From a virus: a stretch of DNA of 40,754 bases. Within the stretch, counting starts at the first letter, position 1; the number at the start of each line of letters is the position of its first letter. Below, piece by piece: positions 1-40,754 of this stretch. A program made the position numbers and the translations under genes. The stretch lies in the UHGV virus genome UHGV-1365945. One strand, written 5' to 3'. Under the pieces are notes generated by a model, which saw nothing but the letters and a program-made list of their open reading frames with translations, was not told the origin of the DNA and did no database searches.

Positions 1-43
1 ACTAAGCAAGTGCCGCCATGTGTCTGAATTATAGTTGATGTCA

Positions 44-66
44 AAGGCTTTAAGCCTTTTTTTATT
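44..66 (+). terminator. Rho-independent terminator-like hairpin (AAAGGCTT-t-AAGCCTTT followed by TTTTTT), probably terminating a flanking host gene
   Basis: Perfect 8-bp stem with a single-nucleotide loop, followed by a T run. Confidence 0.5.
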
Positions 67-81
67 TGTTTTGAATTAAAA

Positions 82-101
82 AAGGGGCACGAAAGGGGCA
101 A
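82..101. repeat. attL candidate core: AAGGGGCACGAAAGGGGCAA, a direct repeat of 40631-40650
   Basis: 18/20 identity to the right-end copy AAGGGGCAAAAAAGGGGCAA. It sits immediately beside the integrase stop codon at 102-104. Confidence 0.55.
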
Positions 102-1238
102 TTACTTGCCATATTTATTTAGAGCTTCTACCAGATTTGTTTTAGCTTTTTTTGTAACATGAGTATAAATTTTTAAAGTTGTTTCCGTGTCAACGTGGCC
201 TACACGTTCCATTATTGCTTTTACTGGTACATTTAATTCTGCAAGTAGTGAAATATGAGAATGTCTAAAAATATGACTTGATATAGTTTTGTTTATTTTA
301 TTTTTACCTAGACTTTCATTAGCTTTCTTTAGAGAGGCATTAAATGAATTAACTTGAATTGGTTTGCCCGTTTTGCCAACAAATAGATAATTTGTTTGCT
401 CTTTGAATTTTATTTCTCTTTCTAAAATTAACTCTTCGATTATTTTCACAGCTCTATTTGATAATTCTACTTTCCTGAATGATGCTAGAGTTTTAGGTAA
501 TTCTTTTGTAGCGTTTTTATAACCGTTAGAATAATCCAGAGTTCCATTAACTAAAATAGCATGTTCATTTTTTACATAATCATTTATAGTAAGACTAATT
601 GCTTCACCAGCTCTTAATCCAGTTAAATACATAAACTCTGCTAAACGACCATGATGGACACTTTGAAATGTAGAATAATAATAGTTTAATAATTGATAAA
701 CCTCTTTCTCTTCGAGGTATTTACTTTCTATATTTTCAAAATTTTCTTTTGTTAGTGGGGGTTTAACAACTTTCACTCTATTGATAGGATTTTCATCAAT
801 CATTCCCATGTCTTGTGCATAAGTGAAGGACATGTTAAGCACACTTTTGAATTTTTTCTTATACTCCCAAGAATGCGGTAAATCATTAATAAAGTCTTGG
901 AAAAATTTTGTATCTGTGTTTCTTATGAGTACATCAACATTCATATTGGAAAATATATATTTTAAAATTTTTCCGTAAGCTTTAACTGATGTTTTCCTAA
1001 TAGATAATTGATGTTGTTGCCACCAGCTATTTAAGAGATTCTCTAATGATACTTTTTGTTGATCTTTTTTCTCCATTCGATTATTAATCTTATCCTGTAA
1101 TTCCATCATCGCTTGTTTTTTTGCTTGGTTAGACTTCGAATTAAGTGTAACTGAAACACGTCGATATTTTTCCGTGTACGGATCTTTATATCGCTCAAAG
1201 TATTTAAATTTTCCATTAGGAAGTTCCTCGATCCACAA
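102..1238 (-). CDS. int: Tyrosine-type site-specific integrase (phage integrase family)
   Basis: C-terminal catalytic region contains the R...HxxR...Y pattern (FRHSHISLLAE...LKIYTHV). The N-terminus has the typical WIEELPNGKF motif. A TTG start at 1238 preceded by AAAGGAG 8 nt upstream is preferred over the upstream ATG of the listed ORF (1406). Confidence 0.9.
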   Translation of the reverse strand: MWIEELPNGKFKYFERYKDPYTEKYRRVSVTLNSKSNQAKKQAMMELQDKINNRMEKKDQQKVSLENLLNSWWQQHQLSIRKTSVKAYGKILKYIFSNMNVDVLIRNTDTKFFQDFINDLPHSWEYKKKFKSVLNMSFTYAQDMGMIDENPINRVKVVKPPLTKENFENIESKYLEEKEVYQLLNYYYSTFQSVHHGRLAEFMYLTGLRAGEAISLTINDYVKNEHAILVNGTLDYSNGYKNATKELPKTLASFRKVELSNRAVKIIEELILEREIKFKEQTNYLFVGKTGKPIQVNSFNASLKKANESLGKNKINKTISSHIFRHSHISLLAELNVPVKAIMERVGHVDTETTLKIYTHVTKKAKTNLVEALNKYGK

Positions 1239-1305
1239 TGTTAAAACTCCTTTCGAATGTATGTTCTCAAGTATTGAAAAAAGAAAAGCCCGAAGGCCAT
1301 TCCTT

Positions 1306-1515
1306 TTACTTAAACAAATCCCAAAAGCTAAAAGTTGTTTTATTATATACTTTATTATACATAGCTTTCTTGGGGTTCTTAATGAAACCAGTTCCTTTTT
1401 GCCCATAACCAGGAATTACTGCTTTTTTAAGCTTACGTTTAGCTTTTCCAGTAGTACGAGCACTTATTGATTTTTTTATACTTGGTTTACGCATTCCTAC
1501 TTTCATGTAAAACAC
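1306..1515 (-). CDS. Small lysine-rich basic protein (69 aa) of unknown function; a possible DNA-binding accessory or recombination directionality factor is speculative
   Basis: ORF lying between the lipoprotein gene and int on the same strand, with a highly basic composition. It partly overlaps the extended int ORF but not the preferred int start. Confidence 0.35.
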   Translation of the reverse strand: MFYMKVGMRKPSIKKSISARTTGKAKRKLKKAVIPGYGQKGTGFIKNPKKAMYNKVYNKTTFSFWDLFK

Positions 1516-1521
1516 GTCCTT

Positions 1522-2406
1522 TTATATATTATTTAAAGCATAAGTTATTTCTGAATCGGTAAAACCTTCATATGACAACTGGTCTTTTAATTTTTCTTTA
1601 GAGATATCCATACTTTCCATATACTCTTTAGCCTTATTTACCGCTTGCTTATTCCAATTGGTAGATATATTTTCTACTGCAAAGTTTGCTGCTTCATCAG
1701 AAAATTTTTCATACTGAAGTTGTTTATATAAGCTAATTTTTGAAAAAGAGCTGTGGTTAATATACTCTTCAGCTTTTATCTTTGCGTTTGTGTATTCCAG
1801 AGGAACTTTACTAGATTGCGAGGAAGAAGCAGTTGTTTCTTGCGCCTTTTTATCCTTACCAGCTAGTACATCTGCTAATAATTCGTCTAAATCATTACTA
1901 TTTAAATCATTGTTAAAAACAAAAGTGACAAATTTATTATCATCTATTGAATTTTCAGATTTACTAGTATATTTTTTTGAATTATCTGGAATACTATTTT
2001 CTAAAACAAGAATTAAATCATCAAACTTTTTTTCTACTACGCTATTTGCAAGTCTCATAGTAGAAAAAATGGTTAGCGCAGAAGGCTGTTTTTCATCGGT
2101 TTTTGTGAACAAAGCAAAAGCAATCGGTGATAAACTTTCTTTAAATATTTCAACTTTTAGATTTTTTGATGTCAGATAGGAATCATACTTATTAGTAAGT
2201 TCATATTTACTTTCGGTCAATTCATTTAAATTAGATTCTATTACTTTTTTTGAATCTATTCCCAATTTATTTTCAGGTATTTTGGTAGTTTGTTTTTTTT
2301 CATGGGTTTCCGCTTCTTTTGTTTTATCATCGTTACCACTGGCACTACAACCTGATATAAAAATAATAGGTAGTAGTAGTGAAGTTAAAATAACCCTTTT
2401 TTTCAT
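1522..2406 (-). CDS. Prophage-encoded lipoprotein (294 aa)
   Basis: Signal peptide MKKRVILTSLLLPIIFISGC with lipobox ISGC. It sits between int and the repressor, the position occupied by Ltp-type superinfection-exclusion lipoproteins. Confidence 0.75.
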   Translation of the reverse strand: MKKRVILTSLLLPIIFISGCSASGNDDKTKEAETHEKKQTTKIPENKLGIDSKKVIESNLNELTESKYELTNKYDSYLTSKNLKVEIFKESLSPIAFALFTKTDEKQPSALTIFSTMRLANSVVEKKFDDLILVLENSIPDNSKKYTSKSENSIDDNKFVTFVFNNDLNSNDLDELLADVLAGKDKKAQETTASSSQSSKVPLEYTNAKIKAEEYINHSSFSKISLYKQLQYEKFSDEAANFAVENISTNWNKQAVNKAKEYMESMDISKEKLKDQLSYEGFTDSEITYALNNI

Positions 2407-2465
2407 TTTTAAAACTCCCCATTTCTGATATAATGTATTTATTGAATAATTCTCATAAATGAGGA

Positions 2466-2490
2466 AAGAGTTCCGTGTTGTAGCACGGGA
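2466..2490. terminator. Hairpin CCGTG-ttgtag-CACGG with a flanking T run, between the ImmA-like and lipoprotein genes
   Basis: 5-bp stem plus a T tract on the plus strand. A likely transcript boundary. Confidence 0.3.
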
Positions 2491-2495
2491 CTTTT

Positions 2496-2969
2496 TTATT
2501 GTAAATTTGTATTTAAAATCATGACTGACAAATCATTAAACTCAAAAATTCTTCCTTTATAAAAATGGGTATCACCAAATTTTTGACGATAATAGGCGAG
2601 TACATTTTTTAGCGTTTCAACGTCTACCCCTAAAAATTCAGCGCACGTGTAATGATTACTGAATCCTGATTCTGAACACTTAATTAAATCATCTAAAGTG
2701 ACTAATTGTTCTAAAGCATATTGTCTAGCTTTTAATTCTTGTTTGCGGTTTTCTAAACAATCCTGGTTTAATATATCGCCAAACGAAGTATCATGGTGAC
2801 CAAGTTCTTCAGCTAGCACATTTCTTTTTTCAACTAGACTCAACGATTTTTCAATATAAATTCTACCATCACGGTACAACCCATAGCATCCAGTATTTTG
2901 AAACAAATCTGTTTCAATAACTGGTGCTTTTTTCTGTACCTCTGACACCAACAGTTCATATTCGTTCAT
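2496..2969 (-). CDS. ImmA/IrrE-family protein (putative anti-repressor metalloprotease) with a degenerate zinc motif
   Basis: Contains an EELGHH motif. It lies immediately downstream of the cI-like repressor gene, the immR-immA arrangement. Start moved to the ATG at 2969, which has AGGAG 6 nt upstream; the 17-bp gap to the repressor stop suggests one operon. The first His of HEXXH is replaced by Glu (EELGH). Confidence 0.6.
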   Translation of the reverse strand: MNEYELLVSEVQKKAPVIETDLFQNTGCYGLYRDGRIYIEKSLSLVEKRNVLAEELGHHDTSFGDILNQDCLENRKQELKARQYALEQLVTLDDLIKCSESGFSNHYTCAEFLGVDVETLKNVLAYYRQKFGDTHFYKGRIFEFNDLSVMILNTNLQ

Positions 2970-2985
2970 AAAATACTCCTGAAAA

Positions 2986-3558
2986 TTATTCTTTATCATC
3001 TGATTCATCATCAAAAAGATGTTTACATTCTTTTTGCTTCCTATTATAATCAGCATCCACTTTATCTAGAAATTGATTGATTTTAAGTTTCTCTTCATCA
3101 GTAAATACTTTATCAGGGTCTGGTGAATGCGCAGCTAAAGTATCATATTTTTTCTTGTTAATGTTAACCACATTATTAGAAGCTTTGTTTTGTTTTTCTA
3201 AATGAGACTTAGCTTCGTTATATATAAGCTGTTGGAGCTTGGGTTCTAACTGGTTGAATATAGGTACTATGTCGAAGTCATTTTTTTCACTAGATCTTTG
3301 TTCGTCAGGGATTCTTTTTTTAGAGACATCAAACCCCATTAGCCATGCTTCGTTAACATCTAAAGTTTTTGACAGAAGATAAATTCTATTTTGGTCAGGT
3401 GATTGCTTTCCAGTTACATATTGTGACAAAGTACTTTTACTCATTTTTATATTTAATTCTTTTTGATATGGTTCTGACAAACGCAGAATATCAACTTGTT
3501 TTAAATTGCGCTCACTCATAAGTTGCTTTAGACGAGCAGATGTTTTAACTCTATCCAT
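2986..3558 (-). CDS. cI-like phage repressor, XRE-family HTH (190 aa), with no S24 peptidase domain
   Basis: N-terminal HTH (LKQLMSERNLKQVDILRLSEPYQKELNIKMSKSTLSQYVTGKQSPDQNRIYLLSKTLDVNEAWLMG). Transcribed divergently from the cro-like gene. RBS GGAGGTG precedes it. Confidence 0.85.
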   Translation of the reverse strand: MDRVKTSARLKQLMSERNLKQVDILRLSEPYQKELNIKMSKSTLSQYVTGKQSPDQNRIYLLSKTLDVNEAWLMGFDVSKKRIPDEQRSSEKNDFDIVPIFNQLEPKLQQLIYNEAKSHLEKQNKASNNVVNINKKKYDTLAAHSPDPDKVFTDEEKLKINQFLDKVDADYNRKQKECKHLFDDESDDKE

Positions 3559-3716
3559 TGGTACACCTCCTTATAGATTTAAGTATACAAGATATTGAAT
3601 ATATCTTCAACGAAAAAATTCATGAATCATGAACTTTTTCGTTGACATTAAGAAATGAACAATGTATTATATGGTTATAAAGTTCATGTTCATGAACTTA
3701 GAGGAGGTGTTTGTAA
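3559..3716. promoter_or_regulatory. Genetic-switch region with divergent promoters (repressor promoter -35 TTGAAG / -10 TATACT; cro promoter -35 TTGACA 3642-3647 / -10 TATTAT 3665-3670) and palindromic operators
   Basis: Operator-like palindromes TTCATGAAtcATGAA (3619-3633) and AGTTCATGttCATGAACT (3681-3698), plus a half-site GAAATGAACA. Both spacers are 17 nt. The second operator lies between the -10 and the cro RBS. Confidence 0.7.
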
Positions 3717-3950
3717 ATGTGCTATGATTACTCAAAATTAGCAGGAAGAATTGTTGAAAAGTTTGGAACTCAATATAATTTTGCTATCGCAATGGGATTG
3801 TCGGAGAGAACAATATCATTGAAAATGAACGGGAAAGTCTCTTGGAAAGACACTGAAATTACGAAAGCTTGCAAATTGCTAGACTTGGAAACAAATTTTA
3901 TTCATTTATATTTTTTTAAAGAGAAAGTTCACGTTTGTGAACAAAGGTAG
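3717..3950 (+). CDS. Cro-like small HTH regulator (77 aa)
   Basis: First gene transcribed divergently from the repressor. RBS GAGGAGG. HTH-like segment NFAIAMGLSERTISLKMNGK. Confidence 0.65.
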   Translation: MCYDYSKLAGRIVEKFGTQYNFAIAMGLSERTISLKMNGKVSWKDTEITKACKLLDLETNFIHLYFFKEKVHVCEQR

Positions 3951-3982
3951 TTTTGGAAGTATACAAATGAAAAAGGAAAAGT

Positions 3983-3998
3983 GTTCCATTAATGGAAC
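3983..3998. promoter_or_regulatory. Perfect 16-bp palindrome GTTCCATTAATGGAAC between the cro-like and antirepressor genes
   Basis: Exact palindrome. A possible operator or attenuator controlling ant. Confidence 0.35.
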
Positions 3999-4031
3999 GA
4001 AAGACAACCAGAATAGAAGGGATGAAATCAT

Positions 4032-4751
4032 ATGAACGAACTAATTAAAGTTACAACAAATGAAAATGATGAACAGTTAGTTAACGGTAGAGAGTTATAT
4101 GAATTTCTGGGAGTTAAAGATAATTATACTGATTGGTTTAAACGAATGATTAAATACGGGTTTGATGAAAACGTTGATTTTATCAGTTTCTCGGAAAAAT
4201 CCGATAAACCTTTTGGTGGTCGCCCACAAGTAAATCATTATGTGAAACTAGACATGGCTAAGGAAATTTCAATGCTACAACGTACCGAAAGAGGAAAGCA
4301 AGCTCGTAGATATTTTATTCAACTAGAAAAGTTTTGGAATAGCCCAGAAATGGTGACTAAACGAGCTCTTGAATTTCAACAGAAAAAAATAGAAGTATTA
4401 CAACTAGAAAATGAATCATTAAAACCTAAAGCATTATTTGCAGATGCCGTTGATGCAAGTAAGACTTCCATTTTAATCGGTGACCTAGCTAAGCTAATCA
4501 AGCAAAACGGCATCGACATTGGGCAGAATCGTTTATTCCAATGGCTGCGAGACAATGGGTATCTAATTGCTCGAAAAGGTGAAAGCTACAATATGCCAAC
4601 CCAGCGGTCACTTGATTTGGGAATTGCGGAAATCAAGGAACGAACCCATAACAATCCAGATGGAAGTATTCGAATTAGTCGAACGCCGAAAATTACTGGT
4701 AAAGGGCAAATATATTTTGTTAACAAGTTCTTACATGACAAGACAGCATAG
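4032..4751 (+). CDS. ant: Phage antirepressor (AntA/Bro-N-like N-terminus plus KilA-C C-terminal domain)
   Basis: N-terminal LVNGRELYEFLGV...DWFKRMIKYGF... and C-terminal KilAC-like ALFADAVDASKTSILIGDLAKLIKQNGIDIGQNRLFQWLRDNGYLI. Confidence 0.8.
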   Translation: MNELIKVTTNENDEQLVNGRELYEFLGVKDNYTDWFKRMIKYGFDENVDFISFSEKSDKPFGGRPQVNHYVKLDMAKEISMLQRTERGKQARRYFIQLEKFWNSPEMVTKRALEFQQKKIEVLQLENESLKPKALFADAVDASKTSILIGDLAKLIKQNGIDIGQNRLFQWLRDNGYLIARKGESYNMPTQRSLDLGIAEIKERTHNNPDGSIRISRTPKITGKGQIYFVNKFLHDKTA

Positions 4752-4766
4752 AAAGGAGATGTCTAC

Positions 4767-5015
4767 ATGCAAATCACACTAGCAAAGACTATCGATTTAC
4801 AGCAAGCTTGGATGGCAAAAGATGAAGCAATTGTTTATTTTGGCTATCAGCATCACAAACCAACCTTTCAAAAACTTCTGAGAGAGTTTAAGGAACATAA
4901 AAAATTTAAAGATGGATATAGACTCGTTACATCATGCATGCCAATTATCCACATTCAGAAATTTGATGAATTTTTGGTTTGGCGGGAAAAAAACAAGTAT
5001 AAGCGAAATAAATAG
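4767..5015 (+). CDS. Hypothetical early protein (82 aa)
   Basis: ORF in the early operon with RBS GGAGATG upstream. Confidence 0.45.
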   Translation: MQITLAKTIDLQQAWMAKDEAIVYFGYQHHKPTFQKLLREFKEHKKFKDGYRLVTSCMPIIHIQKFDEFLVWREKNKYKRNK

Positions 5016-5036
5016 ACGTTATAGGAGGTAAGTAAT

Positions 5037-5210
5037 ATGAGAAAAATTTATAACTTAAGAAGAATTGCAGTATTGCTCATTGTTTTCGGATTGGGTTTGC
5101 TAGTTGGTGGAAACTTTAATCCAATTATCCAAAATGTGTATATAGGCTTATTCATCATTTGGACACTGTTTTATGATCTGGCACTTGAAGATAGAGAGGT
5201 TAAGAAATGA
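5037..5210 (+). CDS. Small membrane protein (~57 aa, MRKIYNLRRIAVLLIVFGLGLLVGG...)
   Basis: ATG with RBS GGAGG upstream. Two hydrophobic segments. Absent from the ORF track because of its size. Confidence 0.35.
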   Translation: MRKIYNLRRIAVLLIVFGLGLLVGGNFNPIIQNVYIGLFIIWTLFYDLALEDREVKK

Positions 5211-5529
5211 CTAGGAAAGACAAACTACAGCAAACCAAAAAACTTGCTGATTTATGGTACCAGCAACAAAAAAATCAGATATATATAGCGCAACAAAAAG
5301 AGAGAAGAGGGATTTAGATGTTTCAAGCGGTTGGTAAAGATAGTTTGAAAATTTACGTGGTTGAGGACACGAAAGCTCTGGTATTTCAAAAGCTGAAAGA
5401 AAAATATCCAGACACTGCGATAAATAAGGCAGTATTTCCAGAAGCGTTATTTATCCAAGAAACAAAAAAGTGACTTCCGCCGGCAAGCAAAAAGTCACAA
5501 ACAAAATTAATTGATAGGAGAATTATAGC

Positions 5530-5775
5530 ATGAGAGTGGAAGTGGATTCAATGCAAAGAATTGTCTTAATTGATAATCATTCACCTTATGGATCACTGAT
5601 TTTTGAAAAGGATGCTATTAATAATCATGTTGCTGTTTACCAAGATAGCGAAGATGAAGAAGTTAGAACAGTATTCGAAAGTTTAGATGAAAGTGCTTAT
5701 TTTAAAAAAATTGAATTAATTGAAGGGCTAGAAAAAGTTCTTTCATTGTTGAAAGAGGAGGAACAAAATGAATAA
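5530..5775 (+). CDS. Hypothetical acidic early protein (81 aa)
   Basis: RBS GGAGAA upstream. Overlaps the ERF gene start. Confidence 0.45.
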   Translation: MRVEVDSMQRIVLIDNHSPYGSLIFEKDAINNHVAVYQDSEDEEVRTVFESLDESAYFKKIELIEGLEKVLSLLKEEEQNE

Positions 5776-6445
5776 TTGCAGTGAAAATTTAGAAAAACTT
5801 TTTGATGGGATGTATAAGCTGAAAAGCAAATTAATCCAACCAAAATTTGACGCAGAAGTGGCCTACTCAACGAAAAAAGGTGGAATGAATTTCCAATATG
5901 CAACTCTTAAAGCGATTGAAGAAGCAATTAGAAAAGCTGCACAAGAATCAGAAAGCGGAATTGATTTCCAACAAAATGTCGTCAATGAGAATAATGCGTT
6001 AAAAGTCACAACAATTATTACTCACGTTAGTGGTCAATATATAGTTCATGGACCTTTTGAATTTCCAAACAGCGGGACAAATCCTCAAGGATTAGGAAGT
6101 TTAACGACATATGCAAGACGTTACTCGCTTTCGGCAGCGTTTGGAATTGCAGCAGATAAAGACGACGATGGCCAAACGGCAGCTGAAAAGAACAATGATA
6201 CATCGAAAGTTAATTTGATTAGCGGTAAACAGTTAGCCACGTTAAACGATCATATCAGACAACTTTCTGAGTTATCGAATTCTGAACTTGACTATGTGCG
6301 GAATGAACTAAGTAAAGAATTGAATGTTGATGTCAATGAAAACATGCCGTCTAGTATGTTCAATAAAGCTGTTGAAGTTCTGAAACAATGGATACAACAA
6401 TTCCAGCCACAACCAGAAGAAAACATTACATGGGGGCAAAGCTAA
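5768..6445 (+). CDS. erf: ERF-family single-strand annealing (recombination) protein
   Basis: Conserved ERF motifs (NFQYATLKAIEEAI..., YARRYSLSAAFGIA). Confidence 0.8.
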   Translation: MNNCSENLEKLFDGMYKLKSKLIQPKFDAEVAYSTKKGGMNFQYATLKAIEEAIRKAAQESESGIDFQQNVVNENNALKVTTIITHVSGQYIVHGPFEFPNSGTNPQGLGSLTTYARRYSLSAAFGIAADKDDDGQTAAEKNNDTSKVNLISGKQLATLNDHIRQLSELSNSELDYVRNELSKELNVDVNENMPSSMFNKAVEVLKQWIQQFQPQPEENITWGQS

Positions 6446-7368
6446 TGACAAACGAATTAACAACAGAATTGCAGTTTAATGTTGATTTTAAAGCTAGTAA
6501 AATCACTATCCAAAATGAAGCACAGTTGTCTGAGATGGTTGAGAGCGCAGTTAAGCACTATTCAACAATGATTTTCACAGATGAAAACATTCCTGAAGCT
6601 AAAAAAGCAAGAGCAGACTTAAATAAAGTTGTAACGTTGCTAGATGATCAACGTAAAGAAGTTAAAAATCAATATGATAAGCCGTTAAAAGATTTTGAGG
6701 AAAAAATAAAAAAATATACTGAAAAAATAAGTGAAGTTAGTTCAGAAATTAACGAAAGCATCAAATCATACGAAGAAGCAGAGAAGCAGAAACGAAGCAA
6801 AAAGCTTCAAAAAGTGATTGCTGAAATGTCTGAAAACTACAATGTATCCATTGACGAAATTGAAATTGCTAGTTCGTGGACTAATAAAACAGCTTTCACA
6901 GTTAAAGGTGAACCAAATAAGAAAACTATTGAGGAAATAGCGGCATCGATGGTAGCAGTTGCATCTGAAAAAGAACGTATAAAAAACGATAAGCTCATTG
7001 TTGAAAATTATGCTAAGGCAGTTGGCCTTGACTCGTTTTCTTGGGTCGCATTAATTGATAAAGGGTCTACTGCACCAGAGCTGATAAAAGAAATTGATTC
7101 CGCCGTTGCTTTAAAAAAAGAACAAGAAGAACGTGAAAGAGCAAAAAAAGAACACGACGAAGCCATTGCTGCTTTGAAAACTGAAACAATCAACAATAAA
7201 ACAGTTGACACTGCGACAGGCGAAATCATCACAGAAGAAGCGCCAAAAACCTGCAAAAAACAACAAGAGAAAACAGTTACGTTAAGACTAACAGCAGAAC
7301 ATCAAAAGTTAGTTGCTCTAAACAATTTTATTATTAATAACGGGATTCAAGTGGAAGTGATTGAATGA
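6445..7368 (+). CDS. Hypothetical coiled-coil protein of the recombination/replication module (~307 aa)
   Basis: Long ORF in the ERF frame. The start probably overlaps the erf stop (taATG at 6445) rather than the listed 6388. Confidence 0.5.
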   Translation: MTNELTTELQFNVDFKASKITIQNEAQLSEMVESAVKHYSTMIFTDENIPEAKKARADLNKVVTLLDDQRKEVKNQYDKPLKDFEEKIKKYTEKISEVSSEINESIKSYEEAEKQKRSKKLQKVIAEMSENYNVSIDEIEIASSWTNKTAFTVKGEPNKKTIEEIAASMVAVASEKERIKNDKLIVENYAKAVGLDSFSWVALIDKGSTAPELIKEIDSAVALKKEQEERERAKKEHDEAIAALKTETINNKTVDTATGEIITEEAPKTCKKQQEKTVTLRLTAEHQKLVALNNFIINNGIQVEVIE

Positions 7369-8045
7369 ACCTAAACAATGTTTATTCTGCTGTTATTAAG
7401 AGTTTGAAAAACAACTCAATAACAGCAGTAATAAACGAAGCAATAAATATTGAACGATTAAAAACCATGTATTTTGATTATACAGGGCCAAGAGAAGTTG
7501 AAATAAGATTTATTGATCCGAGAAAATTTAGTGTTGCCCAACGTCGATTTATCTTTGCAATGCTAGAGGACATATTCTCTTTCACAGGGCAAGAAACAGA
7601 AGTGTTAAAGGAAATGTTCTATCTCAGGTTTGAAGCGTTACAAGGCTATGAAATTAGCCTCAGAAACGACTCAACGAACACAATGGACGATGCAACCATT
7701 TTAGCGAACATTATCTTGAATTTCATCTTTGAAAATAATATTCCTTTCAAAAAAGGGTACGACATTTTACCAGCAAATCAAGAATATTACTTTTACAAAT
7801 GTATCACTAACCGAGTTTGTTGCATTTGTGGCAAAACTGGTGCAGATATTGACCATTTCGATAAAGCTCTAGGGCGTAGGAAAAGAAAAAGTGTGGACCA
7901 CACAGAATATACATTTGCTTCTTTATGCCGTTGTCATCATACGGAAAAACATGACATAGGAATAAAAGCATTTAAAGCTAAATATCATGTTAAAGGAATT
8001 AAATTAAATCAAGATACCATCAAAAAGTTAAACATAGGGGGTTAA
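7365..8045 (+). CDS. HNH-nuclease-motif protein (226 aa)
   Basis: C-terminal CxxC...DIDH...C.CHH..KH zinc/HNH signature (CICGKTGADIDHF...LCRCHHTEKHD). Confidence 0.55.
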   Translation: MNLNNVYSAVIKSLKNNSITAVINEAINIERLKTMYFDYTGPREVEIRFIDPRKFSVAQRRFIFAMLEDIFSFTGQETEVLKEMFYLRFEALQGYEISLRNDSTNTMDDATILANIILNFIFENNIPFKKGYDILPANQEYYFYKCITNRVCCICGKTGADIDHFDKALGRRKRKSVDHTEYTFASLCRCHHTEKHDIGIKAFKAKYHVKGIKLNQDTIKKLNIGG

Positions 8046-8048
8046 ACA

Positions 8049-9002
8049 ATGGCAGAAATCAGTTGGATAAAACTAAAAACGACCATGTTCGATGATGAAA
8101 AGATAAAACTTATCCAATCTATGCCAGAAGCCGATGCAATACTAGTGATTTGGATTCGATTACTAGTATTGGCTGGCAAAACCAATGATGAGGGATTGAT
8201 CTATATTCAGAGGAACATGCCTTATACCGAAGAAATGTTGGCGACGTTGTTTTCTAAGCCTGTCAATGTTGTTCGTTTGGCTTTGATGACTTTACAGCAA
8301 TTCAATATGATTGATTTAAACGAAGATGGATTAATTGCTATTGAAAATTGGGATAAGCACCAAAACATTGAAGGCATGGAAAAAGTACGTTTGAAAAATG
8401 CAGAACGAGTTAGAAAACATCGAGAACGCAAGAAACAACAGGCTTTAGAGGATAAAAATAGTGGTAACGTTACATGTAACGTTACAGTAACGGATTGTAA
8501 CGGTACAGATAAAGATATAGATAAAGAAATAGATATAGATAAAGATAAAAAGAATAGGTCAAAAACATCTTGTAAATATTCTGACGAACATTTACGTCTT
8601 GCTGAAAAGTTAAAAAATAATTTAATCAATGATTTTCCAAGTGAAATGAAAAAAGTGAAGATTGAAAAATGGGCAGATGTTTTCAGATTAATCGAAGAAC
8701 GAGATCAACAAACTATTGCAGCAATTGACTATGTTCTTGATTGGTTACCGACAAATTCATTTTGGTTTGGAAACATTAGAAGTGCTTCTAAGCTAAGAAC
8801 GCAGTTTGAAAAACTAAAATTTGAAATCAAAAATGAAAAGGAACGTGGCCAACAAAGAACGACTTACCAGCGTCAAAATGTGAGGGTTGAAAATTTACCA
8901 GAGTGGGCAAAAGAACCCAAAGAAAATACTGAAAAAAAGCTTTCGCCTGATGAGCAAGCAGAATTAGACAGACAAATCAAAGAATTCCTGGAGGGGAAAT
9001 AA
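8049..9002 (+). CDS. Phage replisome organizer (N-terminal replisome-organizer domain) carrying internal origin iterons
   Basis: N-terminal MAEISWIKLKTTMFDDEKIKLIQSMPEADAILVIWIRLLVLAGK is typical of replisome-organizer proteins. A central low-complexity region encodes the DNA iterons. Confidence 0.75.
   Translation: MAEISWIKLKTTMFDDEKIKLIQSMPEADAILVIWIRLLVLAGKTNDEGLIYIQRNMPYTEEMLATLFSKPVNVVRLALMTLQQFNMIDLNEDGLIAIENWDKHQNIEGMEKVRLKNAERVRKHRERKKQQALEDKNSGNVTCNVTVTDCNGTDKDIDKEIDIDKDKKNRSKTSCKYSDEHLRLAEKLKNNLINDFPSEMKKVKIEKWADVFRLIEERDQQTIAAIDYVLDWLPTNSFWFGNIRSASKLRTQFEKLKFEIKNEKERGQQRTTYQRQNVRVENLPEWAKEPKENTEKKLSPDEQAELDRQIKEFLEGK
8464..8552. repeat. Putative phage origin of replication: iterons GTAACGTTACA x2, GTAACGG x2, and A/T-rich ATAGATAAAGA repeats
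   Basis: Directly visible tandem repeats inside the replisome-organizer gene, the classic ori-within-rep arrangement. Confidence 0.6.
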
Positions 9003-9632
9003 ATGAACGACAATAAATTATCAAAACATTTAAAACGAGCCGTATCTAAGTTTGAATCAAGACCAATTTTAAGATGTGTCCATTATGATGCAAATGGAAG
9101 CATAGCTGCAACAGACTCTCATAGATTATTGCTAATCGAGAACTTCCACAATCACAATAAAGAAATTAACCAAGATATCAGAACAATGGAAATACTCGAC
9201 GCACCATATCCTGAGCTTGGCCATCTTATACCGAATAAGGCAAAATCAAAAATAAAAATAACAATAAGTTTGTCAGTTTTATTAAGAGCAGCAAAGGCAT
9301 TAAACACAAGTACAGATGAAATAATCGTGATGAAAATTGAACAAGGTAAAATTACTTTTACAAACTTACACGACGAAAAAATATATGGTTCACCAGTGAA
9401 AATTGAAGTAAATGCACAAGTTGTTGGTGAATCAATGAAGTTAGGTGTTAATTCACGATATATCATTGATGCCTGTGAATTTCTATTAGATGCAAAAGAG
9501 AGGTATGCCGTTGATGATACTGTAATTCATCTTTATTCAGAAAATAAACCATTTACGCTTGAAATCAAAGAAGGTAAGTATCTTTATCTGGTAACTCCAG
9601 TGAGACTGAATCTGCCTGACGGAGGTAAATAG
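9003..9632 (+). CDS. Hypothetical replication-module protein (209 aa)
   Basis: ORF translationally coupled to the previous gene (taaATG). Confidence 0.5.
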   Translation: MNDNKLSKHLKRAVSKFESRPILRCVHYDANGSIAATDSHRLLLIENFHNHNKEINQDIRTMEILDAPYPELGHLIPNKAKSKIKITISLSVLLRAAKALNTSTDEIIVMKIEQGKITFTNLHDEKIYGSPVKIEVNAQVVGESMKLGVNSRYIIDACEFLLDAKERYAVDDTVIHLYSENKPFTLEIKEGKYLYLVTPVRLNLPDGGK

Positions 9633-10052
9633 ATGACTGATGTAAAAGAAAAAGCACTAGTTATTATGCTTAAAGAAATGGAAAAAGAGCACACAAAAGC
9701 TGAAGATAAAATTCATAATTGGTTATGCGATCAAGAAGATGAAGAACTATTTAAAGGGGTTCTGAAACAAGGTAAATCAATCAGCAATGCTCTAAATTAT
9801 TGTGGACATAAAGCTCGAGAAACGGCTATGAAAGGGGTAGCTATTGTAGACGATTTAGAAGTTTTTGATTGGGTAAAAGAATATTACCTATCAGATGAAA
9901 CAAACGTCAAACAAGAAACGTCACAAGTTGCAACATCAATTAAATCTAAAAATAAACCTGTCAAAGATAAGAAAAAGTCTAAAGAAAAACCAAAAGCCAA
10001 TAAACCAAAAATCAACGAAGGATTGCAATTAGATTTGCTTGATTTTCTATGA
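9633..10052 (+). CDS. Hypothetical protein with a Lys-rich C-terminus (139 aa)
   Basis: ORF coupled to its neighbours (ATGA overlap). Confidence 0.5.
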   Translation: MTDVKEKALVIMLKEMEKEHTKAEDKIHNWLCDQEDEELFKGVLKQGKSISNALNYCGHKARETAMKGVAIVDDLEVFDWVKEYYLSDETNVKQETSQVATSIKSKNKPVKDKKKSKEKPKANKPKINEGLQLDLLDFL

Positions 10053-11422
10053 AAAAGAATGCTGATTGGTACGTTGAGAAGAAATTAATTCCTCCCAAAA
10101 GTTTTTTTAACTGGTGTGAATCACAAATACCTATTTATAAGTGGTCTAACAAAAATGAAGTAATCGTATCTTCTGACAGAAAATTTGGACATGTTATAGA
10201 AAAAAGGTTAACAAAAAATTCAAGATTAACTTTTGTAGATAAGTTTTATTCATTCGCAATAGTACTTGTTACTTCTAAACGAATTGAGGTTCAGTCTTAT
10301 GGCTATTGGGTAGATATTATTGACGGTAAAGAAAGCCTAGAGAGTGCATTAGTGAATTTTGAAATTTTCGATAATGATGAATGTGTAAAGGTAACAAAAT
10401 GGGGTAAAGGATATGTTTTTGGACTTACTCCAAATTATGGAGGAATGAGTTCGCCTTATCATGGAACAATTTTTTATAAAAATAATTGGGAGACAAAAGT
10501 AAAAAAGATTTCGCCATTAAAATATTTAAAGTTTAAGTATGATGACATTCAAATTTATGAATTAAGAAACTGGTATCAATATCGCTTTGAAATTGAATTT
10601 TTGCAGAAAATAAATGCAAAAAAACTAGCAGATGAAGTGATGTATCCGAAGTATTCATATCAGAATGGAACATATAGAAAAGGTGTAGATATGCGGACCT
10701 TGAATAAGAAATGGTTGAAAGAAAATAAACAATTTTTCAAAAATTCTAACCGAGATTTTTATGAATTCGAATTAGAAAAACGGATAAAGAACCGCAATGG
10801 AAAGGTCGTACCTGGTATTGAAAAGTTCTTGGATTATCATGCCATTAACAAAATTCCGAAAGGTATAGGAATGGTTAAATTTCAGAATTGGGTTATTAAA
10901 AATAAAATCAATATGCTTTACTACTTCGACTATCTGAATATGTTAAAAGATTTAAATATAGATCCTACAGGTGATGCTAATTTAATTATTCCTAAGGATT
11001 TAAAAAAAGCACATGATAATGCTGTGGAATTGCTGAATCAATTAAAAATCGAACAAAAGAGAAAAGAAAATGAAAAACTACAGCAAGAGTACGAGGAAAC
11101 GTTGGCCAAACGCTTAAAACTAGAAAGAGTTGTTGGTAATTATGAATTCAAAATACCTCGAGACATTATCGAAATAATCCAAGAAGGTAAAGCATTACAT
11201 CATTGTGTAGGTGGTAGCCATTACATTGAACGTCACAGTAAGGGGCAAACAACTATTGTATTTGTTCGTAAGAAGAACGACACAGAAACGCCGTTTTACA
11301 CCTTGGAATATCAAAAAGGGCATATTGTTCAATTGAGAGGTAAACGTAATCAGAAAGCCTCTCAGGAGGTAGAAGCAGCTAGTGAGAAATGGCTTGAATT
11401 AATTAAAAAAGAGGTGAAATAA
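10049..11422 (+). CDS. Large hypothetical protein (457 aa), possibly PcfJ-like
   Basis: C-terminal GKALHHCVGGSHYIERHSKGQTTIVFVRKKND segment, recalled as resembling the PcfJ-like conserved HC motif. This is from memory, not computed. Confidence 0.55.
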   Translation: MKKNADWYVEKKLIPPKSFFNWCESQIPIYKWSNKNEVIVSSDRKFGHVIEKRLTKNSRLTFVDKFYSFAIVLVTSKRIEVQSYGYWVDIIDGKESLESALVNFEIFDNDECVKVTKWGKGYVFGLTPNYGGMSSPYHGTIFYKNNWETKVKKISPLKYLKFKYDDIQIYELRNWYQYRFEIEFLQKINAKKLADEVMYPKYSYQNGTYRKGVDMRTLNKKWLKENKQFFKNSNRDFYEFELEKRIKNRNGKVVPGIEKFLDYHAINKIPKGIGMVKFQNWVIKNKINMLYYFDYLNMLKDLNIDPTGDANLIIPKDLKKAHDNAVELLNQLKIEQKRKENEKLQQEYEETLAKRLKLERVVGNYEFKIPRDIIEIIQEGKALHHCVGGSHYIERHSKGQTTIVFVRKKNDTETPFYTLEYQKGHIVQLRGKRNQKASQEVEAASEKWLELIKKEVK

Positions 11423-11424
11423 AA

Positions 11425-11697
11425 ATGCCTTACGTTGTAAAAGTAACCGCATATTTGGACCAATATGGGAATCCTGTATCAAATCTAAAAGATGCTAAAT
11501 TTTTTGAAAAAAAGGCGATTGCAGAAAGTGCTGCATTTGTAACAGATGGAATTATTAAAGAGGTTAGCAAAGTGATAATTATGCCTAAAAAAAATAAAAT
11601 TTTGAAGACAAAAACTGAACCAATTAAGAAAGAAAAAAGCACTAAAAGCAATCAAGTTTGGATGAAAGAGAGTAAAGAAAATGATTCGAATAGTTGA
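11425..11697 (+). CDS. Hypothetical protein (90 aa)
   Basis: ORF with RBS GAGGTG upstream. Confidence 0.45.
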   Translation: MPYVVKVTAYLDQYGNPVSNLKDAKFFEKKAIAESAAFVTDGIIKEVSKVIIMPKKNKILKTKTEPIKKEKSTKSNQVWMKESKENDSNS

Positions 11698-11775
11698 AGT
11701 CGGACAGGTTTATAAATTAGTCGATGCAAATCCACCTGCATTTGGAAAAGTAAAAAAAATCTTTGGAGGCTAATT

Positions 11776-11985
11776 ATGAAATTAATCTATGTTTTATCTG
11801 GAAAAGAAGAAAATAAAAACTATGTAAAAAAATTTGTTGGAAATTATTGCAGTTTTGGACCTAAAGAGGATGCAAAAGCATTTACTAGTGAAGAAGCTGA
11901 ACAGATGAGAAGACTGTTAGAGAATAGTGTAGGCAATGCGTTTGTTATTGATGATGACAGGGAGGAAGAAAATGATTTATATTAA
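11776..11985 (+). CDS. Hypothetical protein (69 aa)
   Basis: RBS GGAGG 7 nt upstream. Confidence 0.45.
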   Translation: MKLIYVLSGKEENKNYVKKFVGNYCSFGPKEDAKAFTSEEAEQMRRLLENSVGNAFVIDDDREEENDLY

Positions 11986-12196
11986 AAATTTTGTACATGA
12001 TTTTGATTCTTCAACAATTACCTTTGAAGTAGAACGTGAAGGGGTCACGAATCATGTAGAAACTAGAGATACTGGTTATGGAACGACTTCTACAGATATT
12101 AATGATTTTACTGAAGATTGGCCAGATTCTGAATACAATCAATTAGAAGAGTTTTTAAACGGTTGTCAAGAAATAGTGCATTCATTTTATCGTTGA
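11971..12196 (+). CDS. Hypothetical protein (~75 aa)
   Basis: Start preferred at ATG 11971 (RBS GGGAGGAAG) over the listed 11936. Confidence 0.4.
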
Positions 12197-12248
12197 AAGA
12201 TTATATCGTAGGTGTTGAAATTATTGATTTTGTAGAGGAGGAAGCAGA

Positions 12249-12551
12249 ATGAAACAATTTAACATTGAATTAGTAAGACGTGACAAAGTCAAAGTGGAGC
12301 TTGATCCAGAATTTTTTAACGAAGAATGGTTTGCAGAATTTCGCCACTTTTTTTATGACTATGAAACTTTAGAGGAAATAGCAGAATATATCACGTTTAA
12401 CGTTGTGCATAATAACGAAACTTTCATCGATGGAATTGGAATACCTCTGAGAAATGGAAAACGGCCATATTGGCTAAAGAAAGATGAAGAAGTAAACGAG
12501 CACGTAAACGTTATTTATAACAGTTATGATACTGAGATTGAGTATGAGTAG
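12249..12551 (+). CDS. Hypothetical protein (100 aa)
   Basis: RBS GAGGAGGAAGCAGA-ATG. Confidence 0.45.
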   Translation: MKQFNIELVRRDKVKVELDPEFFNEEWFAEFRHFFYDYETLEEIAEYITFNVVHNNETFIDGIGIPLRNGKRPYWLKKDEEVNEHVNVIYNSYDTEIEYE

Positions 12552-12562
12552 GAGGAAGCAGA

Positions 12563-12802
12563 ATGAAATACAAAATTGCAGTAACTGAAACATTGAGGGC
12601 AACACGATATATTGAGATCGAATACGACGAAGATATTGATGAATTGTTACATGATGTAGAAAATTCGCCTTATGAAGAAAATGTTGCGAGTATTTTGGAA
12701 GAATTAGGAGCAACTATTTTAAAAGAAGATCAGCCAATTGTAGGTAAAATAGGCGATTGGGAAACTGAATCATTAGACTATAGTGTAATGGAGGTAAAAT
12801 AA
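12563..12802 (+). CDS. Hypothetical acidic protein (79 aa)
   Basis: Identical 18-nt leader GGAGGAAGCAGAATGAAA as the previous gene. Confidence 0.45.
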   Translation: MKYKIAVTETLRATRYIEIEYDEDIDELLHDVENSPYEENVASILEELGATILKEDQPIVGKIGDWETESLDYSVMEVK

Positions 12803-13081
12803 ATGAAATTTTACGAAATGAAAGAACCTTATTATGCATTAATCGCTGCTAAAAATGAAAAACAATGTTTAAAACTTTACAAGGATATTGTTTGCGAAGT
12901 AGAAGACGAAAAAGAATTTTTCGATGATATGAAAACAATTGATAAATACGAAGCGTTCAAAATGCTTGCTAAAAGTCGTATTGAAGATGGTGGAGAATTG
13001 GGTGCAGAAGAAGCTTTAAATCAGTTAGAAAATCTTGAAACAAATGGCGAAGTATTGCTGATTGATAGCGGTTTGTTGTAG
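12803..13081 (+). CDS. Hypothetical protein (92 aa)
   Basis: Coupled start (taaATG). Confidence 0.45.
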   Translation: MKFYEMKEPYYALIAAKNEKQCLKLYKDIVCEVEDEKEFFDDMKTIDKYEAFKMLAKSRIEDGGELGAEEALNQLENLETNGEVLLIDSGLL

Positions 13082-13092
13082 GAGGATCAGCG

Positions 13093-13596
13093 ATGAATAA
13101 ACAAGAATTGATTGAAGAGTTAGAATGTTTAGAAGTTCCTACAAACAGCCTTGATTATTTGAAAGGTGCTGACTATGCCAACGAAAGAGCAATTAGCTTA
13201 GCAAAACAACTAAAAGAATCGAAAAAAGCTGTATTACCTAAAACTGCTGATGATTTTATTGAAGAAAGTTTAGGAATGGGTTCTGATAAAGTTGATATTA
13301 TCGGTTCCGCAGATTCTTTCTCAAACGCAATGCCTGCTGATGAATTTTCTTTGTGGTTTAAGTCGAACAGAGATTTATTTGTTAATGCATTAGCTAACGG
13401 CTACGAAGTAGAGAAGGAACCATTATATCACGTTTTATTATCAGACAAAGGGGCGACCAACATAGGATATACTTTTTTAAATTTAGCGGGAACAATTGAT
13501 TTTACGATATGTAAGGAAAAGGTGGATACGTTAACAGAAAATCAAATCAAAGCAATTGATGAGCGCTATTGGCCGTTTGCTGTGAAGGTGGAGTAA
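13093..13596 (+). CDS. Hypothetical protein (167 aa)
   Basis: RBS AGGAGG upstream. Confidence 0.5.
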   Translation: MNKQELIEELECLEVPTNSLDYLKGADYANERAISLAKQLKESKKAVLPKTADDFIEESLGMGSDKVDIIGSADSFSNAMPADEFSLWFKSNRDLFVNALANGYEVEKEPLYHVLLSDKGATNIGYTFLNLAGTIDFTICKEKVDTLTENQIKAIDERYWPFAVKVE

Positions 13597-13612
13597 GAAT
13601 AGATGAAAGATA

Positions 13613-13753
13613 AGAAATTTTCACCTCTAACAATTATTTGTGTGATTATAGGCATATGCTGGATTGTCTCAATTGTGGGAATCGGATATTTTATTTCACA
13701 TCCAGAACTAATTGGACACTGGTTTAGTCGTTTAATAAGTGGGTTTAAATAGT
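13613..13753 (+). CDS. Small membrane protein (~46 aa, MKDKKFSPLTIICVIIGICWIVSIVGIGYF...)
   Basis: ATG shortly after the previous stop. One strongly hydrophobic segment. Not in the ORF track because of its size. Confidence 0.3.
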
Positions 13754-13787
13754 TTTGAAACCAATGTATTTTAGTTTTTACAATCGA

Positions 13788-13868
13788 TAGTATAAAAAAC
13801 TACCTAGTTTCCGCTAGGTAGTTCTGTAAGAAATAATATTAAGTTTATTTTTTATAGTATTTTTATAC
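13788..13868 (-). ncRNA. Candidate minus-strand small RNA (promoter TTGATT-17-TATAAA at 13890-13862; terminator hairpin AACTACCTAG-cggaaa-CTAGGTAGTT followed by TTTTTTAT)
   Basis: A good -35/-10 pair and a perfect 10-bp hairpin with a T run, all on the minus strand in a region that is otherwise plus-strand only. No ORF is present. Confidence 0.3.
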
Positions 13869-14212
13869 CAAACCCATTATAAAAAATCAAGTATAAAAAA
13901 GCCAACCGACCACTGGTTGACTAAGAAGAATATTTTACCAGAAAAGTGGTAGCTTGTGATATGTGAGGTTACTTTACCCCAAACATTGGTCACAATAAAA
14001 ATATTTTATCATAAATAGAAAAACTCAACTAGTTTTTTCTAGTCGAGTTTTCCAGATGACATCACTCAAGATGAATTGAGTTGTTTATATTATATCATGA
14101 TGAAATAAGGAAATTCAATAAGAGTAAATAAAAAAAGCCGGATTGCTCCGACTGTGAGTAATGTTTTCGACATAGTTATTATACCACAAATCGCAAACGG
14201 AGGAATCATAAC

Positions 14213-14734
14213 ATGGTACTTTTTGATGTAAAAAAATATCAAATTCCTAATCCAGAAGAAATCGATATGAAAGCGACAAGAAAGAATTTTGAAACCTTTA
14301 TGACAGCTTACGGTTCTGTTCGAGAAAAAGTTGGAAAAAATAGATTACCAAAAATCACTCAATCATTTAGTTTGATTCCTTCTACAACAAATAAAGAGTA
14401 TTCAAGTGATGCTGAACGCTTTGTAATAGAACGAGAAGAGTATATGGATGAATACAAAGAATTAGAGGAACTATTTTCATTAGGCTATTTAGCAATTTGT
14501 AATCCTTTAAAAAATGGTGGTACTAATCGAAGAAGGCAAATCTTTATGCTTCGATATGTTCATGGTATAGCTGTACAAGATATAGCGGAAAGCAAGTATC
14601 TTAGTAAAACAACAGTTGTTGAAGAGAGCCGTTTGGCATTGATTCAATTCTGCAAAGAAACAGAATTATTAATTTATAACGATGAAACAAAGCCTATTAT
14701 TAATGAGAAGAAAACTCTTGATTCTGAAAAATAA
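14213..14734 (+). CDS. arpU: ArpU-family phage transcriptional regulator (putative late-gene activator, sigma-70 region-4-like)
   Basis: C-terminal segment RRQIFMLRYVHGIAVQDIAESKYLSKTTVVEESRLALIQF is HTH/region-4-like. Position before the packaging genes is typical. Confidence 0.55.
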   Translation: MVLFDVKKYQIPNPEEIDMKATRKNFETFMTAYGSVREKVGKNRLPKITQSFSLIPSTTNKEYSSDAERFVIEREEYMDEYKELEELFSLGYLAICNPLKNGGTNRRRQIFMLRYVHGIAVQDIAESKYLSKTTVVEESRLALIQFCKETELLIYNDETKPIINEKKTLDSEK

Positions 14735-14805
14735 AATTTTTGGTCTTTTTACGACTTTTTCCGACGCAAATCGGTCGAGCAATGTTGTAATATAGTAGTG
14801 TCGAA

Positions 14806-14880
14806 AGATAAGGAAACGAGGTAAGGCATGCATTACCTTTCTTAGCTCCGTTTCCTTTATCTTTTGAGGCTACCTATAAA
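14806..14880 (+). terminator. Long imperfect stem-loop followed by a U-rich tract, a candidate terminator/attenuator after arpU
   Basis: GATAAGGAAACGAG...CTCCGTTTCCTTTATC outer stem with an inner AGGTAA/TTACCT stem, then CTTTTGAGG. Confidence 0.4.
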
Positions 14881-15109
14881 AAATAAAGAATAAGGATGTG
14901 GAAAGTCCAGTTCTTTCTGTCTCGTTTAGTCTAGGTAGCAAATATTGCAATAAACTTGGCATAAAGCTTACACGTAGACGTACGCTGAAAGCCTTTGTCA
15001 AGATAGCGCTATGTTAGTTGCAATGATCACTCACAAATCAGACGTTCTCAAACTAAAAGAAATGGGGTGTAATTCCTCTCTCTTTTTTCTACAGATTTGT
15101 GAGTGTTAA

Positions 15110-15181
15110 TGGGGCATAGCTTAATCGGTAGAGCAGCGGTCTCCAAAACCGTTGGAATAGGTTCGAGTCCTATTGCCCCAG
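15110..15181 (+). tRNA. trnW: tRNA-Trp (anticodon CCA), phage-encoded
   Basis: Cloverleaf folded by hand: acceptor TGGGGCA/TGCCCCA, U8, D-stem GCTT/GAGC, anticodon stem GCGGT/ACCGT with loop CTCCAAA (U33, CCA, A37), 4-nt variable loop, T-stem ATAGG/CCTAT with T-loop TTCGAGT, discriminator G. No encoded CCA. The GGTCTCCAAAACC core matches bacterial tRNA-Trp. Confidence 0.8.
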
Positions 15182-15276
15182 TAGGTAGCATAGCTACTTA
15201 AATAAAAAAATCGTCAATAAGTCAAATGTAACTACCTTTACGATCGAACGACGATTAAGATTTTCCCTCCTATCTG

Positions 15277-15310
15277 AGACTGCATAGTGAAAGTGCAGTC
15301 TTTATTTTAT
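15277..15310 (+). terminator. Rho-independent terminator after the tRNA (AGACTGCA-tagtgaaag-TGCAGTCT followed by TTATTTTAT)
   Basis: Perfect 8-bp stem with a T run. Confidence 0.7.
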
Positions 15311-15349
15311 GTTATAAGACTGATATGATATTCTTATGGAGGGATAGGA

Positions 15350-15769
15350 ATGGGATATTCAGATATTAAGGAAATGTTTATTGATGCAAAAAATCTTGCA
15401 AGCGGAGCGAATGATTTACAATTAAAAAGTATTCTTTTAGATATTCAAGGAAAAGTATATGAACTTCAAGAAGAAAATAGAGAATTACGGAATCAAATAA
15501 ATGATTTAAAACAAGCAGATATAATAAAATCTGATTTAATTTGGAGTGGAAATGTCTATTTTTACCATGGAGATGGACCATATTGTACTAACTGTATGGA
15601 TAGTGATTCTAAATTAATACGTACAGCATTATCAAGAATAAATTATTCAGAGTATGCTAAAGCTGAATGCCCTAGATGTGATAATGTAGTGAGGACTGCA
15701 ATAAAAGTAACGGACAAAACTGAAGAAATTGACCAAAAAATAAAACAATATATAAAAGATCTCGGTTGA
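15350..15769 (+). CDS. Hypothetical coiled-coil plus zinc-ribbon protein (139 aa)
   Basis: RBS GGAGGGATAGGA-ATG. C-terminal CTNC...CPRC motif. A hairpin/T-run overlaps the 3' end. Confidence 0.55.
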   Translation: MGYSDIKEMFIDAKNLASGANDLQLKSILLDIQGKVYELQEENRELRNQINDLKQADIIKSDLIWSGNVYFYHGDGPYCTNCMDSDSKLIRTALSRINYSEYAKAECPRCDNVVRTAIKVTDKTEEIDQKIKQYIKDLG

Positions 15770-15805
15770 GGTCTTTTTTTTATACATATAAGAAGGAGTA
15801 AAAAA

Positions 15806-16327
15806 ATGCATATTGAAAAAATGAAATTATCAGATTTAAGACCGGCGGAATATAATCCAAGAGTAAAATTGAATCCAGGTATGGCAGAATATGAAAAACT
15901 TAAACAATCAATTTTAGAATTTGGCTTTGTTGATCCTCCCATTTTTAATAAAAATACAGGAAACTTGGTTGGTGGACATCAACGCGTTACTGTTGCAAAA
16001 GAATTGGGGCTATTTGATGAGATAGAGGTTTCTGTGGTTGATTTACCATTGGATAAAGAGAAAGTTCTAAGCATAGCTTTAAATAAGATTTCTGGAAATT
16101 GGGATGAAGATAAACTAACAGAGTTACTTAATGAACTAACTGCAGATAATTTGGAGTTAACAGGGTTTGACAACGAAGAATTAGAAAATTTAATTGAAGA
16201 TGCTGACATTCCCAATTTTGAACCAGGTAGTATTGATGACCAAGGAGATTTGACGAAACTTGAACCGAAATTTGTTAAATGCCCATGTTGTGGAGAGGAG
16301 TTCGATTTAAGAGATGTTGAAAGTTGA
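15806..16327 (+). CDS. ParB-like nuclease-domain protein (ParB N-terminal/sulfiredoxin fold)
   Basis: KLSDLRPAEYNPRVKLNPGMAEYEKLKQSILEFGFVDPPIF...GGHQRVTVAKELG are ParB N-terminal-domain motifs. C-terminal CPCC zinc knuckle. Confidence 0.7.
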   Translation: MHIEKMKLSDLRPAEYNPRVKLNPGMAEYEKLKQSILEFGFVDPPIFNKNTGNLVGGHQRVTVAKELGLFDEIEVSVVDLPLDKEKVLSIALNKISGNWDEDKLTELLNELTADNLELTGFDNEELENLIEDADIPNFEPGSIDDQGDLTKLEPKFVKCPCCGEEFDLRDVES

Positions 16328-16922
16328 TTGGGCCACTCATGAAGCTACAAAGTATGCTTGCACGCACTTTCATTACAGCAAAAGTGTGCCTGTTGGAAAG
16401 CTCATTAAAATAGGAGCATGGGAAGATGGCCAATTTATAGGAGTAGTAATTTTTAGTAGAGGTGCAAATAAATGCATAGGAAGCCCATATGGATTGAAAC
16501 AAACAGAATGCTGTGAACTAACTAGGGTTGCTTTAACCAATCACAAGTCGTTTGTATCTGAAATTTTGGCAAAAGCAATTAAGTTCCTAAAAGAATTTAA
16601 TCCAAGCATGCAATTAATAGTAAGCTATGCAGATACAGACCAAAACCATCATGGAGGTATCTATCAAGCAACAAACTGGATATATACTGGAAAGACAGAC
16701 GGGGAACGCTATTTCATTGTCAATGGAAAAAAGACGCATCCTAAATCTATTCATGCCAAGTATGGGATGGGGTCTCAAAGGCTAGAATTTTTGCATAAAC
16801 ATGTGGATCCAAAAGCTTCCATTTATGAATCAAAAGGTAAACATAAGTATTTAATGCCACTAAATAAAAAGATTCGTAAAAAAATCATTAAATTATCAAA
16901 ACCTTATCCAAAAGCTAAATAA
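16314..16922 (+). CDS. Conserved phage protein (202 aa) translationally coupled to the ParB-like gene; function unknown (possible nucleotide/DNA-modifying partner)
   Basis: 14-bp overlap with the upstream gene. Contains HHGGIYQATNW and Cys/His-rich segments. No confident family assignment can be made by eye. Confidence 0.5.
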   Translation: MLKVDWATHEATKYACTHFHYSKSVPVGKLIKIGAWEDGQFIGVVIFSRGANKCIGSPYGLKQTECCELTRVALTNHKSFVSEILAKAIKFLKEFNPSMQLIVSYADTDQNHHGGIYQATNWIYTGKTDGERYFIVNGKKTHPKSIHAKYGMGSQRLEFLHKHVDPKASIYESKGKHKYLMPLNKKIRKKIIKLSKPYPKAK

Positions 16923-17058
16923 AAAGAGACAAGTGCGCTAACACTTGCCTCAATTCAACGAGATACGAATACCCCGAAGACACAGAGAATTCCCACGCGT
17001 GGATTTTCGACACCCTCCGTGTCTTTTAGCATTATATAATAGTGCGAGGTATTCTACA
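16923..17058. promoter_or_regulatory. Structured intergenic region with nested palindromes (CAAGTG..CACTTG; AAGACACAGAG..CTCCGTGTCTT enclosing CCACGCGTGG) followed by TATAAT
   Basis: Inverted repeats read directly from the sequence. Likely a terminator/promoter or regulatory site before the next gene block. Confidence 0.4.
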
Positions 17059-17247
17059 ATGGAAACATTTGATTATGAAGTTCAACAAGCTTTAGAAAAG
17101 CAAAAGATTGCAGAAGAAAACAACAAGATTATCAGGGCTGCAAAGGCTCAATGGATAAGTAATTTTAAAGCAGGTCAGATCAAATTGAATACAGTTAAGG
17201 ACCTAAAAGATTTAATTGAGATTGAAAGTCATCTTAGGGAGCTTTAA
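17059..17247 (+). CDS. Hypothetical small protein (62 aa, METFDYEVQQALEK...)
   Basis: Start moved to ATG 17059 (RBS GAGG). The upstream part of the listed ORF 16945 is the structured non-coding region. Confidence 0.4.
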   Translation: METFDYEVQQALEKQKIAEENNKIIRAAKAQWISNFKAGQIKLNTVKDLKDLIEIESHLREL

Positions 17248-17316
17248 AGATGTTAGTCTTATCATTGCAATATACTTGTTCCTATATAATAATATTAGTA
17301 AATATTATTAGGAGAG

Positions 17317-17946
17317 ATGAACATGTTAAAAAATATTTCTATTGAAGAACTAATTAAAAATTTTTTGCCTGTAGGTGCTTTTTTTGTGAGTGTAATTTCT
17401 TTAATTATGGCTAAAAAAGCGAATGAGCGTCAATTGAAAACAGAGATGGAAATATCAAATATTGAACATTGGGAGAAACAAAAATCAAAAATTATAGATC
17501 TTAAAAGTGAATATATCGCTAATTTAAAATCAATTGAAATTTGTAGTAGTAATAATTTATTAGAGCAAAAAAGTTTATACGGAAATTCCGTTGGAGTAAC
17601 AGTCTCGAATAAAAAGGAAAGTATAGATCAATATAAAGCTCTTAAGGCAGGTAACTTAAAAGAAATTAAAACAATTAAAGATTTAGTTGAAGAGAAGAAA
17701 ATTGCTAATGTAAGAATAATAGAAGAATTGTTACCAATACTAAAAAATAGTGAAATTGCTAATAAATTAGAAAGAACGCAAAAAGAAATAGATAGAAATG
17801 TAGATCAAATTATTTATTATAACTCTAACGATGAATTTTTAAAAAATTACTTGGATGGTACAAAAAAATTAGATGCATCAATAAATAAGTTCAGTAGAAT
17901 TATTGATAGTTACGTTAGGTCAGAACCGAACTTTGATGAAAAATAG
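17317..17946 (+). CDS. AT-rich moron: N-terminally membrane-anchored coiled-coil protein (209 aa)
   Basis: Own promoter-like TTGCAA-17-AATAAT. Lower GC than its neighbours. N-terminal TM segment FLPVGAFFVSVISLIMA. Confidence 0.55.
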   Translation: MNMLKNISIEELIKNFLPVGAFFVSVISLIMAKKANERQLKTEMEISNIEHWEKQKSKIIDLKSEYIANLKSIEICSSNNLLEQKSLYGNSVGVTVSNKKESIDQYKALKAGNLKEIKTIKDLVEEKKIANVRIIEELLPILKNSEIANKLERTQKEIDRNVDQIIYYNSNDEFLKNYLDGTKKLDASINKFSRIIDSYVRSEPNFDEK

Positions 17947-17994
17947 GAAAACAAAACTCAACTATCAGCATGAAAAGCGAGGTGGTGTTAATGG

Positions 17995-18798
17995 ATGGCT
18001 AGAAAAAGAGATCCACGTCGTGACCAGGCTAAAGAAATTTGGTTAAAGTCAAACGGCAAAAAGGTTCTTAAAGAATTAGCTAATGAACTAAATGTTTCGG
18101 ATTCTCAAATAAGGAAATGGAAATCTATAGATAAATGGGCTGATGAATTAAAAGGTAATGTTACCAATTCAAAAAGTAACGTTACCAATAAAGGTGGAGC
18201 GCCGCCTGGGAACAAAAATGCTATAGGTAACAAAGGAAATAAAACTGCCTCACCGCCAAAAAGAAATAAGAATGCGGTAAAAACAGGCGAATACGAAACA
18301 ATATTTGCCGATATGTTATCTGACGAAGAAAAGGACATCTATTCTACAATGAATGATGATCCTTTTTTTATTTTGGAGGAAGAAATAAGAATCCTAAAAA
18401 TTCGTCAATATAGAATGCTTAAACGCATCAAAGATGCAGAGGTTGGCTTAAACGATGAAGAAGTTGAACGTTTGCAGCAGCTTCGGAAAGTCAAAGAGCC
18501 ATCGGTGATTGATGGAAAAATGGTCACTGTCAAGAGAGAAGTTTTAAAAGATGTGCAAGTAACTCGTAAAACATTTAGAAAACTAGATGACATTTTGGCT
18601 ATTGAGGAAGCATTGACAAGAATTAGCAATCAGTTAACAAAGGCTATTAAGCAACAGAATGCTTTGCTAGCAAATGATGCCAAATTACAACTATTGAAGG
18701 TTCAAACTGAAAAAGTTAAAGCTAGTTTAGATGCTACAAATGGAGACATGGATATGCCAGTTTTCATCGATGATATATCAGGTGATGAATATGAGTAA
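17995..18798 (+). CDS. terS: Terminase small subunit
   Basis: N-terminal HTH-like MARKRDPRRDQAKEIWLKSNGKKVLKELANELNVSDSQIRKWKS. It sits immediately upstream of, and overlapping, terL. Contains an internal tandem DNA repeat (candidate pac). Confidence 0.7.
   Translation: MARKRDPRRDQAKEIWLKSNGKKVLKELANELNVSDSQIRKWKSIDKWADELKGNVTNSKSNVTNKGGAPPGNKNAIGNKGNKTASPPKRNKNAVKTGEYETIFADMLSDEEKDIYSTMNDDPFFILEEEIRILKIRQYRMLKRIKDAEVGLNDEEVERLQQLRKVKEPSVIDGKMVTVKREVLKDVQVTRKTFRKLDDILAIEEALTRISNQLTKAIKQQNALLANDAKLQLLKVQTEKVKASLDATNGDMDMPVFIDDISGDEYE
18155..18189. repeat. Tandem 14-mer GTAA(T/C)GTTACCAAT x2 (21-bp period) inside terS; candidate pac/TerS-binding site
   Basis: Direct repeat read from the sequence. 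It contains the same GTAACGTTAC palindrome as the ori iterons. Confidence 0.4.
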
Positions 18799-20089
18799 AA
18801 AATTATCTGAATTTCTTCCTAAAGCATTTCATACTACTTGGAAGGTAGCATTAAACTCAAATATATTACATGTTGTTGAAAAAGGTGGCCGTGGGTCAGG
18901 TAAATCATCTGGCATAGCACACATAATCGTTCAATTGATTATGAGATATGCTGTAAATGCTGTGGCCATTAGATATGTTGATAATACGATTGAGCTATCT
19001 ATTTTTGAACAGATTAAGTGGGCCATTGAAGAGCAAGGTGTGTCTAAGTATTTTAAAGTAAATAAAAGTCCTATGAAAATCACCTATAAGCCTAGGGGTA
19101 ATTATATTGTTTTTCGTGGCGCACAGAACCCAGAAAGGATTAAGTCATTAAAGGATTCAAGATTTCCATTTGCTATAGCTTGGATTGAGGAATTAGCCGA
19201 GTTTAAAACTGAAGATGATGTAAAAACCATAACTAACTCATTGCTACGTGGTGAATTAGCAGATGGTCTTTTTTATAAATTTTTTTATTCGTACAATCCT
19301 CCTAAGCGACGACAATCATGGGTTAATAAGAAATATGAATCTAGCTTCCAACCTGAGAATACTTTTGTTCATCATTCAACATATAAGGATAATCCATTCA
19401 TAGCACAAGCATTTATTGAAGAAGTTAATGCCACGAGAGCTAAGAATCCGAAACGTGCTGAGTGGGAGTATGACGGCAAAGCTATTGGTTCAGGAGTTGT
19501 TCCGTTTGATAATTTACGAGTAATAAAAGGTTGTATTACAGACGAGATGGTAGCTAACTTTGATAATATCAGAAACGGTCTTGACTTCGGTTATGCTACT
19601 GATCCGTTAGCGTTCGTTCGATGGCATTATGATAAAAAGAAAAATGGTATCTATGCTATTGATGAGATATACGGTGTGAAAATTAGTAATAGGGAATTAG
19701 CTAAAAAACTACATGAAAAGGGCTATCAAAATGATGAAATTTTTTCTGATTCTGCTGAGCCCAAAAGTAATGCAGAGTTAGTAAATGAGCATGGTATCAA
19801 TCATATAAAAGGTGTTAAAAAAGGCCCGGATTCGGTTGAATATGGTGAGCAATGGCTAGATGACTTAGATTTTATTTGTATCGATCCATTGAGGACTCCA
19901 AATATAGCTAAGGAATTTGAAAACATTGATTATCAGACTGATAGAGATGGTAATCCTAAACCGAGACTAGAAGATAAAGACAATCATACAATTGATGCCA
20001 CACGTTACGGATTTAACGAAGACATGTGGGCGAAGAAAAAAACTAAAATTAGTAAAAATCAAAGAAACAAAATAAAAAGAATGTTTTAA
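18791..20089 (+). CDS. terL: Terminase large subunit (ATPase/nuclease)
   Basis: Walker A VEKGGRGSGKSS near the N-terminus. Start at ATG 18791 (RBS AGGTGA), overlapping the terS stop. Confidence 0.85.
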   Translation: MSKKLSEFLPKAFHTTWKVALNSNILHVVEKGGRGSGKSSGIAHIIVQLIMRYAVNAVAIRYVDNTIELSIFEQIKWAIEEQGVSKYFKVNKSPMKITYKPRGNYIVFRGAQNPERIKSLKDSRFPFAIAWIEELAEFKTEDDVKTITNSLLRGELADGLFYKFFYSYNPPKRRQSWVNKKYESSFQPENTFVHHSTYKDNPFIAQAFIEEVNATRAKNPKRAEWEYDGKAIGSGVVPFDNLRVIKGCITDEMVANFDNIRNGLDFGYATDPLAFVRWHYDKKKNGIYAIDEIYGVKISNRELAKKLHEKGYQNDEIFSDSAEPKSNAELVNEHGINHIKGVKKGPDSVEYGEQWLDDLDFICIDPLRTPNIAKEFENIDYQTDRDGNPKPRLEDKDNHTIDATRYGFNEDMWAKKKTKISKNQRNKIKRMF

Positions 20090-20106
20090 AAAAAGGAGTG
20101 TGAAGT

Positions 20107-21645
20107 ATGGAAAATGAAGAAATCCAAAAAGTTAATGAATTTGAACATGGATCGGACATCAGCTATTCAAGTGATGTGAATGAAAATTTTGTTAGCTTTG
20201 GCGTAGAATCAAATATTCACTATAGATATAGTTCTGCAGAAGAATTGTTGGATAATACTGATGTTTTAGCAAAAATGATTGCGCACCATAATGAACACCA
20301 GGTTCCACGTCTACAGGTTTTGGATGATTATTATAAAGCAAAGAATACAAACATCATCAAAAATCGTCGCCGTAAGGAAAAAGAAAAAGCAGACCATAGA
20401 GCTGCTCATAATTTTGGAAAAGTTCTTGCAACGTTTGATGTTGGATACAATACAGGCAATCCATTAAAAGTTCAAATTAATAATAAAGCTAGTCAAGAGA
20501 CCATTGATAATTTCAATCAAGATAATGACATTGACGGATTGAATGGAGAATTGTGGTTAGATATGGATAAATACGGCCGAGCTTATGAAATCATATATCG
20601 AGATGAAGATGACGTTGACTATGTTGATCTATGCAATGTTTTTGAAACGTTTGTTGTTTATGATACAACGGTCAAGCGTAGACCAATACTTGCTGTTCGT
20701 TATCCTAAAACTAAATTTACTATAGATGCAGACAAACAGTATATTCAACCGATAATTTACACAAAAGACAAAATCATTACTTACGCTGAAACGACTCTTG
20801 CTACGATTAAACTAAGTGATCCAAAAGAGGATTCTCATGATTACAAAGAAGTTCAGATAACTGAGTTTTCTCCTAATCGTTTTAGAATGGGATTGTATGA
20901 AGATATTTTATCTCAAATCGATTTGTATGATGCTGGACAGTCTGACACTGCTAATTACATGACGGACTTAAACGATGCGCTATTAGTGATTAGCGGAGAC
21001 ATTGAAGCAGCGGGTCTATCAACCGAAGATGCTATTAAGCAAAAAGAAGCGAACATTCTTTTACTTGAATCTGGCACAGATATCAATGGTAACAAGACCT
21101 CAGTGAATGCTAGCTACATCTATAAACAATACGATGTAAACGGCGTTGAAGCCTACAAAGAACGAGTGAGAAAAGGGATACATGAAATATCTATGATTCC
21201 AGATTTAACAGATACAAATTTTTCTGGTGTTCAATCAGGAGAAGCAATGAAGTATAAAATGTTTGGATTCAATCAAATGACGGCAGTAAAGCAAAGACTA
21301 TTTAAAAAAAGTCTTGTGCGGCGCTATCGTCTTTTATTTAATCTAAAATCAAGTGTTTCTGAGATTGATAACTCCGATTTAAAAGGATTGCGAATTATCT
21401 TTACTCCTAATCTTCCGAAAGCAATTCTAGAAGAATTAAAAACATTGATTGACTCTGGAGCTGAGTTAAGCCAAGAAACAATTTTAGGTCTAGCTTCGTT
21501 TGTTGATGATGTTCAAGCTGAATTAGAACGTGTAAAAAATGAAAATAAACCATTAGATATTACTGATGAAGAAGTAGCCAAAACGAAAGTGAATCAGGTA
21601 AAATTTTTAGCTAAACAATCGGAAAAGGAAACCGAGGAGGAATGA
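20107..21645 (+). CDS. Portal protein (SPP1 gp6-like)
   Basis: 512-aa protein immediately after terL in conserved synteny. RBS AAGGAG. Confidence 0.8.
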   Translation: MENEEIQKVNEFEHGSDISYSSDVNENFVSFGVESNIHYRYSSAEELLDNTDVLAKMIAHHNEHQVPRLQVLDDYYKAKNTNIIKNRRRKEKEKADHRAAHNFGKVLATFDVGYNTGNPLKVQINNKASQETIDNFNQDNDIDGLNGELWLDMDKYGRAYEIIYRDEDDVDYVDLCNVFETFVVYDTTVKRRPILAVRYPKTKFTIDADKQYIQPIIYTKDKIITYAETTLATIKLSDPKEDSHDYKEVQITEFSPNRFRMGLYEDILSQIDLYDAGQSDTANYMTDLNDALLVISGDIEAAGLSTEDAIKQKEANILLLESGTDINGNKTSVNASYIYKQYDVNGVEAYKERVRKGIHEISMIPDLTDTNFSGVQSGEAMKYKMFGFNQMTAVKQRLFKKSLVRRYRLLFNLKSSVSEIDNSDLKGLRIIFTPNLPKAILEELKTLIDSGAELSQETILGLASFVDDVQAELERVKNENKPLDITDEEVAKTKVNQVKFLAKQSEKETEEE

Positions 21646-21649
21646 TTGA

Positions 21650-22588
21650 ATGTCCTACTTGAAAAATCGTGAAGAATCTTGGATCAAAGAACAGATGAAG
21701 CTAGATCGCGATAGAGAAAAAGAAATTGTTCAACAGCTTCAAAATGCTATTGATGCGATTCAAACCGAAATTGAAGCTAACTGGGATAGATTTTCCAATG
21801 GCCAAAAGATTACGATTAGCGAAGCAAGAAAAATGGCTAATAAGATGGACGTAAAACGCTTTGAGAGAAAAGCGAAGGAGTATGTAAAAAATAAAGACTT
21901 TAGTCCACAGGCCAATAAAGAATTGAAAATCTATAACTTAGTAATGCGAGTGTCTAGATTAGAGCTATTAAAGTCTCAAATTGGCTTAGAACTAATCACG
22001 TTGTTTGATGAGCTAGATAAGTGGGGATATTCTCAGTTATCTGAATCAGCAAAAGATGAGTATTTAAGACAGGCGGGAATACTAGGCGAAACCGTTAAAG
22101 AAAATTATTCGTCTAAGGTTAGAAAAATTGTTAATGCATCATTCAAATCAAGTGAATTCCCTTCGTTTAGTGATAACATTTGGCAAAATTTTGTTGAAAT
22201 GAAAGCTGATTTAGAAAAAATAATCACTCAGGCAATCACTCAAGGTAAAAATCCAAGAGCAGTAGCAAAAGAGATGGCAAAATTTTTAAAGCCTAACCAA
22301 TTAAATATAAGATACAAGCTAAATAGGCTAATGATGACTGAAATATCTGGTGTTCAAACAGATATTCAAAAGCAAAGTTACTTGGATGCAGATATCGAAG
22401 AATATGATTACATTGCAGAACCGTTTGCCTGTGAAATATGTAAAAAAGTAGCTAAGGGTAGTCCTTATAAAGTACTAAAGATGAAAAAAAGAATTAATGC
22501 TCCTTATATGCATCCTCATTGTAAGTGCTCTACTGTCCCTAAAGTTAGTGAGGATTATGAGAAGTCGCTGAAAGAAAGAGGTTTGTAA
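21650..22588 (+). CDS. Head morphogenesis protein (SPP1 gp7 / Mu F-like minor head protein)
   Basis: Position after the portal. C-terminal YMHPHCKCS motif characteristic of the gp7 family. Confidence 0.75.
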   Translation: MSYLKNREESWIKEQMKLDRDREKEIVQQLQNAIDAIQTEIEANWDRFSNGQKITISEARKMANKMDVKRFERKAKEYVKNKDFSPQANKELKIYNLVMRVSRLELLKSQIGLELITLFDELDKWGYSQLSESAKDEYLRQAGILGETVKENYSSKVRKIVNASFKSSEFPSFSDNIWQNFVEMKADLEKIITQAITQGKNPRAVAKEMAKFLKPNQLNIRYKLNRLMMTEISGVQTDIQKQSYLDADIEEYDYIAEPFACEICKKVAKGSPYKVLKMKKRINAPYMHPHCKCSTVPKVSEDYEKSLKERGL

Positions 22589-22858
22589 ATGGATAATCTA
22601 TATAAATGCAATCAATGTCATAAACACACTCCTTTAATTAGAAAATCTGAAAATATCACGAAGGATGTCGAACACCATTATGCTGAATGTGCAAATTGTG
22701 GATATAAAGCGACAATTATGTATATGAATACCGAAATCAAGTTATTAATGTATGAACAAAGAAAAACAAAATTTGGTACAAAAAAGAAAGGTAAATTGAC
22801 AGAAAAGCTAAACAGATTAATTTCTGAATTAAGAAAAGAAGTCGAAGAATCACTTTAA
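22589..22858 (+). CDS. Small zinc-ribbon protein (89 aa)
   Basis: CNQCHKH...CANCGY, two CxxC pairs. Coupled start. Confidence 0.5.
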   Translation: MDNLYKCNQCHKHTPLIRKSENITKDVEHHYAECANCGYKATIMYMNTEIKLLMYEQRKTKFGTKKKGKLTEKLNRLISELRKEVEESL

Positions 22859-22883
22859 AATTATGACAGAAAGGTGTGATTCT

Positions 22884-23216
22884 ATGAATGACGATCCTTA
22901 TGATTATTTAGATGCTGATTATGAAGAATATTTAAGAAAAGAGGGTGAAATGGTGGATTCACAAGAATTTATTGATAAATGTAAAGAAATTGTTTCAAAT
23001 TATGCAAACAAACACTTGGATAAATCAGATCAAAAAGAAATTACCAAAAAAGATGTCTTTGTAGTTTGGAGTTGTAAAACATTGCAAAATAACAAAGCGC
23101 TATTAAGCACTACTTTACTTGATGGTATGTATTATGAATTAACATTAAACGGCGATAAGCAAGAGATTTATTTTGATGCATACAAAAAATGGGAAAATAA
23201 TGCGATTAAAGTCTAA
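22884..23216 (+). CDS. Hypothetical protein (~111 aa)
   Basis: ATG at 22884 with RBS AAAGGTG preferred over the listed 22863. Confidence 0.45.
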   Translation: MNDDPYDYLDADYEEYLRKEGEMVDSQEFIDKCKEIVSNYANKHLDKSDQKEITKKDVFVVWSCKTLQNNKALLSTTLLDGMYYELTLNGDKQEIYFDAYKKWENNAIKV

Positions 23217-23338
23217 CAAACGTTAGGCTTTTTATATTGCCTTCTTACTGCTTACAGGCACTAAAGAGAAAGCTGTTTCGATTGATAGGCGTAACTTATC
23301 AAATATATCGGGTAGCGGCGTAACCGTGGAGGATAATC

Positions 23339-23938
23339 ATGAAAACAAAAAAACTATTATTGCCAATGCATTTACAATTCTTTGCTGATAATCCAGATAC
23401 TGGCGCTGGGGATACGGACCAACCGGCCGGAGGTCAAGAGCAAACACCGCCAGGAGATGGCGGCAAAGATAAAGGTAATGAAAAAACGTTTTCTCGTGGT
23501 GAAGTGGCAAAAATGATCGCTGCTGAAGTATCAAAAACAAAAGAAGCTTGGGAAAAAGAGCAACAAGAAAAACAAGCAGAAGCAGAAAAACTGGCAAAAA
23601 TGAATGCTCAGGAAAAAGCTGAACATGAAAAGAAACAGCTAGAAGCAAAAATTGCGGAATTGGAACGTAGTCAAGCATTAGTTTCCATGTCAAAGGAAGC
23701 TTCTAAAATGCTTTCAGAGGCTAGTTTGCCGCATGACGATGATTTGCTAGGATTGATTGTTTCAGATGATGCGGAAGCCACAAAAAAAGCTGTCGCTATT
23801 GTTACGAACTATGTATCAATGATTAAGAAAGAAAATGCTCGCCAAAAAACACCAGGTGAGGGCGGACAATTTTCAACTGATAAAAAAGAAACCGAATCAG
23901 TTGCAGCTCTTGCAGCAAGCACACGAATTGTAAAATAG
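23339..23938 (+). CDS. Scaffolding protein
   Basis: Coiled-coil Glu/Lys/Ala-rich protein directly upstream of the major capsid gene. N-terminal LQFFAD motif. Confidence 0.65.
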   Translation: MKTKKLLLPMHLQFFADNPDTGAGDTDQPAGGQEQTPPGDGGKDKGNEKTFSRGEVAKMIAAEVSKTKEAWEKEQQEKQAEAEKLAKMNAQEKAEHEKKQLEAKIAELERSQALVSMSKEASKMLSEASLPHDDDLLGLIVSDDAEATKKAVAIVTNYVSMIKKENARQKTPGEGGQFSTDKKETESVAALAASTRIVK

Positions 23939-23950
23939 GAGGAAATATAA

Positions 23951-24883
23951 ATGAAGAAAAAACAATTAATGAAAATGGATATTCAAATGTTTGCTCAAAC
24001 ATGGAATCCAGACAACGTCACAGTATTAGAGAAAAAAGATGGAACAATTCCAGATAAGTACAACACTTTAATTTTAAAAGATGTGATGGAAAATTCTAAG
24101 TTAATGCAGTTGGCTAAATATGAAGAAATGGACGGCAAAGAAAAGAAATTCGAATACTTTGCAGAAGGTCCTGGGGCGTACTGGGTTGGTGAAGGCGAAA
24201 AGATTAAAACGTCTAAACCTAAATGGTTAAACGTAACGATGACTGCGAAAAAAATTGGTGTTATTATCCCAGTTTCTCGGGAATATTTAACTTATAAGAT
24301 GTCTGATTTCTTTACTCAAATGCAACCAAAAATCGCAGAAGCATTTTATAAGAAAATTGATGCGGCTACTATCCTTGATAAAGAAAATCCATTCTCTCAA
24401 TCTATTGAAAAATCTGTCATTGCAGCTAGTAATGTAATTGAGGGCGACTTGACATATGACAACATTTTAGCATTAGAGGATTTGCTTGGAGAAGGTGAAT
24501 ACGATCCGAATGCTTTCATTTCTAATCGTAAGAATCGTACAGTGTTACGTGAAGCAAGTAAAAAAATTGGTGACACAACTCAATTTATTTATGATCGTGT
24601 CAGCAATACTATTGATGGACTACCTGTAGCAGATCTAAAATCTATGGATAAAGGAAACCTTTATACTGGTGATTTTGATTACTTGCGCTATGGTATCCCA
24701 TTTAACATTAATTTCAAAATTTCAGAAGAAGCTCAATTATCTACTTTAACGAATGAAGACGGTACGCCTGTCAACTTGTACGAACAAGAATTGGTTGCTT
24801 TACGAGCTACAATGGATATTGGTTTCATGGTCATCAAAGATGAAGCATTTGCTAAGATTCAACCAAAAGCTGCGGGGGAGTAA
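23951..24883 (+). CDS. Major capsid protein (short form), plus a long form via -1 frameshift extended to 24945
   Basis: 310-aa ORF after the scaffold in conserved synteny, N-terminal MDIQMFAQ motif. A G5 tract (24874-24878) sits at the stop codon. An open -1 frame encodes SPVVGKVTPTTNGATIELT, homologous to the extension after the tail gene. A stem-loop lies 8 nt downstream of the G tract. Confidence 0.7.
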   Translation: MKKKQLMKMDIQMFAQTWNPDNVTVLEKKDGTIPDKYNTLILKDVMENSKLMQLAKYEEMDGKEKKFEYFAEGPGAYWVGEGEKIKTSKPKWLNVTMTAKKIGVIIPVSREYLTYKMSDFFTQMQPKIAEAFYKKIDAATILDKENPFSQSIEKSVIAASNVIEGDLTYDNILALEDLLGEGEYDPNAFISNRKNRTVLREASKKIGDTTQFIYDRVSNTIDGLPVADLKSMDKGNLYTGDFDYLRYGIPFNINFKISEEAQLSTLTNEDGTPVNLYEQELVALRATMDIGFMVIKDEAFAKIQPKAAGE

Positions 24884-24956
24884 CTAGCCCTGTTGTTGGA
24901 AAAGTAACACCGACAACAAATGGGGCGACAATCGAACTAACTTAGGTGGTGTTTAG

Positions 24957-25289
24957 ATGTCAAAGATAGCAAATGATGTAAAAAAATTATTAAATGGTAG
25001 TCTTGATGAAAAATTAGAAATCATTGAAAGACGTACAAAAGATCGGCTTCAAAATATATTGAATGTCACTGAGTTACCAAAAAGCTTTGATTCAGTTGTA
25101 TATGAAGTAACTTTAAAACGATTTAATCGTATTGGCCAAGAAGGAATGCAATCTTATTCTCAAGAAGGTTTATCTATGGCATTTCCAGACTCTGATTTTT
25201 CTGAATATCAAGATGAGATTGAAGAGTATAAGAACAAGGAAATAGAAGAACTTTATAAGCCTAAACGTGGGAGGTTTACATTTTCATGA
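24957..25289 (+). CDS. Head-tail connector protein (110 aa)
   Basis: Position and size in the head-tail joining block. RBS AGGTGGTG. Confidence 0.5.
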   Translation: MSKIANDVKKLLNGSLDEKLEIIERRTKDRLQNILNVTELPKSFDSVVYEVTLKRFNRIGQEGMQSYSQEGLSMAFPDSDFSEYQDEIEEYKNKEIEELYKPKRGRFTFS

Positions 25290-25621
25290 GATATTTAGAT
25301 GAAATTACCTTTGTAAAAAAATCTTCAGAATCGCATTATGATCCAAATTCAGGTGAATGGATTGAAGAAGAACCCTTTAGAAAAACTGCTGATGTCAATG
25401 CAACTGACATTGGTACAGATCGTTCTATTACTATTTTCGGAAGCATTAAAGAAGGGGCTAAGGTCATTAGGACACAGCCCCTTTTTGTTATTCCAGAATT
25501 TGATTACATTGAGTTTGAGGGTAAAACTTGGGAAGTTATTACAAGTAGAGTTCCTGCATTAAGAAATAGCTTGATTATTCAGGAAGTGATTATTGATGGC
25601 AAGAAGTCAAGTAAGAATTAA
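25286..25621 (+). CDS. Head closure / head-tail adaptor protein (111 aa)
   Basis: ATGA-coupled ORF in the connector block. Confidence 0.5.
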   Translation: MRYLDEITFVKKSSESHYDPNSGEWIEEEPFRKTADVNATDIGTDRSITIFGSIKEGAKVIRTQPLFVIPEFDYIEFEGKTWEVITSRVPALRNSLIIQEVIIDGKKSSKN

Positions 25622-25976
25622 TGGACTAGCTGGAATTTCTAAAAAACTAAAGAGAAATGTTCAACTTGATGATGTGAAAAAAGTTGTTAGAAATAACACA
25701 GCAGAATTAACCGCTAATATGCAAGCTGAAGCCGAAAAGGTGTTAACTGGACACTGGGAAGGTAAAAAGTTTGTTAAACCTACAGGGGCAACAAAAAGAA
25801 GTATCGTTATGAGGCTTTCGAACAATGGTTTTTCTGGGCATACAGGACCAGGAACAGAATACGCACCGTATTTAATAAACGGTACGAGATTTATGGTGAA
25901 ACGTGATTTCTTTTTACCACCGCTGAAACAACAAAAAGTGAAATTTAGAACGGACTTGGAAAGGTTGATGAAATGA
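25596..25976 (+). CDS. HK97 gp10-family tail-component protein
   Basis: [17 protein letters not shown]...[13 protein letters not shown]...YAPYLINGT motifs typical of the HK97 gp10 family. Start at ATG 25596 (RBS GGAAGTG). Confidence 0.6.
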
Positions 25977-26362
25977 TTAAAACAAGAGATCAATCAATCT
26001 TCGATGAAGTGTATAAGAAGTGTCAATCACTGGGTTATGAAACCTACGATTATAAACCTATGAATGATGTAGGTTATCCATTTGTCGAATTAGAAGATAC
26101 TCAGACACTGCACCAAGCCAATAAAACTGATATTAAAGGTTCGGTTACATTGAATCTATCTGTATGGGGATTGGCAAAAAAACGTAAACAAATATCGGAT
26201 ATGGCTTCAGCAATTTTTGCTGAGGCTCTATCTATTTCTGAAACGGAAGGTTATTATTGGTCGCTTAATATTCAATCAAGCGGTATTCGGGTAGTAGATG
26301 ACATTTCGACTAACACACCATTGAAGCGGGCAATGATATCTTTAGAATTCAAAATACTATAG
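25973..26362 (+). CDS. Tail completion protein (129 aa)
   Basis: Coupled ORF directly before the major tail gene. Confidence 0.5.
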
Positions 26363-26377
26363 AGAGAAGGAATATAA

Positions 26378-26908
26378 ATGGCTAATGAAGCAAAAGTAGC
26401 GGCTAAAGGTATTGATATTATTTTACTTTTCCGTTTGTTAAAAAAATCAAAAGAGGAAGCAGCATGGAAATTAGCTTTCCAGACAGAACATGAAAATACA
26501 AAAACAAAAGATAGTGACTCCGTGGCCACTAAAGATGGTCCGATTCGTATCCCAGGATCATTGGAAATTGATTTTTCAGCAACATCTATTTTATCAGTCG
26601 GTGATCCGTATGTTGATCAACTAGAAGAAGCTTTAGACAATGACGATATTATTGAAATTTGGGAAATCAACAAAGCAGAAAAAGGTACAGGAGATAATGC
26701 TGACAAGTACAAGGCAACCTATTACCAAGGATATGTAACATCATTTGGTAAATCGCCTAATGCTGAAGACACCGTAGAAGTTTCATTAGAATTTGGTATC
26801 AATGGTAAAGGCGCAAAAGGATTTGCAACATTAACTGCTGATCAAGAAGAAGTAGTTCAATATGTCTTCAAAGATACGACTATTGAAACAGCTGATCCGG
26901 GAAAGTAG
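26378..26908 (+). CDS. Major tail protein (short form), plus a long form via canonical -1 frameshift at G GGA AAG (26899-26905) extended to 26970
   Basis: 176-aa ORF in the major-tail position. A lambda-type slippery heptamer G_GGA_AAG is in the 0 frame two codons before the stop. The -1 frame encodes VDSPSVGSVTPTVDGASIELS. A stem-loop (AGCCC..CTGT..ACAG..GGGCT) lies 5 nt downstream. Confidence 0.75.
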   Translation: MANEAKVAAKGIDIILLFRLLKKSKEEAAWKLAFQTEHENTKTKDSDSVATKDGPIRIPGSLEIDFSATSILSVGDPYVDQLEEALDNDDIIEIWEINKAEKGTGDNADKYKATYYQGYVTSFGKSPNAEDTVEVSLEFGINGKGAKGFATLTADQEEVVQYVFKDTTIETADPGK

Positions 26909-26985
26909 ATAGCCCTTCTGTGGGAAGTGTAACTCCTACAGTCGATGGGGCTTCTATTGAATTAAGCTAAGAAAGGAAAATAAAT

Positions 26986-27444
26986 ATGGTGGATACTTTT
27001 AAAATTTATAAAGGCCAAACCGAAGTTGTTTCCGGCACATCACCTTTAACTATAACAGGAATGGGACCTAACACCTCTGTGCCAGTTGGTGAGTACCAAG
27101 TAACTCGTGTTGTTAATGGGAAAGAATCAGAGCGAGTAGATATTCCAGCTTTTAAAACATTGTCTATTGCTGTAACTGGCTTAGAGTTTTCTCCTAAAAC
27201 ATCAACAGCAGATGCGGGTACTGCAGGTAGCCGACAAATCACAGCAACTGTCTTGCCTGAAAATGCAACCAACAAAAAAGTAACCTATAAGATTACGCCT
27301 GAAACAGAAGGTCTTGCTGTCTCTGAAACAGGAAATATTACTTGGACAGAAGCGGTACCGGCTGGTGTTTATACCACAACAGGAACAACAGAGGATGGTA
27401 AAAAAACAGCTCAACACACCTTAACATTGAATAATCAAGCTTAA
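26986..27444 (+). CDS. Bacterial Ig-like (Big_2-type) domain protein, probably a tail decoration protein
   Basis: Thr/Gly/Val-rich beta-sandwich-like sequence (ITATVLPENATNKKVTYKITPETEGLAVSETGNITW). Own RBS GAAAGGAAAA. Confidence 0.55.
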   Translation: MVDTFKIYKGQTEVVSGTSPLTITGMGPNTSVPVGEYQVTRVVNGKESERVDIPAFKTLSIAVTGLEFSPKTSTADAGTAGSRQITATVLPENATNKKVTYKITPETEGLAVSETGNITWTEAVPAGVYTTTGTTEDGKKTAQHTLTLNNQA

Positions 27445-27457
27445 AATATAAATTTAG

Positions 27458-27490
27458 AGGGCAGCTTAGCGGCTGTCCTTTTCTTATGGA
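27458..27490 (+). terminator. Terminator/attenuator hairpin (GGGCAGC-ttagc-GGCTGTCC followed by TTTTCTT) after the major tail and Ig genes
   Basis: 7-bp stem with one G-U pair, followed by a T run. Confidence 0.5.
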
Positions 27491-27499
27491 GGAAAAGAC

Positions 27500-27850
27500 A
27501 TGCAAATCGAAATTAAAGGAAAAAAATATAACTGTATTTTTGGAGTCAAGTTTATTCGTGAATTGGATAAGCAGCATGGGGTAGTTCGCAATGATGTAAA
27601 TCTTGGGATGGGACTAACAACATCATTACCGCAGCTAGTAAGTGGAAATATCGTTGTTTTATCTGATGTACTTTACACAGCTACCATTACGGAAAAAAGT
27701 AGACCTTCTAAGGATGAAGTAGATGAGTTTGTTGAAACTGTTGATGATATTGAGGCGTTATTTGATGAAACGTTGAAAAACTTAGAAGAAAGCAATGCGG
27801 GAAAGTTAACGGTCAGAAATTTCAAGAAAGCTCTGATGGAGAACAAGTAA
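27500..27850 (+). CDS. Tail assembly chaperone (gpG-like)
   Basis: Position before the tape measure gene. Contains slippery heptamer G GGA AAG at 27799-27805 in the 0 frame. Confidence 0.65.
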   Translation: MQIEIKGKKYNCIFGVKFIRELDKQHGVVRNDVNLGMGLTTSLPQLVSGNIVVLSDVLYTATITEKSRPSKDEVDEFVETVDDIEALFDETLKNLEESNAGKLTVRNFKKALMENK

Positions 27851-28200
27851 GAGAGGAACTAACCTCAGCTGAAGCTTATGAAAATATTCTTATTAATTGT
27901 TTTCGTTACCTAGAAATTACTGATTTATCAGAAATTGAACGAATGACTTTGTATGAATATGAAGTTAGGCTATTGGCGTTTCAGTTAAAAAGACTTGACC
28001 ATGAAAGAGACCTCTATCTCCAAGCTTGGCTAAATAACCAAATCAAGGCGACTAAAGGTAAAAAATCTGAACCTTATTTCAAGGAATTCAATAAGTTTTT
28101 TAATTATGAAGAACAAGAAAAGTTAATTTTGGGTAAGTCATTAATTGATGAAAAGATTGATATAGGGGCAATTGATTTATTAAGAAAAGCAAATAAGTAG
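27500..28200 (+). CDS. Tail assembly chaperone fusion (gpGT-like) made by -1 programmed frameshift at 27799-27805
   Basis: The -1 frame is open from 27769 to 28200 and continues in ORF 27943..28200. Canonical G_GGA_AAG heptamer. Confidence 0.6.
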
Positions 28201-28212
28201 GAAAGGAGGAAA

Positions 28213-31200
28213 ATGATGGAATCATATTCAGTCGAAGCAATACTTACTGCCACTGATAGAACGTTTAGTAGCACGATGAGTAGCGCTGAACGTTCTATGG
28301 CTGGTGTAAACAAGCAATCTGGTGAGCTAGGGGATGGATTGGATAAAAGCACCACTAAAGGGAATCAATTAGGCAAATCAATTCTTAGTATTGGAGCAGG
28401 TGTGGGTGCCGTAAAATTAGTGTCTACGGCCGTAAATATGGTTAAGGATTCTGTTGAAGGAGCTATTAACCGTTTTGATACGTTGAATAAATATCCTGTA
28501 GTTATGAAGGCTCTAGGTTACTCAACAGAAGATGTAGATAGATCAATGACTAAGTTAAGTGATGGAATTGATGGGCTTCCTACATCGTTAGATGAAATCG
28601 TATCAAATACGCAACAGTTAGCAATTTCAACTGGTAGCTTGAGTAAAGGAACTGACACAGCTATTGCATTAAATGATGCCTTTCTTGCTTCTGGAGCTTC
28701 AACTGCTGATGCAACTCGTGGTATGCAACAATATATTCAAATGCTCGGTAAGGGTGAAGTTGATATGCAGTCTTGGCGAACATTACAAGAAACAATGCCG
28801 ATTGCGATGGATAAAGTTGCTAAGTCTTTCAAAGAACAAGGTGTAAACTCAGTTAACCAATTATACGATGCCTTAAAAGAAGGAGATATTACATTTAATG
28901 AGTTCAATAATCGTTTGATTGAGTTGGACAAAGGCGTAGGTGGTTTTGCGGATTTAGCCAAGAAAAACTCAAAAGGTATCAAGACCTCATGGGCAAATAT
29001 TAAAACAGCCACCGTTAAAGGTGTAACTACAGTTATTAAATCATTTGATGAATTATCCAAAGCGGTGACAGGGAAAAATATTGCCGAAAATTTGGACTCT
29101 TTAAAAAATGTAGTGAATATAACTTTTAAGGCAATTGATGCAGCGATTCAATCAACTATCCCATTGATGAAACTATTCGGAAAAGCTATTACTTCGATAG
29201 GTACAGCTTTAACACCATTACTACCAACAATTGCCAGTTTTGCTGCCACCTTTACAGCGTTGAAAGTAATTCAGCAAGTGACAGGCTATATAAAACAATC
29301 TGAATTGGCAATCAAAGCTTATACAACCGCAATAAGTTTATACAATGGAATATCAAAACTGGCTACGTTATCTACAACAGCACTCGGAAGAGCATGGATG
29401 TTAAACTTAGCAGCCGATAAAGCCAATTCTGCAGCAATAGCAATAAAAACTGGTCTTTTAGTGGCGCAAAATACAATCGTTGGTGTTTTGACGGGAACAA
29501 TTAGTTTAGCTACAGTAGCTACAACTGTTTTTAGTACCGCTATGAAATTGTTGATGGGCCCTATTGGTTGGGTAACAGCTGCAATAGGAGGGCTAGTAGC
29601 TGTAGGGGTAAACTTGTGGAAATGGTTAAATAAGGAAACTGAATCAACTAAGGCAGTTAAAAAAGAACAAGAAAACCTTATGAAAACTACAGATGACTTG
29701 ATTAAAAAGAATCAAGAACATACCCAATCACGAAAAGATGAAGCTATTGAATTGAATAATACTAAAGAAAAATTCCAATCTATGATTTCTGAAATGGAAA
29801 TGCTCTCTGCTAAAGAAAAATTAAGCAACAGCGAGAAAAAACGTATGGTGGAAATTGTTGAGGAATTGAACGGTAAAATGACAGGTTTAAACTTAGTTTA
29901 TGACGATCAAAAAAATATTTTATCTGAAATGCCTGGAACAATTCAACAACAAGTTGATGCCTATAATGCTTTAGATGAAGCTTCTCAAGCTCAAGAAAAC
30001 ATTAATCAAATGTTAAAAGAACGAAATGATAATGAAGCGAAGCTGATGGAAATTAATGCCGCTAGAGAAAAATGGAATCAGACATTAAAAGAATCTGGCG
30101 GGAATACAAAAGAAGCTCGTGAAAATATTGAAAAGTTGGGCGAGCAAGAGCAAGTGTTAAAGGGCGTTCAACAAGAATTGACGAATGAAATTATAAATAC
30201 AGCTAATGCCCATGAACAATCAATGCAGCGTGCAAGCCAAGCTGTGGAAAATGGTGTGTTAAATCAAACAGTTTCATACAATGCTTTAAGTGGTAAGACG
30301 AAAGAAACAATGGATGCAATGCGTTCAGAATATTCATCACTTGAAGAAAAAGTAGGGAGCGCCTTTGATGTTATCCAGCAAAAACAAGCTATTTCAGTTG
30401 ATCAAATGGCTGAAAATTTACAAAAAAATCAAGAAGCTGTTAGCCAATGGAGCACTAACATTGCTGCGTTAGCACAGCGAGGGGTAGATGAAGGGCTTTT
30501 AGAGCAACTACGGAAAATGGGTCCTGAAGGTGCTGCTCAAGCGGCAGAATTAGTTAATTCTTCAGACGAACAATTACAACGCTTGAATGATGTCTATCGT
30601 AATACCGGTGAAACTTCCATGAATGCAATGAAAGAAGGTTATCAATTAGGCAAAAATGGTTTGAACGAGGAAATTCAAGCTCTTATACCAACTCAAAAAG
30701 AAACTTTGATGACTCAAATTAAGAATACAGACTTTAACAGCGTGGGTCTAAGTGTAACTGATGATTTTAAAGCAGGTATTGAAAATGGCCGTAGATCTGT
30801 TGAGGAAATGACAAAAGGAATTGTTCCTAAAGTCGGGGAAGATATGAAAGGTGAAGTACAGAAGGCAGATTTTTCAGGTATTGGTAAATCTATCCCGCAA
30901 GGTTTAGAAAAAGGGGTAGAGGCTAACAAACAATTACCTGTAAAAACATCTAATCAAATGATTGATGATGTTGTTTCTGGTGCCAGAAAAGGTTTAGATT
31001 CTCACTCTCCTTCTCGTGTATTTCACTCAATTGGTGAAGATGTTGATTCTGGATTATCAAACGGTATCGAACAAAACGCAATGAATCCTGTAAGAGCTGT
31101 TGAGTCTATTGTTGATAAAATAATTTCTGCAATGGATAAATTGCCATCAGAAATGAATTCTATCGGAGCAAATGCAATTGATGGATTGACTAATGGTATT

Positions 31201-31623
31201 AATGCTAATGCTAATAGCGCTTTAGCTGCAGCAAGAGGTGTGGCAGATCAAATTGTAAGTACAATGAAAAGTGCTATGGATATTCATTCTCCCTCACGTG
31301 TAATGCGTGATGAAGTAGGTAAAATGATTCCAGCAGGAGTAGCGGTTGGTATTGATAAATATTCAAACTTTGTAGAAAAATCTATGCAACGACTAAGTAA
31401 AAAGGTAGCCATGCCAGCGCTGGATAATTTAAATTCAAATCTGTCATTTAGTGGAGGATCACAAAGCTTAGCATTTGCTGGAGATGTATCTTCAAAATTC
31501 ACTGTAGAGGTACCTGTTATTTTCGATAGTTCAGAGGTTGCAAGGGTTATTGCTAAACCAATGAGTAAAGAATTACAGAATCAACAAGATAAAAAGAATG
31601 TTTCTTTAGGAAGGAGGCGCTAA
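28213..31623 (+). CDS. Tail tape measure protein (1136 aa)
   Basis: Size, coiled-coil/TM-rich composition and position. Repeated HSPSRV motif. Confidence 0.85.
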   Translation: MMESYSVEAILTATDRTFSSTMSSAERSMAGVNKQSGELGDGLDKSTTKGNQLGKSILSIGAGVGAVKLVSTAVNMVKDSVEGAINRFDTLNKYPVVMKALGYSTEDVDRSMTKLSDGIDGLPTSLDEIVSNTQQLAISTGSLSKGTDTAIALNDAFLASGASTADATRGMQQYIQMLGKGEVDMQSWRTLQETMPIAMDKVAKSFKEQGVNSVNQLYDALKEGDITFNEFNNRLIELDKGVGGFADLAKKNSKGIKTSWANIKTATVKGVTTVIKSFDELSKAVTGKNIAENLDSLKNVVNITFKAIDAAIQSTIPLMKLFGKAITSIGTALTPLLPTIASFAATFTALKVIQQVTGYIKQSELAIKAYTTAISLYNGISKLATLSTTALGRAWMLNLAADKANSAAIAIKTGLLVAQNTIVGVLTGTISLATVATTVFSTAMKLLMGPIGWVTAAIGGLVAVGVNLWKWLNKETESTKAVKKEQENLMKTTDDLIKKNQEHTQSRKDEAIELNNTKEKFQSMISEMEMLSAKEKLSNSEKKRMVEIVEELNGKMTGLNLVYDDQKNILSEMPGTIQQQVDAYNALDEASQAQENINQMLKERNDNEAKLMEINAAREKWNQTLKESGGNTKEARENIEKLGEQEQVLKGVQQELTNEIINTANAHEQSMQRASQAVENGVLNQTVSYNALSGKTKETMDAMRSEYSSLEEKVGSAFDVIQQKQAISVDQMAENLQKNQEAVSQWSTNIAALAQRGVDEGLLEQLRKMGPEGAAQAAELVNSSDEQLQRLNDVYRNTGETSMNAMKEGYQLGKNGLNEEIQALIPTQKETLMTQIKNTDFNSVGLSVTDDFKAGIENGRRSVEEMTKGIVPKVGEDMKGEVQKADFSGIGKSIPQGLEKGVEANKQLPVKTSNQMIDDVVSGARKGLDSHSPSRVFHSIGEDVDSGLSNGIEQNAMNPVRAVESIVDKIISAMDKLPSEMNSIGANAIDGLTNGINANANSALAAARGVADQIVSTMKSAMDIHSPSRVMRDEVGKMIPAGVAVGIDKYSNFVEKSMQRLSKKVAMPALDNLNSNLSFSGGSQSLAFAGDVSSKFTVEVPVIFDSSEVARVIAKPMSKELQNQQDKKNVSLGRRR

Positions 31624-32553
31624 ATGTTATACAACTTTATTGATGTAAATGAACAACAAACAAAAGCCTCTTTGCCTTCGGAAGCCATGAATTTTAATGG
31701 TTCCTTTTTAGAAGATTTAGTTCCAGGTTATAGAACATTATCTGTTGTTGGAAGAGAGTTAGCTCCCACTGAAATACAAAGCTACCAGTTGGGAATTCGT
31801 GATGGAATGCGACATGTTTATGCTCGTATTCCAGAAAGAGAATTAACGGTTAAATTCAAAGTTGAGGCTAACTCTAACGAAGCTTTTAGGGATTCTTTTA
31901 ATAGACTAAATGTTGCTTTGTTCACAGAAAAAGATGTACAGATTTGGTTTAATGATGAACCAGAAATGCTTTGGTCAGGTAGCAAGTCAGACATTGATGC
32001 AGTTCCTGAAGGATTGAATCGTGTCGTTGGTACATTTACAATCTTGTTGAATAATCCATATAAATATACTCGAAGCGATGCTACTAGTGTTATGTGGGGT
32101 TCTACAGAAATAACGTTTCAGGCTAACTATCTTATGGGTAATACTGGATCAGGGGCTGTTGACTTACCAATTACGATTGAAGGCGGAGCATACTGGGGAT
32201 CTACTATGATTACTTTTCAAAATCGTTCCTATTTAATGGGAGATAACGGTCAAGAAGTGAAGCCGATTGAAATATATCCAACTGTCGAAGGATTAAAAGT
32301 AAAACCGATTATTACTATAAAAGGCACTGGTAGAGGCGTGTGGATAAAAACTAGAAGCGATACTATTGATATTGGTGATTTTGATAAATCAGAAATAGTG
32401 ATTGATACAGAACAGTTTAATATTACGAAAAATGGGAAGCCAATGATTCGTCCTATGAACGATTTTTATATTTATCCAAATGAGCCACTATACATCCAAG
32501 CGAAAGATAGTACTTTTAATCTAACTATTCGATATCCAAATCGTTTCTTATAG
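31624..32553 (+). CDS. Distal tail protein (Dit-like)
   Basis: 309 aa immediately after the tape measure gene (taaATG overlap). Confidence 0.65.
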   Translation: MLYNFIDVNEQQTKASLPSEAMNFNGSFLEDLVPGYRTLSVVGRELAPTEIQSYQLGIRDGMRHVYARIPERELTVKFKVEANSNEAFRDSFNRLNVALFTEKDVQIWFNDEPEMLWSGSKSDIDAVPEGLNRVVGTFTILLNNPYKYTRSDATSVMWGSTEITFQANYLMGNTGSGAVDLPITIEGGAYWGSTMITFQNRSYLMGDNGQEVKPIEIYPTVEGLKVKPIITIKGTGRGVWIKTRSDTIDIGDFDKSEIVIDTEQFNITKNGKPMIRPMNDFYIYPNEPLYIQAKDSTFNLTIRYPNRFL

Positions 32554-32569
32554 GAGGTGTTGCTAAAAT

Positions 32570-34588
32570 ATGTTGATGGCAATGGATTTAAAAAGAGAAT
32601 ATACGGCAGTTTTAGATAACGCCTATAATGTTGGATATGAAAAAATTGAAAACCAAATAGGTAACCTAGAATTTTCAATGCCGTTGGATGATCCTAAAAA
32701 TGAATTTTTGCAAGAAATGTTATGGGTTGAACTAACAGATAATGAGAATGAATATATAGGGTTATACCGTGTTATGCCTTCAACCGTTCGCAAAGATGCT
32801 AGTAACAATTCGATCACGTATACGGCAAATGAAGCCTTGTGTACTTTGCTAGACACAGTTCTTTTTGGTTATCATGAACTAGTGAACCGAAAAACGATTG
32901 ATGTTATTAACTATCTTTTGAATAAACAAAGGACAAAACACTGGGTTTTAAAAAAATGTGAATTCACTCGGTATTTTAGTTATGCATGGGAAAATGAAAA
33001 TGGTCTCGCTGATGCCTTGTTTAGTATTCCTCAAGCATTTGATGAAGACTACATGTGGCAATGGAATACCAAAGTTTATCCATTCGAATTATCTTTAGTG
33101 AAGCCACCAAAAGAACCTGTTGCTCGTATTCAAGAAGGATATAACATGCAAGGGTTTGAGATTGAAAGAGATCCTAACAATTTAGTTAATCGAGTTTATC
33201 CTTTAGGTGCTGGTGAAGGCGTCAATCAGATAAATATTAAATCAGTAAATAAAAACATTCCTTATGTAGAAGATGCAAAGTCTATAAAAGAACATGGTTT
33301 AGTTGAATATGTTTGGGTAGACCAACGATTCACAGTTCCACAAGCTTTAAAAGACAATGCAATCAACATGTTAAAAAAATGGGCACAACCTAAAATTTCT
33401 TGGGATGTGACTGCGGCTGATTTATTGAAATTAACAGATGAACCTTTAAGCATTGATAAGTTAAGACAAGGAACTGTAATTATGATTAACACAGATGATT
33501 TTGGAAGTATAAATTTGCGTATTAAAAAAGAGTCAAAACAGGATGTGTTCGGCGCCCCACAAGATATTCAGCTAGAGCTTGGTAATTTATCTGACGATTT
33601 TACTACAACAATGTCTGATTTGAAACGTAAACAGGAAATAAATGAGACATACTCGCAAGGTGCAACGAATATTTTGAACTACAGTTATCAAGATAACTGC
33701 GAAAAGGCATACCCAGCAGAAATTGAATTCTTTTTAGATGATGATGTATTTCATGTAAACACTGTAGAACTGACTTTTAAAACTAAGCGTTATCGTGGTT
33801 ATACAAAAGCCGTAAAAGGCGGGGGAGCTACAGTAAAAAGTACGTCAGCTGGTGGAGCTTCAACACAAACGAGTTCAGCTGGTGGCGGAAGTGTCGTTTC
33901 AAGTTCAGCTGGAGGAGGTTATTCTAGTGGATCCACCACAGGTGGTGGTGGAGGTAGTATTCAATCTAGTTCTGTAAATGGTCAAAGCTCACAAACAAGT
34001 TCAGCAGGTGGAGATCATAATCACCTAGTTGCATCTAATAATGGTAGCACTGAATCAAGTGCATTTTATCGAGAAATGGATGCGGGGTCAGGTATGAGAT
34101 TTAGACTAATGTCGACTGCATCAACAGATTGGTACACAAAGACGAGCTCAGGTAATCATACTCATAATGTGACTACACCGGCACATTCCCACACAGTGAA
34201 TACACCTAACCATAGTCACAATTTTAATATTTCTATACCAAACCATACTCACAGCATATCGGTTCCTAGCCATAGCCACCAAGTTAGAATACCGGCACAT
34301 ACGCACCAAATTACTTTGCCTGATCATAGCCATCCATTAGAATGGGGGATTTATGAGGCGCCAAGTAGCGCAACTAGTGTTGATATAGTTGTAGATGGTA
34401 CCACCATTCCAATTCATGATACTAGCCAACAAAGACTAAACATTGTTAATTACCTTAGGAAAACTAGTGGAGGCAAGATCTCTAGAGGTAATCATACAAT
34501 TAAGATAATACCTAACAAACTTGCACGAATCGAAGCGCAGGTTATTTGTCGTGTCTTTATACAATCGCAATTAGGAGGACAATTTTAA
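32570..34588 (+). CDS. Tail-associated (Tal-like) structural protein with Ser/Gly-rich linker repeats and histidine-triad (HxH) octad repeats
   Basis: 672 aa after Dit. The N-terminus is like the 'phage minor structural protein N-terminal region'. Residues ~420-480 carry SSAGG repeats. Residues ~530-590 read GNHTHNVTTPAHSHTVNTPNHSHNFNISIPNHTHSISVPSHSHQVRIPAHTHQITLPDHSHP. Confidence 0.7.
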   Translation: MLMAMDLKREYTAVLDNAYNVGYEKIENQIGNLEFSMPLDDPKNEFLQEMLWVELTDNENEYIGLYRVMPSTVRKDASNNSITYTANEALCTLLDTVLFGYHELVNRKTIDVINYLLNKQRTKHWVLKKCEFTRYFSYAWENENGLADALFSIPQAFDEDYMWQWNTKVYPFELSLVKPPKEPVARIQEGYNMQGFEIERDPNNLVNRVYPLGAGEGVNQINIKSVNKNIPYVEDAKSIKEHGLVEYVWVDQRFTVPQALKDNAINMLKKWAQPKISWDVTAADLLKLTDEPLSIDKLRQGTVIMINTDDFGSINLRIKKESKQDVFGAPQDIQLELGNLSDDFTTTMSDLKRKQEINETYSQGATNILNYSYQDNCEKAYPAEIEFFLDDDVFHVNTVELTFKTKRYRGYTKAVKGGGATVKSTSAGGASTQTSSAGGGSVVSSSAGGGYSSGSTTGGGGGSIQSSSVNGQSSQTSSAGGDHNHLVASNNGSTESSAFYREMDAGSGMRFRLMSTASTDWYTKTSSGNHTHNVTTPAHSHTVNTPNHSHNFNISIPNHTHSISVPSHSHQVRIPAHTHQITLPDHSHPLEWGIYEAPSSATSVDIVVDGTTIPIHDTSQQRLNIVNYLRKTSGGKISRGNHTIKIIPNKLARIEAQVICRVFIQSQLGGQF

Positions 34589-34762
34589 ATGAGATTAACA
34601 GTAAAATTAATTAGCAAACAAGAAGAATTTATAGTTAATGATGAATCAGGAAAAACATTAGATGATTATTTTACAGAACTGATTGATAATAGTTCACCAT
34701 TCATCAAGATAGGAAATCGTATTTTACAAAAAGCCACGATTGAATACATTAATGCAGAATAG
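34589..34762 (+). CDS. Small hypothetical structural-module protein (57 aa)
   Basis: ATG directly after the previous stop. RBS AGGAGG 9 nt upstream. Confidence 0.4.
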   Translation: MRLTVKLISKQEEFIVNDESGKTLDDYFTELIDNSSPFIKIGNRILQKATIEYINAE

Positions 34763-34773
34763 GAGTGATGGAT

Positions 34774-37158
34774 ATGGCTATTGAACAAATCAAAGAAACA
34801 GATACGCTGAATCAAGGTCGAATTAAAATTAATGCGATTTTAGATCAATCAAACGCTTCAACTGAAAAAGTAGATGCTTATCAAGAAGAATTAAAAAATG
34901 GTATTAATGATGCGAAGAAAATAGCTGATACTGCAGGTAAAGAAGCTATTAGAATTGCAGAAGAAGCAGGGAATCAAGCGAATGAAACGGCGAATCAAGC
35001 AATGGCAAATTCACAAACAGCCATTAATACGTCAAACCAAGCTGTTTCCACTGCAAATAATAATAAACAAGAATTTGATGCATTAAGAAACGATTTTGAT
35101 AAGTTAGTCGGTGAAGCAGGTGATAGCAATCCAGAAATTGTGCAAGCGAGAACAGACACTCAAGGAGTCACACGAACAACGTTAGCAGCACGCTTACAAT
35201 CTGATTTTAATGATCGAATGACTAAAACAGAAGGCGTTTCACTACTTTCTGGTATAACTAATGTGAAAGTTCCTATGGATTTTAACGGTAAAACAGCTGG
35301 AAATACAGCGACAAATGCAAATAAATATTTCACAGATGTGACAGCAAAATCATTAAAAAAACCAAAAGATACATGGAATGAAGTGTCTCAAACTGACTAC
35401 AATAAATTAGTTAGTAGAAACGATTCAGGAGTTAGTAGCGGTTCAACACAAAATGGTATTATTCCTCAACAGCTAGGGGAATTCAATGCATTAGAGGCTG
35501 CTAAGCGCTTAGTTCCTCAATTGTTTAAAGATTTGAATTTAGATGAATCTGTTAAATTATTAAAAAATAATTTTGTTTCTTTTACTATTAGTGAGCGAGT
35601 AAAGGCTTCTTCCCCCAATAATAAAACAATAAAAGTTTCTACTTATATTGAGTCAACAGATTCTTGGTCCACTCAAATCCAAGAACCTGTTGACGAATAT
35701 AAAGATTTATCAATTCAAGTTACTGATAATAATTTCATAACAAGTGATGGAATTATTTATATCATTAATTACACGGATCCGAGTAATGGAGTTACTACTT
35801 CAACGCTTGATGTAGATTATGTATCCATACAATTTGAAATTAGTATTGATGCTCAATCTGTTTTAGAAAAAAGTGGATTTATTAAAGAAAAAAGATTAAA
35901 TGAACATATTGAAGATAATAGTAATCCTCATAAAGTGACGTCTGCGCAAGTAGGTTTGGGAAATGTTGACAATTATAACACGGCAACACAATCATCCGCA
36001 GAAAAAGGCGAATCAAATACTGAATTCATGACACCTTTCACAACGAAAAAATACTATTTAAATGAGACCAAAACACATCGTCAAAGATGGAAGGAAGGGT
36101 TGAATTGGATTGCCCATCGAGGAAACAATACAGAATATCCAGAAAACTCCATTCCAGCATTTAAAACGGTTCGACGTCATTGGGGTATCGAAACGGATAT
36201 TCAGGTCACAAGCGATGGTCAGTGGGTTGTCATGCATGATGAAACAGTGGACCGCACAACAAATGGCACTGGTAAAGTTTCATCAATGACATTATCGCAA
36301 TTTAGAAATTTAAGAATTGATGCTGGTGCTAATGTTTCTAAGTTATCAGATGAAGAGAGAATACCACCGACACTTGATGACTACTTATCAATTTGCAAAC
36401 AAATTAATAAGGTACCTATTATAGAAATAAAAAACAACGAGTATAGTACTGCTAATTATGCGTTATTGAAAGATACATTGAATCTATATGGATTTGATGA
36501 ATTTAATTGCGTAATAGGTTCTTTCTCATATGCGGTTTTAAATGTAATTAGATCTATGTACCCAAATATGGAGCTTCATTATTTTGTTAATGAGATAAAT
36601 ACGAATGTAATAAATGAATTAAAAAACCTATCAATTCCAGCAGTATGTAGTTGCATTTTTAACAATGCTAGTGTCAATTCTACAAATGTTAAAAATCTTC
36701 ATTCTTTAGGCATGAAGATAGGTACTTGGACAGTTCCAGAAAACAAGTTTGCAGATATGACTAAATTAGGTATAGACTATATCACCACCAATTCATTATC
36801 TGGAAATCAAAAATACGCTAAGTTGAGTTATCAAAACGGATTTGTTGATAATCAAGGTATTACTGATGCTAGTTATGTTGAAGAATTAGTAGGGGGCGGA
36901 ATCCATATTAACTTTAATGTTGAAAAGGGTGGTAATACTCAAAACACTGTTATAGCAAACCTGCCTGACTGGGCTATTCCTTTGAAAAGCCAATATTCAC
37001 AATGCGGAATACGTACTTCTAGCGGCGTGGCGTTAGGAACGTTTGATATTAGAGGTAGAACAGCACCTACTGGAGTTGTTGCAGGAACTTTGTCTGTGGG
37101 GCTAAACTGGAGCGGTCGATCAAGTTGGGCAGCAGGATCAACTGTATATGCAGTATAA
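34774..37158 (+). CDS. Receptor-binding / tail fibre protein with a C-terminal glycerophosphodiester phosphodiesterase (GDPD) domain
   Basis: Coiled-coil N-terminal region; GDPD motifs IAHRGNNTEYPENSIPAFKTVRRHWGIETDIQVTSDGQWVVMHDETVDRTTNGTGKV. Start at ATG 34774 (RBS AGGAGTG). Confidence 0.75.
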   Translation: MAIEQIKETDTLNQGRIKINAILDQSNASTEKVDAYQEELKNGINDAKKIADTAGKEAIRIAEEAGNQANETANQAMANSQTAINTSNQAVSTANNNKQEFDALRNDFDKLVGEAGDSNPEIVQARTDTQGVTRTTLAARLQSDFNDRMTKTEGVSLLSGITNVKVPMDFNGKTAGNTATNANKYFTDVTAKSLKKPKDTWNEVSQTDYNKLVSRNDSGVSSGSTQNGIIPQQLGEFNALEAAKRLVPQLFKDLNLDESVKLLKNNFVSFTISERVKASSPNNKTIKVSTYIESTDSWSTQIQEPVDEYKDLSIQVTDNNFITSDGIIYIINYTDPSNGVTTSTLDVDYVSIQFEISIDAQSVLEKSGFIKEKRLNEHIEDNSNPHKVTSAQVGLGNVDNYNTATQSSAEKGESNTEFMTPFTTKKYYLNETKTHRQRWKEGLNWIAHRGNNTEYPENSIPAFKTVRRHWGIETDIQVTSDGQWVVMHDETVDRTTNGTGKVSSMTLSQFRNLRIDAGANVSKLSDEERIPPTLDDYLSICKQINKVPIIEIKNNEYSTANYALLKDTLNLYGFDEFNCVIGSFSYAVLNVIRSMYPNMELHYFVNEINTNVINELKNLSIPAVCSCIFNNASVNSTNVKNLHSLGMKIGTWTVPENKFADMTKLGIDYITTNSLSGNQKYAKLSYQNGFVDNQGITDASYVEELVGGGIHINFNVEKGGNTQNTVIANLPDWAIPLKSQYSQCGIRTSSGVALGTFDIRGRTAPTGVVAGTLSVGLNWSGRSSWAAGSTVYAV

Positions 37159-37257
37159 GTCCAAATCAATTAAAGTAAAATCAAAATTTAATTTAAATAT
37201 TTATAAGAGACCGTTTAGCAAAAGCTAGGCGGTTTTTATTATTGGAAGGTGGAAAAT

Positions 37258-37662
37258 ATGGTGATTATTGATAATCAAGCGTTGATACTAGAATTCAAGA
37301 ATATGATTTCTAACGGTTTTATTCAGGTGTTTGTCTGGATTGTGTTAGGGGATATCTTAACAGGATTATGTAAAGGTATTTTCATTAAGGAAGGAAATAG
37401 CACAAAAGGATTGCTAGGATTAGTAAAACATTTATTAGTGGTCTGCTTAATAAGCGTTGCTTATCCATACTTGAAAATCATGGGTCTAGAATCAATCGCT
37501 ACTGGATTTGTCTTATTTTATATAGCAGTGTATGGCATTTCCATTATTGAAAACTTAGGGCAGTTAGGCGTTCCCTTTCCTTCATGGGTTAAGGAACATT
37601 TAAGTAAATTAAAAGATGAAAATGATAAAGGTGGTGAACCTAAAGATGGTGCAAGTGATTAA
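37258..37662 (+). CDS. Holin
   Basis: Small protein with several TM segments immediately upstream of, and overlapping, the endolysin gene. RBS GGAAGGTGG. Confidence 0.7.
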   Translation: MVIIDNQALILEFKNMISNGFIQVFVWIVLGDILTGLCKGIFIKEGNSTKGLLGLVKHLLVVCLISVAYPYLKIMGLESIATGFVLFYIAVYGISIIENLGQLGVPFPSWVKEHLSKLKDENDKGGEPKDGASD

Positions 37663-38479
37663 TCAATCTGTTTGCAGTGGGATTGCTGGGAGACGTCCTA
37701 ATGCAACGCCAAAAGGTGTTGTCATTCATAATGATGCCGGAAGTATTTATGCGACCGCTGCACAGTATGTTAATGCCTTGGCTGTAATGTCTCCTACACA
37801 ACTGGCGAATGGTTTTGCTCATTATTATATTGATCGAAATACAATTGCACGTGTAGAAGATACATTCAATGCAGCATGGCACACAGCGAATCCAGAGGGG
37901 AATTTGAACTATGTTGGCTATGAAGTATGTCAATCAATGGGTGCTAGCGATGCCGATTTTTTAGCTAATGAACAAATGACATTTAAACAAGTTGCTGAAG
38001 ATATGAAGTTTTGGGGAATGTACCCTAATAGAGATACTGTAAGATTACACAAAGAATTTGTTCCTACGGCATGTCCTCACCGTTCCTGGGAATTGCATGG
38101 AAAAGAAACAAATGCTGTAAAAGACTATTTTATTAGCCAAATAAAAAAATATATGAGCAATCCAAACGAAGGCAATGGCGATTCAAATAATAACAATCAA
38201 AATAATATAAAAGGTGGAGAAACGACTATGCAATGTTTATACGAAAGACCAATTAATTCAAAAACAGGTAAACTAGAATGGAATGGAGATGCTTGGACAG
38301 TAATGTTTTGTAACGGAGTTAACACAAGACGTGTCTCTCATCCAGATGAAATGAAAGTCATTGAGGACTTATACAAGAAAAACAATGGCAAAGATATTCC
38401 TTTCTATGGACAAGATAAATGGAACAAAAATGCGCCTTGGTATAATCGCTTAGAAGCTATGTTTCTAGTCGTAAAATAA
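37646..38479 (+). CDS. Endolysin: N-acetylmuramoyl-L-alanine amidase (Amidase_2/PGRP-type) with a C-terminal cell-wall-binding region
   Basis: GIAGRRPNATPKGVVIHNDAGS...HYYIDRN...HTANPEGN...CPHR motifs. Start ATG 37646 (RBS GGTGGTG). Confidence 0.85.
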   Translation: MVQVINQSVCSGIAGRRPNATPKGVVIHNDAGSIYATAAQYVNALAVMSPTQLANGFAHYYIDRNTIARVEDTFNAAWHTANPEGNLNYVGYEVCQSMGASDADFLANEQMTFKQVAEDMKFWGMYPNRDTVRLHKEFVPTACPHRSWELHGKETNAVKDYFISQIKKYMSNPNEGNGDSNNNNQNNIKGGETTMQCLYERPINSKTGKLEWNGDAWTVMFCNGVNTRRVSHPDEMKVIEDLYKKNNGKDIPFYGQDKWNKNAPWYNRLEAMFLVVK

Positions 38480-38484
38480 TTTGA

Positions 38485-38511
38485 AGAGCTTGGGAATAAT
38501 ATCCCAAGCTC
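38485..38511. terminator. Bidirectional terminator hairpin GAGCTTGGGA-ataata-TCCCAAGCTC between the endolysin and the convergent accessory gene
   Basis: Perfect 10-bp stem. Confidence 0.65.
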
Positions 38512-38522
38512 TAATACATATA

Positions 38523-39092
38523 TTAATTCAATATTTTATCTTTAAAATATGGAATAAGCTTTCTTTCTGACTTGATTTTTGTTTTATTTATGTTGCCATA
38601 TCTGCCATTGTACTTTAATGAAATATTTCCGTCACCATAACCTGTAGAAGCCTTTAATTCGTAATTTGGTATATTTTCGCTTTCAAGGTAGGCTATTTTA
38701 AAAACATCACCAGGTTCTAAAGACTTTTTAATTCCAGTTGATTTGTATTTAGGTGAGTTGTCTTTTTCCATAGATTCAAATTTTAAAATTTCAATAGTCA
38801 TTGGAATTTCTAAAGAAGAAACTAAAACTACTTTATTTGGTTCTTTGTCTAGATTTACTTCATCGACTATGTTATTACTATAAGGTTCGTCTTTAGAAAC
38901 AAAAGGGTAAAACTCTACTGAGATATCTTCATAGTATGTTTTGTTCAAACAGAAACCTAATACGATGATAGTAAATGATATGGCTACTTTAACCACTTTC
39001 GAAATAGAATTGTTATGTTTTTTGTACCAGCTTGTAAACTTATTTGTAGTTACCTTTATTTTCGTTAACATAAAATCATCCTTTTTAAACAA
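38523..39092 (-). CDS. AT-rich accessory membrane-anchored protein (189 aa); candidate exclusion/abortive-infection-type moron
   Basis: N-terminal TM segment VVKVAISFTIIVLGFCL. Lys/Asn-rich, low-GC gene at the prophage end, downstream of an HTH gene. Confidence 0.6.
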   Translation of the reverse strand: MFKKDDFMLTKIKVTTNKFTSWYKKHNNSISKVVKVAISFTIIVLGFCLNKTYYEDISVEFYPFVSKDEPYSNNIVDEVNLDKEPNKVVLVSSLEIPMTIEILKFESMEKDNSPKYKSTGIKKSLEPGDVFKIAYLESENIPNYELKASTGYGDGNISLKYNGRYGNINKTKIKSERKLIPYFKDKILN

Positions 39093-39120
39093 TTATTAAT
39101 TATAGGATGTATTCTGACCT

Positions 39121-39321
39121 TTAAAATTCAATTTTATCTTTAATTAATTTATCAAAATACTTCACTAACAATTCAGCTTTGCCCAGACCGATATTTTCAA
39201 TAGCAGTTTTTCCACTTCTGATTTTGTCGATGTATTGCGTGCTGATTCCAGTTTCTTTTGCAATACGATAGCTCGTTAAATCCATGTCTATTAATTTTTC
39301 GATTTTTTCAGTGTAAGTCAT
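39121..39321 (-). CDS. XRE-family HTH transcriptional regulator (66 aa)
   Basis: LTSYRIAKETGISTQYIDKIRSGK is a helix-turn-helix. Confidence 0.65.
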   Translation of the reverse strand: MTYTEKIEKLIDMDLTSYRIAKETGISTQYIDKIRSGKTAIENIGLGKAELLVKYFDKLIKDKIEF

Positions 39322-39329
39322 TTAATCAA

Positions 39330-39477
39330 CTACTTTCTTTTGCTTAATATGCCTACAATTAACAAGATTACCAAGTAAGTAATCCAGTTAATCACATTGA
39401 AAACTGTAAGTCCTAAACCAACTAATACAACAGCAAGTAATGTTAATCCGTAAGCTTTATTTTTCATATTATTCATG
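39330..39477 (-). CDS. Small two-segment hydrophobic peptide (~49 aa, MNNMKNKAYGLTLLAVVLVGLGLTVFNVINWITYLVILLIVGILSKRK)
   Basis: ORF not in the track (too short). Lies between the Fst-like gene and the HTH gene on the same strand. Confidence 0.35.
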
Positions 39478-39497
39478 CTAGAATTAATTTATAGAAA

Positions 39498-39513
39498 GGG
39501 AGCCTTAGCTCCC
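39498..39513. terminator. Hairpin GGGAGC-ctta-GCTCCC immediately 3' of the Fst-like peptide gene (bidirectional terminator-like)
   Basis: Perfect 6-bp stem with AT-rich flanks on both sides. Confidence 0.5.
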
Positions 39514-39524
39514 AATCATTATTC

Positions 39525-39626
39525 TTATTTGTCGTCGTTATCGTCTTTTAAAAGTTCTTTTACAATTTTTGCGGATTGGAGAACTCCTAGGACGATTGCG
39601 ACGGCTTTTCCTATATCGTCTAGCAC
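39525..39626 (-). CDS. Fst/Ldr-like type I toxin peptide (33 aa: (V/M)LDDIGKAVAIVLGVLQSAKIVKELLKDDNDDK)
   Basis: GTG start 8 nt after AGGAGG, a strong promoter and a 3' hairpin. Hydrophobic core AIVLGVL resembles the Fst PIFVGLVL region. Acidic C-terminal tail, as in Fst (33 aa, ...DEEDDSRK). Confidence 0.5.
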   Translation of the reverse strand: MLDDIGKAVAIVLGVLQSAKIVKELLKDDNDDK

Positions 39627-39653
39627 ATGTTTCACCTCCTTAACTATATTCAT

Positions 39654-39682
39654 ATTATACAACTGTAGTTGTATAAAGTCAA
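39654..39682 (-). promoter_or_regulatory. Strong sigma-A-type promoter (TTGACT-17-TATAAT) for the minus-strand cassette, with a 22-bp palindrome TTATACAACTGTAGTTGTATAA filling the spacer (operator)
   Basis: Consensus-like hexamers with a 17-nt spacer. A perfect inverted repeat occupies the spacer. Confidence 0.6.
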
Positions 39683-39721
39683 TAGTTATCTTAAAAAGAT
39701 TTGAATTTTAACGATTCTTTC

Positions 39722-39750
39722 TTGAAAAAACAAACTTATGTTCGTATAAT
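39722..39750 (+). promoter_or_regulatory. Promoter TTGAAA-17-TATAAT for gene 39775..40260
   Basis: Consensus-like hexamers and spacing; RBS GGAGAG follows. Confidence 0.55.
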
Positions 39751-39774
39751 GTTTTCGATAGGAGAGTGTATCAG

Positions 39775-40260
39775 ATGGTGAGACGAACTAAAAAAGAGTT
39801 TAAACCTTACAATGATTATGTTGACAGGCCATTTGAACTAAAGTGGCCAACGGCGTTTCCGTTAGGCGAATTAACTGAAGCAATAAAGAGCACTGATGAA
39901 TATCACGCTCGAAATATTGAGAGACTACCACAACAATCCCAAAACCAAATAGAATATTTTTTAGACCGCTCAATTAAACATAATAAGGTACTAGAGATTC
40001 AATTGAATTCGTTAGATGAATATGACCGTGTGAAACCACATGTTTTTGGTGTTTTTCGTGGAATGGCTGAGTTTGATGTTGTTCTAATTGGTGAACAAGA
40101 AATCGATTTTTACGACATAAGACATATTCAGATTCATAACTTCACGAAATGGAGTGAAGAGCATGTGACTGAAGAAAATCCATTCGACGAAGAACAAGAA
40201 CGCTGCGAAACAATAGATGAATTCGTAGATGAATATTTTGATGATGAATGGATAGAATAA
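39775..40260 (+). CDS. Hypothetical acidic protein (~161 aa)
   Basis: ATG 39775 with a GGAGAG RBS. Strong terminator downstream. Confidence 0.5.
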   Translation: MVRRTKKEFKPYNDYVDRPFELKWPTAFPLGELTEAIKSTDEYHARNIERLPQQSQNQIEYFLDRSIKHNKVLEIQLNSLDEYDRVKPHVFGVFRGMAEFDVVLIGEQEIDFYDIRHIQIHNFTKWSEEHVTEENPFDEEQERCETIDEFVDEYFDDEWIE

Positions 40261-40261
40261 T

Positions 40262-40298
40262 AAAACCCCAACTCTTATCTTGAGTTGGGGTTTTATTT
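40262..40298. terminator. Bidirectional rho-independent terminator AAAACCCCAACTC-ttatctt-GAGTTGGGGTTTT
   Basis: Perfect 11-bp GC-rich stem flanked by A and T runs. Confidence 0.8.
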
Positions 40299-40546
40299 TA
40301 TGCAAGTATCAAAGATTTTCGGACAAGTATTTTATCAATTACTAATTGCTTTCGTTTGTTTTGATGGCCAAAAACGGCGAGCTCAGTTCCTTCAACAGTC
40401 ATTAATAATAAATTTGCTAGCTCTTGCTTTGAGACAATACAATTGACAGTCTCATTATGCGTGACTAAAGAAAACCTAACTAGCATTTTTGGGTACATGC
40501 TTAGCATTCTAATCTTTTCAACTACTCCTACATAATTAGTTTTCAT
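40298..40546 (-). CDS. Hypothetical protein (~82 aa)
   Basis: ATG 40546 with RBS AGGAGGG. Promoter-like TAGACA-18-TATAAT upstream, inside the right-end repeat. Confidence 0.45.
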   Translation of the reverse strand: MKTNYVGVVEKIRMLSMYPKMLVRFSLVTHNETVNCIVSKQELANLLLMTVEGTELAVFGHQNKRKQLVIDKILVRKSLILA

Positions 40547-40630
40547 TATATCGCCCTCCTGATAATACAATTATACCGAATGTACGTTCGTGTTGTCTAT
40601 CGTTTTACACAACTGTAATATTTTGGGAGG

Positions 40631-40650
40631 AAGGGGCAAAAAAGGGGCAA
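40631..40650. repeat. attR candidate core AAGGGGCAAAAAAGGGGCAA, a direct repeat of 82-101
   Basis: 18/20 identity with the left-end copy. The downstream flank has host-like promoter elements (TTTACA-16-TAAAAT). Confidence 0.5.
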
Positions 40651-40754
40651 AAGTTGTAAAAGGTTGTAAAAAATTATATGGTATTAAATTATAATATTAT
40701 TGATTTACTAGTGTTTTTACAAGGTTATAAATAGTCGTAAAATACGCTTGAAAG

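Follow-up and report, generated by a model that had tools for sequence, protein, structure and literature searches.

The only tRNA gene of an integrated Enterococcus faecalis phage is probably the cargo of a long leader RNA driven by the late regulator ArpU, and the inverted repeat directly preceding this tRNA probably represents P1, the leader's conserved closing stem. The window, by which we mean the whole 40,754-nucleotide stretch of DNA analyzed here (UHGV-1365945), is an integrated temperate E. faecalis phage of the phiEf11/phiFL type. Our account builds on the anatomy of the region downstream of arpU, on its conservation and covariation among relatives, on the variability of what occupies the position after the hairpin, and on the biology of ArpU-binding repeats in phage phiFL2A.

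A tRNA-Trp gene downstream of arpU

PhiEf11 and the window are 93-98% identical across most early and structural genes. The DNA of the integrase region is 98% identical to that of phiEf11, and the 27-nucleotide phiEf11 att core, reported in ffs (PMC12540744), was found at positions 1-27 of the window, adjoining the tyrosine integrase. The arpU-family late transcriptional regulator gene occupies positions 14213-14734 on the + strand (TIGR01637 phage_arpU, 46.4 bits against a cut-off of 43.1; phrog_248 transcriptional activator, 1.8e-23). The + strand is the coding strand of all neighboring genes. Beyond the tRNA cassette, on its 3' side, lie a coiled-coil ORF, a ParB-like ORF, a Mom-like ORF and later terS (17995) and terL, with five ORFs separating the cassette of tRNA and trailer from terS.

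Applied to the whole window, ARAGORN identified a single tRNA, tRNA-Trp(CCA), at 15110-15181 on the + strand, which Rfam model RF00005 matches over its full length with 69.1 bits (gathering threshold 29). An earlier sequence-only reading of this DNA had placed a complete tRNA-Trp gene between arpU and the ParB-like gene, and both programs bear this out, with nothing pseudogene-like about the prediction. The tRNA has its anticodon CCA at 15143-15145, a U1-A72 first pair and a discriminator G73 (G15181), and its 3' CCA is not encoded. Anticodon CCA and discriminator G73 are the identity elements recognized by TrpRS, and both are present in the phage tRNA. The same reading had proposed a comparison with the host tRNA-Trp, for which we used the gene from a contig with a chromosomal-type Trp-His-Gln-Cys-Leu cluster; its assignment to the host is presumed. 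The phage tRNA is 81% identical to this probable host tRNA-Trp and differs from it in the first pair (A1-U72 in the probable host), yet the anticodon stem-loop is almost unchanged: the loop, CUCCAAA, is the same in both, and the sole difference in the stem is at pair 27-43 (G·U versus A-U). The relatives yielded 18 distinct Trp variants, in which pairing holds for 99.2% of cloverleaf cells and survives every change in the acceptor stem, a pattern that indicates constrained, presumably functional tRNAs.

A small hairpin starting with TAGGTAGCATAGCTACTT follows directly 3' of the tRNA (15182-15200, + strand); it is present in the predicted fold and has covarying variants in relatives. The conserved trailer proper (15201-15275, + strand) carries CCCUCC at 15265-15270 in a hairpin loop and is 84-90% identical across phages with different tRNAs. 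An intrinsic terminator, with a 10-bp stem followed by a T-run, closes the cassette of tRNA and trailer (15276-15310, + strand; scan site 15276-15302). The region 15182-15312 folds with z = -4.2, the terminator stem covaries in relatives, and homology stops past the terminator. The tRNA had been credited with its own terminator; a terminator site does exist at 15276-15302, but it lies 95 nucleotides past the tRNA and ends a conserved 120-nucleotide trailer. An 8-nucleotide match between tRNA and trailer (repeat I6), considered as a possible pairing, is missing in phages with tRNA-Asn and was taken as chance.

On the 5' side, the perfect 12-bp inverted repeat that had been described as enclosing 54 nucleotides directly upstream of the tRNA is confirmed: its halves are CACTCACAAATC (15028-15039) and GATTTGTGAGTG (15094-15105), and a gap of 4 nucleotides (TTAA) separates it from tRNA position 1. 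It can be stretched to 17 nucleotides at 88% complementarity. Folded as + strand RNA, the left half forms the 5' arm and the right half the 3' arm of an outer stem, P1, which encloses an A-rich strand, an inner hairpin, P2, and CUCUUUUUUCUACA. P2 (15055-15088) pairs GGGG at 15064-67 with CCUC at 15075-78 and is flanked by an A-tract and a U6 tract (15083-88). The 90-nucleotide RNA containing the repeat folds with -22.2 kcal/mol (z = -3.4).

At the gathering threshold, Rfam found only the tRNA in the window, and a search of 14650-15450 with E-values up to 10 returned nothing else credible; a weak minus-strand match to the Enterococcus sRNA RefB11 (E = 0.36) was dismissed for its poor alignment. 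In five relatives Rfam likewise identified only tRNA, with no T-box, ribozyme, riboswitch or Y RNA. A 15-codon ORF that crosses the hairpin (ATG at 15063 to TAA at 15108-15110) was considered as a leader peptide and set aside as not conserved, since the phiEf11 version ends after two codons.

A variable slot for RNA and protein cargo

BLAST of the intergenic region recovered relatives that have a tRNA of other identity at the same place: tRNA-Asn(GTT) in phiEf11, phiFL1A and SEsuP-1, tRNA-Arg(TCG) in phiFL3B and tRNA-Glu(TTC) in IME197. One Efs 1-1-1 contig has tRNA-Trp(CCA). A scan of IMG/VR with an 18-nucleotide motif from the conserved trailer yielded 43 loci, which together with the window and five of the six earlier phage loci make 49 motif-bearing sequences. 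A tRNA is located at a fixed distance upstream of the motif in 47 of them: Asn(GTT) in 18, Glu(TTC) in 14, Arg(TCT) in six, Trp(CCA) in five, Arg(TCG) in three and Lys(TTT) in one. All of these tRNAs begin with TGG and have U1-A72. Two bases distinguish the Glu from the Lys version, at anticodon position 36 and in the neighboring stem pair, while Asn and Arg(TCT) are 87% identical, with the acceptor stem and nearly the whole T arm in common and differences mainly in the D-loop and anticodon arm. Such similarities suggest that some slot tRNAs derive from one another by remodeling in place; the Trp lineage is separate from the other slot tRNAs.

A second scan of IMG/VR, with a degenerate pattern that restricted the U-tract and a portion of the P1 3' arm and left the left arm free, recovered at least 119 loci. 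In total we collected about 130 copies of the hairpin in E. faecalis phage contigs, representing 64 distinct sequences. A tRNA follows directly in 68 copies and at 350-390 nucleotides in about 30, and about 25 have none. Where hairpin, TTAA and tRNA are joined as in the window, the tRNA is Trp in 44 cases, Asn in 16 and Arg(TCT) in six, with one Trp body carrying a CGA anticodon. Elsewhere the hairpin is followed by a 385-nucleotide non-coding stretch and then tRNA-Glu, Lys or Arg, by a tRNA-like element, or by protein ORFs that have good sigma-70 promoters themselves. A ROOL RNA begins 10 nucleotides past a hairpin of the same type in five sister loci, upstream of tRNA-like elements; in the window itself, Rfam detected neither ROOL nor GOLLD.

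Homology among relatives ends exactly at the end of the P1 3' arm, and what follows belongs to many unrelated classes. This pattern suggests that the position just past the hairpin is a variable cargo slot and that the hairpin is not tied to a tRNA. Among three explanations offered in the sequence-only reading, a processing or regulatory structure came closest, in that the repeat is a conserved RNA stem; as an accessory of the tRNA it does not hold, as the same hairpin precedes ROOL and protein genes too. The window has one copy of the hairpin, and in all relatives the hairpin keeps the same place downstream of arpU; in two loci a duplicated module accounts for a second copy, about 670 nucleotides from the first.

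Codon usage, integration and host defense

The other two explanations concerned the tRNA. A secondary integration site is rejected because the phiEf11 att core is found at positions 1-27, beside the integrase and 15 kb from the tRNA. Compensation for codon bias had already been judged a poor explanation for a tRNA-Trp, and the relatives strengthen that judgment: phiEf11 and the window have near-identical genes and the same codon usage (Trp codons 10.4 versus 10.7 per 1000 in this comparison), yet the slot contains tRNA-Asn in one and tRNA-Trp in the other. We therefore discarded codon compensation as the determinant of tRNA identity. A fixed slot that holds Trp, Asn, Arg, Glu or Lys tRNAs in near-identical phages offers a natural experiment that bears on the purpose of phage tRNAs, and its outcome speaks against codon compensation.

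The fast turnover of identity would fit a host-imposed, tRNA-specific pressure better than it fits phage codon usage. Under such pressure the tRNA might serve mainly to replace host tRNA-Trp that a defense system, an anticodon nuclease or something similar, has cleaved or depleted, and would not serve general translation capacity; we take this seriously as a possibility while giving it somewhat less than even weight. It would account for rapid switching among Trp, Asn, Arg, Glu and Lys in phages otherwise nearly the same, remodeling in place included, and for the shared codon usage of the Trp phage and the Asn phage. The anticodon stem-loop offers it less, being so close to that of the probable host tRNA-Trp that the phage tRNA appears not to be a resistant, loop-mutated type such as PMC10264068 describes; plain replenishment of a depleted tRNA may be its role. 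Expression from a late leader would also come late for a counter-defense. We know of no Trp-specific nuclease in E. faecalis.

The T5 tRNAs have been proposed to act against the PARIS and retron systems. There is also published precedent in the proposal that phage tRNAs evade or offset defenses that target tRNAs (van den Berg et al. 2023, PMC10264068). Like the tRNAs in both of these cases, that of the window is a phage copy of a host-like tRNA for which codon usage gives no explanation; unlike them, it is the only tRNA of a temperate phage and has the same anticodon loop as the probable host tRNA.

A candidate late promoter upstream of the hairpin

Four phased direct repeats, TTGGTC (14740), TACGAC (14750), TCCGAC (14760) and TCGGTC (14771), occupy positions 14740-14776 on the + strand at a spacing of 10-11 bp, the first beginning 6 nucleotides past the arpU stop codon. 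This position, directly after the arpU stop, is also that of three TTGGCGG repeats in phiFL2A, and by analogy we infer that the four repeats are the ArpU boxes of the window. They are followed by a -10-like TATAGT (14791-14796, + strand), a motif kept in relatives, without a -35 element, and late transcription is predicted to start near G14803. Among relatives, each arpU allele has direct repeats specific to it right behind the gene, followed by a common -10 and start motif (TATAGT or TATGAT, then AGTGTCRAA), again with no -35 element; TA(T/A)(A/G)(G/A)T-AGTGTC(G/A)AA is retained 3' of the repeats in five different arpU modules. Repeats and -10 element together would constitute an ArpU-dependent late promoter. 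At the predicted 5' end of the transcript begins a first leader hairpin, P0 (14801-14867, + strand; inverted repeats I4, I12 and I13), which forms the first helix when 14797-15312 is folded. The fold as a whole is unusually structured (z = -7.4).

The experimental precedent for this arrangement comes from phiFL2A, in which ArpU binds three 7-nucleotide repeats that lie immediately past its own gene (Quiles-Puchalt et al. 2013, PMC3753634). These repeats are indispensable for expression of the late gene terS, and the block confers specificity once transplanted (PMC3753634). Transcription from a plasmid promoter through arpU stops short of terS, showing an intergenic terminator, which the authors placed between arpU and the promoter (PMC3753634). 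A sole 5'-RACE end was mapped to "a G 118 bp upstream of the ATG of terS" and read as the promoter start; neither a tRNA nor the P1/P2 hairpin is mentioned (PMC3753634).

Re-examination of phiFL2A revealed the order repeats, -10 motif, P0, P1/P2 hairpin, 385 non-coding nucleotides, tRNA, trailer hairpin, terminator and terS. The window shares this order in outline, with direct repeats straight after arpU and then the same P1/P2 hairpin, a tRNA, the same trailer hairpin and a terminator; unlike the window, phiFL2A has the extra 385-nucleotide non-coding stretch and a shorter trailer, and terS comes directly next. The slot tRNA is a low-scoring tRNA-Arg(ACG) (42.8 bits). With the annotated terS ATG at L191:2143, a distance of 118 bp leads back to G2025 (L191:2025), which lies 3 nucleotides past the tRNA discriminator, A2022, at the foot of the trailer hairpin, and nothing promoter-like was found in the sequence upstream of it. 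The simplest reading would be that G2025 is a tRNA 3'-processing end and that the true late start is by the ArpU boxes, about 600 nucleotides upstream. The start of the trailer, TAGGTAGCATAGCTACTT, is identical in phiFL2A and the window, so that the equivalent processed 5' end in the window is predicted at G15184.

The P1/P2 hairpin in read-through transcripts

If late transcription starts near the ArpU boxes, the P1/P2 hairpin is part of the late leader. Alternatively, it could simply be an intrinsic terminator for the early operon, whose last gene is arpU, with the tRNA and the late genes transcribed from promoters further downstream. P2 is followed by six U's and has an A-tract on its flank, and modules of homology end at the hairpin, as they often do at the ends of transcription units. 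Reporter data from phiFL2A likewise put some terminator between arpU and terS (PMC3753634), a result that the stronger terminator of the trailer could explain as well. P2 with its U6 tract is indeed terminator-like but, in the window phage, predicted to be weak: the stem has four pairs and -3.7 kcal/mol without the U-tract (-4.1 to -9.7 kcal/mol in relatives), 4 nucleotides separate it from U6, and the terminator scan of the window does not list it. The covarying outer stem is of no help to termination, since the P1 3' arm lies beyond the U-tract and P1 can form only in transcripts that have read through. Furthermore, the ArpU-binding repeats are located upstream of the hairpin, so that late transcripts must cross it, and the 4-10 nucleotides between the hairpin and a tRNA or ROOL cargo leave no room for a promoter. 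We found no sigma-70-like site that fits the 4-nucleotide gap between P1 and the tRNA, nor a conserved one inside the hairpin. In view of these features, a terminator ending the early operon is unlikely. The comparison with lambda 6S RNA and t_R', and with intrinsic terminators generally, is instructive here: they share with the window a hairpin and U-tract a few hundred nucleotides past a late promoter; in the window, however, the inner stem is weak and there is an extra covarying outer stem spanning the U-tract, which terminators do not need.

The hairpin might also be cut by RNase III in the manner of the intergenic sites of T7 and SP82, splitting the leader from its cargo and leaving stabilizing hairpin ends. 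A long imperfect hairpin, in which an internal loop separates a 12-15 bp lower stem from an upper stem, immediately 5' of a structured cargo (tRNA, ROOL or tRNA-like element) has the general form of such a site, and covariation at the RNA level is compatible with it. The internal loop, however, measures 24 and 15 nucleotides on its two sides. Known RNase III sites have much smaller internal loops, and in the case of a tRNA the 5' end of the cargo is already set by RNase P. Cleavage by an RNase III-type enzyme is thus quite improbable.

What remains best supported is a leader stem conserved as RNA, and the support comes from relatives. In an alignment of 36 distinct sequences, P1 and P2 are paired in 93% of cells, as against 35-53% when partners are slid by one to three columns, and the P2 pairs are 99% kept. 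Both partners have changed in seven P1 pairs (C-G/A-U in the window, C-G/G-C in locus L004b and U-A/G-C in phiEf11, for instance). These prophages are closely related and recombining, and through shared ancestry there were fewer independent events than the covarying cells would suggest. Compensatory changes recur in loci fetched by the trailer motif alone and thus independently of the hairpin pattern. At the 12 core P1 pairs, read on the + strand, there are 32 G·U and four A·C mismatches; neutral decay of a DNA palindrome would give about equal numbers of the two, so the asymmetry indicates pairing in + strand RNA. The perfection of the repeat is a local detail, since position 15038/15095 is, unusually, U-A in the window and one other locus (L041) and U·G in most copies. 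Taken together, these observations point to a conserved RNA stem of the leader that closes a weak, terminator-like hairpin of 80-90 nucleotides. A scan of genome contigs with the hairpin pattern returned 42 unrelated matches and no Enterococcus genome, and is uninformative beyond E. faecalis phages.

The same data weigh on the idea that the repeat acts as DNA, whether as a protein operator, as an attC-like site at which cassettes are exchanged by site-specific recombination, or as the two ends of a miniature transposon. In its favor, homology breaks off where the 3' arm ends, and chimeric hairpins (for example L022, L101 and L134) mix left and right arms of different types. We attribute the chimeras to homologous recombination inside the conserved stretch of loop and U-tract. 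The mismatches are strand-asymmetric, compensatory changes alter the sequence and keep the pairing, the opposite of what an operator would show, and each phage has a single copy of the hairpin, always in the same place, without target duplication or a dedicated recombinase in the vicinity. A DNA-level function is, accordingly, very improbable. Chance alone would produce such a repeat easily, as 300 dinucleotide shuffles contained a mean of 0.99 perfect 12-nucleotide inverted repeats with a spacer of up to 100 nucleotides (48% had at least one) and the window contains three separate ones, so that the repeat is unremarkable by itself and gains its significance from relatives; with the stem kept, through compensatory changes, in about 130 copies and 64 distinct sequences, we give practically no credence to a chance feature without function.

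A model for the late leader

We propose the following course of events, in which the promoter, start site and processing steps of the window are transferred from phiFL2A or predicted from motifs, and in which the role of P1 and the reason for carrying a tRNA are likewise conjectural. Transcription from the ArpU-dependent late promoter would begin near 14803 and yield a long structured leader. RNA polymerase would pass P0, the P1/P2 hairpin, tRNA-Trp, the trailer (15182-15275) and the strong terminator (15276-15302), and some transcripts would read through into the genes downstream; because this terminator precedes those genes, read-through or further promoters must be assumed. In read-through transcripts, P1 would compact the A/U-rich leader, folding it into a hairpin that stops 4 nucleotides short of the tRNA. 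The tRNA, without a promoter of its own, is most likely co-transcribed with the leader and would be released by RNase P on the 5' side and RNase Z on the 3' side, followed by addition of the CCA end; in Firmicutes, RNase Z trims precursors that lack an encoded CCA. After cutting, P1 would form the 3' end of the leader RNA and a small protective hairpin the 5' end of the RNA downstream, and late in infection the released tRNA would add to the supply of tRNA-Trp.

A bolder version, which we offer only tentatively and with low confidence, is that the ArpU late promoter generally drives a processed leader serving as a platform for interchangeable non-coding RNA cargo (tRNAs remodeled in place, ROOL RNA and tRNA-like RNAs), and that excision of the tRNA by RNase P and RNase Z, and not initiation, makes the 5' end of the terS mRNA. 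If so, the published terS start site of phiFL2A, the one late start mapped in this phage group, would be a tRNA 3'-processing end, and the late operon would start hundreds of nucleotides further upstream and be matured by tRNA processing. Late in infection, RNA polymerase would in that case have to get past two or more terminator-like structures, which would imply that ArpU/Ltr complexes or the P1/P2 hairpin itself confer resistance to terminators, resembling lambda Q or the put RNA of HK022.

Relation to known systems

Phage tRNAs, ArpU boxes and leader hairpins are each of an already known kind, and the finding as first stated, a phage tRNA next to a hairpin, is modest, both elements being familiar. 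Our literature searches found no description of this tRNA slot or of the hairpin. Apparently undescribed are the P1/P2 hairpin, which has no Rfam match, the slot for interchangeable cargo, the identity-switching tRNAs and the coincidence of the mapped 5' end of phiFL2A with a tRNA 3' end.

One parallel is the lambdoid Stx phage 933W, in which ileZ-argN-argO lie downstream of Q and P_R' and a leader terminator, t_R', follows the late promoter. In 933W as in the window, tRNA genes follow the late regulator gene and its promoter and precede the late genes, and accessory genes accumulate in the same region. The 933W phage, however, has several tRNAs for rare codons, whereas the window has a single tRNA, for an amino acid with one codon, whose identity varies among sister phages; and Q is a proven antiterminator, whereas ArpU has been described as an activator.

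ROOL and GOLLD RNAs are found "often near tRNA islands" in phages and prophages (PMC5737381, PMC12286853). The five sister loci described above hold ROOL in the very slot that tRNA-Trp occupies in the window, which would place an RNA of unknown function inside a defined, tractable late leader under the control of ArpU.

Identity changes and a ROOL RNA in the tRNA slot

Comparison of the tRNAs that follow the conserved P1/P2 leader hairpin in related E. faecalis phage contigs shows that they switch identity in place. The tRNA-Glu(TTC) of one relative (L006:1450-1523) is 2 nucleotides apart from the tRNA-Lys(TTT) of two others (L017 and L073), and tRNA-Asn(GTT) and tRNA-Arg(TCT) (L001 versus L025) are 87% identical; what they share is the acceptor stem together with most of the T arm, and the differences fall mainly in the D-loop and anticodon arm. 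A single relative, L086, carries a CGA anticodon on a Trp-body tRNA.

The slot is also used by a different kind of RNA. At L067:6641-7219, Rfam identifies a ROOL RNA (RF03087, 263 bits versus a gathering score of 99.1), and ROOL RNA is likewise present at L095, L127, L065 and L089. In these loci it follows, at a distance of 10 nucleotides, a leader hairpin of the window's type, and it occupies the exact position of the window's tRNA-Trp; ROOL would thereby be placed inside the ArpU-controlled late leader.

Additional non-coding elements in related phages

Phages with Glu, Lys or Arg(TCG/ACG) tRNAs have a 385-nucleotide non-coding stretch between the hairpin and the tRNA (L191:1566-1948 in phiFL2A; also L006:1064-1449). 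This stretch contains no ORF of at least 70 amino acids on either strand, folds with a z-score of -2.6, and includes the motifs CUGAUG, CUGACGAG and GAAA, with no match in Rfam.

A recurrent tRNA-like element was found at 23 loci in all, among them L006:1278-1328, L073 at about 12251-12381, and L067:7231-7512, and is missing from the window. Its acceptor-like stem spans 7 bp, its D arm (TGGCGGAA.AGGTAGACGC) resembles those found in class II tRNAs, and it also has a T arm (CAAGGTGCAAATCCTTG); the anticodon arm is replaced by an insertion whose length ranges from about 25 to about 230 nucleotides. Neither ARAGORN nor Rfam called this element.

Conserved trailer and the phiFL2A terS 5' end

The trailer 3' of the tRNA (window 15182-15312) is better conserved than the tRNAs that precede it, at 84-90% across different tRNA types, and has a fold z-score of -4.2. 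Its predicted fold comprises a hairpin at the 5' end, a stem, a second hairpin exposing CCCUCC (15265-70) in its loop, and the terminator, a shape matching that of a small RNA with a C-rich seed freed from a tRNA 3' trailer. A weak Rfam match to the Enterococcus sRNA RefB11 (window 15083-15259, minus strand, 18.6 bits, E = 0.36) is antisense to the tRNA and trailer, aligns poorly, and is probably spurious.

In phiFL2A (PMC3753634), 5'-RACE placed the terS 'transcription start' at a G that precedes the ATG by 118 bp. This published end corresponds to L191:2025 (GQ478084.1 position 14705), 3 nucleotides past the 3' end of the tRNA gene and ~650 nucleotides downstream of the ArpU-binding repeats, with no promoter-like sequence in front of it. 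The mapped end is probably a product of tRNA processing.

Other features of the window

A ParB-like ORF (phrog_620) and an overlapping Mom-family DNA-modification ORF (PF25680, 153.6 bits; phrog_1384) lie at 15806-16922. The pair is 97% identical to ORFs 62-63 of phiEf11, where the Mom-like ORF 63 is annotated solely as a conserved hypothetical protein. The 27-nucleotide phiEf11 att core (ACTAAGCAAGTGCCGCCATGTGTCTGA) occurs exactly at the window start (1-27), and the adjoining integrase region (102-1406) has 98% DNA identity to that of phiEf11. Therefore, this prophage probably sits in ffs (4.5S RNA), the reported site of phiEf11. Two further perfect inverted repeats, each 12 nucleotides or longer, occur at 2028-2069 and 40259-40297; the latter is likely a terminator, because its 16-bp stem is followed by a T-run and lies past the last ORF.

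Follow-up and report, generated by a model that had tools for sequence, protein, structure and literature searches.

The window, that is, the whole 40,754-nucleotide stretch of viral DNA analysed (UHGV virus genome UHGV-1365945), belongs to an Enterococcus faecalis siphophage of the EFC-1 / IME197 / phiEf11 group. The sequence, together with published work on relatives, supports paired programmed -1 frameshifting, with homologous C-terminal peptides on the capsid and tail tube proteins, as the best reading, and this frameshifting probably gives some of these proteins a 21-residue peptide. Frameshifting itself is of an already known kind. The new element is the nature of the peptide, which is homologous to strands A-B of an FN3 domain, strands C-G of which start the next open reading frame. 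It is considered likely that the frameshift tags, as FN3 strands A-B, dock the protein of that reading frame (26986-27444) on both capsid and tail. The features concerned are the following:

23951-24883, + strand: major capsid protein gene, 0 frame (310 aa, 35.2 kDa, short form)
24874-24880, + strand: capsid slip site G_GGG_GAG, in phase, stop TAA (24881-24883) directly after
24880-24945, + strand: capsid -1 frame extension VTSPVVGKVTPTTNGATIELT with stop TAG (24943-24945); donor tag, FN3 strands A-B
24887-24926, + strand: putative capsid frameshift-stimulating hairpin, outer stem GCCC(U)/GGGGC, inner stem GUUGUUGG/CCGACAAC, 6 nt after the heptamer
26378-26908, + strand: major tail (tube) protein gene, 0 frame (176 aa, 19.3 kDa, short form)
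26899-26905, + strand: tail slip site G_GGA_AAG, in phase, stop TAG (26906-26908) directly after
26905-26970, + strand: tail -1 frame extension VDSPSVGSVTPTVDGASIELS with stop TAA (26968-26970); second donor tag
26911-26952, + strand: putative tail frameshift-stimulating hairpin, 5 nt after the heptamer
26971-26977, + strand: Shine-Dalgarno sequence GAAAGGA of the acceptor gene, 8 nt before the ATG, as read from the sequence
26986-27444, + strand: acceptor, putative decoration protein (152 aa, 16.0 kDa)

The capsid protein matched Phage_capsid (Pfam PF05065, E 1.9e-31) and was 39% identical over its full length to Cps of Listeria phage A118. Its gene ends in GCT GCG GGG GAG TAA, and the -1 frame past the stop reads GGA GTA ACT AGC CCT ..., that is, (G)VTSPVVGKVTPTTNGATIELT; the predicted long form has 331 aa, 21 aa (about 2.0-2.1 kDa) more than the short one. 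The string GGGGGAGTAR was observed once in the window against 0.02 expected. The original prediction had placed a slippery G5 tract here, equivalent to the tail site: the position was confirmed, but the heptamer departs from the canonical X_XXY_YYZ pattern, since tRNA-Glu, which reads GAG in the A site, would have to pair with GGA after the shift and accept a G.U at the middle position. G_GGG_GAR followed by a stop was nevertheless found in 29 of 57 distinct tag contexts from divergent phages, a recurrent, non-canonical candidate -1 slip signal. In the capsid genes of L080-87 the G_GGG_GAG shift leads directly into a Big_2 domain.

The tail tube protein matched Phage_tail_2 (Pfam PF06199, E 7.4e-18) and its gene ends in CCG GGA AAG TAG. 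The heptamer G_GGA_AAG follows the X_XXY_YYZ rule in the correct 0-frame phase and adjoins the stop, as had been predicted; it is also present at the chaperone G/GT shift of the window (27799-27805), and the same heptamer is used for the gpG/gpT shift of phage TP901-1 (PMC4493119). GGGAAAGTAR was observed once in the window, 0.17 being expected. Past the stop the -1 frame reads GKVDSPSVGSVTPTVDGASIELS, and the predicted long form has 197 aa (+21 aa, about 2.0-2.1 kDa). One extra base relative to the window puts the tail extension of phiEf11 in frame, and the annotation there gives a 197-aa protein that includes it; this single-base difference falls in a purine run.

Both extensions comprise 21 residues in the -1 frame, in agreement with the claim of a frame open for about 20 codons past both stops. 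Their homology was also borne out, with 13 of 19 residues and 41 of 60 nucleotides identical. Neither stretch contains an ATG, GTG or TTG start, as the original prediction had stated, and the open -1 frame reaches no further than 11 (capsid) and 6 (tail) codons upstream of the Pro codon. Among all long ORFs of the window, a tag-like peptide in the shifted frame across the stop was found only for the capsid and tail genes. The predicted long forms would yield peptides such as VTPTTNGATIELT or VDSPSVGSVTPTVDGASIELS.

Relatives do conserve the shifted-frame peptide: homologous tags were found in 57 distinct contexts, directly after ORFs of capsid or tail-tube size, and in every one the tag was out of frame with the ORF and a recoding motif adjoined the stop. 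The motifs were G_GGG_GAR-stop (29), G_GGA_AAG-stop (10), C_CCA_AAA-NNN-stop (7), CCC_TAA, a +1 motif (3), A_AAA_AAA-stop (2), A_AAA-stop (2), A_AAA_AAG-NNN-stop (1), G_GGA_AAC-stop (1 as classified by the script, a second case, L079, being mislabelled) and one variant in which an additional codon precedes the stop. Some carrier genes showed no detectable similarity to the capsid or tail genes of the window, and each lineage examined carries one tag 3' of the capsid gene and one 3' of the tail gene. Pairwise differences at tag-frame codon positions 1, 2 and 3 numbered 4563, 3949 and 8851, and 3428, 3909 and 5680 when counted over codons not fixed by the search pattern; substitutions are thus concentrated at third positions, which is coding periodicity.

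Published data on relatives agree. The -1 frameshift of A118 Cps is experimentally known (PMC5009743), and its slip site has the same location as that of the window capsid gene. In virions of phiEf11 the major head protein, ORF10, gives two bands that differ by about 3 kDa, for which its authors proposed a -1 frameshift (Stevens et al. 2016, PMC5221750). Against this, mass spectrometry detected no peptides of the capsid extension, for which reason the authors called their interpretation speculative. The 57 contexts, the codon periodicity and these relatives together support the prediction of long forms made by paired -1 recoding, and translation of the tags by -1 frameshifting is strongly suggested by the sequences.

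A stable RNA structure under selection is present 5-6 nt downstream of the slip sites, inside the 5-9 nt expected of a -1 frameshift site. The capsid hairpin had a dG of -17.4 kcal/mol (z -3.7, none of 200 shuffles equally stable) and the tail hairpin of -19.3 kcal/mol (z -3.5, 1 of 200), so that the predicted stem-loops were recovered with spacers of 6 and 5 nt, and the mean z over 48 -1 contexts was -2.7. Homologous regions decoded in frame showed no structure (z -0.02, +0.59 and +0.36). Bias at synonymous sites supports the stem: GGG encodes the Gly of the DGA motif in 31 of 37 unique tags, while GGG usage in the structural genes of the window is 10%; C is the last base of the codon preceding Pro in 35 of 37, against 10% C at third positions, and eight different amino acids are encoded there; and the wobble bases of Val and Pro are complementary in 27 of 37, against 17.6 expected. 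Both hairpins lie in the same register, and the covariation claimed for the stems holds between the two copies at pair 4-27 (counted from the Pro codon), where the capsid hairpin has U-A and the tail hairpin C-G; pair 8-23 is U.G in the former and G.U in the latter. It was not sustained at the same strength across the family: RNAalifold on 37 tag sequences recovered only the CCC/GGG pairs, with no covariation term, and when the hairpin register was imposed just 68% of cells paired, a modest family-wide covariation.

The sequence directly downstream of the tail tag encodes the putative partner of the tags. Residues 1-60 of the acceptor correspond to FN3 strands C-G without strands A-B, and residues 62-144 to a Big_2 Ig-like domain (Pfam match). 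The acceptor is a truncated FN3 and the tag is homologous to the missing strands A-B. All of about 60 acceptor homologues start at strand C, and the FN3 domain is found at residues 1-5 in most of 88 cluster representatives. The N-terminal domain of P0054 matched Pfam fn3 at positions 29-82/84 (31.4 bits, cut-off 25), and ORF149 and ORF150 of Kayvirus GH15 matched it from positions 29-33 with weak scores. When tag and acceptor of Carnobacterium phage cd4 were joined, fn3 was matched at 2-83 (36.1 bits) and 1-83 (37.4 bits); the cd4 acceptor alone reached 20 bits, under the cut-off. The window acceptor gave no significant match to Pfam FN3, its join with the tag stayed below every Pfam FN3 threshold, and a profile search against solved structures returned nothing significant. 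Tag, spacer and ORF of the window are colinear, without a break, with the unsplit proteins P0144 (38% over 174 aa, E 2e-27) and P0124 (41%, E 2e-18), and in L101 a T_TTA_AAA -1 shift leads from the tail gene directly into P0124 with a full FN3. A single-sequence model of the window read-through fusion (pLDDT 47) was too poor for reading. Both the nature of the peptide and the partner gene had been missed in the original prediction.

Tags and acceptor co-occur in relatives. The acceptor gene lies 3' of the tail gene in the window and 3' of the capsid gene in L061, L064-L073 and L076, and tag type tracks acceptor type, not carrier type. In GH15 a daisy chain is encoded by ORF148 with a tag, ORF149 with acceptor, Big_2 and tag, and ORF150 with an acceptor; virions of phage ISP contain three proteins with masses matching this GH15 ORF148-150 set, 23.2, 17.8 and 7.8 kDa (PMC3170307). 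Acceptor and tag are combined in one protein in P0012 and P0145. The phiEf11 gel left proteins below 27 kDa unresolved (PMC5221750), the size range of the 16 kDa window acceptor.

According to the proposed mechanism, a share of the ribosomes at the capsid gene end would slip back one base on G_GGG_GAG, and a share of those at the tail tube gene end on G_GGA_AAG. The slip site would be formed by the last two sense codons, with the stop next in the A site and the hairpin 5-6 nt downstream, and shifted ribosomes would append the 21 residues, VTSPVVGKVTPTTNGATIELT on the capsid and VDSPSVGSVTPTVDGASIELS on the tail. The A-B hairpin exposed on a subset of capsid and tail-tube subunits would then complete the acceptor FN3 by beta-strand complementation, and head and tail would both be decorated with an Ig-like domain from one small gene. 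Occupancy would be set by frameshift efficiency, and the short tag may leave assembly of shell and tube undisturbed. Docking of one Ig-like protein on capsid and tail by strand complementation is a conjecture from sequence, and the Big_2 domain may have an adhesive role.

Extended to other phages, the data make it reasonably probable that Bacilli phages use a natural, non-covalent two-piece tag and catcher, in which an FN3 A-B hairpin of about 20 residues captures an FN3(C-G)-Ig-like protein and, therefore, one gene decorates several virion parts. The tag would be supplied by a -1 or +1 shift or in frame, its dose would be set by recoding efficiency, and proteins with both halves would chain head-to-tail. 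The proposed range covers Enterococcus siphophages, prophages of Brochothrix, Carnobacterium, Oceanobacillus and Virgibacillus, Staphylococcus siphophages and therapeutic Kayviruses.

Other explanations were weighed against docking. The tags could be made and act alone (e.g. in assembly tuning) or be relics of an ancestral Ig-like extension, the downstream protein being virion-bound otherwise or non-structural and the truncated FN3 stable alone. AlphaFold2 models of P0012 fit this view, with the truncated domain lacking strands A-B at pLDDT 95 or more and its own C-terminal tag undocked and disordered (pLDDT about 65), and since unsplit ancestors exist a relic is conceivable. It is nonetheless judged unlikely: the tag is kept on capsid genes without a downstream acceptor and on mutually dissimilar carriers, the type of tag goes with that of the acceptor in all four sequence types, every lineage examined has kept one acceptor and two tags, the truncation falls exactly at strand C in about 60 homologues and most of the 88 representatives, and the daisy-chain proteins have both halves. 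A second recoding event, by readthrough of TAA 26968-70 or by bypassing, might instead fuse the tail tag to the downstream ORF as tail protein-FN3-Big_2. The acceptor does lie in the frame of the tag in the window (with one stop and 15 nt between them), phiEf11, Brochothrix phage BtpYZU02, Staphylococcus phage IMEP5 and GH15, but about 4 in-frame cases in about 10 lineages is chance level, and the frames differ in L060-L079, L041-type loci and cd4. As capsid tags occur without an acceptor downstream, the acceptor gene is equipped with a strong Shine-Dalgarno sequence and an ATG of its own, and the phiEf11 tail protein with in-frame tag migrates at 28 kDa, not about 38 kDa (PMC5221750), such a fusion is very improbable.

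Still less credence is given to a repeated 60-nt element that is untranslated and serves as a signal in RNA or DNA (for instance a hairpin for mRNA stabilisation or processing, or a module-exchange linker), with the peptide likeness as a by-product. A stable hairpin is present in both copies, and similarity between window and phiEf11 starts inside the capsid tag, at window position 24895, so that the element sits at a mosaic junction. An untranslated element, however, is hard to reconcile with the third-position excess of substitutions in the tag frame, the peptide pattern kept over widely diverged DNA (41 unique DNAs), a recoding motif that always gives access to the tag, the in-frame version in phiEf11 and the colinearity of the tag with protein domains of unsplit relatives; moreover, no U-tract follows the element, which is therefore not a terminator, and no Rfam match was obtained for it. 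It is scarcely credible that errors of sequencing or assembly, or recent pseudogenising indels in genes truly in frame, account for the shifted frames: the one-base difference of phiEf11 in the purine run of the tail site would suit such an origin, but the same frame relation recurs in dozens of independent assemblies and in lineages with six or more different slip motifs, +1 included.

Frameshifting reportedly adds Ig-like domains to structural proteins of phages (Fraser et al. 2006, cited in PMC5009743). The FN3 domain of SPP1 gp17.1* is added by a +1 shift, according to Auzat 2008 as cited in PMC5221750. The outcome is the same in these cases, an Ig-like or FN3 domain on a subset of subunits, with frame and direction varying by lineage; they append a domain, whereas the window appends the first two strands only, on two carriers, the rest being a separate gene. 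Relatives of the window behave as in the published cases, L080-87 at the capsid gene (Big_2) and L101 at the tail gene (full FN3). A complete Ig-like or FN3 domain in the shifted frame was also considered for the window and ruled out, as 21 aa are followed by a stop at 24943-45 and 26968-70. Strand-lacking Ig-like folds are completed by a short peptide on another chain in the donor-strand complementation of chaperone-usher pili, in SpyTag/SpyCatcher, an engineered split CnaB2, and in FN3 fragment complementation in vitro. The proposal for the window is alike in this respect, its complementation being conjectural; the established examples belong to bacterial pili or are engineered reagents, and none is known as a frameshift-fed phage decoration system. 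SpyTag forms an isopeptide bond. The phiEf11 gel, unlike SpyTag, showed no sign of a covalent adduct, the tagged tail protein running at 28 kDa and not at about 38 kDa (PMC5221750). No description of a split-domain adaptor was found in the literature searched.

The closest known case is phiEf11 ORF10, from the same phage group, with a tag of the same family (KKIEAPKVESVIPTTDGASIVLS), a 21-aa extension and a downstream stem-loop; its capsid gene is unrelated to that of the window (BLASTP E 14) and its slip site is A_AAA_AAA. The in-frame tail tag, the FN3 nature of the peptide and ORF16 as partner were not noticed by its authors (PMC5221750). Listeria phages A118 and A500 (Cps -1, Tsh +1), PSA (both +1) and Lactobacillus phage A2 (gp5 and gp10, both -1) resemble the window in recoding at the 3' ends of capsid and tail genes, with two lengths of each protein (PMC5009743). 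The Listeria precedent invoked in the original prediction thus stands for two-length capsid and tail proteins produced by recoding, but the tail gene shifts +1, not -1. At the same position, the slip site of A118 Cps is G_GGA_AAC and that of the window capsid G_GGG_GAG. Extensions in these phages are whole domains or other sequences (a HeH/SAP-like domain on Cps of A118 and PSA, a Big_2 domain on Tsh of A118 and an acidic tail on that of PSA), while those of the window comprise strands A-B only. Capsid and tail extensions are mutually homologous in the window, unlike in the Listeria phages and A2, which have neither a split domain nor a separate acceptor gene.

If true, docking would assign a function to short, puzzling frameshift extensions on capsid and tail proteins, account for one peptide on two unrelated structural proteins and represent a new route of decoration attachment, with a domain split between carrier and decoration. 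It would also offer a ready 20-residue display tag and partner for the engineering of Gram-positive phages, including Enterococcus and Staphylococcus therapy phages. The analysis also flags systematic annotation errors: annotations omit the predicted long forms of both proteins, and in relatives the acceptor is labelled 'major tail protein'.

The region studied was matched at 98% by the Enterococcus faecalis siphophages IME197 and EFC-1 and, from window position 24895 onward, at 92% by phiEf11. The gene order was scaffold, capsid, head-tail adaptor genes, tail tube, an ORF of 152 amino acids (ORF152), two tail chaperone ORFs and tape measure.

Features of the region (window coordinates)
23951-24883: capsid gene (Pfam Phage_capsid)
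26378-26908: tail tube gene (Pfam Phage_tail_2)
26986-27444: ORF152, with a weak Big_2 match
27799-27805: third -1 frameshift site, an in-phase G_GGA_AAG within the gene of the tail assembly chaperone (ORFs 27500-27850 and 27943-28200)

Re-reading of the window bore out all the sequence statements of the original prediction. The -1 frame stays open past both stops, as VTSPVVGKVTPTTNGATIELT after the capsid gene (stop at 24943-45) and as VDSPSVGSVTPTVDGASIELS after the tail tube gene (stop at 26968-70), and the two peptides are homologous, with 13 of 19 core residues and 41 of 60 nucleotides identical. The tail gene ends CCG GGA AAG TAG, with the heptamer G_GGA_AAG in phase, and the capsid gene ends GCG GGG GAG TAA, with its G tract at the equivalent place; in both, the two sense codons just ahead of the stop form the slip site. 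The predicted long forms have 331 aa (capsid) and 197 aa (tail tube); the shifted products would show AAGEVTSPVVGK or AAGGVTSPVVGK as the capsid junction peptide, ...TADPGKVDSPSVGSVTPTVDGASIELS as that of the tail protein, and the C-terminal peptide VTPTTNGATIELT. A comparable peptide across the stop was found at no other long ORF of the window. G_GGA_AAG is the validated gpG/gpT frameshift site of TP901-1 (PMC4493119). The site at 27799-27805, with a heptamer identical to that of the tail tube gene and a -1 frame continuing into an 85-aa ORF, is the conserved G/GT chaperone shift.

The extensions, hereafter tags, are almost certainly strands A and B of a split FN3 domain, the remainder of which is the N-terminal part of the acceptor encoded by ORF152. 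The tail tag and this ORF share a frame; between them lie a single stop codon and 15 nt with the ribosome-binding site of the ORF. Its homologues, about 60 from Enterococcus, Oceanobacillus, Virgibacillus and metagenomes, all begin with M, 0-4 residues and [FY]K[IV]YKG, and in a phmmer search of the full library with acceptor residues 1-62 as query 88 cluster representatives matched, in most of which the match starts at residues 1-5. One homologue, P0054, matched the Pfam fn3 model over the curated threshold at positions 29-82 of 84; the acceptor domain is thus an FN3 without strands A and B. The missing part is supplied in Carnobacterium phage cd4, whose capsid and tail genes end in CCC_TAA or AAA_TAG and have +1-frame tags that finish in the canonical ...TLSWE: joined to the neighbouring acceptor they gave full-length fn3 matches (positions 2-83 and 1-83, 36-37 bits), compared with 20 bits for the acceptor alone. 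The window tag, spacer and ORF152 aligned without a break to two natural proteins with an unsplit FN3, P0144 (residues 575-739, 38% identity, E 2e-27) and P0124 (41%, E 2e-18). Pfam gave no FN3 match for the window's own tag-acceptor concatenation, and a profile of 17 such concatenations found nothing significant among PDB sequences.

At locus L101 a tail gene ending T_TTA_AAA-TAG runs on directly, in the -1 frame, into P0124, and the capsid gene there is without a tag. In L080-L087 (about 5990), a close homologue of the window capsid ends CCG GCG GGG GAG TAA and the -1 frame leads straight into Big_2, without the FN3 adaptor. From these cases and the unsplit P0144 and P0124, the window arrangement is an FN3-Big_2 module of the classical kind appended by frameshifting, interrupted in its B-C loop by the stop, the ribosome-binding site and the start codon, with a second copy of A-B placed on the other major structural protein. 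The Big_2 extension of L080-L087 has been called by gene finders as separate 102-aa proteins (P0056, P0059).

Recoding was surveyed in 80 viral and 12 genomic loci around ORF152 homologues, plus annotated phages, with a pattern scan and then, independently of any pattern, by reading both shifted frames across the stop of every long ORF. Together the scans yielded 57 distinct contexts with a homologous peptide of 19-25 residues, in a shifted frame in every case, preceded by an ORF of capsid size (about 280-394 codons) or tail-tube size (about 150-211 codons) and by one of a few motifs.

Motifs at the stop in the 57 tag contexts
G_GGG_GAR: 29
G_GGA_AAG: 10
C_CCA_AAA plus one codon: 7
CCC_TAA, +1 shift: 3
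A_AAA_AAA: 2
A_AAA: 2
A_AAA_AAG plus one codon: 1
G_GGA_AAC: 1 as classified (a second case is L079)
G_GGG_GAG variant, extra codon before the stop: 1

In every lineage examined the tags numbered exactly two: the capsid gene carried one and the tail gene the other. Carriers can be unrelated: no BLASTP similarity to the tagged window proteins was seen for the capsid of phiEf11 or for the capsid and tail protein of Brochothrix, all of which nonetheless bear the same tag. Substitutions at codon positions 1/2/3 of the tag frame numbered 4563/3949/8851 in 41 unique tag DNAs, and 3428/3909/5680 when only codons outside the search pattern were counted. The Cps protein of Listeria phage A118, 39% identical to the window capsid, has G_GGA_AAC-TAA at the equivalent position and is decoded with a -1 shift (review PMC5009743). 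It is very probable that the tags are produced by frameshifting. The Listeria phage extensions were considered as relatives of the tag and rejected, as they have no homology to it.

The same two-tag layout is reached via +1 shifts at CCC_TAA in the Staphylococcus siphophage IMEP5, two metagenomic phages and cd4; shifty stops of this type are known from PSA of Listeria.

Sites of +1 two-tag loci (locus coordinates)
L005 (IMEP5): 60-210 and 3880-4080
L077: 1154-1349 and about 3850
L088: 3330-3560 and 6230-6460

The tail-like gene of cd4 ends AAA TAG TAA and its tag occupies the +1 frame; no convincing slip mechanism was found for it. The IMEP5 record KX156762 holds a duplicated block (L005 1677-3933) in which the tail tube gene and neighbouring ORFs occur twice with identical 3' ends, probably an assembly artefact. 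A second group of E. faecalis prophages (L041, L044, L050, L056 and L063, about 5900-6000) has C_CCA_AAA one codon ahead of the stop of both the capsid and the tail gene. In this group the tail tag (…TPTTTGVIIDMKEGI) extends over the ribosome-binding site of the acceptor and ends in a stop 2 nt 5' of the acceptor ATG (TAACATG), which suggests that acceptor synthesis is translationally coupled to frameshifted ribosomes.

Both window sites are followed by a hairpin, at 24887-24926 in the capsid copy (dG -17.4 kcal/mol, z -3.7, starting 6 nt after the heptamer) and at 26911-26952 in the tail copy (dG -19.3 kcal/mol, z -3.5, starting 5 nt after it). The inner stems had been described as covarying between the two copies. 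Across homologues 68% of cells paired in the register common to both window copies, against 35-47% when the partner was slid by 1-3 columns, and covariation was modest; RNAalifold of 37 tags gave no consensus beyond three CCC/GGG pairs. Synonymous sites are better evidence for the hairpin than consensus folding. GGG accounts for 10% of Gly codons in the structural genes of the window, where C stands at 10% of third positions; among the 37 unique tags, 31 have GGG as the Gly codon of the DGA motif, and the codon preceding Pro ends in C in 35, though eight different amino acids are encoded by it. Facing Val/Pro third positions are complementary in 27 of the 37 against 17.6 expected (p about 2e-4, uncorrected for phylogeny). 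The 47 nt after the stop had a mean z of -2.7 in 48 distinct -1 contexts. The informative control is given by homologues decoded in frame, and these were without structure (z -0.02 in ORF148 and +0.59 in ORF149 of the Staphylococcus Kayvirus GH15, and +0.36 in the internal copy of P0144); it is thus recoding, not the peptide, that the structure accompanies. Limitation of the structure to -1 sites was rejected, since the few +1 sites are structured as well, and a terminator was rejected because there is no U-tract. Rfam gave no match for the element.

Without its strands A and B, an FN3 domain keeps a single strand of one three-stranded sheet and has an open core, and a peptide supplying the missing pair is the obvious ligand. 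With moderate confidence, we infer docking of the downstream protein by the tags. Depending on the lineage, the acceptor gene comes after either the tail gene or the capsid gene, with a tag retained on both carriers, and four sequence types of tag accompany four matching types of acceptor. A fusion by readthrough would also join the two parts, and the in-frame position of ORF152 would permit it; tag and acceptor are in different frames in many lineages, which excludes such a fusion. In P0012 and P0145 the acceptor is N-terminal and the tag C-terminal in one protein. The AlphaFold2 model of P0012 (pLDDT 94 overall) left the tag disordered and gave no support for intramolecular docking; Foldseek of this model against the PDB found generic tandem Ig and Big_2 neighbours only. 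The AlphaFold2 model of the window tag, spacer and ORF152 from single sequence (pLDDT 47) was unusable. Big_2 is assumed, by analogy with the Ig-like domains of other phages, to have an adhesive role.

GH15 has three consecutive genes, ORF148-150 (L004 928-2336), encoding a protein that ends in a donor tag, an acceptor-Big_2-tag protein and an acceptor only, all decoded in frame, an arrangement that would link split FN3 halves into a chain. At 23.17, 17.86 and 7.83 kDa, the three proteins have the masses of ISP Gp70, Gp71 and Gp72, which were detected in ISP virions (PMC3170307). ORF148-150 lie outside the main structural module, beside a sigma factor gene.

That recoding gives capsid and tail proteins of two lengths is established for A2, PSA, A118 and A500 (PMC5009743), and a capsid frameshift was proposed for phiEf11 in 2016 (PMC5221750); the long forms of the window, as originally predicted, would thus be a further case of a known kind of event. 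The literature searched, which was incomplete, gave no description of a split FN3 or strand-complementation decoration system in phages. Nor did it describe homologous tags on both proteins, their half-FN3 identity, the partner gene, daisy chains or the G_GGG_GAR motif; coverage was partial and an earlier description is possible.

In phiEf11 virions, Stevens et al. found two major head protein bands about 3 kDa apart and proposed a -1 shift on AAAAAAA, with a stem-loop downstream and a 21-aa extension, the peptides of which were not recovered by mass spectrometry (PMC5221750). Resolution on the gel ended at 27 kDa (the acceptor has 16 kDa), and the tail protein ran at 28 kDa against 21.5 kDa predicted, a mismatch left unexplained (PMC5221750). 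The phiEf11 tail tag is in frame through one extra base (ORF15, L001 4484-5077, CCA GAA AAA GTA where the window, 26890-26970, reads CCG GGA AAG TAG) and its annotated product has 197 aa; every tail subunit would therefore carry the tag. Its hairpin, with two stem-breaking changes, is weakened to -12.9 kcal/mol from the -19.3 kcal/mol of the window, which looks like decay of a frameshift stimulator no longer needed. Nucleotide similarity between the window and phiEf11 begins within the capsid tag (24895; L001 2995-3060), and the capsid genes upstream are unrelated. A mosaic junction thus falls exactly on the conserved tag and hairpin, which may act as a homologous linker when capsid modules are swapped.

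Follow-up and report, generated by a model that had tools for sequence, protein, structure and literature searches.

An autorepressed prophage operon of the Bacillota, as predicted by homology, headed by a gene for a 33-amino-acid peptide

What kind of gene is the short open reading frame that lies behind a strong promoter near one end of an Enterococcus phage genome, and what might its product do? The DNA that raises this question (UHGV-1365945; 40,754 nucleotides, hereafter the window, to whose positions all coordinates refer) had been given a preliminary description in which positions 39498-39690 were read as a stand-alone type I toxin mini-gene of the Fst/Ldr type. Comparison with other loci leads us to a different picture, in which the gene opens an operon of three or more genes and heads, as judged from homologous sequences, a widespread prophage operon found in Enterococcus, Listeria, Clostridioides and other Bacillota.

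The window represents a temperate Enterococcus faecalis phage or prophage. A candidate integrase gene lies at 102-1406 on the minus strand, the structural genes are on the plus strand, the holin and amidase genes occupy 37249-38479, and DNA searches return Enterococcus phages as relatives of the window. The gene for a 66-aa helix-turn-helix (HTH) neighbour of the peptide is indexed in 657 blocks, and the same locus stands beside host genes in hundreds of E. faecalis assemblies. Because the operon, which runs on the minus strand, occupies a post-lysin position and adjoins host genes in these assemblies, we place it in the accessory (‘moron’) region near the prophage end. DNA searches of this region against annotated phage and plasmid collections recovered the flanking genes alone.

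The expression signals that had been proposed for the peptide gene are all present. On the minus strand, a -35 hexamer TTGACT (39682-39677) is separated by 17 nt from a -10 hexamer TATAAT (39659-39654), giving 11 of 12 matches to the consensus and a predicted transcription start near 39647, a position derived from spacing only. Since promoter-like sites across the whole region are found at the frequency expected by chance (11 compared with 11.2), the evidence for this promoter is comparative rather than statistical, and its function must be argued from the presence of TTGACx at the same position in the homologous loci L009, L011 and Listeria phage B025. The entire -35/-10 spacer is filled by a 22-bp palindrome with perfect 10-bp arms, TTATACAACT-GT-AGTTGTATAA (39655-39676, strand-neutral), which overlaps 5 nt of the -10 hexamer. 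It occurs once in the window, where 0.09 copies are expected by chance when up to three mismatches are allowed, and no second copy was found in the window or at the divergent promoter. The palindrome had earlier been quoted in its plus-strand reading. Downstream lies a short conserved 5′ untranslated region (UTR), AUAUAGUUAAGGAGGUGAAACAU (39647-39627), that is near-identical in the corresponding modules of Listeria phage B025 and C. difficile phage phiMMP01. It carries the Shine-Dalgarno (SD) sequence AGGAGG (39640-39635), followed after 8 nt by a GTG start codon (39626-39624).

The reading frame that begins there (39626-39525, minus strand; MLDDIGKAVAIVLGVLQSAKIVKELLKDDNDDK) encodes (M)LDDIGKAVAIVLGVLQSAKIVKELLKDDNDDK and is, on comparative grounds, a real gene under purifying selection. 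Comparison of the window with L011 or L009 gives pS values of 0.63-0.68 and pN values of 0.05-0.06; for L011 the values are 0.68 and 0.06, and synonymous sites are near saturation. Database searches, for which the query was a 45-aa upstream-extended version of the frame in place of the 33-aa peptide, returned the homologs P0001-P0003 and further P0002 and P0004-P0006, in differing genomic contexts. The short 33-aa reading is supported by two homologs that have an ATG one codon ahead of the shared LDDIG. The peptide is net acidic and of borderline hydrophobicity, with a best Kyte-Doolittle (KD) mean of 2.01 over 15 residues and 1.60 over 19, where its relatives reach 2.0-2.4. No match was obtained by tblastn against phage and plasmid collections, and no meaningful match in Pfam, PHROGs, PADLOC, NCBIfam or PDB sequences. 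The 78-aa frame that runs antisense to the gene (39475-39711, plus strand) was rightly dismissed at the outset as spurious: it stays open in the window and its closest relative alone, and diverged homologous loci interrupt it.

Two further genes belong to the conserved unit. The second (39476-39330, minus strand) encodes a predicted two-helix membrane protein of 48 aa, or 45 aa from a second ATG at 39467, and has no SD sequence. A small transmembrane (TM) reading frame of this kind follows the hairpin described below in essentially all modules, and the motif FNVINW(I/L)TY is common to the window and L011; sequence searches of Pfam, PHROGs, PADLOC, NCBIfam and PDB matched the protein to no family. 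The third gene (39321-39121, minus strand) encodes the 66-aa HTH protein, which by homology and structural modelling is an autorepressor of the AcrIIA15-NTD/Aca11 type. A phmmer search matched residues 5-59 to PDB entries 8jfr and 8jfo (E 3.5e-7), and an AlphaFold2 (AF2) model (pLDDT 91.8) has four helices. The best Foldseek hit of this model is 8jfr_A, which is AcrIIA15-NTD on palindromic DNA (TM-score 0.84/0.90, rmsd 0.6 Å, 38% identity), followed by Aca11. Experiments on AcrIIA15-NTD have shown a dimer that recognizes inverted repeats, of which one is located between -35 and -10, and that represses its own promoter (PMC10901769, PMC7104187); its essential residue K31 and the DNA-contacting S25 align with a Lys and a Ser of the 66-aa protein. 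A further frame (39092-38523, minus strand), for an N-terminally anchored protein of 189 aa, is possibly co-transcribed and lies outside the conserved module. It is absent from the L014, L011 and L009 contexts and matched no family in Pfam, PHROGs, PADLOC or NCBIfam-type curated libraries.

The same anatomy recurs in the L009, L011 and L014-type loci and in Listeria phage B025: TTGACx-17-TATAAT with a palindromic spacer, the UTR, a small peptide (~33 aa), a GC-rich hairpin, an SD-less gene for a TM protein of 45-55 aa, and a small DNA-binding protein. The UTR is near-identical among modules (TATAATAT(G/A)AATATAG..AAGGAG), a conservation that is partly a matter of construction because the modules were gathered partly with the promoter/UTR pattern. 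Scanning viral contigs with the UTR pattern yielded about 45 distinct small reading frames, roughly 30 of which are accompanied by the whole module; these counts overstate independence since many modules are mutually related, and about 10 unrelated peptide types can be regarded as independent. Each type combines one highly charged end with a hydrophobic or amphipathic helix. By a protein search that did not depend on the pattern, one type was traced to C. difficile phages, where the module has this anatomy too, and a genome scan added modules from Ligilactobacillus, Weissella, Virgibacillus, Floricoccus, Veillonella, Peptostreptococcus, Romboutsia, Tyzzerella and three more species of Enterococcus. 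A hicA-hicB toxin-antitoxin pair is likewise driven by this promoter/UTR cassette.

This collection bears on who reads the palindrome. The third gene is exchangeable among modules: in B025, L011 and many others it matches the Aca13 domain of AcrIIA32 (E 7e-11), which has likewise been shown experimentally to bind an inverted repeat between -35 and -10 (PMC12282945), and in further modules it is AbrB-like or HTH_17-like. A palindrome is present at the same promoter position in every module, and its sequence changes with the third gene and not with the peptide. Thus, a regulator of the MCSFKGLYSF type is always accompanied by TATCACGYATRCGTGATA, whatever the peptide, and the LDDIGK peptide family is found with three regulator types and three different palindromes. 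Averaged over modules the trend is modest, with spacer identities of 0.56 (same third gene, different peptides), 0.49 (same peptide, different third genes) and 0.40 (both different), and the individual cases are clearer than this statistic, in which a 45% identity cut-off lumps regulators of differing specificity. From the homology and this co-variation we infer that the palindrome is the operator of the HTH repressor. The fallback raised in the preliminary description, in which the palindrome and the HTH protein encoded downstream exert control, is therefore strongly supported.

A second layer of control is suggested by the RNA that follows the peptide gene. The GC-rich hairpin GGGAGC-taag-GCTCCC is present as described (39513-39498, strand-neutral), with an SD-like 5′ arm and an anti-SD-like 3′ arm. 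It had been regarded as a bidirectional terminator, and it does score as terminator-like on both strands in a scan that found three such sites in the region against 0.9 expected. As its main role, however, termination fits poorly: the hairpin can be a partial terminator at most, because the T-tract that follows it (TTTCTAT) is poor and unconserved in the family and because a promoter scan found no promoter of their own for the second and third genes. Hairpins of other sequence occupy this position in 29 of the 40 distinct small-ORF loci that the viral scan gave and, from the genome scan, in 13 loci. The 22 nt that follow the hairpin, UUUCUAUAAAUUAAUUCUAGCA (39497-39476, minus strand), show complementarity to the region where translation of the peptide itself starts: UCUAGCA (39482-39476) to UGCUAGA (39625-39619), and UUUCUAU (39497-39491) to AUAGGAA in AUAGGAAA (39614-39607). 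The duplex has -12.6 kcal/mol compared with a mean of -6.3 kcal/mol when the tails of other modules are substituted (rank 0 of 22). Throughout the family the 22 nt after the hairpin pair with their own start codon and first codons, at a mean of -11.9 kcal/mol for cognate and -5.9 kcal/mol for non-cognate combinations, and this fold-back is module-specific in that none of 20,000 permutations reaches the observed mean. The same fold-back design is found in the hok fbi element and in the AapA1 mRNA. Simple sequestration of the SD sequence by the 3′ arm of the hairpin was considered and rejected, since minimum free energy folds pair the SD sequence in few modules only and the usual partner is the start codon with the first codons.

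The tail also carries, on its opposite strand, a sign of an antisense RNA. No convincing convergent promoter had been recognized in the stretch examined earlier (39396-39470), and yet an extended -10 element, TGCTAGAAT (39476-39484, plus strand), lies just to the right of it, with a predicted antisense start near 39491 immediately before the hairpin. Within 45 nt past the hairpin, 21 of 29 viral modules (a six-fold enrichment over shuffled sequences, which give 3.5 ± 1.8) and 12 of 13 genomic modules have the pattern TGnTAnnnT, which is found on the sense strand in 1 of 29. Its TG and TA are invariant in a cross-locus alignment in which the adjoining bases vary. The element sits within the inverted copy of the start region that forms the 22-nt tail, and it is the departures of this copy from the start region that create it: in the window TGCTAGAAT stands against TGCTAGACG of the start region, in L009 TGATAAAAT stands against TGATGAAGT, and in B025 the element TGTTATAAT falls in extra bases that are absent from the start region. 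The RNA predicted to arise here (39491-39636, plus strand, with an uncertain 3′ end) would cover the hairpin and the peptide frame. The Rfam model of Listeria rli48 (RF01479) matches 39472-39636 on the plus strand over its full length (model positions 1-149) at 27.8 bits and E 0.005-0.025, which falls short of the gathering score of 100. The antisense RNA has no evident terminator. Pairing of this RNA with the tail could in principle open the fold-back instead of repressing.

The Listeria counterparts, B025 and L020, share the anatomy of the window, and in Listeria both RNAs have been documented as transcripts. The RNAs rli48 and rli98 are described as an antisense pair in the A118-like prophage (PMC4179725); rli48 is reported to be up-regulated in the intestine, and both in macrophages (PMC4179725, PMC3105390, PMC3556495, PMC2996996). 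When the published primers (PMC6786865) are mapped on B025, rli98 runs in the sense direction from 2642 to 2491, on the strand of the peptide and from the start of its frame to 29 nt past the hairpin, and rli48 runs antisense from 2494 to 2600, with a designed 5′ end that includes TGTTATAAT. On this view the B025 region is annotated on the wrong strand. The rli48/rli98 locus of A118/B025-type prophages is a syntenic homolog of the operon described here, with the same promoter, UTR, 33-aa frame, hairpin, TM gene and regulator. This homology rests on synteny and on the anatomy shared with B025. The Listeria and window peptides have diverged until only VL[DE][DE]I.. is common to them. Unlike our reading, the literature examined that mentions rli48 regards these RNAs as non-coding sRNAs.

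How might these elements work together? The 33-aa gene would be the first cistron of a lysogen-borne moron operon in a temperate E. faecalis phage, where it follows the lysin gene, and a near-consensus sigma-70 promoter would drive it together with the genes for the 48-aa two-helix membrane protein and the 66-aa Aca-type HTH protein. At the level of transcription, a dimer of the HTH protein would bind the spacer palindrome and repress its own operon. Translation would be gated in cis by the 22-nt tail, folded back over the start codon and first codons. As a third gate, convergent RNA from the extended -10 element outside the hairpin would cover the hairpin and the peptide frame. The element itself is conserved, and by analogy with SR6, SR4 and RatA we infer that its RNA is repressive. 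The peptide would then act as a type-I-toxin-like product, most likely in prophage maintenance or in exclusion or abortive infection, and the TM protein could be a second toxin or an immunity partner.

We give an even chance to the view that the locus encodes a type-I-toxin-like gated peptide within an Aca-style autorepressed operon. We describe it in these hybrid terms because an Aca-type repressor acting at an in-promoter operator would be combined with a start-site fold-back, unlike in the yonT system or the C. difficile phage toxins. One general mark of type I systems can be recognized, a small peptide of hydrophobic or membrane-active type, if borderline (KD 2.01 over 15 and 1.60 over 19 residues), that is under selection (pS 0.63-0.68, pN 0.05-0.06). 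Another would be a cis-antisense RNA; a -10 element for it is conserved in 21 of 29 and 12 of 13 modules, and transcripts are documented in the Listeria homolog only. On comparative grounds the locus has the regulatory features typical of type I toxins, namely the conserved convergent -10 element, pairing of the 3′ tail with the start site, and a Listeria homolog for which a sense and an antisense RNA have been published. Several observations weigh on the other side. A different payload is suggested by the Aca-type regulators, whose other known occurrences are in anti-CRISPR operons. The peptide is only borderline hydrophobic over 19 residues (1.60), is net acidic and has no toxin-family match, and the rli48 score of 27.8 compares with a gathering threshold of 100.

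The original proposal, that the peptide is a true member of the Fst/Ldr (par) family of type I toxins, seems to us very improbable. Like Fst, the peptide has 33 residues, a hydrophobic core and an acidic C-terminal tail; the host is an Enterococcus, as for the par locus of pAD1, and transcription would converge across a shared hairpin in both. The hydropathy of the peptide over 19 residues is much lower than that of Fst (1.60 against 2.24). An hmmscan search of Pfam-A at E≤10 matched the peptide to no family, and nine related module peptides matched no type I toxin family at the same threshold, so that the comparison with PF13955 suggested in the preliminary description speaks against membership. 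Rfam searches at E≤10 returned no par antitoxin RNA or par RNA II. Direct repeats of the par type, which would provide complementarity between the 5′ ends of the convergent RNAs, are likewise lacking in usable form: the only one that touches the 5′ region (D2, 39463-39475 and 39649-39661) has a copy upstream of the predicted antisense start. Moreover, the antisense promoter of the window would fire into the hairpin from outside, whereas RNA II of par terminates there, and the gene shares its operon with that of a protein repressor, which par does not have.

A quite different payload is implied if the operon is of the acr-aca kind, with the peptide and the TM protein as non-toxic anti-defence or superinfection-exclusion effectors, of which a burst would be made as the DNA enters, before the Aca-type protein silences the operon. 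Such effectors might, for example, block injection at the membrane or inhibit a membrane-associated defence, with the antisense RNA and the fold-back fine-tuning dosage. The regulator argues for this: the third gene is an AcrIIA15-NTD/Aca11 homolog here and an Aca13 homolog in other modules, its L014-type version carries a C-terminal extension like the AcrIIA13-15 fusions, the inverted repeat has exactly the -35/-10 spacer position that it has in acr promoters (PMC10901769, PMC12282945, PMC7104187), and the post-lysin position is a typical moron or accessory site. The payloads argue otherwise. They are charged and hydrophobic peptides of 28-47 aa and tiny TM proteins, whereas known Acr proteins are soluble. 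They have no match in PADLOC, the PHROGs function classes or PDB, and the peptide and TM protein of the window have no similarity to solved or curated Acr proteins and a membrane-type composition atypical for these. In addition, elaborate and conserved translational gating with an antisense promoter is a hallmark of toxins, and since the same promoter/UTR cassette drives hicA-hicB, Aca-like autoregulation is not specific to anti-defence cargo. On balance we regard the anti-defence explanation, the main rival, as unlikely, if well worth keeping in mind. We think it distinctly less probable that the 33-aa frame is a regulatory leader whose translation opens the fold-back and so controls the SD-less TM gene and the repressor, its product being functionless. 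It is true that the fold-back tail adjoins or overlaps the TM start codon and that the TM genes lack an SD sequence throughout the family. A functionless product is difficult to reconcile with strong purifying selection (pN/pS about 0.08 at near-saturated synonymous sites) or with the physico-chemical design that unrelated peptide types share, and re-initiation coupling is argued against by the strong hairpin and the 45-70 nt that separate the stop codon from the next start. A small share of our expectation is reserved for explanations outside those considered here.

If the toxin-like reading of the peptide is extended to the whole family, the loci would be widespread hybrid cassettes of Bacillota prophages, in which interchangeable Aca-type autorepressors and type-I-style RNA gating are placed over a two-part membrane peptide system, and rli98 and rli48 would be a peptide mRNA and its antisense regulator. 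We offer this generalization tentatively and would not yet wager on it, and we are equally guarded about the link that it would establish between anti-CRISPR-type regulation and toxin or exclusion payloads. If true, it would mean that a large and taxonomically broad family of small prophage peptides (from Enterococcus, Listeria, Clostridioides, lactobacilli, Veillonella and others) is missed by current annotation, and that two infection-regulated sRNAs of Listeria represent the mRNA of a peptide and an antisense partner of it. A further consequence would be that Aca-type regulators, which are used as markers for anti-CRISPRs, control membrane-peptide cargo as well, a point of relevance for guilt-by-association searches for Acr proteins.

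The operon can be compared with several known systems. In hok/sok, with its fbi-tac pairing, and in H. pylori aapA1/IsoA1, a 3′ segment of the toxin mRNA pairs with the initiation region so that the full-length mRNA is inert, and an antisense RNA acts as a further control, an arrangement that is predicted for the window as well. These systems differ from the window in being proteobacterial, in having antisense RNAs that overlap the 5′ and not the 3′ region, and in having neither a protein repressor nor downstream cistrons. The acr-aca operons regulated by AcrIIA15-NTD, Aca11 and Aca13 (PMC10901769, PMC12282945, PMC7104187) are close in their regulator (38% identity, TM-score 0.84-0.90), in the inverted repeat placed in the -35/-10 interval of a strong promoter, in the placement of the regulator gene at the end of the operon and in their setting in accessory regions of Firmicutes prophages. 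Their cargo is a soluble Acr protein where the window has a tiny membrane-type peptide and a TM protein, and the window has a single inverted repeat and additional controls at the RNA level. The toxins of 34-47 aa from C. difficile phages belong to systems that stabilise prophages (PMC7699646). We considered and rejected an identity of the C. difficile members of our family with the CD0977.1-type toxins, because the latter have a different design, with a hydrophobic N-terminus and a Lys-rich tail (PMC7699646).

In published work, the architecture that comes closest is that of yonT/yoyJ/SR6 in the B. subtilis prophage SPbeta, a type I toxin-antitoxin system (PMC5848175). The two share no sequence similarity that we could find. 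SR6 extends over the 5′ end of the second gene as well, whereas the predicted antisense start in the window lies upstream of the TM frame, and the yonT locus has no operator within a promoter spacer, no co-transcribed autorepressor and no described start-site fold-back. In other respects the two correspond. Both loci are prophage-borne, and in both a polycistronic mRNA, transcribed from its own promoter, has the gene for the toxin or putative toxin in first place. In the yonT system, the long mRNA is accompanied by a short monocistronic species that is processed from it, a downstream-initiated antisense RNA of about 100 nt overlaps the toxin gene at its 3′ end, and a second small hydrophobic protein that is poorly translated, and is itself a toxin, follows.

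The promoter/UTR cassette that precedes the 33-aa peptide gene is not confined to modules of this kind. On two viral contigs (L062 and L104), a module-type cassette is followed by a gene for a hicA-like toxin and then by one for a hicB-like antitoxin, and the palindrome within the promoter spacer is in both cases the cassette's own version, TTACGTAAATTACGTAA. Because the cassette also drives this hicA-like/hicB-like pair, we conclude that it is a general autoregulated expression unit common to toxin-antitoxin systems. Between the -10 element and the Shine-Dalgarno sequence, all modules carry a short leader, (A)TA(A/G)AATATAG (window 39641-39653), which hardly varies among Enterococcus, Listeria and C. 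difficile, even though the coding sequences are unrelated. The second gene of the operon, which encodes the TM protein (window 39330-39476), consistently lacks a Shine-Dalgarno sequence, as do its equivalents in loci L009, L011, L020 and L140, and is conserved at the protein level despite this absence.

L020 is Listeria phage B025 (DQ003639). Its deposited annotation at 2107-2711 places gp29, gp30 and gp31 on one strand, whereas the conserved peptide, TM and Aca13-like genes are encoded by the other; gp29, gp30 and gp31 are probably mis-called coding sequences. The divergent promoter of B025 shares the core GTTCGTATAATGTT with that of the window, where TTGAAA-17-TATAAT on the plus strand (39722-39750) drives the gene at 39766-40260. 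Its product is an acidic protein of 164 aa for which a family match was not found. Between this gene and a convergent minus-strand gene encoding 90 aa lies a perfect 16-bp inverted repeat, AATAAAACCCCAACTC-n7-GAGTTGGGGTTTTATT (40259-40297), with A/T runs flanking both sides. This element looks like a textbook bidirectional terminator, and it accounts for many weak Rfam matches on both strands. On the other side of the module, directly downstream of the HTH gene, the minus strand encodes a protein of 189 aa that carries a membrane anchor at its N-terminus (38523-39092). No match to this protein was obtained in any library searched, and it could be an exclusion-type surface protein.

A Veillonella MAG (L163) has two complete minus-strand modules in tandem (offsets 6097 and 6812), about 700 nt apart, that differ from each other in both peptide and operator. 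In a locus closely related to the window module (L014), the third gene (3342-3695) encodes a 117-aa protein in which the AcrIIA15-NTD-like HTH domain found in the window is extended at its C-terminal side by some 50 aa, an arrangement reminiscent of the AcrIIA13-15 regulator-inhibitor fusions.
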